Source of the DNA: Bdellovibrionota bacterium
GTDB lineage: Bacteria; Bdellovibrionota_C; UBA2361; JBIKUX01
DNA: 64,000 nucleotides
NCBI GenBank assembly: GCA_044347345.1
Contig: JBIKUX010000008.1
Location: 1-64,000, forward strand
Direction of reading: 5' to 3'
In this document: positions 1-64,000 of the stretch, one piece after another
How the letters are laid out: every line of letters starts with the position of its first letter
How positions within the stretch are numbered: position 1 is the stretch's first letter
Translations under genes and position numbers: made by a program
The notes under the pieces: generated by a model
The model's input: the letters and a program-made list of their open reading frames with translations, nothing else
Database searches by the model: none
Told to the model about the DNA's origin: nothing

Positions 1-145
1 CCTTGTCGTCTCGTTGAACTCTGGCCAATATGCCAAGAATAAGCTGATTAGTCGTCTCGGTCGGAGGTAACGGTAAACCTTCCCTAGCTCGAGGGATAAT
101 CTCATATAGTCTCTGTTCAAATATTACTCTGCGTTGTCTTGGCAT
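1..145 (-). CDS. 5' part of a probable Y1 (RAYT/IS200-like) tyrosine transposase, runs off the window edge
   Basis: Not in ORF track. ATG at 145 reads MPRQRRVIFEQRLYEIIPRAREGLPLPPTETTNQLILGILARVQRDDK to the edge, resembling the MPR.R...Y.I..R N-terminus of RAYT proteins. HUH motif would lie outside the window. Confidence 0.5.
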   Translation of the reverse strand, partial: MPRQRRVIFEQRLYEIIPRAREGLPLPPTETTNQLILGILARVQRDDK

Positions 146-252
146 AACACACAGATAATCGAAACCTCCTATTAAAAATTGCTAAAAAACTTTTTTCTCA
201 ATTAAAAAAATAACCAAACCTATAAATACCTAGTTTACTTCACTCTTCACTT

Positions 253-1575
253 CTAGGTTGTACCAATTGCAAGGTGGCCAATTGCAAGGTGGGAAAAGAT
301 GTCATCGACTACGGTTAGGGCTTCCATGAAGGGCTTTCCGATATGCATCAACGAAGTAAAACCGGCCTCGAAAGCTGACGGGGCAAAATAAACTCCGCGC
401 TCAAGTGACAAGTGAAAGAAAGAGTTAAATAAATCACGATTACTCTTTAACGCATCCTCATAATTTCTCACAGGAGTTTCACTGAAGAAAAATCCAAACA
501 TCGTACCTATCACTGCCGTCTGTAACGGAATACCGTGTCTATCAGCACTATCCTTCATTCCCTTCACAAAACTCTCCGTTGCTTGCTGAGTTTCATAAAA
601 TCGGTCGTTACTTGTCCACTCCAAAATCGAAGTATATCCCGCTACCATTGCAAGTGGATTTCCCGAAAGAGTTCCTGCTTGATACACCGATCCCTCTGGC
701 GAAATCTTAGCCATTATTTCTCTGCGCCCACCAAAAGCTCCTACCGGAAGCCCTCCACCGATTACTTTACCGAGCATAGTTAAATCAGGCTCAACTTTAA
801 AAAGAGTTTGAGCTCCCCCTAAAGCCACACGAAACCCAGTCATTACTTCATCAAAAATTAACAAAGCGCCGCACTTATCAGCCTGATTCCTTAAGCCTTC
901 CAAAAAACCTGGATTAGGAGTTATAAAACCTGAATTTCCGACCACAGGTTCAACAATTATAGCCGCCAGTTCATCACCATACTTCTTTACAGCACGCTCC
1001 ACGCCGTCGAGATCATTGTATTCTACAACAATAGTAGCAGATGCTAACTCAGGTAATATCCCTGGCGAATCTGGAAGCGATAATGTCGCTACTCCACTAC
1101 CAGCAGAAACTAGTAAACTATCGACGTGTCCATGATAACACCCTCTAAACTTCAAGATCCGAGAGCGATTTGTGAACCCACGCGCTAACCTAATAACTGA
1201 AATTCCAGCCTCTGTACCAGACGAAACAAACCTTATCTTTTCAATAGATGGAAACCATTTACAGATCTCTTGAGCTAAATGAATTTCACTGACATTCGGA
1301 GCACCATAGGTCGTACCCTTAACAACCTGTTGACTAATTGCGCTAACAACTGAACTGTGAGCGTGACCCAATACCAAAGGACCCCAACTCATAATAAAAT
1401 CTACATATCGATTACCATCGTAATCAAAAAGATAAGCTCCTTCCCCATGTGATACAAAAAATGGCTCACCCCCAACACTTTTAAAGGCTCTAACAGGTGA
1501 GTTCACTCCCCCAGGGAAAAGAGAATTCGCTTCCTTAAAATATTGTGATGATTTAGTAGAGTCGCGCCTTTTCAT
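253..1575 (-). CDS. hemL: glutamate-1-semialdehyde 2,1-aminomutase
   Basis: PGGVNSPVRAF, SSGTEA, GCYHGH, FDEVMTGFR, GKVIGGGLPVG, QAGTLSGNP motifs. Confidence 0.97.
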   Translation of the reverse strand: MKRRDSTKSSQYFKEANSLFPGGVNSPVRAFKSVGGEPFFVSHGEGAYLFDYDGNRYVDFIMSWGPLVLGHAHSSVVSAISQQVVKGTTYGAPNVSEIHLAQEICKWFPSIEKIRFVSSGTEAGISVIRLARGFTNRSRILKFRGCYHGHVDSLLVSAGSGVATLSLPDSPGILPELASATIVVEYNDLDGVERAVKKYGDELAAIIVEPVVGNSGFITPNPGFLEGLRNQADKCGALLIFDEVMTGFRVALGGAQTLFKVEPDLTMLGKVIGGGLPVGAFGGRREIMAKISPEGSVYQAGTLSGNPLAMVAGYTSILEWTSNDRFYETQQATESFVKGMKDSADRHGIPLQTAVIGTMFGFFFSETPVRNYEDALKSNRDLFNSFFHLSLERGVYFAPSAFEAGFTSLMHIGKPFMEALTVVDDIFSHLAIGHLAIGTT

Positions 1576-1586
1576 GAATCACAACT

Positions 1587-2555
<969 letters not shown>

Positions 2556-2665
2556 TACTGCTATTTACAATTTACCAATAAATTAGTTAGTAACAGCATA
2601 GCGATAACTCGCAAAGAGAGATAGGTTACCTACGATAATTTAAAAACCCTTGCGGAGATTTGATA

Positions 2666-3253
2666 ATGACTCATGAACTTCCACCACTTCCGTATGATTA
2701 CAATGCTCTTGAACCATACATTGACCGCCAAACTATGGAACTTCATCATAGCAAGCATCACTTAAGTTACGTAACAGGACTTAACAATGCTGAATCAAAG
2801 CTTCTTGCTGCAAGAGAAACTGGTGATTATTCACTGATTAAGCACTGGGAAAGAGAAGTTGCTTTTCACGGCGCTGGACACTTTTTACATTGCTGCTTTT
2901 GGGAAAATATGGGGCCAAATGGAGGAGGAGAACCCACTGGCATTTTAAGAGATGCGCTATCAGAACGGTTCGGAAGCGTTGATAAGTTTATTGCTCATTT
3001 CAAAGCTGCAGGAACAGCCGTTGAGGGTTCAGGTTGGGTAATTTTGTGTAAGAATCAGATCACCAAACAACTTGATATTTTGACTGCTGAAAAACATCAA
3101 AATTTATGTCAATGGGTTGTGACCCCACTTCTTGCTTGTGATGTATGGGAGCATGCCTACTATTTGAAATATCAAAACAACCGAGGAGCTTACTTAGATA
3201 GCTTTACTAAAGTAATTAATTGGAGCGATGTAACTCGTCGATTACATGGATAG
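2666..3253 (+). CDS. sod: Fe/Mn superoxide dismutase
   Basis: LPPLPYDYNALEP, HHSKHH, DVWEHAYY; GGAG 8 nt before ATG 2666. Confidence 0.96.
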   Translation: MTHELPPLPYDYNALEPYIDRQTMELHHSKHHLSYVTGLNNAESKLLAARETGDYSLIKHWEREVAFHGAGHFLHCCFWENMGPNGGGEPTGILRDALSERFGSVDKFIAHFKAAGTAVEGSGWVILCKNQITKQLDILTAEKHQNLCQWVVTPLLACDVWEHAYYLKYQNNRGAYLDSFTKVINWSDVTRRLHG

Positions 3254-3256
3254 CCG

Positions 3257-3976
3257 ATGACTGGCGGCTACTCTCTCATATTGTGGGATTTCGATGGTAC
3301 TCTATGTGATACATTTGGTGCCATCGAAGCTTCTGTCATTGGAAGTGGGATAACAAAGCCAGAAGAAGTGTCATTTTTAATGGATTGCTTCAAAAACGGA
3401 GCAACCCTGAGCCAAGCATTTACCCTGCTTCTGGAAAATCGCTACCAAAAGAATCCGACACACCTAAGCTCATATAATACAGAGCCTTTTATAAAAGAGA
3501 TTGATCATCTTTGCCGGCAGTATAGAGAAGCCTACCCAGTCTTTGGGCGAAAAAATGAATTTCTATTTTCTGACACCTTACCCACTTTGGAGGCATTCCA
3601 TAAGAAAGGTATTAAGCAAGTAATAGTGAGCAACAAGTCAGAAGATGAATTGGTAGATGCAGTTGACCGCTTCCATCTAACCAGATACTTTTTTTCAGTT
3701 CTCGGTTCAAGAACGGATATGCCCTTTAAACCCGATCCAAAAGTTTTTGAAAAAAGAATCGCCCCCCTATTACTTGGATTTTTTCAAGAAACCTCCTTGC
3801 ATCGCCAAGAAATTCTTATGATAGGTGATACAATAGTTGATGTTCAATTTGGTAACGCCATTGGATGTGACACCGTATTAATTAAAAGATCAAAGTTTAT
3901 TAAGAGTGATATTTTAAGCTCTCTTCAGATGGAGCCAACTTTTTTGATTAATAATTTAAATGAACTAATCTTGTAA
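3257..3976 (+). CDS. HAD-family hydrolase (phosphoglycolate phosphatase-like)
   Basis: DFDGTL, SNK, KPDP, IGDT motifs. Confidence 0.9.
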   Translation: MTGGYSLILWDFDGTLCDTFGAIEASVIGSGITKPEEVSFLMDCFKNGATLSQAFTLLLENRYQKNPTHLSSYNTEPFIKEIDHLCRQYREAYPVFGRKNEFLFSDTLPTLEAFHKKGIKQVIVSNKSEDELVDAVDRFHLTRYFFSVLGSRTDMPFKPDPKVFEKRIAPLLLGFFQETSLHRQEILMIGDTIVDVQFGNAIGCDTVLIKRSKFIKSDILSSLQMEPTFLINNLNELIL

Positions 3977-3989
3977 CTACCACTAAAAA

Positions 3990-6704
3990 TTAATTATGAA
4001 AAATAATTTCTGCTAAACGCGCACTTATAGAACCTATCGTTACCTGTGAGGATAAATCATCTTTAATTAAATCTGTTAGCAATAACGACGCAGAAGAACT
4101 AGCTGACAACTGATATCGCTCGATAATTAATCCAAGAGCATTTGCCGTTGCCATCCGAAGAAAAGGCTCTTCTTTCCTTAATGGAGCTGAACGGATTAAT
4201 TTTAAAGCTCGTTCAGTGGTTAACAATGGATGGCGTATTATAGACTCCAGTAACCTTAATTGGAGCGATAAAGATGCTGTACTAAGAAAATATGAGTACA
4301 GGGGAACAGCTAAGTGTTCAGGCATCATAGTTAGACTTAATGCTATGTGCTCTTCACTACCAAATTCTGATAAAGCACGGCGTATTTCCAAACGAGTAGA
4401 ATCTATTCTTGAAAGAACGACAAGCGCACTTAATCTGACATCATCGTTCAACTCTTCATTTCGCAGTATTGATTCAAATATCGACGCAAGCGATAGTGCA
4501 TCAATGCCAGCTGTTGCTGCCGAAACATACAAAGCCGTAGCCCCCTCCGCTGTAAGAAATGGCTCAATAACTGGCACCATATCTTCGACAGAAATCCCTA
4601 AACTAGCCCTTTCTCTGATGACTGCTGCAATCAGGTCTACAGCTGTTCCAACATCTGCCTTCTGAGTAGTCATACGCACCAAAGGAATTACCTTTTTTGC
4701 CTGTAACCCAAATGATGCCAAATTGTGAAAAACTTTAGTTCTCATTTCAGGAGAGATAGTTGTTACACACGACATAGCTTCACGAAATAGCGTTGAAAGT
4801 GGCATATACCCAGACGAAGAAGTAATGTTTCCCTTAGCGGCGAATCGAGGGATAAGCGCATTGATAATATCAATTCTCTCATTACATGGCATCGCACCTA
4901 AGCCTTCTTGTAGAATTTGCCACACATCATCAGCTCGTGAATCTACAGTTATAAGTGCCCGAGCAATAGTAATACGTGCGCGTTGATCGGTTTTTTCATC
5001 AGCAAGCATTCGCCTTAAAATTCCGGCTACCGGCTGCCCTATCTTTGAAAGAAGTCGTAATGTGAGTGACTGCAAGCGGTTATCTTTTTCCTTTAAACCC
5101 AATAGAAGAAGCTTTAATCCACTAGCAGATGGAGGATTAATATCGCTGGCTATCTGTAAATACTGAGCTCTTACTTCTAGTGGAACTTTGTCAAAAGCAT
5201 CCCGTAGGCGCTGACTAATACTAGCCCCGCGCTCTGCCAATAATATGGCCGGAGATGATATGCTCTGATAAGAGTCGAAAGAAGGATTCTTTTCCAGAAA
5301 TATAGGCAATAATGAAAGAAGTGGCTCAATTAAAACACTCCCTACTATTCTAATTCTTTCTTTACTGAGTCGCGCACGTGTTCTAACGAGCTCAATTAAC
5401 AGATCATCATCACGAGGACTAGATTTAAATCTTCTGACGATCTCTTGCTCAAGAGCCGACATGGCTCGGGGATTAGGATGAGCTAAAATACCTAGCGACC
5501 GTACAGCTTCAATTTGAACGTTACGGTCGCTACCAGCAAGGTCGGCACTGTATAATAAAGAAATCAAAGTGTCTGCTACCTGAGCTACTCCAGTCGTAGC
5601 AGATCCTAAAGTAGCTATTACTTCAGGTACAAAGTTAGGCTCTATTCTAGTCAATACTCCCAAAATCCCCTGAACAACAGGAGGATTTCCGAGACAACAA
5701 TTACTTAGAATATTTAGTGCAAGAGACCGGCGCAGAGGATCTTTATCGACTAGTATCTCCACTAATCTCTGCTGTCCAGCTGCACTAGTTCGCAAAAATA
5801 ATCCCGACTCAATATGACGGCGAATAAATGGACCTAGTCTACTCAACATCTGAGAGGTTCCAAGAGAAATCTCCCTTATAAATACCGGAATAGTTCCAGT
5901 TCTAGGTGGAAATGTCATTTTAGCCAAAGTAGTGGCATATTGCGCCCGAGCATCCTCTGACTTAGCCCCCCAATAAGCATCTAGAAGTGCATCCCCTGAA
6001 ACCACTCCAAGTGGATCAAGATCTAAAACAGTCGAAAGATAAAGTCCTGTGTCTTTACTAGCTGATTGCCGAACTAAAAAAGTCACTCCCCTCTTTCCAA
6101 GTGCCTTAAAAACGGCTGACGCACTTTTTGATAACAAAGATGAGGACAGAAGATTTGCAGATATCTGCTCTAAAACATCATCTGTTACATACTCTGGAAA
6201 AAGTCTCGCCTCTCCAGCGATACGCACAGCTGCTTGTTGTACTCTTTGATTAAATTCTGGGTCAATTTCACCTTCTTTTGGATTTCCAAATTCAGCTACC
6301 AATTCCGGAACAACGAAGAAGGACTTAGGAGCCATCATCACAAGAATATCAAGTGCACAACGTCGAGCGCTTAAATATCTTCCACTATCATATACAGCAC
6401 CCACCGCCTCTCCAATTCCTGTTAAGGCAGCATCTCCTACAAATGGAGCTGATACAGCAAACTCTGGTATAGTTGATGCTCCACCATCAACTTCCATCCT
6501 CACGACTCGAATAAGATACCCTATAATTTCAAGATGCTGATTATTTGGTAAATTTAGTATATTCTCAAAAGCTATTGCACAGTTAGAAAAAATACTATTT
6601 TTTGTATCTTTGTTGATTGTCTCTGCAAGAACAACGGTATTTGCCTGTATTACAGATAGCATTATAACCGAAAAAAAAATTAAGAGTACTTTTTGGAGAT
6701 TCAT
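3990..6704 (-). CDS. large secreted HEAT/ARM-repeat-like helical protein
   Basis: Signal peptide; recurring HEAT-like segments (DPLRRSLALNIL, NVQIEAVRSLG, DDVRLSALVVL, FLRMATANALG). Confidence 0.65.
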   Translation of the reverse strand: MNLQKVLLIFFSVIMLSVIQANTVVLAETINKDTKNSIFSNCAIAFENILNLPNNQHLEIIGYLIRVVRMEVDGGASTIPEFAVSAPFVGDAALTGIGEAVGAVYDSGRYLSARRCALDILVMMAPKSFFVVPELVAEFGNPKEGEIDPEFNQRVQQAAVRIAGEARLFPEYVTDDVLEQISANLLSSSLLSKSASAVFKALGKRGVTFLVRQSASKDTGLYLSTVLDLDPLGVVSGDALLDAYWGAKSEDARAQYATTLAKMTFPPRTGTIPVFIREISLGTSQMLSRLGPFIRRHIESGLFLRTSAAGQQRLVEILVDKDPLRRSLALNILSNCCLGNPPVVQGILGVLTRIEPNFVPEVIATLGSATTGVAQVADTLISLLYSADLAGSDRNVQIEAVRSLGILAHPNPRAMSALEQEIVRRFKSSPRDDDLLIELVRTRARLSKERIRIVGSVLIEPLLSLLPIFLEKNPSFDSYQSISSPAILLAERGASISQRLRDAFDKVPLEVRAQYLQIASDINPPSASGLKLLLLGLKEKDNRLQSLTLRLLSKIGQPVAGILRRMLADEKTDQRARITIARALITVDSRADDVWQILQEGLGAMPCNERIDIINALIPRFAAKGNITSSSGYMPLSTLFREAMSCVTTISPEMRTKVFHNLASFGLQAKKVIPLVRMTTQKADVGTAVDLIAAVIRERASLGISVEDMVPVIEPFLTAEGATALYVSAATAGIDALSLASIFESILRNEELNDDVRLSALVVLSRIDSTRLEIRRALSEFGSEEHIALSLTMMPEHLAVPLYSYFLSTASLSLQLRLLESIIRHPLLTTERALKLIRSAPLRKEEPFLRMATANALGLIIERYQLSASSSASLLLTDLIKDDLSSQVTIGSISARLAEIIFHN

Positions 6705-6707
6705 ATA

Positions 6708-8441
6708 CTATTGATTATCTCCATTGTAGTGCCACCTACCATTAGATAATAATTGTAGATTATTTTTATGGTAGGGTTTAAGCTGGTGCAGGTATCCTAC
6801 ACTTATAAATGACTGTACTTTTGTCTGCAAAAGAGCGTAAATTAATGCCGTGTCTTCTTCTTCTATGCCTGTTGTCGCTTCATCAAGAAGCACTATTTTA
6901 GGCCTAGCTAATAATACTCTAGCAAAGCCCAATCTCTGTTGCTCACCAACTGATAAAATTGTACTCCAATCAAGAACTTCATCTAGTCCTCCAACGCGGT
7001 GAAAAGTATCAAATAATCTAACCTGCTCAATTACCGATATTAATTCATCATCTGAGGCAATCTTTCTCTTTAAACCATACAATAATTGACTTCTTAGAGT
7101 ACCGAGCACCATATAAGGTCTTTGGGGTATAAAGAAAAGATCATCGCGTGGAGGCCTGTAAACTTTACCCACACCATTATTCCAGAGACCTGCTAACACT
7201 CTTAGCAGTGAACTTTTACCACTACCGCTCGGGCCAGAGATAAGAAGAGTTTCTCCTTTAGGAAGAGCAAAAGATAAGTTATCTAAAATTATCTCACCAC
7301 TAAGTGGCGTTAAGATTGTAACATCTTCACAGCAAAAATGATCGCTATCCTCCAAAGTAATTAGTTCTCTTTGCCCATGGAAAGTCGCCGCAGCTTCCGC
7401 ATCGACAACTACCTCCCAAAATGTTCCCAAACGAGTAACCACTGCCGCAAAAGCGCTGAGGCCACCAAAATTAGAAACTATAATTGAGAGTGCTCCCAAG
7501 ACCATCCCAAAAGCTACAGTAGCTTGAGTTACTACTCCAAATTCAATTTTACCCTTAAGATAAAGAGGCGCTACTACAACAGTAGGCAATACTGTAATGA
7601 TATAATTGTAGCCTGTGCGAAAAAATCCGAGATTTCTATTCCAATCGATAATTAACTTCATATTATCAACAGCTCGGTTTAGCCGCTGTCTCACTCGTGT
7701 GCGCTCCTTAGTTTCATTACCGTAAAAAGCAATTGACTCAGCGTTGTCTCTTACATTGATCAACTTATATCGGTAATCTCCCTCAAGTTTCAGTTGTATA
7801 AAATTAAGTGGAATTAACGGTCGCCCAAGATAGTATGTAGCTACTGATCCAAAAACTGCATATACAATCGCCACCAAAGTTAATGGCACAGAGATCGACC
7901 AAAGTATTTTCATGAAGGCAAATAGCGCTATGAGTGAATTAAAGATTATAAGCAAAAAAGATAGAGTTAATGTTGTAAAAGTTCGAATATCTTCTTCAAT
8001 TCTTTGGTCAGGATTATCTATATAACCTTCAGTATTTATCTTGTAGTAGGCTCGATTAGAAAAATAATGGCTTATAAGTTTTAATGATAGCCACCGTCGC
8101 CAATGAAGACCCATCCACTCCTCGACGTATCGATAGAAAACGACCACTGGTGTTGCCAGAAAAAAAGCTCCTAAATATAGGTACAATTGGCGAAAAAATT
8201 CTTCCTGCTCCTTGCGCGACAAAGCGGTCATAAAGTCGCGACCAATAAAATTCATTAAAACATTAAGACCATTCATCGCAATTGAAAAACCGGCTAGAAG
8301 TATCAGTAGACAGATTGCCCTAACGCGGTACTCCCCAACGAAATAAAGACGAGCCACCATCCAGAAGCGACGCCAAGTAGTCGCGTCAAATCGTTGACTC
8401 TCTTCTTCTTCTTTGTTCTCTCGCGAGTCTTTTTTCCTCAT
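6708..8441 (-). CDS. ABCD/YddA-type fused ABC transporter permease/ATPase
   Basis: DNPDQRI in TMD, NAESIAFY, Walker A GPSGSGKS, PQRPY, LSVGEQQR, LLDEAT. Confidence 0.92.
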   Translation of the reverse strand: MRKKDSRENKEEEESQRFDATTWRRFWMVARLYFVGEYRVRAICLLILLAGFSIAMNGLNVLMNFIGRDFMTALSRKEQEEFFRQLYLYLGAFFLATPVVVFYRYVEEWMGLHWRRWLSLKLISHYFSNRAYYKINTEGYIDNPDQRIEEDIRTFTTLTLSFLLIIFNSLIALFAFMKILWSISVPLTLVAIVYAVFGSVATYYLGRPLIPLNFIQLKLEGDYRYKLINVRDNAESIAFYGNETKERTRVRQRLNRAVDNMKLIIDWNRNLGFFRTGYNYIITVLPTVVVAPLYLKGKIEFGVVTQATVAFGMVLGALSIIVSNFGGLSAFAAVVTRLGTFWEVVVDAEAAATFHGQRELITLEDSDHFCCEDVTILTPLSGEIILDNLSFALPKGETLLISGPSGSGKSSLLRVLAGLWNNGVGKVYRPPRDDLFFIPQRPYMVLGTLRSQLLYGLKRKIASDDELISVIEQVRLFDTFHRVGGLDEVLDWSTILSVGEQQRLGFARVLLARPKIVLLDEATTGIEEEDTALIYALLQTKVQSFISVGYLHQLKPYHKNNLQLLSNGRWHYNGDNQ

Positions 8442-8569
8442 ATTTAACGTAACGCCGTTTGGCTTTTTTATTTTGATAACAATTAAATTGAAGATGACCC
8501 AAAAACTTTATTGTAGCTAACCTTAAGACTCACTTTTATCCTTTTTAGCAACATTAAAACCTAATATAT

Positions 8570-8992
8570 TTAGCGTAAAAGTGCTCTAGCTGATGTTACT
8601 GCCCGTGACAATGGGGCAGATAAATTTTCAGGATCAGAATAAAACTCATCTATCTTTTCAACTAAATCGGCAGAACGAACAGAGCGAAGATTATATAGCT
8701 CTTTTACACCTTCTAGACTTGCCACTGCCTTCTGCGGGTTCTTACGCACATATTGAATTGCGATATCTGTTACAAGAGCTGCATCTCGCCATCCGTGCAA
8801 ATAACCGGCAACAAATTGTTGCTTTTGCTCCAAGTTTAGAAGCTTCCAAATTGGATAAAAACTTGGAGGTTGGTCAGTTGCATAAACAACTCTAGCTTGG
8901 TGCTTATTCAAGACAGCTTCTTGAAAGAATCCCTCGAAAAAAACATAAGTTATGCTAATAAAAATTAATAAAAGTCTTTTACAGTATTTCAT
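8570..8992 (-). CDS. hypothetical exported protein
   Basis: 140-aa ORF with N-terminal hydrophobic stretch, co-oriented with ABC gene. Confidence 0.6.
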   Translation of the reverse strand: MKYCKRLLLIFISITYVFFEGFFQEAVLNKHQARVVYATDQPPSFYPIWKLLNLEQKQQFVAGYLHGWRDAALVTDIAIQYVRKNPQKAVASLEGVKELYNLRSVRSADLVEKIDEFYSDPENLSAPLSRAVTSARALLR

Positions 8993-9291
8993 ATACTCAA
9001 ACTATTTACCGTTTTGATCCTTGATATACAAAGGCATCCTCACATTATTTTAGGTCACTTTTAGTTAGTGTGCCTTGATATGCAAATTTAGCACAATATT
9101 TTGGCCGATTTGATAAGTTAGTTATCCTAGTTTTTACGATTGACCAAAAAAATCTCCTAATTCTTCGTAAAAAAAGCTTATCAATTTACTTTTTTAAGTC
9201 TTTTTCTAAAGAAAACATCAGCGGAGTCGTTTATTAGATTTGTAACGCGAAAGGTGAAAAAATATAAATAAGTATTAATTCGGATCTACGA

Positions 9292-9618
9292 GTGATTGAT
9301 AATCTAAAAAACCTATCACAAGCACTATCGGCACTCAGCACTGCTATAGGAGTACGATCAAATAATTTGGCCAATGCGAGCTCTGAAAAATTCATAGCAA
9401 GTAACCCCGTACTAACCCAAGACTCGCGAGGAGGAGTGGTAGTAAACGTCACTCCCAACACCTCAGCAGGAGTAGATATCATCAGCGAAAGTATTCAGAT
9501 AAGCCAATTTGCCAACGCATATCGTGCAGTGGCTTCAACTATACTTAGTATCAAAAAAGTTGAAAAAGACGTTCGCGTTGAAAGTCTTAACTCTGGAACT
9601 GATAATTCTTTTTTGTAG
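9292..9618 (+). CDS. small flagellar basal-body rod-domain protein (FlgB/FlgC-like N- and C-terminal motifs)
   Basis: SNNLANASS N-terminal motif; VDIISESIQI...AYRA C-terminal motif. Confidence 0.7.
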   Translation: MIDNLKNLSQALSALSTAIGVRSNNLANASSEKFIASNPVLTQDSRGGVVVNVTPNTSAGVDIISESIQISQFANAYRAVASTILSIKKVEKDVRVESLNSGTDNSFL

Positions 9619-10615
9619 AAATATTGTTATCCATAGAGGAAGCTACCGCTATCTCTCGACGCCATCTCTGATGATCACCCAAAATTCTGAGTGCATAATT
9701 TACCACTTGGCGAGGCACTCCCTTTTTTTCTCCCATGACCGTCTTTTTAAGATGTCCGGGTCCCCAGTTGTAGGCAATTAGCGTTAATACTCTGTTACCA
9801 TCAAACATTGATTCAAGGTACTTTAGATAAGTTATTCCTAGAGCTAAGTTATATCCTGGTTCGGTAAGAGTTCCCCTAGGAAGGCCACTTAGTGATGGAA
9901 AGGTTTCAATATGAGCTTTTGTACCTGGCATAATCTGCATTAGTCCTCGGGCACCTACTGGTGAAATTGCATCGGTAGCAAAGGCACTCTCCGTTTTAAT
10001 CACAGCGGCAACAAACAATGGATCAAATAATTGCGCCTTTGACTCTTTTACAATTGCCCGAGCAAGCATTGCAGGCTTAACACCTTTTTTTTTGCCGAAT
10101 TTTGCGATTAAGCTGGTTACCTTTCTTACGGTCATTTCACCATATTCTTGCTGGGGAGTAAGAATAACTGGTGAGATAAATAAACCTTCCTCCTTAGTTT
10201 TATTTGAAACCGTATTATCCGCTATATTTCTGGTTGACTTAGTACTTAATTTTGGTGCCTTAAACAACGGGGTTTTTACGCCGATTGCCTCCAACTCTTC
10301 CAAAGGAATTAAGTCAGATTCTGTTGTTAAAGTAACGAATTTAGTCGCATTACCGTTTTCATTATTATCAATACTATGGCTAAAGAAACGTTCTCCAAGG
10401 TCTTGGTATAAAAGTATATTTCCATAAAATAGCTGATCCCATAGCATCCATGTAGCAAAGGCAATACATGCGGCAATTAAATAAATAAGTGATGAACCAA
10501 AATTTATTTTATAATTAGGTTTCTCTGTATTTAAGCTACCTAATTGACTAAAAAATTCGGATTTATGGGAATTTTTCTTACCAATTATTCTACCAGACTG
10601 GTATGTCGGTGCCAC
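9587..10615 (-). CDS. membrane-anchored lytic transglycosylase (SLT domain)
   Basis: AVIKTESAF, GARGLMQIMP, AYNWGPG; N-terminal TM. Confidence 0.92.
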   Translation of the reverse strand: MAPTYQSGRIIGKKNSHKSEFFSQLGSLNTEKPNYKINFGSSLIYLIAACIAFATWMLWDQLFYGNILLYQDLGERFFSHSIDNNENGNATKFVTLTTESDLIPLEELEAIGVKTPLFKAPKLSTKSTRNIADNTVSNKTKEEGLFISPVILTPQQEYGEMTVRKVTSLIAKFGKKKGVKPAMLARAIVKESKAQLFDPLFVAAVIKTESAFATDAISPVGARGLMQIMPGTKAHIETFPSLSGLPRGTLTEPGYNLALGITYLKYLESMFDGNRVLTLIAYNWGPGHLKKTVMGEKKGVPRQVVNYALRILGDHQRWRREIAVASSMDNNISTKKNYQFQS

Positions 10616-10713
10616 ATCTTACCTCGCTACCAATTACCAACGGCATATTAGTCAGACGAGATTAGACAAAATAGCTTGTTTAAAAATTTTTAAAAAATTA
10701 AAAAAGCTTTATA

Positions 10714-10902
10714 CTAACTATTCGATCCGCTTCGTAGGGTAATCCAAGTTCCACTAGCTACTAAAACTATGTGTATAATTGAAACGATAGCTCCATGGGT
10801 ATTACCTGACTCGGCAGCTACCGAACATAAACGAATAATTAACACCAAAGAAATAGCAACAATACTAATTTCTAGAGACCAAGCTTTACTTTTTACTACC
10901 AT
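10714..10902 (-). CDS. possible small two-TM protein
   Basis: 62-aa ATG ORF with two hydrophobic segments in a co-oriented run. Confidence 0.35.
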   Translation of the reverse strand: MVVKSKAWSLEISIVAISLVLIIRLCSVAAESGNTHGAIVSIIHIVLVASGTWITLRSGSNS

Positions 10903-10945
10903 TTTAAAGTATTACTAGCTACGAAATATTTTTAAATTTACATTT

Positions 10946-10974
10946 TACAGCGCTAGAATTTTTGTAGCGCTGTA
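10946..10974. terminator. perfect 10-bp stem-loop downstream of 10985..11311
   Basis: TACAGCGCTA-9nt-TAGCGCTGTA; no U-tract on the minus strand. Confidence 0.5.
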
Positions 10975-10984
10975 TAGCTTGTAC

Positions 10985-11311
10985 CTATCGAAGGAGTGTA
11001 AGTCGATTCTGAATGTCAGCAGGACGCCTTTCATATCCACGTAAACTTTTCTGAAGTGCTACCGGATCTAAGTCAAGATGGGTTGCCACCCAAGCAAAGC
11101 TGAATTCAATCGATGGATCCAAGACGCCAAAAAGCCACTGCCTGGCGCTACGCACTATATGTCTTTCACAATGAGCCGTCCCAAATGCGTCACAAATTGC
11201 GCGTGCAAGCACCGCGGCCAGCAAATTTCTTTCCGGCTTAACAGGGGCATTTTCGTCATTAACATCATCGTCGTCAGCGAGAAATTTATTTCCTGCGGGA
11301 ATGCTGCTCAT
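10985..11311 (-). CDS. conserved hypothetical protein (PE.nLl.AVL..A..D...W.F...FSF..v...LdLDP pattern)
   Basis: GGAG RBS; pattern I recall from uncharacterised small deltaproteobacterial-type proteins. Confidence 0.7.
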   Translation of the reverse strand: MSSIPAGNKFLADDDDVNDENAPVKPERNLLAAVLARAICDAFGTAHCERHIVRSARQWLFGVLDPSIEFSFAWVATHLDLDPVALQKSLRGYERRPADIQNRLTLLR

Positions 11312-11556
11312 GAAGATTCTCCATATCGTTTTAAGCGCAAAATTGCTTAATTCTTTTTGCGAACAAGCAAACTTTTAACTATTTAAAGTAAGTGCGTCAA
11401 CAAATAAATGGCTCGAAAATAGCGATAAATTGTAATATTTTTGTCACAAAAATATTACAGAATCCGCAATTTATAGGTATGCATCTAAGGACGCCAACTT
11501 TGGTAATTACTAATGAGACTCCCGATAATGCCCCAATTTGCAATTATTTACTCGAA

Positions 11557-12813
11557 TTACCGTATAAGCTGAATAGTATCTCTGATTAGATTACTTGTAG
11601 CATTTAGGGTTTGGGAATTAGCTTGATATGCTCGCTGAAGCACAGTGAGATCAATAAATTCTGTACTAATATCTACATTTGATCTTTCAATGGCTGACCC
11701 TTTTATAGAACCAAGAACACCTGTTTCCGGTCTACCAATTATTCTTTCGCCACTATCAAAGCTCTCTGAAAAAAGAGATTCTTTATGTCTCGCAAGACCT
11801 TCTTCATTATTAAATGTTGCGAGTGCCAGAGTACCAACGGCTTCAATAGCGCCACTAGCAAATTTTACATTTACGCTCCCATCTTTACCTATTTCGTATC
11901 CTTCAATTTCATTCGGGCCACTCCCATTAACTGTCGAGCTGGTTAACGAAGAACCAGTAGCATATTGACTAAATCCGGCCAAATTGATGGTAAATGCACC
12001 AGGAGCTGAACCATTCGACCATGCTGGATTAGCCGTTAATACTGTGTTCCCTCCTTGAGCTATTCTTCCATTTGGTTGAAATTGCAAAGTAGTATCAGCA
12101 CCGATTTGTTGTGGTACACCAGCTTGGCCACCCACTTTTGCTGCATCAATGTAGGCTCTAACAGTCCAGGTGGAGCCTGCATTCTTGAAAAAAGCAAGTG
12201 TTACTCCGTGCCGATCGCCAAGCGAATCATATACATCCTGATAAGCGGTAAATGAGGCGGCAGACTTTACCTCAGCAATAGTTTGTGGTGCCACTGGAGG
12301 CTCTGCTTGTGGCAAGCGACTATCTAGATTACCAAAGAGTGATACCTCAGTAGTAGCTTCGATAGGCTGCAGAAAATTACGTAAATTTATTGGGCCAATC
12401 TCTTCTCCTTCGAGTGGATATCCCAAAATCTGTTCGCCACTAGTGGTAGCTAAGAATCCATCAGGACTGACTTCAAAATTACCTGCCCGGGTAAAATAAG
12501 GATTCTCAGATGTTCCAACTATGAAGAATCCACGGCCAATTATAGCTGAATCGAGACTTCGCTCGGTAGGTTCAATTATTCCAGCTGTAAGTATTGGACG
12601 AATAACACTCACCTCAGCGCCACTCCCTGGCGTTAACCTATCTTGAGCAATATCCCCCTCTAAACCTCCTGGAAAGAGACTAGCAAATTCAGTACGAGAG
12701 CGCTTAAACCCTAAGGTATTGGAATTAGCAACATTATCACCTACTACACTTATTGCTCGACCGAAAATGTCTATTCCAGAACGACTGGTATGAAGGGCTG
12801 ACTCAAGCCGCAT
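11557..12813 (-). CDS. flgE: flagellar hook protein FlgE
   Basis: GDNVANSNTLGFK, FTRAGNF, VYDSLGD, SNVDISTEF...QRAYQAN. Confidence 0.9.
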   Translation of the reverse strand: MRLESALHTSRSGIDIFGRAISVVGDNVANSNTLGFKRSRTEFASLFPGGLEGDIAQDRLTPGSGAEVSVIRPILTAGIIEPTERSLDSAIIGRGFFIVGTSENPYFTRAGNFEVSPDGFLATTSGEQILGYPLEGEEIGPINLRNFLQPIEATTEVSLFGNLDSRLPQAEPPVAPQTIAEVKSAASFTAYQDVYDSLGDRHGVTLAFFKNAGSTWTVRAYIDAAKVGGQAGVPQQIGADTTLQFQPNGRIAQGGNTVLTANPAWSNGSAPGAFTINLAGFSQYATGSSLTSSTVNGSGPNEIEGYEIGKDGSVNVKFASGAIEAVGTLALATFNNEEGLARHKESLFSESFDSGERIIGRPETGVLGSIKGSAIERSNVDISTEFIDLTVLQRAYQANSQTLNATSNLIRDTIQLIR

Positions 12814-13026
12814 GAGCTTAATCCTCGAATGTTTTCAGGCGAATCAACTCCGTAGAAGATTATCGCCAATTTCCTGCTCGGAGGGAAATTCCTTCCAACC
12901 AGATCTACTCAAAAATTAGAGCATCAAGAACTGAGCCAACTGGCTTTCTTCTGAGAAAATAGACCATATAATGCTGAAATCTTTAAATAATAACTTCTAC
13001 CATGTACCAGTAAAAACTAGTAAAAG

Positions 13027-14040
13027 CTAACATAGCTTCTTTGATAAAAGGTCTTTTAGGGAAAAACCGTTCCGTAACGTGCACCACACCCCGAACACAA
13101 TAACAAGAACGTACTGCACAAGGTGAGTGACGATACCAAAAGCAATGCCAACATCTTTTGGTAATTTAAGAAAATAAAAAGCAGCAAGACATCCAGTTTG
13201 ATACACTCCGATAAAACCGGGAGCACTGGGAGCTGCCACCGACAGCGATACCGTAATCATCAGTAAAAGCCCAAATGACAAGGGCGGAACAAAAAAAAGA
13301 TATCCAGCCATATAAAAAAATCCGGCGGTCATCAACCAAATAACTGACGTAAGAAAAGTAATTACTACTACCTTTTTACCTCGTGCAATTTGACGAATAT
13401 CAGCAAAAACAGACGCAAATAATCTTGCTAAAGTCCTCTCTACTACCTCAAAATTTCTTTGAGATAAAAGAGGTTTAAAAAATCCTAAAACTAATCGCAG
13501 CACTAATTCAGCAACCCTTGGCTTGAATATAACCAAAAGAATAAGACTACTCAGACACACAGCCATTATTGAAAGAATACGCACTCCCTGCAAAATCCAA
13601 CCATCAACGAAAAAGGGCTGTTTTATTGAAACAATAAAAAATGTTACCAAAACAAAAATCAGATCAAAAAGACGCTCCACTACTACCGATACCATTGCTG
13701 AGCTAAAAGATACCGTTGAACGAGCGACCAAAACTCCCGGACGTATAACCTCTCCAGCACGAAAAGGAAGAAAATACGAGGCTAAATTGCCGATCATTAA
13801 AGAATCAAATAACAAACGAGTGCTTGGGGGCGTACCTTCCAAACGGGGCAATAAATACCGCCACCGCACCGCTCTCAAATAGTTCTGCAATATACAAACT
13901 AAACTAATCGGAACCATCCAGCCCCAATTCATAGTCGAGATGTGATTCTCCAAATCCGAGATAGTGACCTGCCTAGCCATCCAAAAAACAAGTATACAAC
14001 TTACAAATAAACCAAAAATTAACTGAAGAACCTTAATCAC
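13027..14040 (-). CDS. lysylphosphatidylglycerol-synthase-TM/flippase-like membrane protein
   Basis: RAVRW, LPFRAGEVIR, VERLFD, PSAPGFIG; multi-TM. Confidence 0.85.
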   Translation of the reverse strand: MIKVLQLIFGLFVSCILVFWMARQVTISDLENHISTMNWGWMVPISLVCILQNYLRAVRWRYLLPRLEGTPPSTRLLFDSLMIGNLASYFLPFRAGEVIRPGVLVARSTVSFSSAMVSVVVERLFDLIFVLVTFFIVSIKQPFFVDGWILQGVRILSIMAVCLSSLILLVIFKPRVAELVLRLVLGFFKPLLSQRNFEVVERTLARLFASVFADIRQIARGKKVVVITFLTSVIWLMTAGFFYMAGYLFFVPPLSFGLLLMITVSLSVAAPSAPGFIGVYQTGCLAAFYFLKLPKDVGIAFGIVTHLVQYVLVIVFGVWCTLRNGFSLKDLLSKKLC

Positions 14041-15157
14041 CAGATCTATCCTTATTCGGAAACGTAGTTAAACCACATGCTCGTGCTGGACATGAAATGT
14101 CGCAATTTAATTCCTGCTTGCACTCAACATTAGGGAGTATCCAGCCATGCAAATTATCCAAAACAATGTCTGTTAATGCATCTAACCACTGAGGTTCATC
14201 ATTTAAGCATCGAATTAAAGTTAAAGATGTCCCCCCTTTTTCCAAGAATAGCTCCTTCGCCTCATGCCCTATTTCATCAATGGTTTCTAAGCAATCAGAA
14301 GAAAAACCCGGACATGCCACTGCTAGATGCTTTACACCGTCTTGTTCTGCAAGTTTCTCTATCGTTTCATCGGTATAAGGAACAAGCCACTGCTCTCTAC
14401 CGAATCTACTTTGAAATGTAGAAACAATTCGCTCCCGAGGATACTCAAGAAACGGCATTAATCTAGTAGTAGTTTCTACACATTCACAACAATATGGATC
14501 TCCTTTTTGCACATATCTGACTGGAATACCGTGATAGGATAAAATTAATCTATCAGCAGGAACTGGTAAGGTAGCAAGCTGACGATTTACCGAACCAGCA
14601 AGTGCCGAAATAAAGCGAGAGTCTCGGTAATACGGCTCTGCTACTCTTAATGTTGGTATCCAACGTTCCCGTAATAAGCGCCTAAATACTGCATCATAGG
14701 TAGAAGCTGTAGTTGCAGCAGCATATTGAGGATACAAAGGCACTAAAAGAATTCGGCGACAACCTGCCTTTATTAATTGATCCACACCTAAATTTAGATT
14801 GGGATTTCCGTATCTCATGCCATAAGCAACCACTACATCAGAAAATCCATGATTTCGTAATCGAGTAGCTACACCCTCAGCTTGTAGCTTAGTAGTTAGC
14901 AGTAACGGTGAACCCTCAGAAGTCCAAACACGAGAATATAATCGAGCAGATCTGCGCGGACGAGTGCGCAGTATTATCCCATTCAAGAGTAACCACCAAA
15001 AAAAACGGTTCACCTCAATTACTCTGGGATCAGACAAAAACTCCTTTAAATAACGACGCAGAGCCGAAGTTGTAGGCTCATCAGGAGTACCAAGTTGCGC
15101 AAAAAGAATACCGACGCGGTCATATACAGACTCACAACCAATACGAAAGGTAGTCAT
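14033..15157 (-). CDS. hemH: ferrochelatase with Cys-rich C-terminal extension
   Basis: LGTPD, GSPL, MRYGNP, PLYPQY, SYHGIP, FQSRFG, DCLETIDEI. Confidence 0.96.
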   Translation of the reverse strand: MTTFRIGCESVYDRVGILFAQLGTPDEPTTSALRRYLKEFLSDPRVIEVNRFFWWLLLNGIILRTRPRRSARLYSRVWTSEGSPLLLTTKLQAEGVATRLRNHGFSDVVVAYGMRYGNPNLNLGVDQLIKAGCRRILLVPLYPQYAAATTASTYDAVFRRLLRERWIPTLRVAEPYYRDSRFISALAGSVNRQLATLPVPADRLILSYHGIPVRYVQKGDPYCCECVETTTRLMPFLEYPRERIVSTFQSRFGREQWLVPYTDETIEKLAEQDGVKHLAVACPGFSSDCLETIDEIGHEAKELFLEKGGTSLTLIRCLNDEPQWLDALTDIVLDNLHGWILPNVECKQELNCDISCPARACGLTTFPNKDRSGD

Positions 15158-15189
15158 AGGCCAAAACTCACTATTTTCTCAACCGAAAG

Positions 15190-16641
15190 CTACCCAACAA
15201 ACTCCTGAAACTCTGAAGTTACAGCCGATAATGCCATTCCAACTCTATCAGGAACTCCCACACCACCTCGGTCTACCCCAATGAATCTCAGCCCTGAAAA
15301 GTTTGCCTCACACTCATCCATAGCGGCTTGCAAACGCCACGAACCAACTGATAACTGAGGGATAGCACGCTGCCAACGAGTCGTTAAAAGTACCTTATCA
15401 ACTCCGAACCCAAGAAACTCCTTAATAGACGCCACTGCCGCACTCTCAGGAGATTCTCCACCAAAATCCTCTTCTGCTAAGCCACGCATCATAACTGTAA
15501 GAAGGTGTGCTTTACTAGGAGCTACTTCAGGAAAAAGAACTGAATTTGCCATTATTCCTAGTAATCCCCGCGGTGCGCCAGGAGGGAAAAGAACCCCAAA
15601 CCCTTTACTAAGCCACGGCATTGAAGAGGAAACAGCACAGTGAATGACACTAAGTGGTACGAACAACATCGAGCTAAACTTTCCAGCTAAATCAGGGGAA
15701 AGTGTCGATATAAACTTAGATGTAGCAGGTCCAGCTGTTGCAATTATTACCTTAGAGGTAAGTATTTGCGTATTCCAACCTCGCACTAAAAATCTACCTT
15801 TGCAAGCAGGGCTCTCAGACATTACCTGCTCAATACCAATCACAGCCTCTCTTAAACACACCCTTTCAGGTAACGATTCATAAAGTGATTGAATAAGTAA
15901 AGAATTCCCCCCACTAAGAGTGAAGATTTTTGGACTCTTTGAGGATGAAGTTTGCGAAGAGGCTTGATTTTCTGATGTCACTAACCTATTTGCTCTCTTC
16001 CGATCGGCTAACCACTTAAGCGGTGTTTTTCCCTTCAACATAGAATCCCACAGACCAGGGAGAATACTACGCGCACTTAGTAAATCTGCCGGACTTCCGT
16101 AAATTCCCTGAAGCGCTGGTTCCAGTATTTCACGAACAGTAGAGTCACCAAAAAGCGTACCAATAAAATGTGCTACTGAAGCATCATCCCCAAATTTTTC
16201 GTGAGCAAATTTCTGAAATAATCCTCGGACACATCTAATTTTTTCTCGAGAGGTTAGCAAACGCGTGGTTAAAAAAGGGAATAAGCCACGTGGGACTGCC
16301 AAAGGCCCCCCCGCTATCATCGGCGCAGATAATATGCCCTTCGGCGCAGCACCACGCCTACTCCAAACGTACTGAGCGTAATCAGATATTACCGGATATC
16401 GCTTCTGTTTTTCTAAGCCAAGCTCTTTCAAAAAACTGGGGAATTGATGTTTATCCAAAAAAACATTAGGCCCAGCCTCAAGAGTAAACCCTTCCTTTTG
16501 AACTGAGCGCAATACCCCGCCAACAGATTCAGGCTCAAAAATTACGAATCGTTTTCCGAGCTGCTTCAGAGCGTAAGCAGCAGTAAGCCCTGTGACACCA
16601 CCGCCTATCACTACAGCATCAACCGAGCTTAAGCCATTCAT
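15190..16641 (-). CDS. hemY: protoporphyrinogen oxidase (HemY-type)
   Basis: IGGGVTGL FAD motif, EAGPN, GFGVL, RWQRAIPQ, GVGVPD; adjacent to hemH. Confidence 0.88.
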   Translation of the reverse strand: MNGLSSVDAVVIGGGVTGLTAAYALKQLGKRFVIFEPESVGGVLRSVQKEGFTLEAGPNVFLDKHQFPSFLKELGLEKQKRYPVISDYAQYVWSRRGAAPKGILSAPMIAGGPLAVPRGLFPFLTTRLLTSREKIRCVRGLFQKFAHEKFGDDASVAHFIGTLFGDSTVREILEPALQGIYGSPADLLSARSILPGLWDSMLKGKTPLKWLADRKRANRLVTSENQASSQTSSSKSPKIFTLSGGNSLLIQSLYESLPERVCLREAVIGIEQVMSESPACKGRFLVRGWNTQILTSKVIIATAGPATSKFISTLSPDLAGKFSSMLFVPLSVIHCAVSSSMPWLSKGFGVLFPPGAPRGLLGIMANSVLFPEVAPSKAHLLTVMMRGLAEEDFGGESPESAAVASIKEFLGFGVDKVLLTTRWQRAIPQLSVGSWRLQAAMDECEANFSGLRFIGVDRGGVGVPDRVGMALSAVTSEFQEFVG

Positions 16642-16680
16642 CCTATCTCACTAATTGTCATAATTTGATTTGTGAATTTT

Positions 16681-17922
16681 TTAGAATAGCAACCGAGTTC
16701 TAATAGTTGCTGGTAGTGCATCAATCTCTTGCTTAACCGCACGCGACACCGTGCGTTCAACATCCATTATTAAGTACCCGACTTCTCCTTGAGTTGACAA
16801 AAATTGTCGATAAATATTTGCTCCTAGATTAGCAATTATTTCATTTACATCACGTAGTACACCTGGGACGTTGCGATGAATATGCAGTACTCTATGTGCA
16901 TTCTCAACAACAGGGAGTTCAACATGAGGAAAATTTACAGCACCAGTGGTGCTACCTTGCTCAAGGAATCGCCGCAGAGCTAAGGCCACTTCTCTACCGA
17001 TATTCTCTTGAGCTTCAACAGTGGCGGCACCGATGTGCGGAGTTAAAAACACATTTGGCTTATCTGTAACAGGTGTAACAAACCCCTCTCCATTACTTTC
17101 TGGTTCTTCAGGATATACATCAAGACCAGCACCACCCAAATGATTTGATTCAAGCGCTAACTGTAATGCATCGAGATCAACTACTGAGCCTCGACTCAGA
17201 TTTAATAGTATTGCGCCTTGCTTCATGCACTTCAGTTCATGATTTCCAATCATACCAATAGTCTCAGAGGTCTCTGGAACATGCAAAGTGACTACATCCG
17301 ATTCACGTAACAGCTCTTGTAATGACCCTACCGCTACAGCATTTCCAAAAGGTAGCTTCGGAACTATATCGTAGAAAATCACCCTCATGCCTAAAGACTC
17401 ACTAAGTAAAGCTACTTGCTGGCCGATGTGACCATATCCGACTATCCCGATAGTCTTACCTCGCACCTCAGAAGCGGCACCGGTAATTTTCTTCCAAGTA
17501 CCTCTATGCATTTCGCTATTCCGCACTACTGCTCGCCGGAATAGCAGAATCATCTCACCAATAGTAAGTTCAGCGACACTCCTTGTACTTCCAAATGGAG
17601 CATTAAACACTGGTACTCCCGCTGTAGCTGATTCACAAAGGTCAACTTGATTCGTACCTATACCAAAGCACCCTATCGCTAAAAGTGAAGAAGCTCGCTT
17701 AAGCACTTCTTTACTAATTGTGCTCTTTGAGCGAATTCCAACCAAGTGAATGCCTTCCAGACTTTCGGCAAATTGGTCTCCCGTCATCCCGTATTGTCTA
17801 CACTCAACTTGATAACCTCGCTCTGAGAGAATATTTTGAGCAACAGGATGAATGCCTTCTAAGAGAAGAATCCTTATTTTTTCAGGTGGGTAGGAGTATA
17901 AAGGCAAAGGAGGTGTATTCAT
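16681..17922 (-). CDS. serA: D-3-phosphoglycerate dehydrogenase (E. coli type with ACT domain)
   Basis: ILLLEGIH, GIGTNQVDL, GYGHIG, TPHIG, HRNVPGVL. Confidence 0.96.
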   Translation of the reverse strand: MNTPPLPLYSYPPEKIRILLLEGIHPVAQNILSERGYQVECRQYGMTGDQFAESLEGIHLVGIRSKSTISKEVLKRASSLLAIGCFGIGTNQVDLCESATAGVPVFNAPFGSTRSVAELTIGEMILLFRRAVVRNSEMHRGTWKKITGAASEVRGKTIGIVGYGHIGQQVALLSESLGMRVIFYDIVPKLPFGNAVAVGSLQELLRESDVVTLHVPETSETIGMIGNHELKCMKQGAILLNLSRGSVVDLDALQLALESNHLGGAGLDVYPEEPESNGEGFVTPVTDKPNVFLTPHIGAATVEAQENIGREVALALRRFLEQGSTTGAVNFPHVELPVVENAHRVLHIHRNVPGVLRDVNEIIANLGANIYRQFLSTQGEVGYLIMDVERTVSRAVKQEIDALPATIRTRLLF

Positions 17923-18356
17923 AATTATTTGGATAAAATCTGTTTCCTTTTAACTTGCTTTAGCACATTACTAATTGCACTATCCAGTCTCAAGACTGGT
18001 ATGAAAAAGTCGTAGGCACACTGTCTTTCTCCACTACACTGCCTTTCGCCAGGTATCGAAATGAACATCTAAATTTTGTGAATTTCAACTTCGCGGTTTT
18101 CGTAGTTATTTTCAGGCAGTTAGAAAAATCCTAGAGAATTTAATAAGTAGCCAGATAGAATTTTATAAAAATTTTATTAAATTTATTTATTTTTAAGTTT
18201 CCTTTAATTAGGATTACGTAATAATACAATTTATTGTTACATCCTATTTATCGCCTAGCACGGTTGTTTCTAATATTCACGCAACTGCTATTAGGCAAGT
18301 AACCTATCGTTCTTTAATTATTTTATGGAGGCTTTTTACATCTAAAAGTTAAGTTT

Positions 18357-18716
18357 ATGGGAGTTCAACCAGTTCTTTTTGAAAAGTCTACATTTATTGA
18401 GCGTTTGCAGGGTTATTTACCAACCACTAACCCCGCTTTACAACTTAATCGCATTCACTTACCGAGTAACGTGATAGCTCTAGCTTTATCCCGAATTTCT
18501 CGAGGCTGGAGATTGCTCTCAAAAATTGGTAAAAACGGCTGGCTAACAAAAATTCTTCCTCTCTTACCTCAAATAGCTGAACATTTCATAAAAAATGTTG
18601 TGGCAACCGATGTAGCTGACGTCTTAAGTCATGCAATTATCTATCTACACCAACTGTGGAGCCAAGAAGTAAACAGGCTTAAGTTACTAGATCAATTCGA
18701 ACCAGACCCAATTTAG
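18357..18716 (+). CDS. hypothetical protein
   Basis: 119-aa ATG ORF in otherwise empty space. Confidence 0.5.
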   Translation: MGVQPVLFEKSTFIERLQGYLPTTNPALQLNRIHLPSNVIALALSRISRGWRLLSKIGKNGWLTKILPLLPQIAEHFIKNVVATDVADVLSHAIIYLHQLWSQEVNRLKLLDQFEPDPI

Positions 18717-18837
18717 TAGAGTGCGTGGTTAGTAGAGTAGGTAAAAATTTTATCAATTCGCTCGAATTAATTTATTCGCTCAAAACTTTTATTTTAAGTA
18801 CCACACTCGCACGAAGTTAAGTCACCTGCTACTATAA

Positions 18838-21800
18838 GTGGCTATGAATAACTCGATTCCTACGTCTAATCGGCAGCTTAGTAACTCACCTACCATTATT
18901 CCGCAAGGAATACCGTTCGGTCGATTTTCTCCACGTCTGCGTGATTTATTAAAACGTATATGCTCACAAGAGCTTTGGGATGAGGCAGCGAGGTATTTAA
19001 GATTACAGGCTGTTAACAATATATCAATTCATCGTCACTCCATTCGAGGCCTAGTCTCCCTTGATGCAGGTACAATCACAGCCTCGAGTAGCAGTAATAG
19101 TGGTTCGAGTACCGGCAAAGCTCCTCAAGGAGAAGCCACAGTATCTATAAAAATATTACCGAGTCATTCCACTGGTCAAATATATGAACCAAGTCGAGTG
19201 GAAACTAGCTGTACTTGTTCTAACGATAGTGAAAATGAAAACGGAGAAACAAAGCCCAATATTTGGTGTGCTCACGCCCTAGCTGTAATTGGTTCATACT
19301 ATTTAAGCCCCAGTCACAAGGGAGAACTCTCAACTTTAGCGGAACATCAAACAGCTAATGATTTTAGCCTTTACAATAAATCATTTGCCTCTGCAATTGC
19401 CCAATCTCTGACTCATCTTGCAGTCACTCAACGAGAGCGAGATGTATCAATTCATGGGTCAACACAACAATCAAATATTAAAGGCGCCCAACATACCCCC
19501 TGGTTTCCAGAAGTTCAGGTTATGATTGATATAAATCGCAGTGAACTGCTGGTACAGGTGCTTTTTGATGGCATAAGCCAAGAGGCACCTTTTTTTCCTG
19601 AATTAGAGTCGGCAGTTTCTGCGAGACTGTTAGACCGAGAACTACTTTCTACTCTCATTCAACAATCGGTATGGGATGAAAGAGAAGTATGTTGGCGAGT
19701 TAATAAGACAGAGGCTATATCTGCTCTCTTCGCACTTTTATCGGAATATGAGGGGCACGTTGTTTCAAAAAATAATAATCGCTTAAAAATAAGTCGGGAT
19801 CATGCCACTGTTAAGATCTTAATTGACTGGAGCTCTGAAGTAGTACGTACTACATTAAAGTGGGAGGTGCTTGGCAAGCTAACAAACAAACATGGAGTTT
19901 TGTTGGGTAATAGCTCAGAACTCTCCTCATTTAATGAGCATAATGAGAATTATGATAAGCCAAGTTGGGTTAAAATTGGCTCTACATTTTATCCAGTCAC
20001 AGCAAGTGTTGTTCGCTTAGCTCGCTTTTTTAACACATCCGTAAACATAGATACCCCTTTGTCTCTTGCTGCACCTCTCGCTTTATTACCCTTTGAGGAT
20101 CTTCCCTTAGTAATAGAGTCCAACAGTGAAAAGCGTCCGGAAGTGATTACCGTTCAGCCCGATGTCAGCATAAATGTATATGTTTCACCATCTCATCGGA
20201 ATCTTAATCACGAAGCGCTCACAGTCTCTGCCACTAGAAACCATTCTACTATTAATAATATTGAGGTAGAGCTGAAGGTAAAATGTGCGGGCACTAAACC
20301 GCCTCGCAAAAATAATAAGAATAACAAAGATTCTTTTGTGATAACTCAACTAGATCCAATATCTTTAGGGGACATTTGGGGTCGGTTGAAAAAGTTAGGG
20401 CTTTTAGCGATTAATTCTGGTCGCAGTTCTTCTAATCAAGTAAACGCTACTACAAGTAGTATTTTTAATAATTCAAAAAGCAAAATACTGGAAACTAACC
20501 AGCAAGTATTTTTAGACAATCCTGAATTACATGAGTCAACTTGGATAGCGAAAGGAGATATCGCTCTAGAAATATTACACAGACCTCACGCAATATTTCC
20601 AGAAAACTGGGAGATCCTAAGCGATAAGCGAGTAAATGCTACTTCTAGCGCATCTATCGCACCGTTACAACTAATCATAGCTCTAAATTCTTATCAACCA
20701 GAAAATCTTAATGATGTTTCAACAGCTCAAAGTTACGATCTGAAAATTTCTCTTCTTTTACGTGGTACACAAGTTCCTTTATCACTTCTATTTCGTCACA
20801 TCAAAACATTAAATGATCCAAATAATGAAACTAGATGGATTGATCTTGAAAATAACGCTATTGCACGTGTTCCTGGAGGCTCCCTTATTCGATTAGTAAG
20901 AGCATTAGAGCCATTTGAACAAAATTTAAAACTTGCCCATTCAATATCACGTCGCATAACCAAACTTGAAGCTCTTGGTCTATCTACCCTCGATGGTAAT
21001 GACGGCATTCAAGTCATACTCGATGACGAGCTGAGGGCTGCACGTAGTCAGCTAACAGCTTTGACAAAATTCCCACAAAGAACACCACCTAAATCCTTCA
21101 ATGGCAAATTACGATCCTATCAAAAACGTGCTATTGGATGGATTGAAACGCTTCATTCTGTCGGATTAGGTGGGATACTGGCAGATGAAATGGGTTTAGG
21201 AAAAACTGTTCAAACTTTAGCCTATACTGCCATTATTAAAGATCAATCTACCAACACTGGCTCGAGTAAATCAGCACCAGTGCTGGTAATTGCTCCGACT
21301 TCCGTTACTACTAATTGGCTTCATGAAATTGCTCATTTTACTCCCAATCTTAGGGCTTTACACTATGTTGGCTCTCGAAGAAAACTAACCATTAAGACTT
21401 TTGCCAAATATGATATTATCGTTACCTCCTATTCGCTCGCTCGAATAGATTGTGATGAGTTAGCTCGTCAATCCTTCTCCATGGTTGTACTAGACGAAGC
21501 TCACTACTTAAAAAATCCAGATTCTTCCACCAGAAAGGCAATAAAATCGTTTATAGTTCCAAGGCGTCTAGCTTTAACTGGAACTCCCACGGAAAATCGA
21601 CCTCTAGAATTATGGTCGATAGCAGACATCGTTAATCCAGGATACCTTGGTACTAGGTCTCTTTTCCGACTTGACTATGAACAGCCTATCTTAACTGAAA
21701 ACAACCTTAATTCTCAGTCTTCTCTTCGAAAAAGAGTTGCTCCATTTTTGCTTCGTCGCACTAAAAAAGATGTACTAACTGAATTACCAGAAAAACTTGA

Positions 21801-22533
21801 ATCAACAATTTATACAGCTATGACGCCAGAACAGCGTCTAATCTATGAAAGGTATGCTACTCAATGTAGTGCTGAAGTAGCGGCTGTTATACATGCAAAA
21901 GGTCTCTCCAGAGCTCGTGCTACAATCTTAACCGTCATTCTTCGTCTTCGGCAGATTGTAAATCATCCGCTATCGCTACCGGAACTTGAAAATAGTGGAG
22001 ACACCATTTTGAGCTCAGGTAAGTTTGAGGCCGCAAAAGATCTTCTGTTACAAGCCGTATATGAAAAGCGTAAGGTGCTTTTGTTTAGCCAATTTCGAGC
22101 TATGCTTAACCTATTTAGGCGGTGGCTCGATGAAAGTGACATTCCATATGAATATATCGACGGTAATGTGCGCGATCGTCAAGAAAGAATAGATTCATTT
22201 TCAACTAATCCGTCTATCCCCATATTTCTTCTTAGCCTAAAAGCTGGTGGAGTTGGCATTAACTTGACAGCCGCTGATACCGTTATTTTGTATGATCCTT
22301 GGTGGAATCCAGCGGTTGAAGCTCAGGCCGTTGACCGAGCTCATCGTATTGGACAAACCAATCACGTCAATGTTTACAGATTAGTAACAGCAGATTCAAT
22401 TGAAGAGCGCATAATGGAATTAAAAGAGCGAAAGAAAGAATTAACTGATGCGCTTATTGGCGATACACCCTCTGGAGCCCTCCCGATTACTGTTGAGGAT
22501 CTGAAAAGACTGCTCGAATTACCGCAAGAATAA
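18838..22533 (+). CDS. SWIM zinc-finger SNF2-family helicase/translocase
   Basis: CTC...WCAH SWIM; LADEMGLGKT, DEAH, LTGTP, LSLKAGGVGINLT, DPWWNP, DRAHRIGQ. Confidence 0.93.
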   Translation: MAMNNSIPTSNRQLSNSPTIIPQGIPFGRFSPRLRDLLKRICSQELWDEAARYLRLQAVNNISIHRHSIRGLVSLDAGTITASSSSNSGSSTGKAPQGEATVSIKILPSHSTGQIYEPSRVETSCTCSNDSENENGETKPNIWCAHALAVIGSYYLSPSHKGELSTLAEHQTANDFSLYNKSFASAIAQSLTHLAVTQRERDVSIHGSTQQSNIKGAQHTPWFPEVQVMIDINRSELLVQVLFDGISQEAPFFPELESAVSARLLDRELLSTLIQQSVWDEREVCWRVNKTEAISALFALLSEYEGHVVSKNNNRLKISRDHATVKILIDWSSEVVRTTLKWEVLGKLTNKHGVLLGNSSELSSFNEHNENYDKPSWVKIGSTFYPVTASVVRLARFFNTSVNIDTPLSLAAPLALLPFEDLPLVIESNSEKRPEVITVQPDVSINVYVSPSHRNLNHEALTVSATRNHSTINNIEVELKVKCAGTKPPRKNNKNNKDSFVITQLDPISLGDIWGRLKKLGLLAINSGRSSSNQVNATTSSIFNNSKSKILETNQQVFLDNPELHESTWIAKGDIALEILHRPHAIFPENWEILSDKRVNATSSASIAPLQLIIALNSYQPENLNDVSTAQSYDLKISLLLRGTQVPLSLLFRHIKTLNDPNNETRWIDLENNAIARVPGGSLIRLVRALEPFEQNLKLAHSISRRITKLEALGLSTLDGNDGIQVILDDELRAARSQLTALTKFPQRTPPKSFNGKLRSYQKRAIGWIETLHSVGLGGILADEMGLGKTVQTLAYTAIIKDQSTNTGSSKSAPVLVIAPTSVTTNWLHEIAHFTPNLRALHYVGSRRKLTIKTFAKYDIIVTSYSLARIDCDELARQSFSMVVLDEAHYLKNPDSSTRKAIKSFIVPRRLALTGTPTENRPLELWSIADIVNPGYLGTRSLFRLDYEQPILTENNLNSQSSLRKRVAPFLLRRTKKDVLTELPEKLESTIYTAMTPEQRLIYERYATQCSAEVAAVIHAKGLSRARATILTVILRLRQIVNHPLSLPELENSGDTILSSGKFEAAKDLLLQAVYEKRKVLLFSQFRAMLNLFRRWLDESDIPYEYIDGNVRDRQERIDSFSTNPSIPIFLLSLKAGGVGINLTAADTVILYDPWWNPAVEAQAVDRAHRIGQTNHVNVYRLVTADSIEERIMELKERKKELTDALIGDTPSGALPITVEDLKRLLELPQE

Positions 22534-22556
22534 TCAAGTAGTGATGGTAACTTTGT

Positions 22557-23906
22557 ATGTTTGAGCAGTATACGATGATCTTATTATGTTGCGGCATTCT
22601 GATTGGATGTTGTGCTTTAGTATTGCTATATCGCTACAGCCGTTCACAGCGCGATGCGTATGCAAATACTGTTTCTCAATTAAAAATTGTAGAATCTGAG
22701 AGAGCCTTGTTAAGTCATCAGATAACAATCCTTGTTGGAGAAAAAAGAACATTAGAGGAAGCAAACAAAAATCTCTTAGTTGACCGAGAACGTCTTGCAG
22801 TCGCTCTTGCCAGACAAGAAGAAAACGTTATTGCGGCAAAGAATGCCATTATTCAGGAGAGATCGTATTTAGAGCAAGCCAATATCAACATTCTTGGACA
22901 ATTCAAGTCTTTGGCAGCAGAAATACTCAAAGAAAGATCAGCAGAGCTTACCCAAACAAATGAATCAAAGGTAAAAGCCTTACTATATCCAGTGATTGAC
23001 GAAATGACATCTTTTCGAAAAAAAATTGAAGGAATTCATTCCGAGGAGATTAAAGCGCATGCACTTCTTGAAAAGGAACTCAGCGATTTAAAAAATCTAA
23101 ATAAAAATCTGAGTGATGAGGCAAAGAATCTAACAGAAGCGCTACGTGGTTCCCGAAAAATACAAGGCAATTGGGGCGAGGTAATTCTTGAGCGAATTCT
23201 TGAAATGTCAGGATTAAGGCGCGGCGAAGAGTACACATTTCAACAGAGCTTTACCATAGAAGATGGTAAAAGGCTGCAACCTGACATCATCATAAAATTA
23301 CCTCAAGGGCGGGATATAATTATTGATGCAAAAGTATCTTTAGTTGCTTATGAAATGTGGGTAAAAGCTCAAAATGAGAATGAGGCATCTATTGCCATTA
23401 AAAAACATCTTGATTCACTTTATTCTCACATTAAAGGCTTATCTGAACGGCGGTATCAACAATTAAAAGCAGGAAATAATCTTGATTTTGTAGTTCTTTT
23501 TATTCCGATTGAGCCTGCCTTTAATTTGGCCTTATCTGGGGACATGAAGCTATGCGAAGAAGCTTGGGAGAAAAATGTACTTCTTGTAAGCCCATCGACA
23601 CTTTTATTTACCCTGCGTACTATTGCTCATCTTTGGCGGCAAGAAGCTCAGATTAAAAACGTAGCTGCTATCTCAGAGCAAGGTGGGAAACTATTCGATA
23701 AATTCGTAAGTTTTGTCGAAGACTTAAAAAAAATTGGTGAGCGTCTTGAACAAGCACAATCGTGCTACGATTCTGCATACGGTAAGCTATCCAACCAACG
23801 CGGAAATTTAATAAGTGCGGCAAAAAAATTAAAAGATTTAGGTGTGAAACCATCAAAGTCCTTACCTGAGATTAGCAACGAGAATCCAATTGAGTGCGCA
23901 AACTAA
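22557..23906 (+). CDS. rmuC: DNA recombination protein RmuC
   Basis: TM plus coiled coil; QGNWGEVILE, QPDIII...IIDAKVSL, LFIPIE, SPSTL. Confidence 0.93.
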   Translation: MFEQYTMILLCCGILIGCCALVLLYRYSRSQRDAYANTVSQLKIVESERALLSHQITILVGEKRTLEEANKNLLVDRERLAVALARQEENVIAAKNAIIQERSYLEQANINILGQFKSLAAEILKERSAELTQTNESKVKALLYPVIDEMTSFRKKIEGIHSEEIKAHALLEKELSDLKNLNKNLSDEAKNLTEALRGSRKIQGNWGEVILERILEMSGLRRGEEYTFQQSFTIEDGKRLQPDIIIKLPQGRDIIIDAKVSLVAYEMWVKAQNENEASIAIKKHLDSLYSHIKGLSERRYQQLKAGNNLDFVVLFIPIEPAFNLALSGDMKLCEEAWEKNVLLVSPSTLLFTLRTIAHLWRQEAQIKNVAAISEQGGKLFDKFVSFVEDLKKIGERLEQAQSCYDSAYGKLSNQRGNLISAAKKLKDLGVKPSKSLPEISNENPIECAN

Positions 23907-24841
23907 CTGAGCATCCACTGCCAACGATGGCCTCTTCGACGCATTATATGCGCTAGCTGTTCAATTTCTAATTGCTTACTCCGCTTAGAAAGTCCTAAAT
24001 GTTCCCACTGTTCTGGAGCTAAGCTATCAAGCTCACCTGCTCTGATAGCTTCTATCGCGTTTAGCGTCGCAAACCATACGTTCTGTTCACGATTTTCAAA
24101 CTTAACTATATTTTTCTTTCGAGAAGATGCAGCAACAAAACCTCTCGAAGCATTGCTTCCACATCCCACTAAAGAAAGAAGAAAGGCACCAATGTGCAGT
24201 GGACAACATTCATAAACTTCCATGCTTATTTCATCAATATTGGAGCCTCGCATTAAAAGTTCAAGAGTTTTTCCAGCTTGAGCTTTAGTTCCTCGGCACA
24301 TAAGGATGCAGATACCAACCCAACCGGCAAAGCCTGCCAACATGCCTCGACCAGCTCCAAAGTCGTCAGTATTTAACCCAATATAATAGCCAATTTGTGC
24401 CCGTACTAGAGCTTGATCAAGTATGGGCATCCAAACCCGATCAAAATTTTTCACTAATATCTTTCTTGAAACGGCGTGAATAACTACCACAGCAGCAAAG
24501 ACATCACTTTTAATCAAAGGGATAGCTTCCTTGATTGAGTCAACAGGACAGCCTGCACCAACAATCGGATCGGCAACTGCTGCAAATAATACCCTATGTA
24601 GTCCGATTATAGCACCTTCATGAAGTCTTTTATTATTTCCTTGAGCTCCTCCTCCACTACTAAGGGCTATCTTGGTTAACCGCCTAACAAACCAAGGTAC
24701 TGGATCAAAATCTTCAACAAGGGACAGGGCTAATTGCCAGGATTCAGCGAGTGATTTAGAACCTAGGGATTCAAGGTTAGATAATTCGTCAGCAGTGACT
24801 CGTAAAGTTTCAAAAAATTCTAAATCCCTCTCCTCAGTCAT
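23903..24841 (-). CDS. hypothetical protein, possibly a degenerate HDOD-domain protein
   Basis: DP...SIKEAI..I and CPLHIGAFLL segments loosely match HDOD pattern. Confidence 0.5.
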   Translation of the reverse strand: MTEERDLEFFETLRVTADELSNLESLGSKSLAESWQLALSLVEDFDPVPWFVRRLTKIALSSGGGAQGNNKRLHEGAIIGLHRVLFAAVADPIVGAGCPVDSIKEAIPLIKSDVFAAVVVIHAVSRKILVKNFDRVWMPILDQALVRAQIGYYIGLNTDDFGAGRGMLAGFAGWVGICILMCRGTKAQAGKTLELLMRGSNIDEISMEVYECCPLHIGAFLLSLVGCGSNASRGFVAASSRKKNIVKFENREQNVWFATLNAIEAIRAGELDSLAPEQWEHLGLSKRSKQLEIEQLAHIMRRRGHRWQWMLS

Positions 24842-25203
24842 ATATCATTAAATGAAAATAGCTTTGATTAGGACTTAAGATGCAGTAAATCAGACTTAAG
24901 ATTAAAGTCGACAAGAAACAAACCCTAGGTCACATCAATGGGTCTTCCTTTTTAAATACCCCTTCAATAGTAAAATATTTACAACTAAAGTTTTATTTTT
25001 ATGAATTATATGTGAGAAAATTATTGAGGGGATTTTACATAAAAAATATAGGTAGCAAAAAAGTAGTTAAAAATGCATCCTTTATGGAGATATAGACTTC
25101 CTAACCAAGAATCTCCCTAATCGGGTATTACCTTAACAAGGAATTTTCTATAGTAAAGTAATTTAGGTTTTCGCTACAAAAAAGTAGAGTAAAAGGACAC
25201 CCC

Positions 25204-25542
25204 ATGAGCAAGGCAAAATACTGTCTTACCAAAGCAGAATTAGCTGAAACAATCTATACAACACTGCCTATTGAAAAACAAAAGGCATCAGAGCTTGTTG
25301 AAGACTTCATAGAATTAATGAAAGAAGGCTTAGAGCAGGATAAACGGGTAATGCTTTCAGGATTTGGTACTTTTTTAGTTAATTCAAAGCGCCCCAGAAG
25401 AGGTCGCAACCCTCAAACCGGTGATGCTTTGATATTAAGAGCTCGAAATGTTGTGAAGTTTAAACCTAGTCAAATACTAAAAAATGCTGTTAATGGTGAA
25501 AAATCAAGTGAACAGGAAAGTGACATTGACGAAAACGATTAA
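25204..25542 (+). CDS. ihfA: integration host factor alpha subunit
   Basis: LTKAELAE, LSGFGTF, GRNPQTG, VVKFKPSQILK. Confidence 0.88.
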   Translation: MSKAKYCLTKAELAETIYTTLPIEKQKASELVEDFIELMKEGLEQDKRVMLSGFGTFLVNSKRPRRGRNPQTGDALILRARNVVKFKPSQILKNAVNGEKSSEQESDIDEND

Positions 25543-25593
25543 TTGATACTCCAGTTTTTTAAAGTAGTACCGGGTATTTAAAACTTTCATTTC

Positions 25594-25617
25594 GCAAAAG
25601 GTAAACATACCTTTTGC
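25594..25617. terminator. perfect 10-bp hairpin between convergent genes
   Basis: GCAAAAGGTA-AACA-TACCTTTTGC. Confidence 0.6.
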
Positions 25618-25699
25618 ATTGTCTGAAAACAGTTGCTGTAAGTATCGCAAATTACGCGCACTACAATAATCCGCGTAAGTGGTGATTTCTTTTACAGAT

Positions 25700-26065
25700 T
25701 TAGGTAAATAATAATGGTGGACGTTTTAATTGTAAGCCGGCATTTTCAAGACGCAACCAAATGTCTCTCGCTAGCTCACGCACCTCTTCATCGATTATAC
25801 CATAAAGCTCATCCAATCCCATAAGACACTTAATAGCAGCCATTCCATATATTGGAGTGGCGACACCTTCAACTAGTTTATCCCTAACATTTAGGAGAAA
25901 TACAAGAAGTTCTTCCTTACCTACTTTGATATGAGTAGTGCCATCTTCCTCATCTCGACCTTTAGTGTTACTACCTTTTATTGTCTCTCGTCTTTCTTGG
26001 CTTTGATTTACCAATGGTAGTTCATCTGACGTTGCATCACGCCTAATACTTTTTTTTGTTGCCAT
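25700..26065 (-). CDS. hypothetical protein
   Basis: 121-aa ORF at end of the M16 operon. Confidence 0.65.
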   Translation of the reverse strand: MATKKSIRRDATSDELPLVNQSQERRETIKGSNTKGRDEEDGTTHIKVGKEELLVFLLNVRDKLVEGVATPIYGMAAIKCLMGLDELYGIIDEEVRELARDIWLRLENAGLQLKRPPLLFT

Positions 26066-26097
26066 ACTTACTTATCAGCCCCCAACAATTATGGTTT

Positions 26098-26814
26098 TTA
26101 ATTATCCATTAAAATGATTTCAACAGCCTCGTTAAAACGGTTAGGATGATCTAGAGGATCGATTACTACTGGAGCAGCTACTACTTTAGCTTGAGCTACA
26201 AATCGTCTAGGCTCAAGACCTCTTTTCACCAAAGCGTTTACAAAAGTCAATGCGCGCTCTTCTGAAAGATGTTGAGCGTAAGGAGCTTGTTTATCAGAAC
26301 TTACACTATACACCATTATTCCAACTCGTGACCAAGGCAAGCGGTCTTTGAGTAATTGAGCAAGCTCGTTAATTACAGCCTCTCCACTAGAACACACAGC
26401 TGTATCACCAGACCCAAAAAAGTAATCGGCAGGATAAATGTCTCTTCCAGGATGAACGCTTAAACGTCTTTCATAATGATGTTGAAGAAGCCTTTGAGCT
26501 CCAATACGGGATTGCTCAGCTTCTGTCTGAGCATGAATATTTAATAAGCTCTCTTCCTGAACATCTAACGCAGCTCCGCGAATACTTCCAAGTAATGCCC
26601 CTAACCCAGCTCCAATCGCCGCTCCAGGTCCAGTAGCAGCCGCTACATGCATACCCGTTATAGCCCCTGCCCCAGCACCGGTAATACTCCCCTCAAGTAA
26701 CCCTCCACCTTGCTTGTCTGGACCTGATACTGGTGCATGAGCTGTACATGATGTCAGAACAAGTAGATGAATAATACTAGAATAAAAAAGATACTTATTC
26801 TGCACTGCTACCAT
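26098..26814 (-). CDS. glycine-zipper lipoprotein with divergent OmpA-like C-terminal domain
   Basis: LTSC lipobox, GAGAGA...GAAIGAGLG zipper, LSEERA...LVKRGL and N.AVEI OmpA-like motifs. Confidence 0.75.
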   Translation of the reverse strand: MVAVQNKYLFYSSIIHLLVLTSCTAHAPVSGPDKQGGGLLEGSITGAGAGAITGMHVAAATGPGAAIGAGLGALLGSIRGAALDVQEESLLNIHAQTEAEQSRIGAQRLLQHHYERRLSVHPGRDIYPADYFFGSGDTAVCSSGEAVINELAQLLKDRLPWSRVGIMVYSVSSDKQAPYAQHLSEERALTFVNALVKRGLEPRRFVAQAKVVAAPVVIDPLDHPNRFNEAVEIILMDN

Positions 26815-28387
26815 CGGGAAAGACTATAGTCTCATCAAACCCTAAATCTTTAATACCAGCCTGACTGATTTCAAGAGGTAACAAAGGCATCGCTGATTCT
26901 ATAGCATTGCGAGCCACCTTAGATCCTACAATAACTGTAACCATCTCATCAATTTTCCATCTAGATCTTAACATAGTAGATACACTCTCTTGCGTCACAG
27001 CTTCAACCTTCTTTACATATAAGTTATCATAATCAAGTGGGAATCCGTAGAGTCGAAAAAGAGCTTGCCGCTCAAGAGTTGAATCTGCATCCTCGTTAGC
27101 AAATACAAAAGAATTAATTACCCCGCGACGTCGTTCTACTAATTCGGCGGAAGTTACACCATTTTGTTGTAAATCACGAATGACCTCAAACACTTCCTTA
27201 GTCGCGACTCCAGCACTCTCAGCCTTTGTTTGCAACTGAACAGAATTTGTACCGAGCGGCGCTCCGGGTTGAATAGAGCCTGATACCGAATACGCTAGAC
27301 CAAGCTCGCTACGAATCCTTTGATATAAACGAGGAGAACCCATTCCGATACCAAATATCCGGTTAAATACCTTTATATCAAAGTGGTCTTCAGTATAGCG
27401 TGGCACACCTAAATGCCCCATAACTACGGTAGCTTGTGAAAACGGAGCTTCTATAAAATAAACTCCGGGGGGATGAGGTTTATTAAGTGGAGGTAAATTA
27501 TCAAAAACCGAGCTTTTAGCACTACTATCAGGCCACGAAGAAAACATATTGTTCGCAAGATCACGCACCTCGTGTTCTGAGATATCACCGCTAACTAAAA
27601 AAATTGCGCCACGTAAACTGATCTTATTGCGGTGCCAATCAATTACCTTTGCTCTGGTTATCTCTTTCACTTCCATTGAAGTAAGAACAGTGCCGTAAGG
27701 ACTATCCTTATACAACAGAGAAGCCAGCGCCAATCCTGCTATAGTAGCGCCGTCGTCTTTTCTTCTACGAATCTTCTCTAAGAGCTGAAGTTTGTGGAGA
27801 TTAAGCTTGCTTTCCTCAAAAGTTGGCTCGAGCATAATCTTCTTAAAGATAGAACTAACACTACTGAGATCACTTTTAAGACAAGAAAAAGAGAAAGAAC
27901 CAAATTCTCCACCGATTGTAGTAGAGATAGATGCTGAAAGTTTTTCAAGCGTTAAGTCTAATTCCTCAGGTGAAATTCCGACAACTCCACCTTTTCTAAG
28001 TAGTTGACCAGTTACACTGGCAACTCCCTCTTGCTCTGGAGTCTCCCACAGTCCTCCTCCACGCGTTAGAAGCGATGCAGATATCAGAGGAATCTCGTCG
28101 TCTTTGATATGAAGAACAGTTACTCCATTTGGCAACTCCCAAACTGCTGGAGCAGAAGGAACGTAACTAACAGGGGCAAGCCCCATTTGTAAGGGATTAT
28201 TCTGCTGTTCTTGAGGTCTTGCGTTATCACTCATAGTTCCTTTAACACATCCGGCCGAAATAATGGCAAATAAACCGATCAATACACATCGCCGTGCTTT
28301 CAAATAAAACAGTGAGACGGACAGCATATTAATAAATCCTAATAAACTATTTTTGATTTTTCTCTTCGCTGATAAGTGGGCTAACAA
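26795..28387 (-). CDS. M16B peptidase non-catalytic subunit (lipoprotein)
   Basis: LPNGV start, IRSELGLAYSV R/Y motif, no HxxEH; SAGC lipobox. Confidence 0.88.
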   Translation of the reverse strand: MLAHLSAKRKIKNSLLGFINMLSVSLFYLKARRCVLIGLFAIISAGCVKGTMSDNARPQEQQNNPLQMGLAPVSYVPSAPAVWELPNGVTVLHIKDDEIPLISASLLTRGGGLWETPEQEGVASVTGQLLRKGGVVGISPEELDLTLEKLSASISTTIGGEFGSFSFSCLKSDLSSVSSIFKKIMLEPTFEESKLNLHKLQLLEKIRRRKDDGATIAGLALASLLYKDSPYGTVLTSMEVKEITRAKVIDWHRNKISLRGAIFLVSGDISEHEVRDLANNMFSSWPDSSAKSSVFDNLPPLNKPHPPGVYFIEAPFSQATVVMGHLGVPRYTEDHFDIKVFNRIFGIGMGSPRLYQRIRSELGLAYSVSGSIQPGAPLGTNSVQLQTKAESAGVATKEVFEVIRDLQQNGVTSAELVERRRGVINSFVFANEDADSTLERQALFRLYGFPLDYDNLYVKKVEAVTQESVSTMLRSRWKIDEMVTVIVGSKVARNAIESAMPLLPLEISQAGIKDLGFDETIVFPDGSSAE

Positions 28388-28444
28388 ATTAATCAGATAG
28401 TGCAGCTTGGCTCATCTCTTTTTACCCTTTCAAAAGTCTCTTCC

Positions 28445-30106
28445 CTACTTTTTAGAATTATTAGTTGTTTCAACCTGAACAGTTTTAATTCTAGCAATAG
28501 TCCGACCATGAGAGACAAGGTATTGCCTTGCTACCCGATGTACGTCACTAACCGTTACATCCAACACTTCACCAAACCATTTTATACTAGCTTTCCAATC
28601 CCCAAAAAGAAGATGAGACGACGCAAATTGTCTTGCTAGAGCCATATTAGATTTTAGCTCTCCAAGATAATTTACCGCCATACTTCGCTGAGCAATAGCT
28701 AGTTGTTCTTCAGTTGGTCCTGAATCAATAAATTTTTTTATGACATCATCAACACTCTCGACTACTTCATCCACTGAGTGAGGATGACGCGGCGAAGCAG
28801 AAAAAACAAAAAGATTAGGAGCACTACTTCCGGGAGCTTCAAACACAGAAATACTGGTTGCTACTTGTCGGTTTTTAACTAACTCTACATAAAGAGGCGA
28901 AACAAAACTTCCAGCTAAAATCTGCTGAAGAACACTAAGTGGCGCATCATCGCTGTGAGGGTATGCTGGTTTTTTATATCCAATAAAAAGTTGTGGTGAC
29001 GATGGATGACTTACTACAACTTGACGCTCTGCTGTCTGAGGTGTTTCTTGTCGAGTAGAAAGTGAGGGTCGAATTTTATCCCCTGCAATTCTTCCAAAAT
29101 ATTTTTCTAACACCTCTAAGTCACGCTGTGGATCTACATCACCGACTACGCTAACCACTAAATTACTCGGAATGTAATACTGGGAATGATAATCTGAGAG
29201 GTCTTTTCTTGTTAAGGCAAGTAAATCTTTTTCATAACCGATGACAGGATCCCGGTAAGGATGATCTACAAACGCTGTCATTAGTAAGTTTTCATATAAC
29301 TTACCGGTTGGATCGTCCTCATATCTCATTCGTCTTTCCTCAAGAACTACGTCCCGCTCTTGGTAAAATTGTCGAAATACTGGGTTGATCAAACGCTCAG
29401 ATTCAAGCCAAGCCCAAAACTCAAAGGCAGTTTTAGGTAAATTCACAAAATAACTGGTAAGCTCTTTTGATGTTGTTGCATTTAAATCTGAAGCACCTCT
29501 TCTGGTGAGTTCTTCGGTTAATGCTTCAGCATTAGTCATCTTTTCAAGCGTAGATAATATGCTGTTTAATTCATTTTCTTGCTCAGGACTACGATTTTTA
29601 ATCGCTCTAAGTTTGTCTTCCTGACCCAAAAGAATTCTTTCTTTTTCAAAATCGCTTGTACCTATTACGGAAGTCCCTTTAAAAGCCATATGCTCTAATA
29701 AGTGAGATACTCCAGTTTTTCCAACCGGCTCATCTATGCCTCCAAGCCGCACACTTATTAATCCCGCAAATACTGGTGCTTTACCTCGTTTATATAAAAT
29801 AACCTTTAATCCATTTGATAAAGTGTGAGCCTCTACATGCTTTTCTAAAGCAAGCAAAGATTTGTGCAGTGACCTTGCATCATCGGCCAGAACCACCCTT
29901 GAAGACGACAGGTTCATAAAAGATGCAGTGTCACTCATATTTACACCTGTGGACAAAAACTTACTAAGCATTCTACAGAAATCGATTTCAATATTGCAGA
30001 AAACACTAAGCAAGCATCCTAAACTAACTAAAACATAATAACTTAAGTTAACCTTATTTCGAGTAAACACACTATCACTCATCGCCCCCCTACCATCAAA
30101 GATCAA
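28445..30106 (-). CDS. M16B zinc peptidase catalytic subunit (start uncertain)
   Basis: TGVSHLLEHMAFKGT, NATT, ERDVVLEERR, HPY...VIG. Confidence 0.92.
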   Translation of the reverse strand: MIFDGRGAMSDSVFTRNKVNLSYYVLVSLGCLLSVFCNIEIDFCRMLSKFLSTGVNMSDTASFMNLSSSRVVLADDARSLHKSLLALEKHVEAHTLSNGLKVILYKRGKAPVFAGLISVRLGGIDEPVGKTGVSHLLEHMAFKGTSVIGTSDFEKERILLGQEDKLRAIKNRSPEQENELNSILSTLEKMTNAEALTEELTRRGASDLNATTSKELTSYFVNLPKTAFEFWAWLESERLINPVFRQFYQERDVVLEERRMRYEDDPTGKLYENLLMTAFVDHPYRDPVIGYEKDLLALTRKDLSDYHSQYYIPSNLVVSVVGDVDPQRDLEVLEKYFGRIAGDKIRPSLSTRQETPQTAERQVVVSHPSSPQLFIGYKKPAYPHSDDAPLSVLQQILAGSFVSPLYVELVKNRQVATSISVFEAPGSSAPNLFVFSASPRHPHSVDEVVESVDDVIKKFIDSGPTEEQLAIAQRSMAVNYLGELKSNMALARQFASSHLLFGDWKASIKWFGEVLDVTVSDVHRVARQYLVSHGRTIARIKTVQVETTNNSKK

Positions 30107-30214
30107 TTTCCTTATCTTTGCACTTTTATTTTCAACAGTCAGCTAATTACAAAACTAACAGATTATTATAATCAGCATAATGCATTTTTATTGGAATTAA
30201 TTAAGGTAAATCTA

Positions 30215-31396
30215 CTAGCTATTATAGCAGAGTGGAATGAGTATTTGAGCGTCAAATGCGTGATTACTGGGCGCATCTGAGTCTGAGATCTCCTCACAGT
30301 GGCAAAATTTAAGGAGAGCGTCATTGAAAGTAATAAGACGTTCGGCAATAGTTAAACCAAATCCCCCCCCTTGCTGCTCATATTGTTCACGATCAAGTTG
30401 TCCAAACAAGGAGAGAGCCTGAGGTAATCTTTCGAGATTAAATCCATTACCAAAATCACGAACACACAAAACCAAAAATTCTTCTTCAACGCGAGCACTT
30501 AAATAAACCGGTTGAGAAAGCCCAAATTTTATTCCATTACTTACCAAGCGCAAGATAGCTTCAACTATATGAGGTATAAAAACTTTAACGTTTCTTTTAT
30601 CCTCAATAGTGAGCGAATCAGTCACTATTCGCGCTCTATCAGTGTCAGAAAAACCGTTTAACCCATCCAAAATACTAGAGGTAAGCTCACTTATAGGAAT
30701 AGAGCGTCTTCGAGATTTAGCTGTCCGCTCGGCAATTCCACCTTCAATCTGTTGAATTACCATGAAGTCATTAACAAGCCTCTCTAACCTATCCCCTCCT
30801 CTTTTTATTGCAGATAACACCATTTGAGTCTGTGATGCTTGCGATGTATCAAAATGGTCGAGAAGAAGCTCAGTGCCCGTACTGATAGCAACTAGCGGAG
30901 TACGAAATTCATGAGACAAAGTTTGAACAATTCGCGATCTAAATTCATCAATGCGATTTTTGGTTGATGATTGCAGATACCTAGCCCGACTAACCTTGCC
31001 TTCAACCACTGCAAGTAAAGTTCTCGGTTCAAATGGCTTAGTAAGATAGTCATCAGCCCCTATTGCTTTACCTTTTTCGACCTCATTTAAATCATCTAGA
31101 GCTGAGAGAAAAACAAATGGTATATGAGCGTAAGCAATCTCGTCTCTTAGTTGCTTATAGAGGGTGTACCCGTCCATCTTTGGCATCATTACATCGCAGA
31201 TTACAAGGTCAACTAACCTAGCATGAATGATTTCCAGTGCTTCTTCACCGTTTTCACATGTAAGAACTTGATATTGCTTACTTTCAAGAAGTCCCCTTAA
31301 AGTTTGGAGCATGAGCACATTATCCTCAACAACGAGAATGGTACCCTGATCTCTTGACGGAGCTCCTTGCTCTTCCATATTTCCTTTAAGTTGCAA
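30215..31396 (-). CDS. hybrid response regulator-histidine kinase
   Basis: REC (VEDN, DVMMP, KPF), HisKA SHEFRTPL, ATPase NGIKF, DFGNG, GGGFGL. Confidence 0.9.
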   Translation of the reverse strand: MQLKGNMEEQGAPSRDQGTILVVEDNVLMLQTLRGLLESKQYQVLTCENGEEALEIIHARLVDLVICDVMMPKMDGYTLYKQLRDEIAYAHIPFVFLSALDDLNEVEKGKAIGADDYLTKPFEPRTLLAVVEGKVSRARYLQSSTKNRIDEFRSRIVQTLSHEFRTPLVAISTGTELLLDHFDTSQASQTQMVLSAIKRGGDRLERLVNDFMVIQQIEGGIAERTAKSRRRSIPISELTSSILDGLNGFSDTDRARIVTDSLTIEDKRNVKVFIPHIVEAILRLVSNGIKFGLSQPVYLSARVEEEFLVLCVRDFGNGFNLERLPQALSLFGQLDREQYEQQGGGFGLTIAERLITFNDALLKFCHCEEISDSDAPSNHAFDAQILIPLCYNS

Positions 31397-31529
31397 GTGC
31401 GTTACTTTTATTGCTTCGCCTTGACGAGTAGATCATCGGTCAACTGCTTAAAATGCTGAAGTAGGTCATAAGTAGTGATAAACCTCAGTTAAAAGGCTAA
31501 GCTGACCATCACTTAACTTAAGAAAACAT

Positions 31530-32456
31530 ATGATTAATAACCCGATTATCGCCCTTTTTCCGGGACAAGGTTCGCAAGTAGTAGGGATGGGTAAGCATTT
31601 AACCGATCTATTACCAGAGTGGCACGATCTACTGGCAAAGGCTGACTCTCTTCTCGGATTTTCGCTTTCACAACTTTGTATGAATGGGCCGCTAGACGAA
31701 CTTACGCTCACGGCTAATGCTCAACCAGCAATCCTTTTAGTAAGCTATGCTACATTTTTAGCTTGCAAACAGAACCATAACTTAAATATAGCATGCGCTA
31801 CAGGTCACAGCTTAGGAGAATATAGCGCATTACTGGCTGCCGGAGCCATCTCATTTGAAGATGCTATCGTGCTTGTTCACAAACGTGGTATCTACATGCA
31901 AGAGGCAGTGCCTCCAGAACAAGGAAAGATGGTTGCTGTGCTTGGTAAAGACCTCGAAGAAATTGAAGAAGTTTTAAAAAATTGCCCCGATTGCGCCGTT
32001 GATATAGCTAATCATAATGCCCCCGGACAAATTGTTCTGTCAGGTTCTAGCTCAGATATGACAAAAATTATCGCCGAGCTCGGCAAGGGTAAATATATCC
32101 CACTTCCTGTTAGTGCTCCATTTCACTCTCGACTCATGCGCCCCGCCGCTGAACGGCTCACCGCTGATATCCATGCCTTAACTATCAAAAGTCCAAGATT
32201 TCCAATTATTGCCAATGTAACTGCTACTCCTATTTCAAGTCCAAGCGAAATTGCTTCTTTACTAATTAAACAAGTTTGTGGAAGGGTGCGTTGGGTAGAA
32301 TGTATTCAAGCAGCCAGAAGTCTGGCTTCACCTGACAGTATTGTTATTGAATTTGGAGCAGGAAACGTATTAGCAGGTCTTTGCAAGCGCATAGATAAAG
32401 AATTGCAAATTTTTACAACAGGTAGTGCAGAGGAAATTGGACGACTTTATCAATAG
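31530..32456 (+). CDS. fabD: malonyl-CoA:ACP transacylase
   Basis: FPGQGSQ, GHSLGEY, VSAPFHS. Confidence 0.95.
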   Translation: MINNPIIALFPGQGSQVVGMGKHLTDLLPEWHDLLAKADSLLGFSLSQLCMNGPLDELTLTANAQPAILLVSYATFLACKQNHNLNIACATGHSLGEYSALLAAGAISFEDAIVLVHKRGIYMQEAVPPEQGKMVAVLGKDLEEIEEVLKNCPDCAVDIANHNAPGQIVLSGSSSDMTKIIAELGKGKYIPLPVSAPFHSRLMRPAAERLTADIHALTIKSPRFPIIANVTATPISSPSEIASLLIKQVCGRVRWVECIQAARSLASPDSIVIEFGAGNVLAGLCKRIDKELQIFTTGSAEEIGRLYQ

Positions 32457-32517
32457 TACATTTATTCATAAGAAGATACTTCAGATTATTTTTTAGTTAT
32501 TAATTAACAAAAATTAA

Positions 32518-33189
32518 GTGATTATATTCAAACCTGACGAATTAACTTGGCGAAACATTCTTGCAGAAGAGCTTGGTAAACCTTATTACTCGCGCCTAAT
32601 TTCGTTTATTCAACAACAACGCACTTCTGGCCAAACTATTTTTCCGGAAGAACACCATATGTTCCGCGCCTTTGAGCTTACACCTCTTAAATCACTAAAG
32701 GTAGTTATTCTTGGGCAAGATCCTTACTCTAATGAGGGACAAGCAAATGGTTTATGCTTTTCAGTTAAGCATGGTCAACCAATCCCTCCATCCTTAAAAA
32801 ATATCTTTGTTGAATTAAAAGATGATGTAGGGACAGCTTGCTTCCAAGATGGGGATCTTTCAAATTGGGCAAATCAAGGGGTTTTGCTTTTAAACACCAT
32901 TCTAACCGTAGCTAAAGGGAAGCCACTTTCCCATGCTCATCAAGGTTGGGAACAATTTACTGACTGCGTAATATCTTGTATCAGCAAATTCAAAGAAAAT
33001 GTGGTTTTTATTCTGTGGGGCACTGCGGCTAAAAAGAAGGAACTACTAATTGATAAAGGAAAGCATAAAATACTAATTGCCTCTCATCCCTCTCCATTAT
33101 CTGCATACAGAGGTTTTTTTGGTTGTCGACACTTCTCAAAGACTAATGACTATTTGGTTAAGCACTCCTTATCAGCAATTTCTTGGTAA
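32518..33189 (+). CDS. ung: uracil-DNA glycosylase family 1
   Basis: GQDPY, PPSLKNI, GVLLLN, HPSPLS. Confidence 0.96.
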   Translation: MIIFKPDELTWRNILAEELGKPYYSRLISFIQQQRTSGQTIFPEEHHMFRAFELTPLKSLKVVILGQDPYSNEGQANGLCFSVKHGQPIPPSLKNIFVELKDDVGTACFQDGDLSNWANQGVLLLNTILTVAKGKPLSHAHQGWEQFTDCVISCISKFKENVVFILWGTAAKKKELLIDKGKHKILIASHPSPLSAYRGFFGCRHFSKTNDYLVKHSLSAISW

Positions 33190-33209
33190 GGCTTATCAAG
33201 AGCTTTAAT

Positions 33210-33974
33210 TTATTCCCTCAATTTTTTAGACCCAAATAAACGGGGGAAGAAGTAAGGAGTACTCTTTTGATATTCCGCAAAATCTTGACCGAAATACTTA
33301 GTATATCTAGCTTCCTTTAATAAAGGAGCAGCTAAACAGTAACATGACCAAAGAACAGCGAGGAAAAGATGGTCGGCTGTCCACACTGGACTCGTCCAAA
33401 GAGTACAGAGAAACGCTAAGTATATCGGTTGCCGACAACACCGAAATAATCCTTTATTCGGCATACCAGGATATTTAGGCTTCTCTCCTGTAACAACCGC
33501 TAGCCAACCAAGAATACCCGTTTGAAACAAAAAGCCGGCATCAAAAATAGCCTTCCCCAGTAACATCCATCCCCCAACATATAGTAAACTTAACAATACT
33601 CGTAACGCTCCATGAGGCTCCCATAAAGTACTTGACGACGGGGACCATGCAAGAAATACAAATGCTAATTGTAGCCCAGCTATTAAGGTAAAGATGGTAG
33701 ATACTTCAAACGGATGAGGAGAAAGACGCTTTAATAAACCATGCCCCCGTTCACTAGCTAAATAGGAATGAAGAATGGGAAATTGAACTAAAAGACTAAA
33801 GTTAGCTATCCATCTCCATACACCAGATGCAGTACCATAACCGCAGTGTAGCCCATAGTACAAACCTCGAATCATCAAAACAACGCTAAATATATAGACC
33901 GCTCCGTTAACTAAGCCTAATGCTACAGCGGCTAAGCCCTGCCCAGTCGGAGCCCATTGTTTAATTTTTTGCAT
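33210..33974 (-). CDS. NnrU/nurim/ICMT-like membrane methyltransferase-family protein
   Basis: Multi-TM; HS.LA, GLFRCCRQPIY, E.R....FG..F.EY...TPYFFP. Confidence 0.75.
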   Translation of the reverse strand: MQKIKQWAPTGQGLAAVALGLVNGAVYIFSVVLMIRGLYYGLHCGYGTASGVWRWIANFSLLVQFPILHSYLASERGHGLLKRLSPHPFEVSTIFTLIAGLQLAFVFLAWSPSSSTLWEPHGALRVLLSLLYVGGWMLLGKAIFDAGFLFQTGILGWLAVVTGEKPKYPGMPNKGLFRCCRQPIYLAFLCTLWTSPVWTADHLFLAVLWSCYCLAAPLLKEARYTKYFGQDFAEYQKSTPYFFPRLFGSKKLRE

Positions 33975-34007
33975 AGGATAGGATTAAGTCAATTTATTAG
34001 AGTAACC

Positions 34008-34652
34008 TTAAAGGTGAGTAGGAATTTCAACCGAAAAACGCACTCGCACCTCTTTATCAAGCTTTGCTATTAGAATAGAAGGGTCTTCAACACCAAACTC
34101 AGCCCAATTTAACTTGCCCTTACCTACTAATTTTATTCTATCAGGAGCTACTCGTTTAAAAGTGCCACTAAATCTTAGCGGCTTTTTAACCCCTCGAATT
34201 GTAACAAATGCGTCAATAGAAGCTAGACACGGTTTAATTTCTGTAATCTCACTCAGCTTGCAAAGCTCTTTACTGTGCTCTCCGCTCACACCCTGCTCTC
34301 CACTAATCGAAGCTAACGAAAAATGTACTGAAGGATATTTATCAGCGGCCATAACTTTGTATAGCTCCCTATCTCTCATGCCGAGACCTGTTTTAAAGCT
34401 CTTTACCTCTCCGTCTATTTCAGCTCGAAAGCCGCCACTGTTATTCTCGCGCCATACCTCACCCTTAATTGCCTCTATAGAGCCACTAACTGTGTGCCAA
34501 GTTGATTCTACTTTAAAAGAAACTTGAGCCGAATTCTTTGTAATCGAAAGAGGTAAGAGGAACTCTTCTTGTGGATCTGCAATAACCGACCTGGAAAAAC
34601 CAAAAAATGAAGATAAAAGTATAATTTTAATAACAGTACTCACTAAATTCAT
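34008..34652 (-). CDS. YceI-family lipid/polyisoprenoid-binding protein
   Basis: Signal peptide; TGLGMRD, KYP.V.F, TIRGVKK, FGV. Confidence 0.85.
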   Translation of the reverse strand: MNLVSTVIKIILLSSFFGFSRSVIADPQEEFLLPLSITKNSAQVSFKVESTWHTVSGSIEAIKGEVWRENNSGGFRAEIDGEVKSFKTGLGMRDRELYKVMAADKYPSVHFSLASISGEQGVSGEHSKELCKLSEITEIKPCLASIDAFVTIRGVKKPLRFSGTFKRVAPDRIKLVGKGKLNWAEFGVEDPSILIAKLDKEVRVRFSVEIPTHL

Positions 34653-34699
34653 AATAAGTCCCTAAATTATCTAACTAACAAATGTAGCCAGTAATAAGA

Positions 34700-35410
34700 T
34701 TAATTGCATTCCGCTCTGAATCTGGTTGTAATCTCTATTCCAACCACATAAACCAACATCGAACCACAATTAAATGTTAAAAAAGCTGGTTGAGTAATAA
34801 TAAAATTGCTTTGCCCGTCCCTACTCCCCCAAACGAGTGATTCCTTAAAGAGCGGATATTTCAGTCCTTGAGTAGAGATATTAAGAGCCGAGCTAAACGA
34901 CAATAGCGAGACAGTCGTGCCTACGGGAATTTCATCTAACGAACAAACGACCTCTACATCATTTGTCGCGCAAAGAAAACATCCAAATCCTTCATCGTGA
35001 GCCAACCACAAACTAAAAATATGGGCATATTTATGCACAACTCCTAAATTAGTTGCAGCATGATCAAAACGGCCACCACTTATACCAATAATTATGACAT
35101 CAGTTAAGCCAGACCCCTTGAGGTAATCTAGGGTCTTTTCAAAATCCGTAGAATACTGACAGGGATTCTTGATAATCTTCGTGTCAGAGGCACAAATAGA
35201 TCGTGTATGATCACTCAGAGAATCTAGGTCGCCAATTATTACGTCTGGCTTTATTCCTTTAGTTACAAGACAGTTTGCAGCTCCATCGGCACAAACTACC
35301 AGATGCGCGGATGCACACAACTTGTTAACCAAAGTGACGGACGGAAGAATACCGTTTAAAACAACTACAGCATATTTTGAATAACGCATCAGAAAAGTAT
35401 AAAAATACAA
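34700..35410 (-). CDS. thiN: thiamine diphosphokinase
   Basis: CADGAAN, IGDLDS, TDFEKTL, GGRFDH, GLKYPL, SN. Confidence 0.92.
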   Translation of the reverse strand: MYFYTFLMRYSKYAVVVLNGILPSVTLVNKLCASAHLVVCADGAANCLVTKGIKPDVIIGDLDSLSDHTRSICASDTKIIKNPCQYSTDFEKTLDYLKGSGLTDVIIIGISGGRFDHAATNLGVVHKYAHIFSLWLAHDEGFGCFLCATNDVEVVCSLDEIPVGTTVSLLSFSSALNISTQGLKYPLFKESLVWGSRDGQSNFIITQPAFLTFNCGSMLVYVVGIEITTRFRAECN

Positions 35411-35430
35411 ATCAATTGTTGAGGATCATA

Positions 35431-37758
35431 TTAAAAATTTCCTTTTACACCAGCAAGAAAAGCTCTTCCTCTTTGTGGGAAGAGGTCTTTGGTGAATGAT
35501 ATATGATTTCTAATTTCCTCATCAGTCAGATTAGTCCCCTGTACAAAGGTTGTAATACTGGCTTTCTCAAAGGGAAACGTATAACCGCCCTCTATATTTA
35601 GTTGTTGGTATGAATCAGTTGGTAATTCAAAGGATGCTACTCGACGTTGCGCTTCAGCAAAAATCTGACTTAACTGTAAATTCCAATCGTTGTAATCATA
35701 GTTAAACCCTACTCTCGTAATGCTCGGAGGCATCCGAGGAAGCGGGTCATCCTCTACTAGATTACGACCTCGCACCAAATCAAATGAAGAAACAAAATCG
35801 ACTAAATGGCCTCTAAGGTTTACCAAGTTTATCTTACCTTCAATCTCACCGCCAAAAAGCTGAGCTCTAGTCATTTGATAAGCAAAGACGGGTAATTCAT
35901 CCTCCTCCTCTCCAGTAGGAGCCAAGTTCAAATAATCATCGTAATGCTGAAGAAATGCTGAGGCTGAACCGGAGAATCTGCCAAATTTTTTCCGTAATGT
36001 TAGCTCTCCGCCAATTGCTCTCTCCTTTTCAAGAGAAGAGTCTCCTATTTCAAAGGTGCGGGTGGCTGTATGAGCTCCATTAGCGAAAAGTTCCGCATTA
36101 TTTGGTGCTCGTTCAGAATAAGCTAGGGAAAGACCATAGACGAAAGGGTTGCTAGATCTAGCCTTATTAAATGATCCTGAGAGTCCAGTAGAAGCACTCA
36201 CTAAATGAAAATTTCTGTTTGAATAATTAATAACATGCCCCCTATCCTTCATCGTTCTAATAGAGGAATGACCATCTCTCTCACTCGTCCCGACACCCGG
36301 GTCAATGTTACTCCACTCATATCGTCCACTATTTTGCCAAACCAAAGACTCACCAAGCTCAAGCTCCTCTAATAAAAACAATGCAGGAGACGCTACTCTA
36401 CTGTCAGGCAAGTAAGCCTCATTACCGGCGGCTTGGAAAGATTCAAGATTAATCTGCAAACCTCCGCCCCCAGAAAGCTTACGTTGAGAGTCACCAATCG
36501 CGACAGGAGAGTGCTGAAGTTGTAGGCGAGTCTCAACTGTATCATTTTGAAATCTTGTACCTACCTCGGCACCCTCAATCTCATTGTGGCTATAGGTACT
36601 AACGGCTCCGTTAACTTTTATTTTATCAATACCGCGAGCAACATCCTTTGTCTCATTATGAAATGCTAAACGCCACTGATCTAGGTTAATCGCTACGCCA
36701 GGTTCATCCCCCTCATTCAATGAGGACGATCTAGACTTCAAAAATCTAAAATCTTTGGAAAAATCCTTATCATGTTCTTCATGGTGCTCGTCATGGTCAT
36801 GGTGCTCGTCATGATGATGATCTTCATTTTCACCATCTTCATGTCCTTCATCATGCTTGTGCCCATGGTGAACATGACCGGGAACTCCGTACTGAGACTC
36901 AAAATAACGGAGTGATACACCATAATAACCTAAAGAGTGTACTTTGGAGCCACCAACAACAAAGCCCTTACTGAGTGTATCACTATTAGGTAAACGACCT
37001 TTTATTTCCTCCTCCTCCTCACCATATTCTCCCTCCTCCTGATGATGGTTGTCTTCTTCATTTATTCTGTAAGGCTCAGACTCTGCCAGTCCAGGAATGG
37101 CGATATTTCCTGTTCGGCGATAAAATGAGCCGATACGCCACTGAAATTCTCCTACTTCTCCGGTTAAGTCAGCGCTTCCTGAAGAAAGATCACTTGCGGA
37201 ATCTCCCTTCTGGACAAGAACAGAACCTCTTACTTCCTCACCAATTCTCTCAGAGGGAATGTCATTATCGATAAAATTAACCAAACCTCCTATAGCAGAA
37301 CCTCCGTACAACAGAGTTGCAGGCCCCCTAACAACTTCAGCCCTTTCGACTAATGAGGTATCAATAGCTACACTATGATCATCACTATTAGCACTTATAT
37401 CACCAATTGCAACGCCATTATTAACAACTCTAACTCTTCCTCCTCCTTGCCCACGAATTACCGGCCTGCCCACGCCAGGAGCAAAAGAAGACGATCTTAT
37501 TCCCACAGATTCGTTAAAAATATCAGAAATATTTGATGAAAAAGAGCGATCTAAATCATCCTTTGTAATAAGGGTATAGGGCATATTATATGATTCAAGC
37601 GGCTTTGGAGCCAGCGAGCCACTAACAAAAACCTCTGTAGCTGGTGCCTCACTTGTTTTTGATGTCGTACCGCTCTCAGATCCTAACTCTGCATAAAGAG
37701 GGGGAACCCGAAACAAAAGAATACTAAAAACCAAGAAACTTGTGCTTAAGCCTCGCAT
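35431..37758 (-). CDS. TonB-dependent receptor, ZnuD-like with His/Glu-rich loops (start 37758 by RBS; ORF extends to 37776)
   Basis: RPVIRG, SDDH, VVRGPATLLYG, His-rich inserts, ELFANGAH, C-terminal F. Confidence 0.9.
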   Translation of the reverse strand: MRGLSTSFLVFSILLFRVPPLYAELGSESGTTSKTSEAPATEVFVSGSLAPKPLESYNMPYTLITKDDLDRSFSSNISDIFNESVGIRSSSFAPGVGRPVIRGQGGGRVRVVNNGVAIGDISANSDDHSVAIDTSLVERAEVVRGPATLLYGGSAIGGLVNFIDNDIPSERIGEEVRGSVLVQKGDSASDLSSGSADLTGEVGEFQWRIGSFYRRTGNIAIPGLAESEPYRINEEDNHHQEEGEYGEEEEEIKGRLPNSDTLSKGFVVGGSKVHSLGYYGVSLRYFESQYGVPGHVHHGHKHDEGHEDGENEDHHHDEHHDHDEHHEEHDKDFSKDFRFLKSRSSSLNEGDEPGVAINLDQWRLAFHNETKDVARGIDKIKVNGAVSTYSHNEIEGAEVGTRFQNDTVETRLQLQHSPVAIGDSQRKLSGGGGLQINLESFQAAGNEAYLPDSRVASPALFLLEELELGESLVWQNSGRYEWSNIDPGVGTSERDGHSSIRTMKDRGHVINYSNRNFHLVSASTGLSGSFNKARSSNPFVYGLSLAYSERAPNNAELFANGAHTATRTFEIGDSSLEKERAIGGELTLRKKFGRFSGSASAFLQHYDDYLNLAPTGEEEDELPVFAYQMTRAQLFGGEIEGKINLVNLRGHLVDFVSSFDLVRGRNLVEDDPLPRMPPSITRVGFNYDYNDWNLQLSQIFAEAQRRVASFELPTDSYQQLNIEGGYTFPFEKASITTFVQGTNLTDEEIRNHISFTKDLFPQRGRAFLAGVKGNF

Positions 37759-37797
37759 GAGTGCCATCCTTAACAAAAAACTCGCGCCGCATCTTAA

Positions 37798-37812
37798 TGC
37801 GAATTAATTGCA
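37798..37812. promoter_or_regulatory. candidate Fur/Zur-family operator
   Basis: TGCGAATTAATTGCA, near TGCAA-N5-TTGCA symmetry, about 40 bp upstream of the receptor gene. Confidence 0.45.
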
Positions 37813-37842
37813 ATAGCAACACATAGCAGATGCTAGAATTTA

Positions 37843-38694
37843 TTACCTTGAAGCTAACGTTGGGGATAAATCTTGAGTACCGGATTGAGCCTCACTCGCA
37901 CTGTCTTGAGTATTGTGGCCGATAGTATGTGCATCTTTGTCTTTGTCGCGCAGCGCACTTATGGTGCCCAGAGATGCGTTTACTTTTCTAAACGCATCAT
38001 TCCCTAAATAATCGAGAGGAGACGCAGGAGGAAGTGGTATCTCTTCTGCCTCTTTGTTGCGTAATTCCTCAGCCTCTTGATGAGTAACAACAACTTGGTT
38101 GTTAATCTCGTCAGTTATGGTCGCTATTAAAACTTCCTGTCTGCGCTGAATTTGATCTTGTTGTTTTTGTTGAGCCTCTTGTTTCTGCTTTTCAGGGTCG
38201 TTATCAATGGCACGCTCACCGATACTCTTATATTTTTGCTGTTCAGACTCTTCCTGAGGATTAGGTGGTGCGATATTGCCCTTAGGATCCATGCTCGCCG
38301 GACGAAAATCACGCATATCGGCAGCAACTAGCGGATTATGACGGTCTTCGCGAACAGTGGTTTCAGCTTTCACCGAATTATAAACCCTAAGGCGATGCAA
38401 CATTTCGCCCTTTGATAGCTGACCCAACAAATAGAGCTTCATGAGTCGGTTGGGCTCATACTCTCCTGTTTTATTCTCATAAGGATTTAGCTCCGCCTTG
38501 AAGCCCTCCTTACTGGAACTCTTGTACGATGCCTCTCCTAACTTAACTTCAGGAGACTTGCTGAGAGCTGAACGCAAACTGTCGGTAAGGTCTTTTGAAT
38601 CACCAGTTTTTACTTTAGCAGAAAGGAGATCTGTTCCAGACTCTCTAGAACTTAGATTAGGATCGTAATTTTTTTGTAAGTCAGATGAAGACAT
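37843..38694 (-). CDS. hypothetical hydrophilic, low-complexity protein
   Basis: 283-aa ORF, Ser/Gln/Glu-rich, no recognised motif. Confidence 0.65.
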   Translation of the reverse strand: MSSSDLQKNYDPNLSSRESGTDLLSAKVKTGDSKDLTDSLRSALSKSPEVKLGEASYKSSSKEGFKAELNPYENKTGEYEPNRLMKLYLLGQLSKGEMLHRLRVYNSVKAETTVREDRHNPLVAADMRDFRPASMDPKGNIAPPNPQEESEQQKYKSIGERAIDNDPEKQKQEAQQKQQDQIQRRQEVLIATITDEINNQVVVTHQEAEELRNKEAEEIPLPPASPLDYLGNDAFRKVNASLGTISALRDKDKDAHTIGHNTQDSASEAQSGTQDLSPTLASR

Positions 38695-39004
38695 AAGTCA
38701 GATATACTCACAAACTGGGGCATACCTTAAATACTTGGGCGACAATACTTTAGGTACCAATACTGATGGGGGAAACAATTTGAGTTTACACCAAATTGCT
38801 ATTGCCCTGCATTATAGCTTGTATTTATTAGAGCCCGTCTTTACTAGCGCCTTTATTATTGTGAACCTTGCCGATTTTTTCAAGAAAAATTATACTTTAC
38901 GCACTTTTATAAAAATTACTTTTGCGAGTCTATAAAATAGATCATGCTTAGAGACCTAATTGCTTCAATTTTAGTCAAATCGTATTAACTAAATTTCTTT
39001 CGAT

Positions 39005-42000
39005 GTGAACTCAAACCTCATTTTCCTTGGATGGCAAACCCCTCTAGTCAGATTAGCCGCTACCAAGGTGTTTGACCTTACATCGTCAAACACAAGAAAC
39101 AGTGCACTACGTAATCACTCATATAATAACGATGTGCAAGATAATCCCAACAATAGCAAAACTAACGAAGCTGCTTATTTGCGTTGTTGTGAAAATTTAA
39201 GCGAATCTGTGATTTTGGTACCAACAGAAAAGAGTGGTAGAAAATTTTTAGAATTACTTTTAGCCGAAAAAATTAAGAGTAATGCTGTACCCAAACATGT
39301 AACCCATTCGCATTTCCTTAATCCTCCCATTGTGATTACGCCAAAACACTTCCCACGAATGGTTTTAAACAAGACTTTCACGCCTACCAATAATATCTTG
39401 GCAGAGCAAAGCGGAAATATCTTGCCCATAGCATCAAACTGGGAAAGGTATATGGGATGGCGTAAAGCCTTACAATTAACCTCTACTTCAACGCTAAATC
39501 AGCTAACTGCCAATAAAATTGTGCTTAACACTCACAGTGAGCGCGTACTTGCTACAACCATTGCAGAGCTTCACACGACCGTAACTTGCAGTCTCCATAG
39601 TTTTAAAGATGTTTATCGCATAATCTCAGGCGGACTGATCTCAGATGAAGAATATGGTATTCCCGATAGTGAAACTGCTAGATGGGAGGCTTTATCGCAG
39701 ATTGAAGAGATTTATTTCAAGGTTTTAGCTGAAGTAGTTCAAAAAACCGACGAATTCGATGCAATATGCAGACTACTTAAATCAGAAATAAAAATTCCAT
39801 TTAAACAACTGTACGTTATTGGGTTAATTGAACAATCAAACGTTATTAAGCAATTACTTGAGTTACTTAATCCAACTCCAATCATTTTAATTGGTGCACC
39901 TGAATCATACAAAAATGCTTTCACCAATACAGGTGCACTCAGACCAGATATTGGGGCACAAATTTGCTTACCTTCCGAGCAATGTAAAAAAGTCCGGATT
40001 AAAACTGCAAGTAGCCCTCTAAATGAAGCAGAGTTATCAATTGCATGGCTAAACAACTTAGCAGCCAACAGTGAGAAGGATATTAACGACAAGCACTACG
40101 ATAAAAACAAAAATAACCAAAAAGCCGTCTTTGTATTTAATGATGAAGAATCTTCAGCCACCTTTACTCAGATTCTTAATATGGCCGGAATCCCCACTCA
40201 TCTAGGAGCTATTTTGCCATTTAGACAATCCCGTCTCGGTTTACTCACGGATATAATCGTAAAGCTAGCTGACAAATTTTCATCTGATGTTATAACTTCT
40301 GCAATTCGCAATCCTTTTATTTTTTCATGGATTAGCAGGCAAGTAGAAACCAACGCCGATAATCTAAGCATCATTTCAGCTTTTGATTACATTGCTACAA
40401 AGCATGTTCCAGACATTTGGCACCCAGATGCAATTTATCTTAGTGCTTCAGATAGTAACAAGGAAAAGAGAATATCACCGCAATTAATCGTTAAGCACAC
40501 GCTACAAGCTTTACAAAAGTTAATATCTCCACTTGTAGTTAACACTAAAATTTCGCCAATTGAAGCATGTGAAATTCTTTTAGCCATACTTTTTGAAATT
40601 ATCGAATCTGAGACACTTGACGCAGAAGAATATAGCGCATTAGTTCAACCTTTGATTAATCTAGGCAACCTTTTACATAATGCTTCTAAAGAAACTTTAG
40701 AACTCTCCTCATGCGCTGAACACATCGGAGATATTTTGCTATTACTTGAAAATTCAGCAGCTTTTCCTGTTGACTTACATGGCGAGGGTCTTGAGGTTAT
40801 AGGTTGGCTAGAACTACCACTCAATGACGCAACGAATGTAGCCATATCGGGAGCAAATGAAGGGCTTTTGCCAAAAAAGTCCGCGATATCTACCGACTCC
40901 TTTTTGCCAGACAGTTTAAGACGGCGCCTAGGATTACCCAACGATACTTCTCAACTTGAAAGAGATGCCTTTATCCTAAAGCAAGTATGCAATAGTCGTG
41001 ATTCAGTCTTGATAACAGCACATACCCGGTCTTTAAATGATACCCCAAGGCTTCCATCACGACTTATTGTACAAGGCTCTGCCTCACAAGCAGCACAGCG
41101 TTACCTTGAATTTTTTTCTCTTTCAGAAAATTCTGAACATACTCTGTCCATACCCAACGGTACCATTTTCGATGCATCGAACTTACTTCAGTGGCAAACT
41201 CCTCTCCCTGAAGAAGGGGCTGTTTTTTTACGACCACTTTCAGCGTCAAGCCTTAAACTCTATCAACAATGCCCCTACAGGTTTTATCTGAGATATATTC
41301 TCAATCTCAGAGGTTTTACCGACTCCTTTATTGAGCTTAGTCCGCAAATATACGGAAATCTTATTCACTCAATTCACTATGAAGCGGGCAAAAAAGAACT
41401 TAGTGGCGATGTTAGCCCTGAATCTCTTGAGACATTATTTACTGAAACAGGGGAAACAATATCAGAAGCTCAATTTCTTCCGTATCCGACTGTAGCAACT
41501 AAAGTACAACTAGTTCACTTAGCCGATAGCATCCTCGCTATGGCAAAAACTTTTAATACATTCCGTTTGCAAGGATGGAAGCCCTGGGCAGTCGAACTTA
41601 AGATTACCAGCTTAATCGAAAATATCCCGTTTTTAGCCGTTATAGACCGCGTGGAATATCATCAACAAACAAAATCTTTTCGGATTATCGACGTTAAAAC
41701 TGGCTATACAGGAGGCGGTAGTCTCAGTAAACATTCTTCTCTAAAAAAACGAGATGGTTCTTGGAAAGATATTCAGCTTCCAATGTATGCAGTGTTACTT
41801 AGAGATTTTTTAAAAGAGCAGAATGTTGAAGTACAAAATATTGAAAGCTGTTACCTGACTTTTTCATCCAACTCACATCCAATTATAATTAACTTCTCCG
41901 ATGAGGAACTTGATGATGCTCTCAGTTTCATTCTAACAATCGCTAAAAAAGCTCGTTATGGACCGTACATGCCTCCATCAACGTTACCATTCAATGATGA

Positions 42001-42022
42001 ATTTAAGAGACTTATAATTTAA
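39005..42022 (+). CDS. addB: AddB-like subunit with C-terminal PD-(D/E)XK nuclease
   Basis: NEGLLP, PSR, LSASSL..YQQCPYRFY, GNLIH, IDRVE...IIDVKTG, QLPMY; upstream of addA. Confidence 0.85.
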   Translation: MNSNLIFLGWQTPLVRLAATKVFDLTSSNTRNSALRNHSYNNDVQDNPNNSKTNEAAYLRCCENLSESVILVPTEKSGRKFLELLLAEKIKSNAVPKHVTHSHFLNPPIVITPKHFPRMVLNKTFTPTNNILAEQSGNILPIASNWERYMGWRKALQLTSTSTLNQLTANKIVLNTHSERVLATTIAELHTTVTCSLHSFKDVYRIISGGLISDEEYGIPDSETARWEALSQIEEIYFKVLAEVVQKTDEFDAICRLLKSEIKIPFKQLYVIGLIEQSNVIKQLLELLNPTPIILIGAPESYKNAFTNTGALRPDIGAQICLPSEQCKKVRIKTASSPLNEAELSIAWLNNLAANSEKDINDKHYDKNKNNQKAVFVFNDEESSATFTQILNMAGIPTHLGAILPFRQSRLGLLTDIIVKLADKFSSDVITSAIRNPFIFSWISRQVETNADNLSIISAFDYIATKHVPDIWHPDAIYLSASDSNKEKRISPQLIVKHTLQALQKLISPLVVNTKISPIEACEILLAILFEIIESETLDAEEYSALVQPLINLGNLLHNASKETLELSSCAEHIGDILLLLENSAAFPVDLHGEGLEVIGWLELPLNDATNVAISGANEGLLPKKSAISTDSFLPDSLRRRLGLPNDTSQLERDAFILKQVCNSRDSVLITAHTRSLNDTPRLPSRLIVQGSASQAAQRYLEFFSLSENSEHTLSIPNGTIFDASNLLQWQTPLPEEGAVFLRPLSASSLKLYQQCPYRFYLRYILNLRGFTDSFIELSPQIYGNLIHSIHYEAGKKELSGDVSPESLETLFTETGETISEAQFLPYPTVATKVQLVHLADSILAMAKTFNTFRLQGWKPWAVELKITSLIENIPFLAVIDRVEYHQQTKSFRIIDVKTGYTGGGSLSKHSSLKKRDGSWKDIQLPMYAVLLRDFLKEQNVEVQNIESCYLTFSSNSHPIIINFSDEELDDALSFILTIAKKARYGPYMPPSTLPFNDEFKRLII

Positions 42023-42048
42023 GCGATATAGCCTTATTAATAATTGAT

Positions 42049-45000
42049 ATGTGGTCATCATCTCACTCTTACGCTCAGTTGATTAAGGCTTCTGCTGGCT
42101 CTGGTAAAACTTTTCAACTCACCGCGCGGATGATCTCCCTACTTCTTCTCGGAGAAGACCCTTCAGCAATTTTGGCTACAACATTTACGCGCAAGGCTGC
42201 CGGTGAAATCCTTTCACGTCTTTTCGCCAAGCTTGCTGCCGCAACTGTAGACGAATCTGAAAAACGGTCACTCATAGACTCTCTCAAAAAACTTGACTTT
42301 CTCCAGTCCAATTCTGTGTCCAATGAAGCTCCTGACAATGCCTTACTACGATTGATAGCAAGGCAACACAAGTTAAATGTTTGTACTCTAGACTCATTTG
42401 TTTTGATGGTGGCACAACTTTACCATCTGGAAGGAGGATTGGTTGAGGTACCTAAAATAATAAGTTCTGATGAAGAGGAAAAAATTACCCTTGAAGCATT
42501 AAACCACCTTATTGAGCTTGAATCACCACAAGCAATATGTAGTGCGCTTTATTTAATTGAAGGTCAAACCAAATCCAGTTCAGTCCTTCGTCCGCTAAGA
42601 TCTCTCGGTGTAGTTTTAAAGCACACTCATGCTGAAATTAATGATTTATTATGGCAGGAGGCAAAGGAGACTCTTACATCCTCAACATTAAGCTCAGAGG
42701 ATATTAAAAAGCTAGTAAGTAGATTCTTAGAAACCCCCGTACCAGTCACTACACAAGGAAGACCAAATAGTCATTGGATTAAAGGCTGTGCGACACTCTC
42801 ACAAAAAATTTTAGAGAGAAAATGGCAGGAAGCATTAGGTAGTTCCATCATTAAGGCTTTGAGAAAAAAAGAGAGCTTTTATAACAAAGAGGCTCCGGAT
42901 AATCTGATTGAAGCGGCTTCACCACTTATTGACTATGCAATTCAGATGCTCAGATACGAAATGTATCAACGGGCACAAGCCTTTATCAGCCTGGCAAAAA
43001 AGTATAGTCAAATTTTGACTGGCATAAAGATGGGGAAATCCCTATTTTCGTTTGACGAGCTCACTAATCATTTGGCTCGTAGCTTATCGTCTGAGTCCCT
43101 CAATACAGTTTTTTTTCGTCTTGATACCGTTTACCGTCATTTAATGTTAGATGAATTTCAAGATACAGCCCTTACTCAATGGCAGCTTATTGCCCCACTT
43201 GCTGAAGAAATTCTCTCATCTGTTAGTCCAGAACGAACATTTTTCTGCGTAGGAGACACAAAACAAGCTATCTATGGGTGGAGGGGTGGCGTCTCCTCAC
43301 TATTTTCTTTTTTAGAGGAAAGTTACAAAAATGTTCTAACTACCAAACCACTTACTACTTGTTTTCGGTGCTCCCCAGCGATTCTTAGCTTTACTGACAC
43401 TCTGTTTTGTAATTTAAGTAAAGCCGAGTCAATAAAGAGTGTTCTACCACTCGCTAAGCCGTGGCTTGATAAATATTCTCTTCACACTTCAGCTAAATTA
43501 CCTGACGCCACCAGTGAATATAATGGATTTGTAGCAGTATGCACACTAAGTGATGATAAGGAATCTATTGCTTCATCTGGATTATTTACAATAAATGCCA
43601 TCAAAACAATTCTTTCCATTTATAACGATAATTTTATTCCTTCAATTGGGATTCTTACAAGAACCAATGAGACAGCTAGGTATCTTCAAGGCTTCATAAA
43701 ATCAGAAATAGGCGCAGAATCTTCTTTAAAAGATGTAATTAAAATTGGCTCTGAAGCTGGGGCTCTTCTTGCCGATATTCCTGCTGTTAAGTGTCTTTTA
43801 TCGTTTTTGCAATTTCTTGATCATCCTCATGATTCTATTTCTCGTTATCATTTAGCTACAAGCCCCATGCATGTTTTAGTTGGTACTAATAACTACAAAG
43901 ATGATAAAACTTTTGAGCATTTATATCAGAGTATCAGGCGCGAATGGACAGAGCGCGGGCTTGCCAACACCCTTAGAAACAGGTTAACCGTATTATTTAA
44001 AAGCCTTGATCACTCACAGTATTTAGCGCTTAATGCGTCACTCCTCATTATTGAAAATATTGAAAAGCGAAACTTTTGCTCCAGAACTAGCCCCTTCCAA
44101 TTCGCTATTCAAAAGGCTGCCTCTGAGGGGATTGCCAGCACTCAAGTGAGAGTTATGACCATACACAAATCAAAAGGCCTTGAATTTGATTATGTAATTC
44201 TTCCTGAATTAGACGTACCTCTTATAAATCTAAGAACAAGAACAGGTCCGATAATAACCCAGCGAGACCAACAGACCTTTTGTCCTCTGCGTATATTCCC
44301 GAGGATTCCGAAAGAATTAGAATGGCTTTTTCCAGAGATACCGAGTGCTCAAGTAAGGGAGCATCAGGAATTAAGAGCTTTAGAAGATTCGCTATCCCTT
44401 CTATACGTAAGCCTTACCAGAGCGCGTCTCGGATTATTTCTCCTTGATCAGGAAGAGAAAGATAATACTTCTCCAAATAAAGTGACATATCAATCAGTCA
44501 TTAAAGATATATTTGTCGATAACATTGACCCTCTCGACAATAAGCTGGGCTTTGTAGAAGTTCGGTATCTTGAAGGACAAAGGCCTGTTGATTTGCAATC
44601 GGTAGTAAATAAACCCATAAGCCAAAACACTGTGAATCAATCGATAGAGCCAACTGTGCACGAAGTTCAGCCTCCAAAACTATCGGTTAGTAACTTTGAT
44701 CAAAGTAAGTTTCTACCCCATCAACAAATTTCGTTACACATCAAAAATAAGTTAAAACATAAAAATTTTCTTAGTGAGCTGTCATTACTAAAGAGTTATG
44801 AAAATGTATTAAGAGCTATTGATTGGTTAGAGTTTGATAAGCCAATCATTTTAAATGATACTTATAGCGACATCAAAGAATCTGATAAGCCAAAAGTTTT
44901 AGATTGGCTTTCTCGTCAGGAAGTACAATTTGTTCTTAATTACAAACAATGTCAGAGCTATTTTTTTAACTCTTTTGAGTCTGATCTAATTTTACAAAAA

Positions 45001-45210
45001 AATAAACGTTTCCTCATTCAGCAGCCTACATGTTTTTTATCAGGTACGTTTTTACGATTAGTTACTGGAACGATGAGTGACGATAGTAAAGCCGTACTTC
45101 TAATCACATTTGATAATGACGAAAGTAATCTTACCAAATACAGACAGGCACTCAGTATAATAAGTGGGATTGATGACCAACATATCTTTAGCTATTCGCT
45201 TCCATGGTAG
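42049..45210 (+). CDS. addA: AddA-like UvrD-family helicase; C-terminal nuclease motifs appear lost
   Basis: ASAGSGKT, TFTRKAAGE, LDEFQDT, VGDTKQAIYGWRG, MTIHKSKGLEF, LLYVSLTRAR. Confidence 0.9.
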   Translation: MWSSSHSYAQLIKASAGSGKTFQLTARMISLLLLGEDPSAILATTFTRKAAGEILSRLFAKLAAATVDESEKRSLIDSLKKLDFLQSNSVSNEAPDNALLRLIARQHKLNVCTLDSFVLMVAQLYHLEGGLVEVPKIISSDEEEKITLEALNHLIELESPQAICSALYLIEGQTKSSSVLRPLRSLGVVLKHTHAEINDLLWQEAKETLTSSTLSSEDIKKLVSRFLETPVPVTTQGRPNSHWIKGCATLSQKILERKWQEALGSSIIKALRKKESFYNKEAPDNLIEAASPLIDYAIQMLRYEMYQRAQAFISLAKKYSQILTGIKMGKSLFSFDELTNHLARSLSSESLNTVFFRLDTVYRHLMLDEFQDTALTQWQLIAPLAEEILSSVSPERTFFCVGDTKQAIYGWRGGVSSLFSFLEESYKNVLTTKPLTTCFRCSPAILSFTDTLFCNLSKAESIKSVLPLAKPWLDKYSLHTSAKLPDATSEYNGFVAVCTLSDDKESIASSGLFTINAIKTILSIYNDNFIPSIGILTRTNETARYLQGFIKSEIGAESSLKDVIKIGSEAGALLADIPAVKCLLSFLQFLDHPHDSISRYHLATSPMHVLVGTNNYKDDKTFEHLYQSIRREWTERGLANTLRNRLTVLFKSLDHSQYLALNASLLIIENIEKRNFCSRTSPFQFAIQKAASEGIASTQVRVMTIHKSKGLEFDYVILPELDVPLINLRTRTGPIITQRDQQTFCPLRIFPRIPKELEWLFPEIPSAQVREHQELRALEDSLSLLYVSLTRARLGLFLLDQEEKDNTSPNKVTYQSVIKDIFVDNIDPLDNKLGFVEVRYLEGQRPVDLQSVVNKPISQNTVNQSIEPTVHEVQPPKLSVSNFDQSKFLPHQQISLHIKNKLKHKNFLSELSLLKSYENVLRAIDWLEFDKPIILNDTYSDIKESDKPKVLDWLSRQEVQFVLNYKQCQSYFFNSFESDLILQKNKRFLIQQPTCFLSGTFLRLVTGTMSDDSKAVLLITFDNDESNLTKYRQALSIISGIDDQHIFSYSLPW

Positions 45211-45456
45211 TAAATCGTTAATCAGTTAGTATAAAAAGGATACATTTTTAATAAAGTTAAACAGCGTATTTTAAACTTTGGTTTATATCGATTAATTAAA
45301 TTAAGGTCTGTCCTACTAGTAAACTGCTTTGATTAATTATCTAATCACTTAACAAATTAGTAATGGCTAGGGAGAATAAAGCCGACCGACTATAATATAT
45401 ATATAGTATAACAAAGTCAGTGTTTGATTTATCAAAAATTAGCATTATAAAATTTT

Positions 45457-46467
45457 ATGACAACAAACGAGCTGTCATCTAAACTTCTCTCTATTATTGT
45501 GCCTTGCTACAATGAGTCTGAAGTTATTGATCAAACAGTCAATCGTCTTAAGGCAATTTTCGCCAACCAAAAGGATATCGCGGCTGAACTTATTTTTATC
45601 GATGACGGAAGTAAAGATCAAACTCAGCAGATTTTAAGAAAGTATGCAGATGAAGATAAAAGAATTAAGCTTATCTGCTTTTCAAGAAATTTTGGTCATC
45701 AAATGGCTGTTACCGCTGGTATAGATGCGGCTGCAGGGGATGCAGTAGTCTTAATTGATGCTGATTTACAAGACCCACCGGAAGTGATTCATGAAATGAT
45801 TGAAAAGTGGCGAGAGGGCTATGATGTTATTTACGGAACCCGTACAGAGCGTTTAGGCGAATCCGTATTAAAAATTGCTACTGCTCGAGGATTCTACAGA
45901 CTATTAAATAAACTATCTGACGTACCAATTCCTTTGGACACTGGCGATTTTCGACTGATGAGTAGAGCGGTAGTTGATACATTAAAAGCCATGCCTGAAC
46001 GTGACCGCTTTATAAGAGGCATGGTAAGTTGGGTAGGATTTCGGCAAACATCTCTACCCTATAAAAGACAAGAGCGCTTTGCTGGATATTCTAAATATCC
46101 TCTAGCAAAAATGGTACGGTTTGCCTCAGACGGTATTCTTTCTTTTTCAACAAAACCGTTGCAGATAGCCGTTGGTCTTGGCCTTTTAGCAGCAGCCTTA
46201 GCACTGATCGGAATTGTATATGCCCTAATTCTGAGGATTTTTACAAGTATTTGGGTTGAAGGATGGACTGCTTTGATAATTGCAATTCTGTTTATCGGCG
46301 GTATCCAACTAGTCTGTATCGGAATTTTAGGCGAGTATATCGGTAGGATATATAACGAAACCAAAAGGCGACCACTCTACGTAGTAAAAGAATACGTTGG
46401 CTTTGTTCGAGAAACAGATACGCCTACCTTTTCCCGCAGTCCGATAATTTATAAAGATAATAAATGA
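45457..46467 (+). CDS. GT2 polyprenol-phosphate glycosyltransferase (GtrB/ArnC-like)
   Basis: IVPCYNE, IDDGSKD, SRNFGHQ, DADLQDPP, GDFRLM, two C-terminal TMs. Confidence 0.93.
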   Translation: MTTNELSSKLLSIIVPCYNESEVIDQTVNRLKAIFANQKDIAAELIFIDDGSKDQTQQILRKYADEDKRIKLICFSRNFGHQMAVTAGIDAAAGDAVVLIDADLQDPPEVIHEMIEKWREGYDVIYGTRTERLGESVLKIATARGFYRLLNKLSDVPIPLDTGDFRLMSRAVVDTLKAMPERDRFIRGMVSWVGFRQTSLPYKRQERFAGYSKYPLAKMVRFASDGILSFSTKPLQIAVGLGLLAAALALIGIVYALILRIFTSIWVEGWTALIIAILFIGGIQLVCIGILGEYIGRIYNETKRRPLYVVKEYVGFVRETDTPTFSRSPIIYKDNK

Positions 46468-47456
46468 AAAAGTTTATCCGTTTCTCTCTAGGAGTAAGCA
46501 TAGCTAGTTTTTTTATTTGGCTTTGCCTGAAAAATATTGATTTTAACCTTCTGCTTACTATCTGTAGTGAGGCAAATATTAGCCTTATAGCATGTGCTAC
46601 AGTTTTATTTTTTGTGGGCTATTCCTGTAGAATTGAACGTTGGCGACTAATGCTCGTTCGAGACAACACAAATCTTAAATGGTCTGAATGTATTCTTCCT
46701 TTTATTACAAGTATAGCAACCAATAATGTTGTACCTTTTCGAGCTGGAGACCTTTTACGAGCCTTTGGTTTTAATGACAAACTCGGCGTAAGTGCTGCTA
46801 CATCAATTACTTCCTTACTTGTAGAACGGTTACTTGATCTACTGATGGTGATGATGTTTTTAGCTATAGCATTAGCTTCTTTTGACTTAGAGTCGACCAG
46901 TATTGTTGGGGTAGGAAGAAACTTTCTTGTTGCTTGCGTCATTTTAATTTTAGCACTCTTACTTTTTCCTAATCTCATTAAACCAATCACGTTCAAAATT
47001 AATTCTATTTTGTGCCGTATGCTACCGCGTATAGGATTACTGATTTCTAAAGAACTATCAAAGATCTTTTTAGCTCTAGAACATACGTCAAACAAAAATA
47101 CTATGATTAAGTTAATCGTATGGTCATTTTTATCATGGCTTTTAGAAGGATTAGTATTTTGGTTTGTTGCTTTTTCTATTCCAACTATTTCAAATGACTT
47201 AGGTGCTTGGATTGCACTACCGCTAGGAACCTTAGCAACAATCCTACCGAGCACACCAGGATATGTTGGGACTTTTGATTATTTCACTGCACATGCTATG
47301 ACCTCTGTGGGAAATTCGCTTCCAAGTTCGACAGTCTATGCATTCATGGTTCATACAGTGCTTTGGCTTCCCCCAACTATCTTTGGTGGGCTGCTCTACC
47401 TTTGCACCAAAATATTTCGAGTTGGCTCACCCTCTAGTACTAAATTGAGTTCATAA
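46464..47456 (+). CDS. lysylphosphatidylglycerol-synthase-TM/flippase-like membrane protein
   Basis: RIERW, VPFRAGDLLR, VERLLD, LPSTPGYVG; 4-nt overlap with GT2. Confidence 0.85.
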   Translation: MKKFIRFSLGVSIASFFIWLCLKNIDFNLLLTICSEANISLIACATVLFFVGYSCRIERWRLMLVRDNTNLKWSECILPFITSIATNNVVPFRAGDLLRAFGFNDKLGVSAATSITSLLVERLLDLLMVMMFLAIALASFDLESTSIVGVGRNFLVACVILILALLLFPNLIKPITFKINSILCRMLPRIGLLISKELSKIFLALEHTSNKNTMIKLIVWSFLSWLLEGLVFWFVAFSIPTISNDLGAWIALPLGTLATILPSTPGYVGTFDYFTAHAMTSVGNSLPSSTVYAFMVHTVLWLPPTIFGGLLYLCTKIFRVGSPSSTKLSS

Positions 47457-47648
47457 TGGGGTAGCTCGGCGTATCTCATTTGAATAGAGTTCACTAGAAT
47501 GAAAACTTATTTTAGATAAAAGGGTATAAATAAGACTCTAACCTATCTGGGAAAAACTTGACCGAAAAAACTTATAAAAAAGCCAAAAAAATAGGGCTCA
47601 AATGATCGGGTAAGTAATAGGCTCTCTGCAAAACTCAGAGCTTAAATC

Positions 47649-47693
47649 GAAAAACAGAAACTAGAAAAACAGAAACTAAAAAGTCAGAGACTA
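47649..47693. repeat. 15-bp tandem repeat x3 (third degenerate)
   Basis: GAAAAACAGAAACTA x2 then AAAAGTCAGAGACTA. Confidence 0.8.
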
Positions 47694-48206
47694 GATCGAA
47701 ACGCTTTCAAAAAGGCAGCAATAGACAAACAATTGACCCCAGTTTCTAAATGATTTTCGTGTGCAACTAATTATTTAAAATTTTTATAATCTTTTAGTCT
47801 AAGAATTATGAAGTTGCAAAAATAAATATAGTAACTAATACTTTACTGTTAGCAAACCAAGTTAAAGTAGCCGTACGCTATATATCCCTAATATATATCT
47901 TTATATTTACCTTTGAATTGCATACTCTTTATTTTTCAAAAAATAATTCTAAAGCAGCTTAATACTAATATAACAAAAGTAACAACTATTTAAAAATGCT
48001 CCATTACAGAGTAAACATTAAGTTCTATATTCAGGGGTGATGTTAATTAATGAGAGACAACTTCGTAGGATATTACAAACAAACCGCTACAGCTATAACT
48101 CTTTAACCCACTATTTGCTTTGGCACTAAAACATGGGGTAACTCCTTTTGATGATTTTGATTAGTGATAAAGAGAGTAACAAATAGACTTTTTAAAACGA
48201 AGAAAG

Positions 48207-48701
48207 ATGCCACAGATGGGAGATGATAAGTCGCATATTACACAAAACTCAAATTCAGCAGAAGTATCGGAATGTATACTGAACGCTCAAAAAGCTACTG
48301 AAATCTTTTCACGTGCCTTTGAATCACTTACCAAAGACCCGAGTAAAAATTACAAGAACCAAGAAAGTTCAATTCTTGCGCAAGCAAGAAGCAACGTTAC
48401 AGCAAACTCTTCTCTTGGTGAACTTCTTGATATTTCTAAGGCTAGGCCTCCTCAAGATGATGGGGATGATATAAATGAAATGAAACTTAAACTTCTATAT
48501 GATGTTTGGCTCGCTATTAGACAACAACTTGTTAAAGAATCTTATGTCATCCAAAATGAAGATAGGAAAGAGCTCTATCATTTCATGTCGCCAAATTTTG
48601 GGCTGATAGTTCCTGTAGAATTGGCAGATAAATATCACCACCCTTACGATCTAACGCCTACAAATCTTCTCAAAATGCAGTTTTCCACTGAAACCGACTA
48701 A
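48207..48701 (+). CDS. hypothetical protein (ORFan-like)
   Basis: 164-aa ATG ORF in AT-rich surroundings. Confidence 0.6.
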   Translation: MPQMGDDKSHITQNSNSAEVSECILNAQKATEIFSRAFESLTKDPSKNYKNQESSILAQARSNVTANSSLGELLDISKARPPQDDGDDINEMKLKLLYDVWLAIRQQLVKESYVIQNEDRKELYHFMSPNFGLIVPVELADKYHHPYDLTPTNLLKMQFSTETD

Positions 48702-48977
48702 TACCACCTACCACTTCTCTCACGACAAGACCGTGCACCATCTATGTTACAGCGACGCACGGTCGCCTGCGGTTGTTCGTTACAGGTCGACAGCGCACTT
48801 ATGGCACAAAGTAAACTAGTTACAGTAGTGCAGGTGATCAGCCCCCCTTCTTCGCTACGATCAGAGGTGCATTAACAAAATCAGGCGGGAGCTTATCTTG
48901 ATCTTGGTATCTCACTGCTTTGCTAATAACAAACCATGCTCGTATTGAGCTCTTTATCGTTGCTTAAAATGGAGGCG

Positions 48978-50114
48978 TCAAATCGGCATATCGTGCGACG
49001 CACTCTCAGAGGTAGTCCGCCGCCGCTTATCGTAGATCTGGGTAGTGGTGATTCGTTTATGCCCCAGAAGCTCTTGGACCTTGGTAATATCAACCCCTGC
49101 ATCAAGGAGAAGCGTTGCGGTGGTAGCCCTGAGCGAATGGGGCGAGTAGATGCACCGCTCAACCTCGATAGGCTTTCCATCTTCCCCCAACACCAGATTC
49201 CCAGCCTCATCTTTTACCTGCTCTTTGACCACAGCCCCTGGCAACTGCTTTAGGTAGCAAACGATCTTCCGCCATAGAGTCGAGGTATCTGCCCGCGCTA
49301 GAGCTAGCCTACTAGCATCCCTTGGAGCAGCTTGCGCCCGAAAAAGTGGGCCACTAGTAAGCTCAGCCTTGGCAATATGCTGGCGAATCGATTCAGCCGC
49401 AGCAAAGTGAATACCGATACGGCGCTGGGTACCCCCTTTTTCGCGAATTTTAAGCGTTGCATCGTGCTCATCATTGTAGAAGTCAGCGACATCAAGGAGC
49501 CGTAGGGTGTTAATCCGAATGCCTGTGTAGAGCAAAGTTTTGAGCATTGCTCGATCCTGGTAGTCCAGCACCCCTTCACCTGTTACAAGCCCCATAAGCT
49601 GCCTTGCTCGGGTGGCATTAAGGCTTAAGGTTTCTTGAACTGGAGAGCTTGCCAGCCGTCTAATAAACTGCACATGGGCTGGATTAGGCACCGTGATAGG
49701 TAGCCGCGCTTCAGCTGCACAGCCAGCCACAAACTGGTAGAAGGACGAAACGGCTGCCAATCTATGGTTAATGGTCTTAGGGGCTTTGTCTTGCTCAAGC
49801 ATTATCTCGCGCCAGTAGGCTACATCATGAATGGTGCCAGTAAGAAACCGATATGCTTCCTCTGGCCATACCCACCCCATGAACTCGATAAAGGCCATAA
49901 TCCCACGGCGATACGATCTTTGGGTATGGATGCTCTCTGACCTCTTTACCCACCGCTCAAAAATCTCGCCAATAGACTCATAAAACGACTGCACCCGGTT
50001 TTGTTGCGCTCGCTCAGACTCAAACCCCGCCAAAATTGGCGGCATGGCTACCCGTTGGTCATCGTCAGGCAGCAGCACCGTTGTTTTTACTGTTACCTCA
50101 CTTACATCCCCCAT
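48978..50114 (-). CDS. tyrosine recombinase (start taken at ATG 50114; ORF extends to 50171)
   Basis: APKTINHRLAAVSSFY, YTGIR, KGG, HSLRAT, LLGH..ITTTQIY: full catalytic set. Confidence 0.93.
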   Translation of the reverse strand: MGDVSEVTVKTTVLLPDDDQRVAMPPILAGFESERAQQNRVQSFYESIGEIFERWVKRSESIHTQRSYRRGIMAFIEFMGWVWPEEAYRFLTGTIHDVAYWREIMLEQDKAPKTINHRLAAVSSFYQFVAGCAAEARLPITVPNPAHVQFIRRLASSPVQETLSLNATRARQLMGLVTGEGVLDYQDRAMLKTLLYTGIRINTLRLLDVADFYNDEHDATLKIREKGGTQRRIGIHFAAAESIRQHIAKAELTSGPLFRAQAAPRDASRLALARADTSTLWRKIVCYLKQLPGAVVKEQVKDEAGNLVLGEDGKPIEVERCIYSPHSLRATTATLLLDAGVDITKVQELLGHKRITTTQIYDKRRRTTSESASHDMPI

Positions 50115-50148
50115 AGGCTCCCTTAACTTTATCTCCCCACACCTTTTG

Positions 50149-50174
50149 TGCAAGATAAGCTCTTTTATCATGCA
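50149..50174. other. dif/loxP-like 10-6-10 recombination core site
   Basis: TGCAAGATAA-GCTCTT-TTATCATGCA, arms 9/10 complementary, just upstream of the recombinase. Confidence 0.7.
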
Positions 50175-50190
50175 TTAAGACGAAGATCTA

Positions 50191-50244
50191 TTGACTATTT
50201 ATTACCCAGTAATTACGCTGTGTAAATGTAATTACTATGTAACT
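50191..50244 (+). promoter_or_regulatory. sigma70-like promoter overlaid with GTAATTAC repeats
   Basis: TTGACT (50191)-17 nt-TACGCT (50214); GTAATTAC at 50209 and 50228, partial copies near 50199, 50222, 50239. Confidence 0.55.
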
Positions 50245-50246
50245 TT

Positions 50247-51245
50247 ATGCCTATGAATGCTCCTTCCCTCCGAGAATCGCCCCAATCTCTAGAATATCAA
50301 GCCGCCTACGCCTGCTTCCAAGCCGCTGTCACCCTCAAGCGCGATGGCAGGCTAGTAAATGGTCCCCGCATCAGAGCGCTAGTGGGTCGAGGCTCTCACT
50401 CCACCACTAAAAAGTACGCCGATATCTGGAAAGCTCTTGAAGCTGGAGGAAGCCCGGATCTCTCCCCCGATGTCGAAGCCGCCTACGAAGCCGTCAAAGC
50501 CGGTAGCGAAGATCCAGCAGCCTTTACTCCCCCACCCCCAGAGGAGCTAAAAGACCTGCTTAACCAGCTCTGGGAGATGACCCAAGAGTGGATAGCCACT
50601 GGGTGCCGTAAGACCGAAGAGATGTGCGGTGACGAGTTGGCAGAGATGGAAGACAAGGTCACAGTAGCCAACGCCGCTCGCGACAAGGCAAAAGCAGAAC
50701 TTGCTAAACACGAGTCAGAGCGCGTCAAACTAGCAACCCAGAACAGTGAGCTAAAGCAGCTTACCTCCAAGCTAACCGGGCAGATGGAAGCCTTAGAAGC
50801 TAAGCTCAACGACCTAACCGATAAGAACGCCACACTTGAGCAAACCATCAATGAGCAATCCAACCAGATTGTCCGCTTAACAATGGAGGCACAAATCACC
50901 CAAGAGCGCCTCACCGAGAGCAAGCGACGGGAGGGAGAGGCACACGAGAGGGTTAAGACTACGCAGGAGCAACTTGAGAACCTGCGGGAAGCAAAGGAGC
51001 AGATTCAGGAGCGAGTCGCCCGGATGGAGGAAACAGAGAAGTCGCTCACCTCCCAGCTTGAGCGGGAGCGCACGCGGGTAGAGGCCTTGGATGGCAAGGT
51101 TTATGAGCAGGCCAGAGTTATTGCAGCCCTTACCGGGGAGGCGAAAGCTGCAGAGGAGCGGGCTAAAGCTTCCGAGGAGACGGTATCTTTACTTAGAAAA
51201 GAACTGCAACATAATGGAAAGACAAGCTTACCCTACATTAAATGA
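50247..51245 (+). CDS. KfrA-N/TnpT-like DNA-binding protein with long coiled-coil tail
   Basis: AA..L...G......IRALVGRGS.STT.KY...W N-terminus, PPEEL...L.QLW, then long heptad-rich tail. Confidence 0.8.
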   Translation: MPMNAPSLRESPQSLEYQAAYACFQAAVTLKRDGRLVNGPRIRALVGRGSHSTTKKYADIWKALEAGGSPDLSPDVEAAYEAVKAGSEDPAAFTPPPPEELKDLLNQLWEMTQEWIATGCRKTEEMCGDELAEMEDKVTVANAARDKAKAELAKHESERVKLATQNSELKQLTSKLTGQMEALEAKLNDLTDKNATLEQTINEQSNQIVRLTMEAQITQERLTESKRREGEAHERVKTTQEQLENLREAKEQIQERVARMEETEKSLTSQLERERTRVEALDGKVYEQARVIAALTGEAKAAEERAKASEETVSLLRKELQHNGKTSLPYIK

Positions 51246-51254
51246 TTCATTGAT

Positions 51255-51417
51255 CTAAAATCGATATACCTCAAAGAATTGCTCACCGAGGCGGTAGATT
51301 GAACCGGAATGAGTCCCAACTGTAGTAACTCCAGCATTTCAAGTAGCTTTTCGCTATCGACAAGCTCGATCAGTGATACTCCAGCCCGTATACGACTTCT
51401 TTTCTTGCGTCGGTGGT
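51255..51417 (-). pseudogene. mrr: C-terminal remnant of an Mrr-family restriction endonuclease with two frameshifts
   Basis: Not in ORF track. Joined frames read TTDARKEV/IRAGVSLIELVDSEKLLEMLELLQLGLIPVQ/YRLGEQFFEVYRF*, matching the Mrr tail pattern FT.dA..EA......IeLvDGe.L..l.....lG........d..fF. Confidence 0.7.
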
Positions 51418-51623
51418 TAATCCGTATTTAACTACACTAAGCTGTCTAAAAAGACTTGCGAGTACATAGACACTAACTCGTTTTTAACTTAAACGAGCAC
51501 AAAAAAATTTTTTTACTACTATATATACATTTTTTTTGTATCTTTTGTTGATTACCTAAACTGCTGCTGGTAGTTTTTTAAAAAAATGTTTTGTAATTTA
51601 GCTTAAACTTGAGAAATGCAGAT

Positions 51624-51956
51624 ATGCCAAGCACCAACACTAGCCCATCACAGAAATCAGACCCACAACAAGGAGCCCAGATTACTGCAGACACTTTAAG
51701 TGGTTTAAAAGATAAACTGAAGGAGTTGGTTAAGGTTGGGTTCATAATTGAGATGAATGAGTATCAGGAAACGCACTATGTACCCCCATTTTCAATACAG
51801 AAATTTACCACTCCAGAAAAATTAGAAATAAATGTTAAAGATGAGCAATGGCCAAGGACGTTTAATTTACAGGTAATTAAGAATGAGATTAAGATGGACT
51901 CCCAGTCTTGCACACTATATGAAAGAGTCAGCGCACAACCTCAATCCAGTAACTAG
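51624..51956 (+). CDS. hypothetical protein (ORFan-like)
   Basis: ATG at 51624 in the 51609 ORF; AT-rich flanks. Confidence 0.55.
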   Translation: MPSTNTSPSQKSDPQQGAQITADTLSGLKDKLKELVKVGFIIEMNEYQETHYVPPFSIQKFTTPEKLEINVKDEQWPRTFNLQVIKNEIKMDSQSCTLYERVSAQPQSSN

Positions 51957-52145
51957 TAAAAAAAATTTAAGATCATTGTAAATTTAACCGCACCCTTTTT
52001 TTTAAAAAATCACAAAAATTTATCAGTTTAAATCGTTCTAGCTGATTAATTGCCTATCTTCTTGTTAAGTCTATTAAACAATTTAGCTAAATCTTGTAGT
52101 GCTTCAGGGGTTTTTAATCATTTAGACCCCTTAGTTTTGGTTTTT

Positions 52146-52643
52146 TTAATTAAACTCAATATCTTCTGCTTTAATGTACTGCTGCCCTCTAGGGTCATTT
52201 TCGCCTCGTCCACACGGGTAACGGCGCCGAATCGGGTTTTTGTCTCTCCCGCCGTCAAGATGCCAAATTGTTGTACTTGGAGGAGTTTCTAAAATGGCAA
52301 ATTGAATAAATGGCCCAAATTCTCCTTTTCCATCTCTGGCACAAAGCTCTATTATATTATAACTCCGAGGGTTTATTTTCCTTCTGGGATTATACTGGTC
52401 TTCTGTAAAAATTCTAACCTGACCTGAGTTAGCATTATCGTACCAAATATATATGTTATTGTGTGCAGTTTCTGGCTGCCGGTTAGAAAGCCCATAAAGA
52501 CTAAAATTTTGATAAGTTATGACTGTATCACCCACCCTTAGGTAGGCCGCTGTAAAACAATCTGGCAGTCTTTGTATCGGTGACTGTTGGTTACCTTTTG
52601 GTTTTTCTAATGGAAGGTCATGAGCAGATAGATGGAGATGCAT
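52146..52643 (-). CDS. hypothetical protein (ORFan-like)
   Basis: 165-aa ATG ORF. Confidence 0.55.
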   Translation of the reverse strand: MHLHLSAHDLPLEKPKGNQQSPIQRLPDCFTAAYLRVGDTVITYQNFSLYGLSNRQPETAHNNIYIWYDNANSGQVRIFTEDQYNPRRKINPRSYNIIELCARDGKGEFGPFIQFAILETPPSTTIWHLDGGRDKNPIRRRYPCGRGENDPRGQQYIKAEDIEFN

Positions 52644-53037
52644 TATTATTAGATGGAGTATTAGCTCTATTAAAAAAATTCAACACAAATTTCCTTATTA
52701 ACTAAAGACAAAGTCTAATTTCATTTATTAAAAATAAGTAGAGAGAAGCGACATAAATAGACGAGTAAACAAAACTATTAAATCCGCAGCAGTTGCCCAT
52801 CCTTAACAATGCTCAAGCTGGTGTCTTCTGTCTAAAAGCAGCCCGCCTAGGTTCCTTCTCCTAGGTGGCCTCTCCTAGGTCATAGCAGCTCATCTGCGCT
52901 GATCTAAATCTGATCTGAATCTGAGATTAGCACTGGTCATTAGCAGAGTATTTCAGCGCACCAGCGCGAAATGCTACTCGATTCTAAGGTATGAAATGGT
53001 TGTTAAGACGAATATCTTTTTTAGCTATAATATCCAT

Positions 53038-53595
53038 TTATAGCCCATCACCTTGCTTTTTTGCCAGACTTTCTAATAGTTCCTTTACACGCTTTGGATG
53101 CCTTACACCACCAATTTTTATGTAGCCCAAATCTTTTAAAGTCATTCCAACTTGAACTTCGCCCACATCTACAAGATGCCCCCAATACGACTGCTTTACA
53201 TTAAGAGCTCTAATTGAGTGGTAAGCAATCTCTTTGCGGTCACTTATAGGGGAAAGTATTCCCGAGTAATGCACAACATGGTTACGCTCGAGCATCAGCT
53301 TTTCGTTATAAAGGGAATAGGCGGCTTTTAATACCAAAGCAAGAGGTAGTAACTGAAGTACAGGAAAGTCGTATTCAAAAAGCCTACCTGCAAGATAAAA
53401 GGAAAAAAGTGATAGATTGGTACCGGGAAAATAAATAGATATAAACGTAAAAATTACTCCTAGTAACACAGCCAAAGCTAAAAGTGGTCCCTGAGACAAT
53501 AAATGTGGCCTAATTGCATGCCCTTTTTGTTGTTGCTGGCTTATCTTTTTTCGAAAGCGAGAAACCTGAGCTATTTTTTTTTCAGACGGATCCAT
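53038..53595 (-). CDS. membrane protein with bacterial PH domain
   Basis: Two TMs then GIL....EI.Y..I..L.VKQS.WG.L.DVG.V....I.GV.HP..V pattern. Confidence 0.75.
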   Translation of the reverse strand: MDPSEKKIAQVSRFRKKISQQQQKGHAIRPHLLSQGPLLALAVLLGVIFTFISIYFPGTNLSLFSFYLAGRLFEYDFPVLQLLPLALVLKAAYSLYNEKLMLERNHVVHYSGILSPISDRKEIAYHSIRALNVKQSYWGHLVDVGEVQVGMTLKDLGYIKIGGVRHPKRVKELLESLAKKQGDGL

Positions 53596-53635
53596 ACCTT
53601 TCTATATTCCTCAACTTTTAGTACCTCTACTTTAG

Positions 53636-54892
53636 TCAAAAAATTTTTGAGATAAAGTAAAGACTAAGACCGACTAAGCCACCTACTAATGTGCCATTGA
53701 TTCGAATGTATTGCAGATCCTTAGATAGGTAAGATTCAAGGCGACCCACCAAAGTGGGTGTATCCCACGAATCTATCGTTCGAGCAATTGTGTCAGATAT
53801 CTCATGGCGATGCTTTCCAATAACCATCTCTCCAATAATCCTCAAGGTACGATTCAGGCGCTCGCAAAATTCTTGATCCTGATTAACTGATAAACTGACC
53901 TTTTTTATGAAACGGTCAATTGGTTCAATGAGCCTAGGAGACTCTTTACCTAAATCAGCCACAACAGCAGATACAATTGCATAACCGATAGAACTAATAG
54001 ACGACAAAAGCCGATCGTTAGTTACAAATGCATGGGTTATCTGAGTAATCATAACTTTTAACTTGGAATCTTGCTGAGCTTGCAAAACAAACTGCCCAAC
54101 AGATTCACGAAACCGTATGCGCAACTCATGAGAAGGATCTGTTAGAGCGGCTTCAATTGTATCATTAATCTTATTTATAATCGCTTCTACAATTGTTCTA
54201 TCAATAAAAGAGGGCACAAACCACGGGCTCGCATCACGGATTTTATCTTTAATCCACTTCTGATTGGCGAGTAAATATTCTCTACCTAATTTTGCAATTT
54301 CATCGAAAAACACCTCATGATTGCTCGCTTCAGCGATTGTCTCAATTAATGCTCCAAGCAACTTTGGTAGCTCAATATGCCCAAGCTCCTCCAGAATAAC
54401 TTCACGAAAAAAGACACGATATTCTGGGTCGTGAGCTACATCAACTAAACGTTCCATTACTCGCTGGATGCGGTTAAGAATAAATGTACGATTATCGTCA
54501 TCTGCCAGCCACCTAGATAATGGGCCTGCTATATCGATACGCTGCTCCGTAAGTATGCGTTCAGATATTAGGTACTGCTCGATAAATTCCCCTAGACTCC
54601 GCCCTATTCGTTCCTTGTTTCGGGGGATAACCGCAGTGTGAGGGATTGGAAGACCAAGTGGCTTGCGAAAAAGAGCCGTAACCGCAAACCAATCGGCCAA
54701 AGCTCCGACCATAGCGGCTTCACTAAATGAACGAATTATGTCGATTGATGGATAAAATTGCTCCAGAGCACTGCTACAAAAAAATAACAATGCCATACTT
54801 AATAAAAGCACAGTTGCAAAAAAACGCATTGTGCGGTCACCATGCTTGGGTTCAGTGTGGGCAAACATAAACACAATTCTTGTTACTGACAC
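53636..54892 (-). CDS. DUF445 (YjiN-like) membrane protein (true start probably downstream of 54892)
   Basis: EAAMVGALADWFAVTALFRKPLGLPIPHTA, DLQYIRINGTLVGG. Confidence 0.93.
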   Translation of the reverse strand: MSVTRIVFMFAHTEPKHGDRTMRFFATVLLLSMALLFFCSSALEQFYPSIDIIRSFSEAAMVGALADWFAVTALFRKPLGLPIPHTAVIPRNKERIGRSLGEFIEQYLISERILTEQRIDIAGPLSRWLADDDNRTFILNRIQRVMERLVDVAHDPEYRVFFREVILEELGHIELPKLLGALIETIAEASNHEVFFDEIAKLGREYLLANQKWIKDKIRDASPWFVPSFIDRTIVEAIINKINDTIEAALTDPSHELRIRFRESVGQFVLQAQQDSKLKVMITQITHAFVTNDRLLSSISSIGYAIVSAVVADLGKESPRLIEPIDRFIKKVSLSVNQDQEFCERLNRTLRIIGEMVIGKHRHEISDTIARTIDSWDTPTLVGRLESYLSKDLQYIRINGTLVGGLVGLSLYFISKIF

Positions 54893-54930
54893 TCAAATAC
54901 GTTCAAACCATCACTACACTTTGTGGATCT

Positions 54931-56052
54931 ATGAAAAATAATTCTAGTGGCAATATTCAAAATATCTTGCCCCCTCCATGGATTTCAGTAATTCTTATTC
55001 TTACTGGGCTTACTTGGATCATAGTAAAACTTAGAGAGCTCTGTTTTTTTCTTCTTCTCGCCTATCTTATCAGTTATCTAATCCATCCATCGGTAAGTTG
55101 GCTAGAACAAAAAAAAGGTGTTCCACGCTGGATGGGATGTATAGGCGTTGTTGGAGGTGTATGCCTTGTCGCTCTGCTTCTACTTCTTTCAGTTCTTCCC
55201 TATATTCTTAATGAGGTAATCAGACTAATTCAGCACTTACCATCATCATTCAGTCAAGCACAGGAGGTGATAACAAACTCGCTAAAGAATATTCCCTTTA
55301 TCAATCACCTACCTTGGGATCAACTTATAACGGGCAGTAAAATTTCCGAGTTTTTAAAATCGCGACTCATTAATGATGGAACACTTAAAACCGTAACTGC
55401 GGCATTAGGGAGTGCTCTTTTGGGAGGTTACTCCTTCGGAATGACAGTAATTAACCTCGCACTACTACCTTTCTTTGTGTTCTACATAACCATTGATTTT
55501 ATCCCACTTCATAAAAACGCTCTACTTACAATACCCAGTAGATACAGACCCAAAGTCACGCAGATCATAACCAAAATTAATAAAATTATTCGAGAATTTT
55601 TAACGGGACAAATAATCGTAGGAGCCATTCTATCAGTACTTTATCTTGTAGGACTACAAATTGTTGGTCTACAACTCTCTGCCGCTATTAGCATCATCTC
55701 TGGATTTGGTAACCTAGTGCCGTATCTTGGAGGAATATTAGGTGCCTTTTTAGCAACATTAATCTCAATTTCATCTGTTGGCTCATTAGGCCACGTCCTT
55801 GGCGTTTGGACTGTATTTATTGTAGTGCAACTGCTCGAGAGCTTTTTAATTACCCCAAAAATTGTTGGTGACCAGGTAGGAGTGTCCCCCCTTACCGTTT
55901 CAATTGCGCTGATAGCAGGAGGAACTTTATTTGGTCTACTGGGAATAATGATAGCAGTTCCGGCTACCGCGGCCTTAAAAATATTGCTCTGGGAACTTTT
56001 AGTTTACCTTAAAGCCGATGTAACTCTTGCTACTGATGCAAACAAGAAGTAG
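54931..56052 (+). CDS. AI-2E family transporter (PerM/TqsA-like)
   Basis: LAYLISYLIHP, GQ, NLVPYLG, QLLESFLITPKIVG, GLLGIMIAVP. Confidence 0.92.
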   Translation: MKNNSSGNIQNILPPPWISVILILTGLTWIIVKLRELCFFLLLAYLISYLIHPSVSWLEQKKGVPRWMGCIGVVGGVCLVALLLLLSVLPYILNEVIRLIQHLPSSFSQAQEVITNSLKNIPFINHLPWDQLITGSKISEFLKSRLINDGTLKTVTAALGSALLGGYSFGMTVINLALLPFFVFYITIDFIPLHKNALLTIPSRYRPKVTQIITKINKIIREFLTGQIIVGAILSVLYLVGLQIVGLQLSAAISIISGFGNLVPYLGGILGAFLATLISISSVGSLGHVLGVWTVFIVVQLLESFLITPKIVGDQVGVSPLTVSIALIAGGTLFGLLGIMIAVPATAALKILLWELLVYLKADVTLATDANKK

Positions 56053-57013
56053 TAATCAACTGAGCTAACTCTGATTTGGTTTGCTCGTAAATAACTACTA
56101 ACTTAGCGATGTCTTCTCGACTGGGCATAACTAAAGGTAGCCTACACTCACCGACATCTTCAGAAACCTCGTTCATAAGAGCCTTGATGGGAACTGGATT
56201 TGGGCCAATCTTAAGCAATGCCCTTGCTAGCGGATACATTACGTACATTACCTGAGCGGCAAGCTCAGTATTTCTTGATATCCAAGCGTTATACAAGGTG
56301 ACCATTCCCTCCGGCAAAACATTCGCTAAAACTGAGACTACTCCGCACCCACCTACGCTGAGTATTGGAAGAGTAAGCGAATCGTCGCCGGAAAGAATTG
56401 CTAACTTTCTTCCGCTTTTGCTGAGTAAAGCGGCAACTTCAGTGATCTCGTCAAGGTCACCGTTAGATGCCTTAAGCCCAATTACATTGCTACATTCTTG
56501 CGCAATCTTTGTAAGAGTTGCGGGCGAAATATTTATACCAGAGCGTCCTGGTATATTGTATACAACTAAAGGAACACCAATTTCATTAAGGGCACTAAAG
56601 TGCGCTATCAAACCTTGAGGCGAGGGCTTGTTGTAATAGGGGCACACAATTAGACATGCATCAACTCCGGCAAGTGCGGCTTGAGCAGTTAGTCGCACTG
56701 CCTCAGCTGTCGAATTTGACCCAGTACCCGCAATAGTTGTCATACCAAACGACTTCGCAGTACGAGCCACTAATTCTACAATCGCCTCATGCTCCTCGTG
56801 GCTAACGGTAGGCGATTCTCCAGTGGTGCCACATGGTACAACTCCGTTAACACCAGCTTGAGCCTGAGCCTTGATGAGCTCTTTAATGCGGTCATAGTTA
56901 ACCTCACCTTGCCGATTTTTAAATGGTGTGACTAAGGCAGTAGTAACGCCAGACAAATTAAGAGTATCCTGGTGGCCAACTTTTTTACTTGTATCGGTAT
57001 TTTTAGAAGTCAT
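56030..57013 (-). CDS. dapA: 4-hydroxy-tetrahydrodipicolinate synthase
   Basis: TALVTPF, CGTTGESPT, GTGSNST, PYYNKP, YNIPGRS, GLKAS, SGDD. Confidence 0.96.
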   Translation of the reverse strand: MTSKNTDTSKKVGHQDTLNLSGVTTALVTPFKNRQGEVNYDRIKELIKAQAQAGVNGVVPCGTTGESPTVSHEEHEAIVELVARTAKSFGMTTIAGTGSNSTAEAVRLTAQAALAGVDACLIVCPYYNKPSPQGLIAHFSALNEIGVPLVVYNIPGRSGINISPATLTKIAQECSNVIGLKASNGDLDEITEVAALLSKSGRKLAILSGDDSLTLPILSVGGCGVVSVLANVLPEGMVTLYNAWISRNTELAAQVMYVMYPLARALLKIGPNPVPIKALMNEVSEDVGECRLPLVMPSREDIAKLVVIYEQTKSELAQLITTSCLHQ

Positions 57014-57173
57014 TTATTTACTGTGCTAGACAAAATTAACTAATCCCACATTAATTACGAATCCTAGTTTAAATATTGCGGGATTTAATATTCGTAACTC
57101 TTTAAGCTTATGATTAACACCGTTAACTATTTAACATACTTTATTACCAGAGCTGAACAGCTACCGCGATGCT

Positions 57174-57223
57174 AAAACGGACAATAACAAAACGGACAAC
57201 GCCACAATGAGCAACGCCACAAT
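57174..57223. repeat. drifting 15-bp-period tandem repeat in dapA/yaeQ divergent spacer
   Basis: AAAACGGACAATAAC / AAAACGGACAACGCC / ACAATGAGCAACGCC / ACAAT. Confidence 0.7.
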
Positions 57224-57387
57224 CGAAACGATGGCTGAACTAAAAAAATCCCAAAGAAATAGCTCAATAAACGAAAAGGGTACACTACGAAAAAAAACAA
57301 GTCATCAAAAAATCTGTAAAGCCGTTTTTAAAATTACCACTTTTCCCGTAGTTTCTCCCTGTCAAACCACTTAATAGATCTAGTTAC

Positions 57388-57987
57388 ATGAATTTCCTTG
57401 ACGGAATCTTTTCATTTCATATTGCCCTATATAATGCCCAGCAAAATTCGGAAGCTATTATTCGGCTCAAAGCGCCACGACACGAGCAAGAACCGGTGCT
57501 ATTTTTTTACGCAAAAATTATAGCTTTTATTCACTCTTATCACGAAAAACTTCAATTTCAGTCAAATATCCGGTCAAGTGAAGAAATAGTAGCATCCACT
57601 CCCGAGGACTACTCTGGCCTAATGCCACAAAAATTATTTATTGGCGCTCCCTCTACACGAGCCTTAAAAGCGTTCGCAAGGCAAGGAAAAGAATTAGGTT
57701 CAAATGCAATGAGAGGATATTGTTTTGAATCAGTACAAGTTGAGGCCATCTGCACCGCTCTAAAAGGTAGTGGCAGTAATTGGATTGAACCAGTAACCTT
57801 TTTTCGAATAGATCACAGATTTTTACACCAATTAAGTGAACTTGAGACAGGTAAGCAGCGCTGGGAAGTGACTATAGTAGAAAATAATCACCTGTACCTA
57901 TCAACTAACCACCGACAACTGGAAACTGATATTGCCGCAATCGATATTTGGGCTACTTTTCAGCACCTAATTGCCAATAAGACATAA
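57388..57987 (+). CDS. divergent YaeQ-family protein
   Basis: RH..E......KIIAF......LQF, IG.P, L.QL.......W.VTI....LYL pattern of YaeQ. Confidence 0.65.
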   Translation: MNFLDGIFSFHIALYNAQQNSEAIIRLKAPRHEQEPVLFFYAKIIAFIHSYHEKLQFQSNIRSSEEIVASTPEDYSGLMPQKLFIGAPSTRALKAFARQGKELGSNAMRGYCFESVQVEAICTALKGSGSNWIEPVTFFRIDHRFLHQLSELETGKQRWEVTIVENNHLYLSTNHRQLETDIAAIDIWATFQHLIANKT

Positions 57988-58207
57988 AACCTTGGTACAC
58001 CCTAGAATTATTTAACAGTGTTTTCAGCTATATAACTCGCTTTTAATTCTACGATGTACCAAAATTTAACGAACGTTTTAATATTCCGGTTCTACAAAAC
58101 GAACACCAAAAGTTTTAGCCAAGATAGTTAAGTACGGTGGCGAGATATACCAGGACGTTGCTAGCTACACAGAAACTATCATTAAGAGAGACCAGAACCT
58201 CTTAGCG

Positions 58208-58684
58208 TTAAAGTAACTTTGGTTGATGAGAGCCCGATACAGCTGCCAGAGACATCACGGCACTGCATGCCAACTCAAGGGCTAGAAGGTCACGGCTGCC
58301 TAATTTTATTCGGCGACGCTCCTCTTCTGTTCTACCGGTCACAATCCTTAACCAAGATGTTTCATTAGCGGATGGTTTTTGACCTTTCACCGTCTTATCT
58401 CGATATAATTTTATTAAAATGTCTGGAGTGTTATTCTCGTCACTACCCTGAAGAATAATATTTTCGTCAAGAGACTCAAACTCGTAGAGAAACGCCCGAG
58501 TAGTAGCCCATAAGCCTCCGACTGCATCAAGAGGAAGTAAAATATCAGCAGCTCCAGCTGTAGACGGAGCTTGAATACCCTCAACTATGGGAATGTAAAG
58601 CAGTCTAAGACCATTGGCCTGAGGAACAAGTTGCAAACGCCCAAAAGATTTGTTGATAAAAAATGTGATGCCACCGAAATACAT
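58208..58684 (-). CDS. hypothetical protein, candidate Whirly-fold ssDNA-binding protein
   Basis: AAGGGAG 9 nt before ATG 58684; two strand-rich plus helix repeats resembling Whirly by eye. Confidence 0.55.
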   Translation of the reverse strand: MYFGGITFFINKSFGRLQLVPQANGLRLLYIPIVEGIQAPSTAGAADILLPLDAVGGLWATTRAFLYEFESLDENIILQGSDENNTPDILIKLYRDKTVKGQKPSANETSWLRIVTGRTEEERRRIKLGSRDLLALELACSAVMSLAAVSGSHQPKLL

Positions 58685-58964
58685 ACGCACTCGCTCCCTT
58701 CAAAAAAAACACCTTAACGCTGTAACCTCTGTTCATGCCGAGTTAACCAAAAACCCTAGCGCGTGTCTTAGCAGCGTGCTCCCAAACTAAATTAGTCACT
58801 AATACTCAGTTATTACTGAGGAGTTAGAACATGCGTCATTTATTTTTAGTTATTTTATATTGCGGTGATACCAATCAGCTTTAGCCTGAGACTATATATT
58901 TTTTGCCTCATAAAAATATATACCTTGACTAGATAAGTGAAGAGGCCGAAAAAAAAGTTTAAGC

Positions 58965-59007
58965 TATTTATTACAGACAACAGATATTTATTACAGACAC
59001 TAGATAT
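58965..59007. repeat. 20-bp direct repeat upstream of the tra-like operon
   Basis: TATTTATTACAGACAACAGA / TATTTATTACAGACACTAGA / TAT. Confidence 0.8.
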
Positions 59008-59098
59008 GATTGTGCCTGAGGCTTATTAGCGTAGGCTCTCTTGTTAAGTTAGCGCAAAAAGCATTACCCGTAGCCAAAAATGGCAGGAGCAACTCAGT

Positions 59099-59791
59099 AT
59101 GAAAGGCCTTCTTTATTCAAACTCTCGCAAATCAACAAAGAGCTTAGTATTGAGTAAGACGATGATACTACTGTCTATCATCATAAATTCACTATTTTGC
59201 GGATTAACGTTGGCAGATGGGACCTCTAGTTTTGGTACTTCAGAAACTAACTCAAATGACCCTTCGGCTCCAGACGAGTATTTTGATAACACCAAAAAAG
59301 AAGTATCGGCCTCAGATTCCCAAGAACCCAAAACATCATCTCCTATCGCAGATAGTGGCTCCTCAAATACTGAAAATCAATTAGGTGACTCAGAAATAAA
59401 AGATGCTGCGACGGTAAAAAGTTCAGTTGCAGTCCAAGAATCAGATACTGCCCAACAAAATTTACCCACATCGGAAAAGAAAAATTCTCCCAACGCGCAG
59501 AAAGGTGCCAGAGCCTCGGTCTCTATAGCTACAGCCTCTAGCGAACAAATGGCCGCAGCTATTGGTCATTATGCCCGAGCTCGCTCGCTCCTAATAGCTG
59601 CAGTAAGAGAGTTCGATAAAGGAATGTCCAAGGCTGATGCTTCGCCCCTTCTTGACACTTATGTGTGGAGGGAGTCAATGATAAGTCACGCCGCTGAACT
59701 AGAGAGAATACTCAGTCCAAAACCACGAGAATCAAAAACTGGAGTTCAATTTGAACCAGATCCTAGGCTTTTAGGTGAAGCAACAAAGTAA
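59099..59791 (+). CDS. exported protein with disordered Ser/Asp-rich N-half and helical C-terminal domain; first gene of tra-like operon
   Basis: AGGAG RBS; signal-like hydrophobic stretch. Confidence 0.7.
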   Translation: MKGLLYSNSRKSTKSLVLSKTMILLSIIINSLFCGLTLADGTSSFGTSETNSNDPSAPDEYFDNTKKEVSASDSQEPKTSSPIADSGSSNTENQLGDSEIKDAATVKSSVAVQESDTAQQNLPTSEKKNSPNAQKGARASVSIATASSEQMAAAIGHYARARSLLIAAVREFDKGMSKADASPLLDTYVWRESMISHAAELERILSPKPRESKTGVQFEPDPRLLGEATK

Positions 59792-59873
59792 CTTAGGTCG
59801 ATAGAAAAAAGTACCGACAAAGCCTAAAGAAATTTAGGAATGGAGGGATAAATACCTAAACGGTGGTTTGTTG

Positions 59874-59907
59874 ATGGTGGTGCTTTTCATGGTGGTGCTT
59901 TTCATGG
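59874..59907. repeat. 15-bp tandem duplication before traL-like gene
   Basis: ATGGTGGTGCTTTTC x2 plus ATGG. Confidence 0.85.
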
Positions 59908-59916
59908 GTAAATTTT

Positions 59917-60339
59917 ATGGATAGTGGTGAAGAAATTCCCGGATTAGGAGATTCTTGGACATTTTTAGGTGCAAAGCCTTTTGAGTGGCTATCTGGCCTC
60001 CCTACTTTTTTAATAGTTTCTGAGTTCTTTTTTAAAGGCTCTGCCGCTAAAAATATGCCTATCCTACTTATTTGTATGATAGGAACTACAATTACCCTTG
60101 CAACTCTCAGACAACGGTTCCCAGATGAGGAGCGAGGTCTCCTAAATTTACTAGCTGTTAAGTGCGGTTTTCCGCCTCCAAACATCCCTATTCCTGCTGA
60201 GTTACAGCCTATTTGGAGCGGCGCACCAATAAGAGAGTTGCCGGCGGAACGCGAGTTTGTGCAACTCGGATTAGACAAGGTGTTTGATACAACCCCGTGG
60301 GATGAAAGTGACCCGAATCACAACACTAAAAATGCGTAA
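59917..60339 (+). CDS. TraL-like inner membrane protein
   Basis: IPGLGD..TFLG...FEW N-terminus, two TMs, position before traE/K/B/V. Confidence 0.55.
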   Translation: MDSGEEIPGLGDSWTFLGAKPFEWLSGLPTFLIVSEFFFKGSAAKNMPILLICMIGTTITLATLRQRFPDEERGLLNLLAVKCGFPPPNIPIPAELQPIWSGAPIRELPAEREFVQLGLDKVFDTTPWDESDPNHNTKNA

Positions 60340-60500
60340 ATATTTAAGTTTATCTGTCTAAAAAGTTACTCAAGTCGTTAAGGTCGTCAACCGTAGCATT
60401 AAGTAGAGAGAAGACGAACAAACGAAAGAAAAACTTTAAAACCAGTGATATAAATAAACTGGTAAGTAGCAAGAATTTGAACCAAAAGAGAAAGTAAAAA

Positions 60501-61160
60501 ATGGCAAAAAGGCCAAAAGAAGCAGTCTCACAGCTACTAGAGGCAAGTAAGGTCTCAAGCCTTGGTGAGACAAGTGATACGCTTAGAGTGTGGGATCAGT
60601 ATCGTGATGAAGCTCTGCTCTGGAGATCTGTCGCACTTTTTCAGGCTCCGGCTTCACTACTTCTCATAATTTTCTGCTTTTATCTTTGGAGTAGCCGACA
60701 CACTACGCTTCATGTCCCAGCTAAACCAGCACCCGGCATTTATTCTGCGGAAGAAATCCCTGATATAGTTTTTATTGATACCGCTACCGAATTTGTCAAC
60801 CTCATCGCATCTTATCAACCAATAATTGCTCGAAGACAATTTGAATCAGCTCGCGAGTTACTCGCTGAACCAATGCTCACAAGTTTTAGTCGGGAAATGC
60901 TTGAAACAGAATTAAGTGCTATCGAAACTACCAAAAGAACCCAGCTATTCTTTACAGACCCGACTAAAACAACAGTAAAACGAGACCGAGATCAAGTGAC
61001 AGTAAATTTTGTAGGTGAAAGATTAAAAATAGTAGCTGGACGTGAGTTACCATCTGTAACTTCAGAATATAGTATTATCCTGTCATCTATTCCTCACAAC
61101 AAACTTAACCCCTACGGTATAGCTATCGTGGGAGCAAATTTTAAAGATATAGTGCGATAA
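60501..61160 (+). CDS. traE: TraE-like (VirB8-fold) bitopic T4SS protein
   Basis: Single TM, TLHVP, F.NL..SYQP, V.FVGER...VAG, NPYGI; position before traK. Confidence 0.7.
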   Translation: MAKRPKEAVSQLLEASKVSSLGETSDTLRVWDQYRDEALLWRSVALFQAPASLLLIIFCFYLWSSRHTTLHVPAKPAPGIYSAEEIPDIVFIDTATEFVNLIASYQPIIARRQFESARELLAEPMLTSFSREMLETELSAIETTKRTQLFFTDPTKTTVKRDRDQVTVNFVGERLKIVAGRELPSVTSEYSIILSSIPHNKLNPYGIAIVGANFKDIVR

Positions 61161-61182
61161 TTTAGGAGCAATATTTTAACTA

Positions 61183-62016
61183 ATGAATACTCTGAGTCGG
61201 TCATCTTTCTTCGCTCGTATCAAACTAGCTCTTTGTTTTGTTGTTATCTGGGCGTTTGTTTTAGTCAGTGTGGGCTTACCGGAAATAGCTAGCGCCAGAA
61301 CTCTCGAATACGATCAAAGCGAAGTAGCTGTATACGTAAATCCTGGAGAACCTACCCAAATTAGGTTCCCCGGCACCATATCTGGAGGATTTAAAAAGAA
61401 AAAATCTTCTATCGCTTTAGACCGAAAACAATCAGATTTAATCGTTTTTGCCAACGAGGCAATAGCTTCTGAAGGAGAAGCCATTATAGTAAGACTAAAT
61501 GATGGTCGATCGTACTCTTTACGCATTCAACGGGCTGGAGAAAATACTCCACCGCGTGACGATGTAGTACAAATCGATGATCTTAGGTCACCTGTAACAC
61601 CTCTAGGAGAGGAGGAAGAAGAACCTCCTTTTAAAGAGCGAGACTTTCAATATGCTCCTCCAACACAAATTAGTGGCCTAATGCGTGAACTAGTCCTTCA
61701 CGCTGAATTTGCTAAATCTAATATTCCGGGCTACCGAGTCAGTGAAAGATACAAGGGTGAAACAATTTTGAATGATGGAACATTGCTCGCTACTATTGAA
61801 AAAATATTTATAGGCCGAGCACTTTGGGGGTATGTACTTACAGTTGAAAATCAACTCGATGTCGCTCAAAAGCTTAATCCAGCCACATTTAGAATAGATG
61901 GAACTCGGGCAATATCTGCAAATTATTGGGAACTCTCTCCACGACCACTTACTGTAGAACAACAAATAGCAGGTCGGCACAAATCTAAAGTGTACATTGT
62001 AACAAGAGCAAAGTGA
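61183..62016 (+). CDS. traK: TraK-like F-type T4SS outer-membrane core protein
   Basis: Signal peptide, PTQIRFP, DGRSYSL, GY.LTVEN...LNPATF...GTRAIS...L......SKVYIV. Confidence 0.8.
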   Translation: MNTLSRSSFFARIKLALCFVVIWAFVLVSVGLPEIASARTLEYDQSEVAVYVNPGEPTQIRFPGTISGGFKKKKSSIALDRKQSDLIVFANEAIASEGEAIIVRLNDGRSYSLRIQRAGENTPPRDDVVQIDDLRSPVTPLGEEEEEPPFKERDFQYAPPTQISGLMRELVLHAEFAKSNIPGYRVSERYKGETILNDGTLLATIEKIFIGRALWGYVLTVENQLDVAQKLNPATFRIDGTRAISANYWELSPRPLTVEQQIAGRHKSKVYIVTRAK

Positions 62017-62041
62017 GTAAGGTAGTAGCAGTAGTAACAAC

Positions 62042-63217
62042 ATGAAACAAAAACTCGAAGATTTACGTTTACTCGTTCAAGGCTCGCGCAAGGCTAAATT
62101 TGCTGTGTTCATGGGGATATTAATGATCCTCTTTCTTATCTTCGGACCAAAGGGAGCACCTCCTCGAAAAAGGCCGATACCTACAGCTCAGGAAAAAGGT
62201 ACTGAACCAACCACTCTTTCCGCGACAAAAGAACAGTCGGGAGATCTATTAGTACGATTTCAAACCGACGTAGAACAAATTCAAAAAAGCATTCAACAAA
62301 CTCAACAAGAAACTATTCAACTGAAAGAAGATTTGAAAGAAAACGAAGAACGTACCGCTCAAATACTCAAAAAAGTAATTGAAAGAATGGCTGATCAAGA
62401 TAGCACCTCTTCTGGTGGGGCTAATAGCCCAACAGGTGCACCAGTAACAGCTGAAGACCCCTACGCAACAACTGCTCCTGATGACGACGAAGAGGAACAA
62501 CTTGAAGGTTTTGGTAATGAAGAGCCAGAGGTTCTTCCGCCACCGCCACCACCACAAAAAAAAGTAGCCTTCGTAGGAGCTGGAGACTCAGTAAGAGTTA
62601 AACTACTTGCTGGAGTAAATGCCCCAACAGATGGCACCCCATACCCCGTCGTATTTGAATTAAGTGGCGATGTAAACGGCCCTGACGGTTCAACACTACC
62701 GTTAGGTGGGGCACGTTTGATTGCTGCGGCTCAAGGGTCTCTGACTGACCAACGAGCATTATTTCGTCTTACATCACTAAACATTCAACTGCCAAGCGGC
62801 GAGAGAAAAGTTTATGACGTAGATGGTTGGATTGTCGGAGAGGACGGCGTTCGAGGAATGTCTGGAGTTTTGATTGACCCAATCGGCAAAGCTATAGCTG
62901 GAGCCGCAATGACTGGTGCCATCGAAGGTGCCGGTCAAGGCCTGGCACAGTCAAATCAACAGGTATTTCAAAATGGCCAAGGAGGTGTATCCGTAATCAC
63001 AAATGGGAGCTTGACTGAATTTGCGGCGGGTCGAGCCGCAGCACGAGCATCTCAAGAATGGTCAGGTATAATCCGTCAGAGGTTAAATGCAATGGTTCCA
63101 GTAGTACAAGTATTATCAGGTCGTGAAGCAACTGCTGTTTTTTCAAAAAATCTCGCTGTAGAGGGATTAATTGAAGCTCTTGACGACGAAGAGAATGTTT
63201 ATGCATCACTCGATTAA
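62042..63217 (+). CDS. traB: TraB (VirB10-family) F-type T4SS protein
   Basis: TM, coiled coil, Pro-rich linker, LLAGVNAPT, GSLTDQRA..RL, GWIVGEDGVRGMSG, PVVQVLSGR...VF. Confidence 0.9.
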   Translation: MKQKLEDLRLLVQGSRKAKFAVFMGILMILFLIFGPKGAPPRKRPIPTAQEKGTEPTTLSATKEQSGDLLVRFQTDVEQIQKSIQQTQQETIQLKEDLKENEERTAQILKKVIERMADQDSTSSGGANSPTGAPVTAEDPYATTAPDDDEEEQLEGFGNEEPEVLPPPPPPQKKVAFVGAGDSVRVKLLAGVNAPTDGTPYPVVFELSGDVNGPDGSTLPLGGARLIAAAQGSLTDQRALFRLTSLNIQLPSGERKVYDVDGWIVGEDGVRGMSGVLIDPIGKAIAGAAMTGAIEGAGQGLAQSNQQVFQNGQGGVSVITNGSLTEFAAGRAAARASQEWSGIIRQRLNAMVPVVQVLSGREATAVFSKNLAVEGLIEALDDEENVYASLD

Positions 63218-63236
63218 ATTTATAGGCCAAACAAGT

Positions 63237-63680
63237 ATGACTCTCATTATGCGAGCATTTAGGCTTCTCTTACTATCCACAGTTATCTCAGCTTTTGTAG
63301 CATGTTCTACTGTTGGCAATGTAATGAACCCTTTTTATGAAGATCCAGCTCCAGAGGCTCTCTTAGGTAATCGTAACGACCACGCTTTAAACGGTGAGCA
63401 GTCAAAGGGCAGTACCGCTAGAGCAGCTCTTGAACAAATGGCATCCTATCAAGCTGCACAACCGCCTGGACCAAATAGACCAGTTATAAATCCTGCTGTA
63501 GTGAGACTTATGTGGGTGCCAGACCATGTAAACAGTAATGGAGATCTTGTCCCAGCTCATTTCTATTATCTAAAAGTTAAAAAAGAAGACTGGGCTGTAA
63601 GAGATGCTTTTGAACTAGAATCACAACTGGGATCTCGCTCTGGTGATGCGAGCTCAGTACCTTATGTCCCAGTTAAATAA
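63237..63680 (+). CDS. traV: TraV lipoprotein (start at ATG 63237; ORF extends to 63171)
   Basis: FVAC lipobox; RLMWVPDHVNSNGDLVPAHFYYLKV..EDW matches TraV motif. Confidence 0.85.
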   Translation: MTLIMRAFRLLLLSTVISAFVACSTVGNVMNPFYEDPAPEALLGNRNDHALNGEQSKGSTARAALEQMASYQAAQPPGPNRPVINPAVVRLMWVPDHVNSNGDLVPAHFYYLKVKKEDWAVRDAFELESQLGSRSGDASSVPYVPVK

Positions 63681-63733
63681 GTAGGAGAACATCAAAGAAT
63701 TGAGCAATCACTTAAAAGCTATCATAATAAAAG

Positions 63734-64000
63734 ATGAAACTTGTAATGCCTCTCTTAATATTTTCGGGTAATTATGCTGGAAATCATAAAGGCTACATTA
63801 CTAGGCTCTATCAGCAATATACGTGTGCTATAGTAGCTATTGCTACTATAGCTTTATCGATATTAGTCGGATGTTCAAAGTCATCACGCCCAGCTTTAGA
63901 AGTAAATTCTAATTTACAGAGTAAAGTTAAAGAAAGAGTCTATTTTTTTCCTACCCGACAGCTTCCGCCTCCTCCAGTTTATGGAAGACTAATGTCAGTG
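63734..64000 (+). CDS. partial lipoprotein continuing the tra-like operon
   Basis: Not in ORF track. 89 open codons to the edge, with AIVAIATIALSILVGC lipobox and RQLPPPPVYGR. Confidence 0.6.
   Translation, partial: MKLVMPLLIFSGNYAGNHKGYITRLYQQYTCAIVAIATIALSILVGCSKSSRPALEVNSNLQSKVKERVYFFPTRQLPPPPVYGRLMSV

Follow-up and report, generated by a model that had tools for sequence, protein, structure and literature searches.

A probable resident type IV secretion system of F-type ancestry on the chromosomes of Bdellovibrionota

The Legionella Dot/Icm system is a lineage-wide chromosomal effector type IV secretion system (T4SS) and serves, together with the killing T4SS of Xanthomonadales, as a model of effector injection. 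The toxin exporter Ptl of Bordetella and the DNA uptake system ComB of Helicobacter are P-type (VirB-like) and have no coupling ATPase (T4CP). MobH relaxases join an HD-type domain with a DUF1528-type C-terminal domain; the MobH-linked branch of the F-type systems (MPF_F) is represented in our comparisons by the IncA plasmid pRA1. The T4SS of the gonococcal genetic island is reported to work with a TraI relaxase and with ParA/ParB (PMC8716806).

A 13-kb T4SS gene cluster has its onset at 58.2–64.0 kb of the window (the whole 64,000-nucleotide stretch analysed, numbered as contig C22) and ends at contig position 71.2 kb. It encodes o230, a TraL-sized protein, TraE, TraK, TraB, TraV, a DotD/secretin-N0-like lipoprotein (lipo195) and TraC, followed by small proteins, an SH3 protein, an M23 peptidase and two VirB2-like pilins, after which housekeeping genes begin (a patatin-Omp85 protein, CN hydrolase and hemB lie 3′ of the pilin genes). 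No description of this system was found in the literature searched. The tra genes lie in F-type order where the original prediction had located them, and a lipoprotein gene with an LVGC lipobox, rather than traC, does directly follow traV. The start given for the feature, 58208, is where a gene on the minus strand ends, and that gene does not belong to the tra set. Likewise, the open reading frame in the traA slot is indeed a non-pilin exported protein, having an N-terminal hydrophobic segment and low complexity, whereas TraC and the pilins are not absent: both lie just past the window end. The tandem 20-nt repeat upstream of o230 may be a regulatory site.

Table 1. Features of the T4SS cluster and of related genes on other contigs
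Feature	Position	Strand	Remark
o160m	58208..58690	-	160 aa, very highly conserved; outside the tra set
tandem 20-nt repeat, family D4	58962..59001	.	two copies, 85% alike; intergenic, upstream of o230
o230	59099..59791	+	exported low-complexity protein in F's traA slot
o140L	59917..60339	+	TraL/VirB3-sized, two hydrophobic helices
TraE	60501..61160	+	putative; VirB8-like bitopic inner-membrane subunit
TraK	61183..62016	+	putative; VirB9-like core subunit
TraB	62042..63217	+	VirB10-like
TraV lipoprotein	63171..63680	+	lipobox FVAC
lipo195	63734..64000, gene cut by window, contig end 64321	+	lipobox LVGC
TraC	64335-67049	+	contig C22, beyond window
o115 lipoprotein	67080-67427	+	contig C22, beyond window
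o122	67470-67838	+	contig C22, beyond window
membrane protein, bacterial PH domain	67910-68434	+	C22, beyond window; bPH_2 E 3e-7
SH3b protein	68548-69660	+	C22, beyond window; SH3_3 E 6e-8
M23 peptidase	~69665-70165	+	C22, beyond window; Peptidase_M23 E 1.7e-34
VirB2-like pilin gene, first	70332-70748	+	putative; C22, beyond window
VirB2-like pilin gene, second	70726-71202	+	putative; C22, beyond window
decayed T4CP	C7:104565-106220	-	Walker A + B degenerate
o684 homologue	C7:106240-108270	-	other contig than cluster
TraG_N-like paralogue	C58:15079-18399	+	weak TraG_N match
TraG_N-like paralogue	C45:97162-100680	-	weak TraG_N match

TraB matches Pfam TrbI (E 5e-12, 46.5 bits, cut-off 35) and the NCBIfam F-type TraB model PRK13729 (E 8.9e-13). 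TraV reaches 21.7 bits with PF09676 (cut-off 21), and its family profile aligns to TraV of plasmid pRA1 with an hhalign probability of 94%; its true start is likely the ATG at 63237, 3′ of the TraB stop. The TraK protein of this genome matches TraK_N and TraK_C weakly, with E 0.054 and 0.009 respectively and the two domains in the correct order, and 16 of 20 orthologues match one or the other, with every score under the cut-off. TraE matches TIGR02761 (E 0.06), and 17/20 of its orthologues match Pfam TraE, ten of them over the cut-off. TraC (904 aa) begins 14 bases after lipo195 and matches Pfam TraC_F_IV (E 4e-18) and TIGR02746 (E 4.2e-56), which is the best of ten VirB4-type models, although with 190 bits it falls short of the equivalog cut-off, 567. 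By these profile matches, the locus encodes the TraK–TraB–TraV outer core and the TraC-type VirB4-family ATPase of an F-type T4SS. The assignments of TraK, TraE and the pilins in this genome are putative and correspond to sub-cut-off matches to curated models. The label of o140L as TraL-like, which reflects only its position, size and two hydrophobic helices, is tentative: Pfam TraL matches neither any of 20 orthologues nor the window's own copy, hhalign finds no match to pRA1 TraL, and the 25-sequence alignment of the family has 18 invariant columns.

TraU, TraW, TraF, TraH and TraN were not found at E ≤ 0.001 in this genome, which is 95.8% complete (models PF06834, PF12477, PF13728, PF06122 and PF06986, each positive in an E. 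coli control). Two TraG_N-like paralogues of about 1100 aa are encoded on other contigs (22.9 and 19.7 bits, cut-off 36.1); the family occurs in 38/41 relatives and has a copy directly upstream of o230 in two genomes, G001 and G033. Pfam and NCBIfam searches with o230 gave no match; its conservation is confined to the C-terminal ~90 residues, and residues ~140–230 match in 55 of 72 loci. Each pilin gene encodes a leader and two hydrophobic helices. The two pilins match NCBIfam VirB2 with E 0.028 and 0.01, and Pfam TrbC/VirB2 matches, below its cut-off, 7/20 family members (19 relatives and this genome's own first copy, which itself has no match). No TraA model matches them, and hhalign against pRA1 TraA was empty.

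The PDB sequence search with lipo195 gave no match. Its AlphaFold model has a mean pLDDT of 76.5, with 96–98 across residues ~111–180, and in Foldseek it comes closest to DotD chains from the Dot/Icm core of Legionella (E 6e-4); next in the ranking are the N0 domains of PilQ and MxiD, VirB7 of Xanthomonas and the crystal structure of DotD. The modelled C-terminal domain is thus apparently DotD/secretin-N0-like.

No tRNA is present in contig positions 57000–76999, no direct repeat brackets the cluster as att sites would, and its composition (GC 0.42, GC3 0.314) shows no shift from that of the genome (0.409 and 0.301 ± 0.048, from 1069 long ORFs), all as originally predicted. In the suggested comparison of codon usage, GC3 is native and the codon-frequency distance from the genome is mildly raised (0.174 vs 0.124 ± 0.019); only 1.3% of random gene sets are equally far by this measure, which mixes in amino-acid composition. 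The cassette that the prediction had described as foreign is distinct from the cluster. It lies at 48978–51245, 8 kb upstream, has a GC3 of 0.53–0.58, encodes a KfrA_N protein and a tyrosine recombinase, the only integrase found, and is without a homologue across the 1.52 Mb of loci compared from 87 relatives. Between the cassette and the cluster are the native-GC genes of DUF445, an AI-2E transporter, dapA and yaeQ, the last two being the housekeeping neighbours already noted.

The relaxase search comprised TrwC, Pfam Relaxase and TraI_2; TrwC was found in 1/31 genomes, Pfam Relaxase in 4/31 and TraI_2 in 0/21 (E ≤ 1), and none of these in this genome. Downstream, where ICE parts had been suggested as a check, there are TraC, small proteins, SH3, M23 and pilin-like genes and no relaxase. 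To judge from the sequence, the cluster is not an ICE: it has no relaxase of the families searched, and an integrase of its own, att repeats, a tRNA target, foreign composition and a patchy distribution appear to be equally absent.

TraC is near-universal, being present in 39/41 relatives and in 121 of the 124 phylum genomes, including all 73 of high quality (the genomes compared are all MAGs, in which binning errors are possible). Its identity is 64–73% within the order (72 full-length matches) and 57–62% in other orders (28), and it follows that of RpoB to this genome (Spearman 0.77, Pearson 0.88, n = 73). In 21 genomes, the TraC tree has 8/18 splits in common with the RpoB tree, against a maximum of three in 5000 label shuffles; the ten splits that disagree are mostly short, weakly supported branches. 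A search of 1.84 billion representative proteins gave a single full-length cluster at 70% identity, and the next full-length sequences are at most 30% identical; the best plasmid TraC has 21–25% identity. The suggested synteny comparison indicated a constant gene order in same-order loci with differing flanks. In 72 such loci, TraC was found in 69, TraV in 66, TraB in 62, TraK in 60 and TraE in 57; the missing genes fall at contig ends, apart from one locus with TraC alone; queries with dapA, yaeQ, patatin, CN hydrolase and hemB had no match in these 72 loci. The same gene order occurs in 11/13 genomes of other orders. The complete ICE, patchy distribution and incongruent tree that would have spoken against a domesticated T4SS were not encountered; the near-universal TraC, the agreement with the RpoB tree and the lack of a detected relaxase support this part of the original prediction.

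The T4CP occurs in 114/124 phylum genomes, with full-length matches 58–100% identical, and in relatives o160m adjoins it as the final gene of a divergent o684–T4CP–o160m unit. The single T4CP homologue of this genome lies on contig C7 and is about 35% identical to the T4CPs of relatives. The Walker A motif is AKTGVGKT in 32/32 aligned relatives and SYSNVTNLKT here, and Walker B, h-h-h-IDEG in the same 32, is ILVDDH. The T4CP is decayed in this genome while every core gene stays intact and conserved, and the functional T4CP of a conjugative element is, by these motifs, apparently lacking. A number of separate lineages likewise lack the T4CP or have a decayed one; G020, G032, G118, G027 and G120 have no T4CP match at E ≤ 1e-20 and keep TraC at 64–65% (the first two) and 68% identity (the other three), and the core therefore outlives the T4CP. 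The decayed protein could act as a non-catalytic adaptor, and an undetected T4CP could be encoded in the ~4% of the genome outside the assembly. Given a T4CP without Walker motifs and an intact core, T4CP-independent working is therefore favoured for this organism. A cyanobacterial linear plasmid carries a T4CP 61% identical to that of the phylum, so horizontal transfer is possible for some components.

The observed gene content, inheritance, lack of recognisable relaxases and T4CP decay are best explained by a host-owned, vertically inherited, phylum-wide T4SS of F ancestry, which in this genome probably works without coupling-ATPase activity and in a role other than conjugation. In the assembly, contact-dependent use and cargo delivery that we infer, TraK, TraB and TraV with the DotD-like N0 lipoprotein would by homology form the outer core, and TraE, the TraL-sized protein, TraC and the unlinked, polytopic TraG_N-like protein the inner-membrane platform. 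The M23/SH3 pair would open the peptidoglycan locally, and the VirB2-like pilins would form a pilus or conduit. In most lineages, the divergent unit of o684 (a membrane protein), intact T4CP and o160m may feed cargo to the machine, whose delivery would be contact-dependent and directed into another cell, prey or host. In this genome, the unit is broken up, with the T4CP homologue on another contig, and the system may be a pilus-based device for contact and attachment or, like Ptl or ComB, an exporter that works in two steps. A whole group of uncultured Bdellovibrio-like bacteria would then possess, as a permanent and inherited chromosomal organelle, a reduced version of the F mating machine, with this locus as its main gene cluster.

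An unlikely alternative is that the T4SS handles DNA, through export of chromosomal ssDNA, injection of DNA into a cell or ComB-like uptake, with o684 as the descendant of a MobH-type relaxase anchored in the membrane, and with o160m as a coat on ssDNA. The pRA1 order mobH-traD ... traLEKBV-traA ... traC is consistent with it, as is the position of o160m beside the T4CP in relatives. The o160m protein (14 orthologues, 71% mean column identity, 62 invariant columns) had no match in either Pfam or PDB sequence searches; by protein-atlas features, the second of the matches listed (score 0.92) is a cluster with Pfam Whirly in 12% of its members, which is a lead to a Whirly-like ssDNA-binding fold and not proof of one. 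In VIA-align comparisons of the o684 structure model (pLDDT 81.9), the middle domain weakly matches HD-domain proteins (Z 6.8–8.2) and the C-terminal domain STY4665 DUF1528 (Z 6.8), but for helical models Z values of 7–8 can arise by chance, according to the aligner's own guidance. Moreover, Foldseek with o684 was empty at E ≤ 0.001, the hhalign probability of its family against pRA1 MobH is 0.35%, none of all 28 members scanned matches a Pfam relaxase family, and the consensus reads E-A-G-K where it was compared with the HD motif. The lack of TraI_2 in the genomes searched and the decay of the T4CP in this one also argue against DNA handling.

We consider improbable a T4CP-dependent injector of protein effectors for predation or parasitism that is being lost in this genome. 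The T4CP is intact across most of the phylum, the M23 peptidase and SH3b protein are encoded inside the operon, the group falls, by its record titles, among MAGs of Bdellovibrionota, Bdellovibrionales and Oligoflexia, and the repeated loss or decay of the T4CP would suit a system on its way out; however, 15/15 cluster ORFs of this genome are open and conserved, contigs from RNA libraries (four libraries of one study, which may include DNA) span the cluster and are identical to it from o230 through the pilins, and TraC persists in the five genomes without a T4CP match. A passive remnant of an integrated conjugative element or plasmid, to which the F-type ancestry of the tra genes, the recombinase cassette and the raised codon-frequency distance might point, is highly improbable and already contradicted by the GC3 and isolation of that cassette, the native genes in between, and a TraC that is near-universal, tree-congruent and conserved almost like RpoB.

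The resident F-ancestry T4SS that we favour resembles the F-type systems and pRA1 in the order TraL slot, TraE, TraK, TraB, TraV ... TraC, in the T4CP nearby in relatives, in the best score of TraC with the F-type model and in the alignment of TraV to its pRA1 counterpart. Unlike them, it has none of the relaxases searched for and no TraU, TraW, TraN, TraF or TraH, its pilin is apparently nearer to VirB2/TrbC than to TraA, it has an extra DotD-like lipoprotein, an M23/SH3 pair and several unassigned genes, and it is chromosomal, vertical and phylum-wide, with a TraC at most 30% identical to outsiders. With the F-like, ssDNA-secreting T4SS of the gonococcal island it shares an F-like machine in a use other than plasmid transfer; that island is horizontally acquired, whereas the system here is vertical and no relaxase was found. 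The decayed T4CP and the T4CP-less genomes suggest T4CP-independent working as in Ptl and ComB, which are P-type, and the likeness is one of functional analogy only. Compared with Legionella Dot/Icm, the core genes here are F-like and not I-type, and the structural likeness covers the DotD/N0 fold alone; nevertheless, both are lineage-fixed machines of conjugative ancestry, and the N0 lipoprotein resembles DotD.

The F-like type IV secretion system (T4SS) cluster on contig C22 (JBIKUX010000008.1) is a reduced gene set with its own pilins that has been inherited vertically throughout the phylum. The contig is 97,363 bases long; the window covers its positions 1–64000, so both share one numbering. 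It belongs to a 2.53 Mb genome of 68 contigs, with a GC content of about 40% and a completeness of 95.8%. The positions of the cluster genes and of the other features discussed are listed in the table, in which o230, o140L, lipo195, o160m, o684, o115 and o122 denote ORFs without a family name. The upstream neighbours of the cluster are yaeQ, dapA, an AI-2E transporter and a DUF445 protein; beyond its end lie a patatin–POTRA–Omp85 protein, a CN hydrolase, hemB and then more metabolic genes. The patatin-like phospholipase fused to POTRA and Omp85 directly follows the pilin genes and has the build of PlpD-type (type Vd) autotransporters; in the relatives' loci around TraC, it is not conserved beside the cluster. 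Two zinc metalloproteases resembling reprolysin/M12B (615 and 530 aa), no more than 9 kb apart, are also encoded downstream. The 408-base gap between o160m and o230 contains a tandem pair of 20-nt sequences, 85% alike, which may be an operator for divergent promoters. An Rfam search of 44–64 kb gave no match, and a promoter and terminator scan returned counts no higher than in shuffled sequence.

Positions of the T4SS genes and of associated features on contigs C22 and C7 of this genome and on loci (L numbers) from this and other genomes
Feature	Position	Strand	Remarks
Foreign cassette	C22 48,978-51,245
Tandem 20-nt pair	C22 58962-59001		in the o160m/o230 gap
o230	from 59.1 kb	+	first cluster gene; exported, low-complexity protein
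o140L	after o230	+	140 aa, two hydrophobic helices; protein of the TraL slot
TraE, TraK, TraB, TraV	after o140L, in that order	+
lipo195	after TraV; window end falls inside the gene	+	195-aa lipoprotein
TraC	start 64335, beyond the window	+	904 aa
o115, o122, bacterial-PH-domain membrane protein	after TraC, in that order	+	o115 is a small lipoprotein
SH3b protein, M23 endopeptidase	after the PH-domain protein	+	SH3b protein is a coiled coil
Two tandem pilin-like genes	last in cluster, to 71.2 kb	+	T4SS-pilin build
Patatin-POTRA-Omp85	C22 71355-73565 (L002:14356-16566)	-
M12B-like metalloproteases	C22 ~77.2-79.0 kb and 84.1-85.7 kb (L003:1185-3032, L003:8115-9707)
Walker-less T4CP and o684 homologue	C7 104565-108270 (L089:12566-16271)	-	near contig end
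TraC region of G041	L085 8735-12715		small-genome family
T4CP of plasmid pLBX	L095 19782-21851		Leptolyngbya boryana

At the level of profiles, the assignments of TraB, TraV and TraC are solid. TraB is matched by TrbI at 5e-12 and also by the F-type TraB model PRK13729; TraV lies above the Pfam cut-off, and its family profile aligns with TraV of the IncA plasmid pRA1 at an hhalign probability of 94%. TraC is matched by the F-type model TIGR02746 at 4.2e-56, the best among ten VirB4-type models, although below the equivalog cut-off. TraE and TraK are weak in this genome and gain their names through orthologues: Pfam TraE was found in 17 of 20 (ten above the cut-off), and TraK_N or TraK_C in 16 of 20 (none above it). 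The original prediction had read traL-like, traE, traK, traB and traV in F-type order; the TraL label of o140L has no profile support in any of the 20 orthologues. The slot of traA is indeed occupied by an exported non-pilin protein, o230, and the lipoprotein noticed after TraV in place of TraC does follow TraV, with TraC as the next gene. When family profiles were aligned with individual proteins of pRA1, no match emerged for TraL, TraK, TraE, TraA and MobH; a single-sequence target is insensitive, and this result is not evidence against homology. A sequence-profile search of the PDB revealed no relative for lipo195, o684, TraK, TraV, TraE, the pilin or o160m, which indicates that the system has strongly diverged.

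Each of the two pilin-like proteins combines a long leader and two hydrophobic helices with a cleavage-type site (A-x-A), and their matches to VirB2/TrbC are weak. Among 20 family members scanned (19 relatives and the first copy of this genome, itself without a match), Pfam TrbC/VirB2 was found in seven, always below the cut-off. The AlphaFold model of lipo195 has a mean pLDDT of 76.5, rising to 96–98 in the C-terminal domain. Its top Foldseek matches are DotD chains of the outer-membrane core of Legionella Dot/Icm (E 6e-4), followed by N0 domains of secretins (PilQ, MxiD), VirB7 of Xanthomonas and the crystal structure of DotD. Because of these matches, the modelled lipo195 is taken to be a DotD/VirB7-like protein with an N0 domain that has been inserted in an F-like core. 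Contigs C58 and C45 encode two TraG_N-like paralogues of about 1100 aa, 50% identical to one another, whose scores are weak (22.9 and 19.7 bits, where the cut-off is 36.1). This family is present in 38 of 41 relatives, and in G001 and G033 a shorter copy lies directly upstream of o230 in the orientation of the operon, which ties the family to the machine.

The gene order is kept across the relatives as o230, o140L, TraE, TraK, TraB, TraV, lipo195, TraC, o115, (o122, PH-domain protein), SH3, M23 and pilin. In a sample of 72 loci around TraC from species genomes, many of which end at contig ends, TraC was found in 69, TraV, lipo195 and o115 in 66 each, TraB in 62, TraK in 60, TraE and SH3 in 57 each, o230 and o140L in 55 each, M23 in 53 and the pilin in 38. 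Queries with dapA, yaeQ, the patatin gene, the CN hydrolase and hemB matched none of the 72 loci; thus, the order within the cluster is kept, while its chromosomal neighbourhood is variable. In other orders of the class, family HMMs recovered the identical order in 11 of 13 genomes, and one more is colinear up to a contig end. Three genomes from other orders (G061, G065 and G045; loci L148, L150 and L151) carry two TraE copies side by side, and o115 is duplicated in all 12 other-order loci holding genes beyond TraC. The exception to the kept order is the small-genome family of G041 and G042, in which TraC stands alone among gyrA, rml genes and ruvB. These are the smallest and most divergent genomes (1.2 and 1.8 Mb), and their cluster is broken up: in G041, TraC lies between pepA/gyrA and rml/ruvB, with a 403-aa ORF lacking a family assignment upstream. 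In this family, TraB is on another contig, and no gene of the coupling ATPase (T4CP) was found at E <= 1e-20.

TraC was detected in 39 of 41 relatives from 21 families, in 121 of the 124 genomes of the whole phylum and in all 73 of the high-quality ones. The relatives' genomes are MAGs of an uncultured group; TraC is usually single-copy, and extra matches are gene pieces at contig ends. The identity of TraC is 64–73% within the same order (72 full-length matches) and 57–62% in other orders (28), compared with 68–77% and 56–68% for RpoB of the same genomes, so the conservation of TraC comes close to that of RpoB. The identities of the two proteins are correlated (Spearman 0.77, Pearson 0.88, n=73), with no significance claimed because the relatives are not independent. 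The trees inferred by maximum likelihood for TraC and RpoB of 21 genomes have eight of 18 internal splits in common, against a maximum of three in 5000 label shuffles, and most of the ten discordant splits are short, with weak support. In a set of 1.84 billion representative proteins, a single full-length cluster reaches 70% identity to TraC, and the next full-length match is at most 30% identical; the names of the nearest clusters outside the phylum gave little taxonomy. The best TraC proteins of plasmids, from more than 5000 matches, are 21–25% identical, and the neighbourhood of the best-scoring one, on a Myxococcus plasmid, is uninformative.

The cluster is not a mobile element. No tRNA was found at 57–77 kb, and no direct repeat brackets the cluster, the sole long repeat being the tandem duplication of the pilin gene. 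Its GC content is 0.42 and its GC3 is 0.314, versus 0.409 and 0.301 ± 0.048 for the genome (1069 long ORFs), so the native composition and the lack of a tRNA or att repeat at the junction, as originally predicted, are borne out. The codon-frequency distance, a measure that includes amino-acid composition, is mildly raised (0.174 vs. 0.124 ± 0.019), and only 1.3% of random gene sets are equally distant. The cassette placed at 48.7–51.4 kb and called clearly foreign is so by its GC (0.52–0.55) and by a GC3 of 0.53–0.58, where the genome has 0.30; its products are a tyrosine recombinase (Phage_integrase, E 5.5e-20) and a DNA-binding protein of plasmid type with KfrA_N. Native genes stand between it and the cluster, and a search of 87 loci around the cluster in relatives (1.52 Mb in total) found no homologue of its proteins. 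The cassette has no connection with the T4SS and represents a small insertion of foreign DNA. Relaxase models gave no match in this genome; among the relatives, TrwC was found in one of 31, Pfam Relaxase in four of 31 and TraI_2 in none of 21 at E <= 1. TraU, TraH, TraN, TraF and TraW_N also gave no match in this genome, with the E. coli control positive each time. A passive ICE remnant is effectively excluded, and the reading of the core as domesticated is upheld by the missing relaxase match, the near-universal TraC and the splits shared with RpoB.

In the relatives, the stretch between o160m and o230 contains genes of the opposite strand encoding o684 (a membrane protein of about 680 aa), T4CP (about 720 aa, Pfam TraG-D_C) and o160m. 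T4CP is present in 114 of the 124 genomes, with full-length matches 58–100% identical to the query, and both the Walker A motif AKTGVGKT and the Walker B motif h-h-h-IDEG were found in all 32 aligned sequences. In this genome, o160m directly abuts the cluster, and the sole homologues of T4CP and o684 are on contig C7. The coupling ATPase is decayed there: it has 551 aa, is about 35% identical to every relative and reads SYSNVTNLKT at the position of Walker A and ILVDDH at that of Walker B. The accompanying o684 homologue (676 aa) is about 23% identical to the relatives, and a TadE-like gene and a 787-aa gene without a known family adjoin the pair. A similarly divergent T4CP copy (29% identity) was found in G122. 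Ten genomes, including G020, G032, G118, G027, G120, G041 and G042, have no T4CP match at 1e-20, and several of those without a match keep TraC at 64–68% identity; thus, the core outlives the coupling ATPase in several lineages.

The model of o684 (pLDDT 81.9) predicts a bundle of membrane helices at the N-terminus, together with two soluble domains. Foldseek found no structural relative at E <= 0.001, and the protein atlas gave no usable match. The VIA-align matches to HD-domain proteins (Z 6.8–8.2) and to STY4665 DUF1528 (Z 6.8) are in the chance range and have no profile support. Pfam scans of all 28 members yielded scattered single matches only, and 72,556 plasmids searched with tblastn contained no match at E <= 1. 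The extremely conserved o160m has a single lead, a protein-atlas feature match (0.92, second among those shown) with a cluster that has Whirly in 12% of its members. A T4CP 61% identical to that of the phylum (residues 75–606) is encoded beside a protelomerase on pLBX, a 505-kb linear cyanobacterial plasmid, and occurs in four records of Leptolyngbya boryana; the annotation shows no further tra gene within ±20 kb. The similarity may point to an exchange of genes between the phylum and cyanobacteria.

The products of the cluster would build an envelope-spanning machine and a pilus, probably used in contact with other cells. Most lineages would deliver cargo through the T4CP module, and in this lineage the machine would probably act without T4CP, either via the pilus or by two-step export. 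Two rival readings are live: DNA as the cargo, and the injection of effectors by a system that is beginning to be lost in this genome. A possible but, taken as a whole, rather doubtful extension of the cell-contact reading is that the F-derived machine is the defining cell-contact organelle of this uncultured Bdellovibrio-like phylum. Its conserved primary job would need no coupling ATPase, because the core persists at nearly the conservation of RpoB where T4CP is lost or disabled, and T4CP/o684/o160m would be an accessory cargo module, possibly for ssDNA. In the same proposal, the T4SS architecture would be new, combining an F-like core, a DotD-like lipoprotein, a VirB2-like pilus and the proteins o684, o160m, o230 and o115 of no known family.

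Metagenomes from lakes and fresh water contain the cluster stretch in many studies. Within a single study, four metatranscriptome libraries contain contigs that are identical to it over the span from o230 to the pilins, and several of these contigs bridge adjacent genes. RNA libraries may hold DNA, and contigs cannot show a transcript; these contigs are compatible with expression of the cluster and are no proof of it. In the same four runs, the cluster is covered and several flank bins (yaeQ, the patatin gene) are not, which was not used as an argument for transcription because missing contig cover is not evidence.

A literature search on Bdellovibrionota/Oligoflexia and chromosomal F-type T4SSs, with subscription journals and supplements outside its scope, found no description of such a system, and passages of PMC12865303 and PMC13147790 do not describe it either. 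For annotation pipelines, the cluster is a warning that tra genes on a contig do not prove a mobile element. It also gives a handle on the lifestyle of these freshwater bacteria, be it predation, epibiosis or DNA exchange, and the lineages with and without a working coupling ATPase are natural experiments that could separate the role of the core from what the coupling module adds.

F-type machines are normally a hallmark of plasmids; here, such a machine has turned into core gene content throughout an uncultured phylum, with TraC conserved nearly at the level of RpoB. Lineage-fixed T4SSs, such as Dot/Icm and the rickettsial system, tend to define the life of their lineage with other cells.
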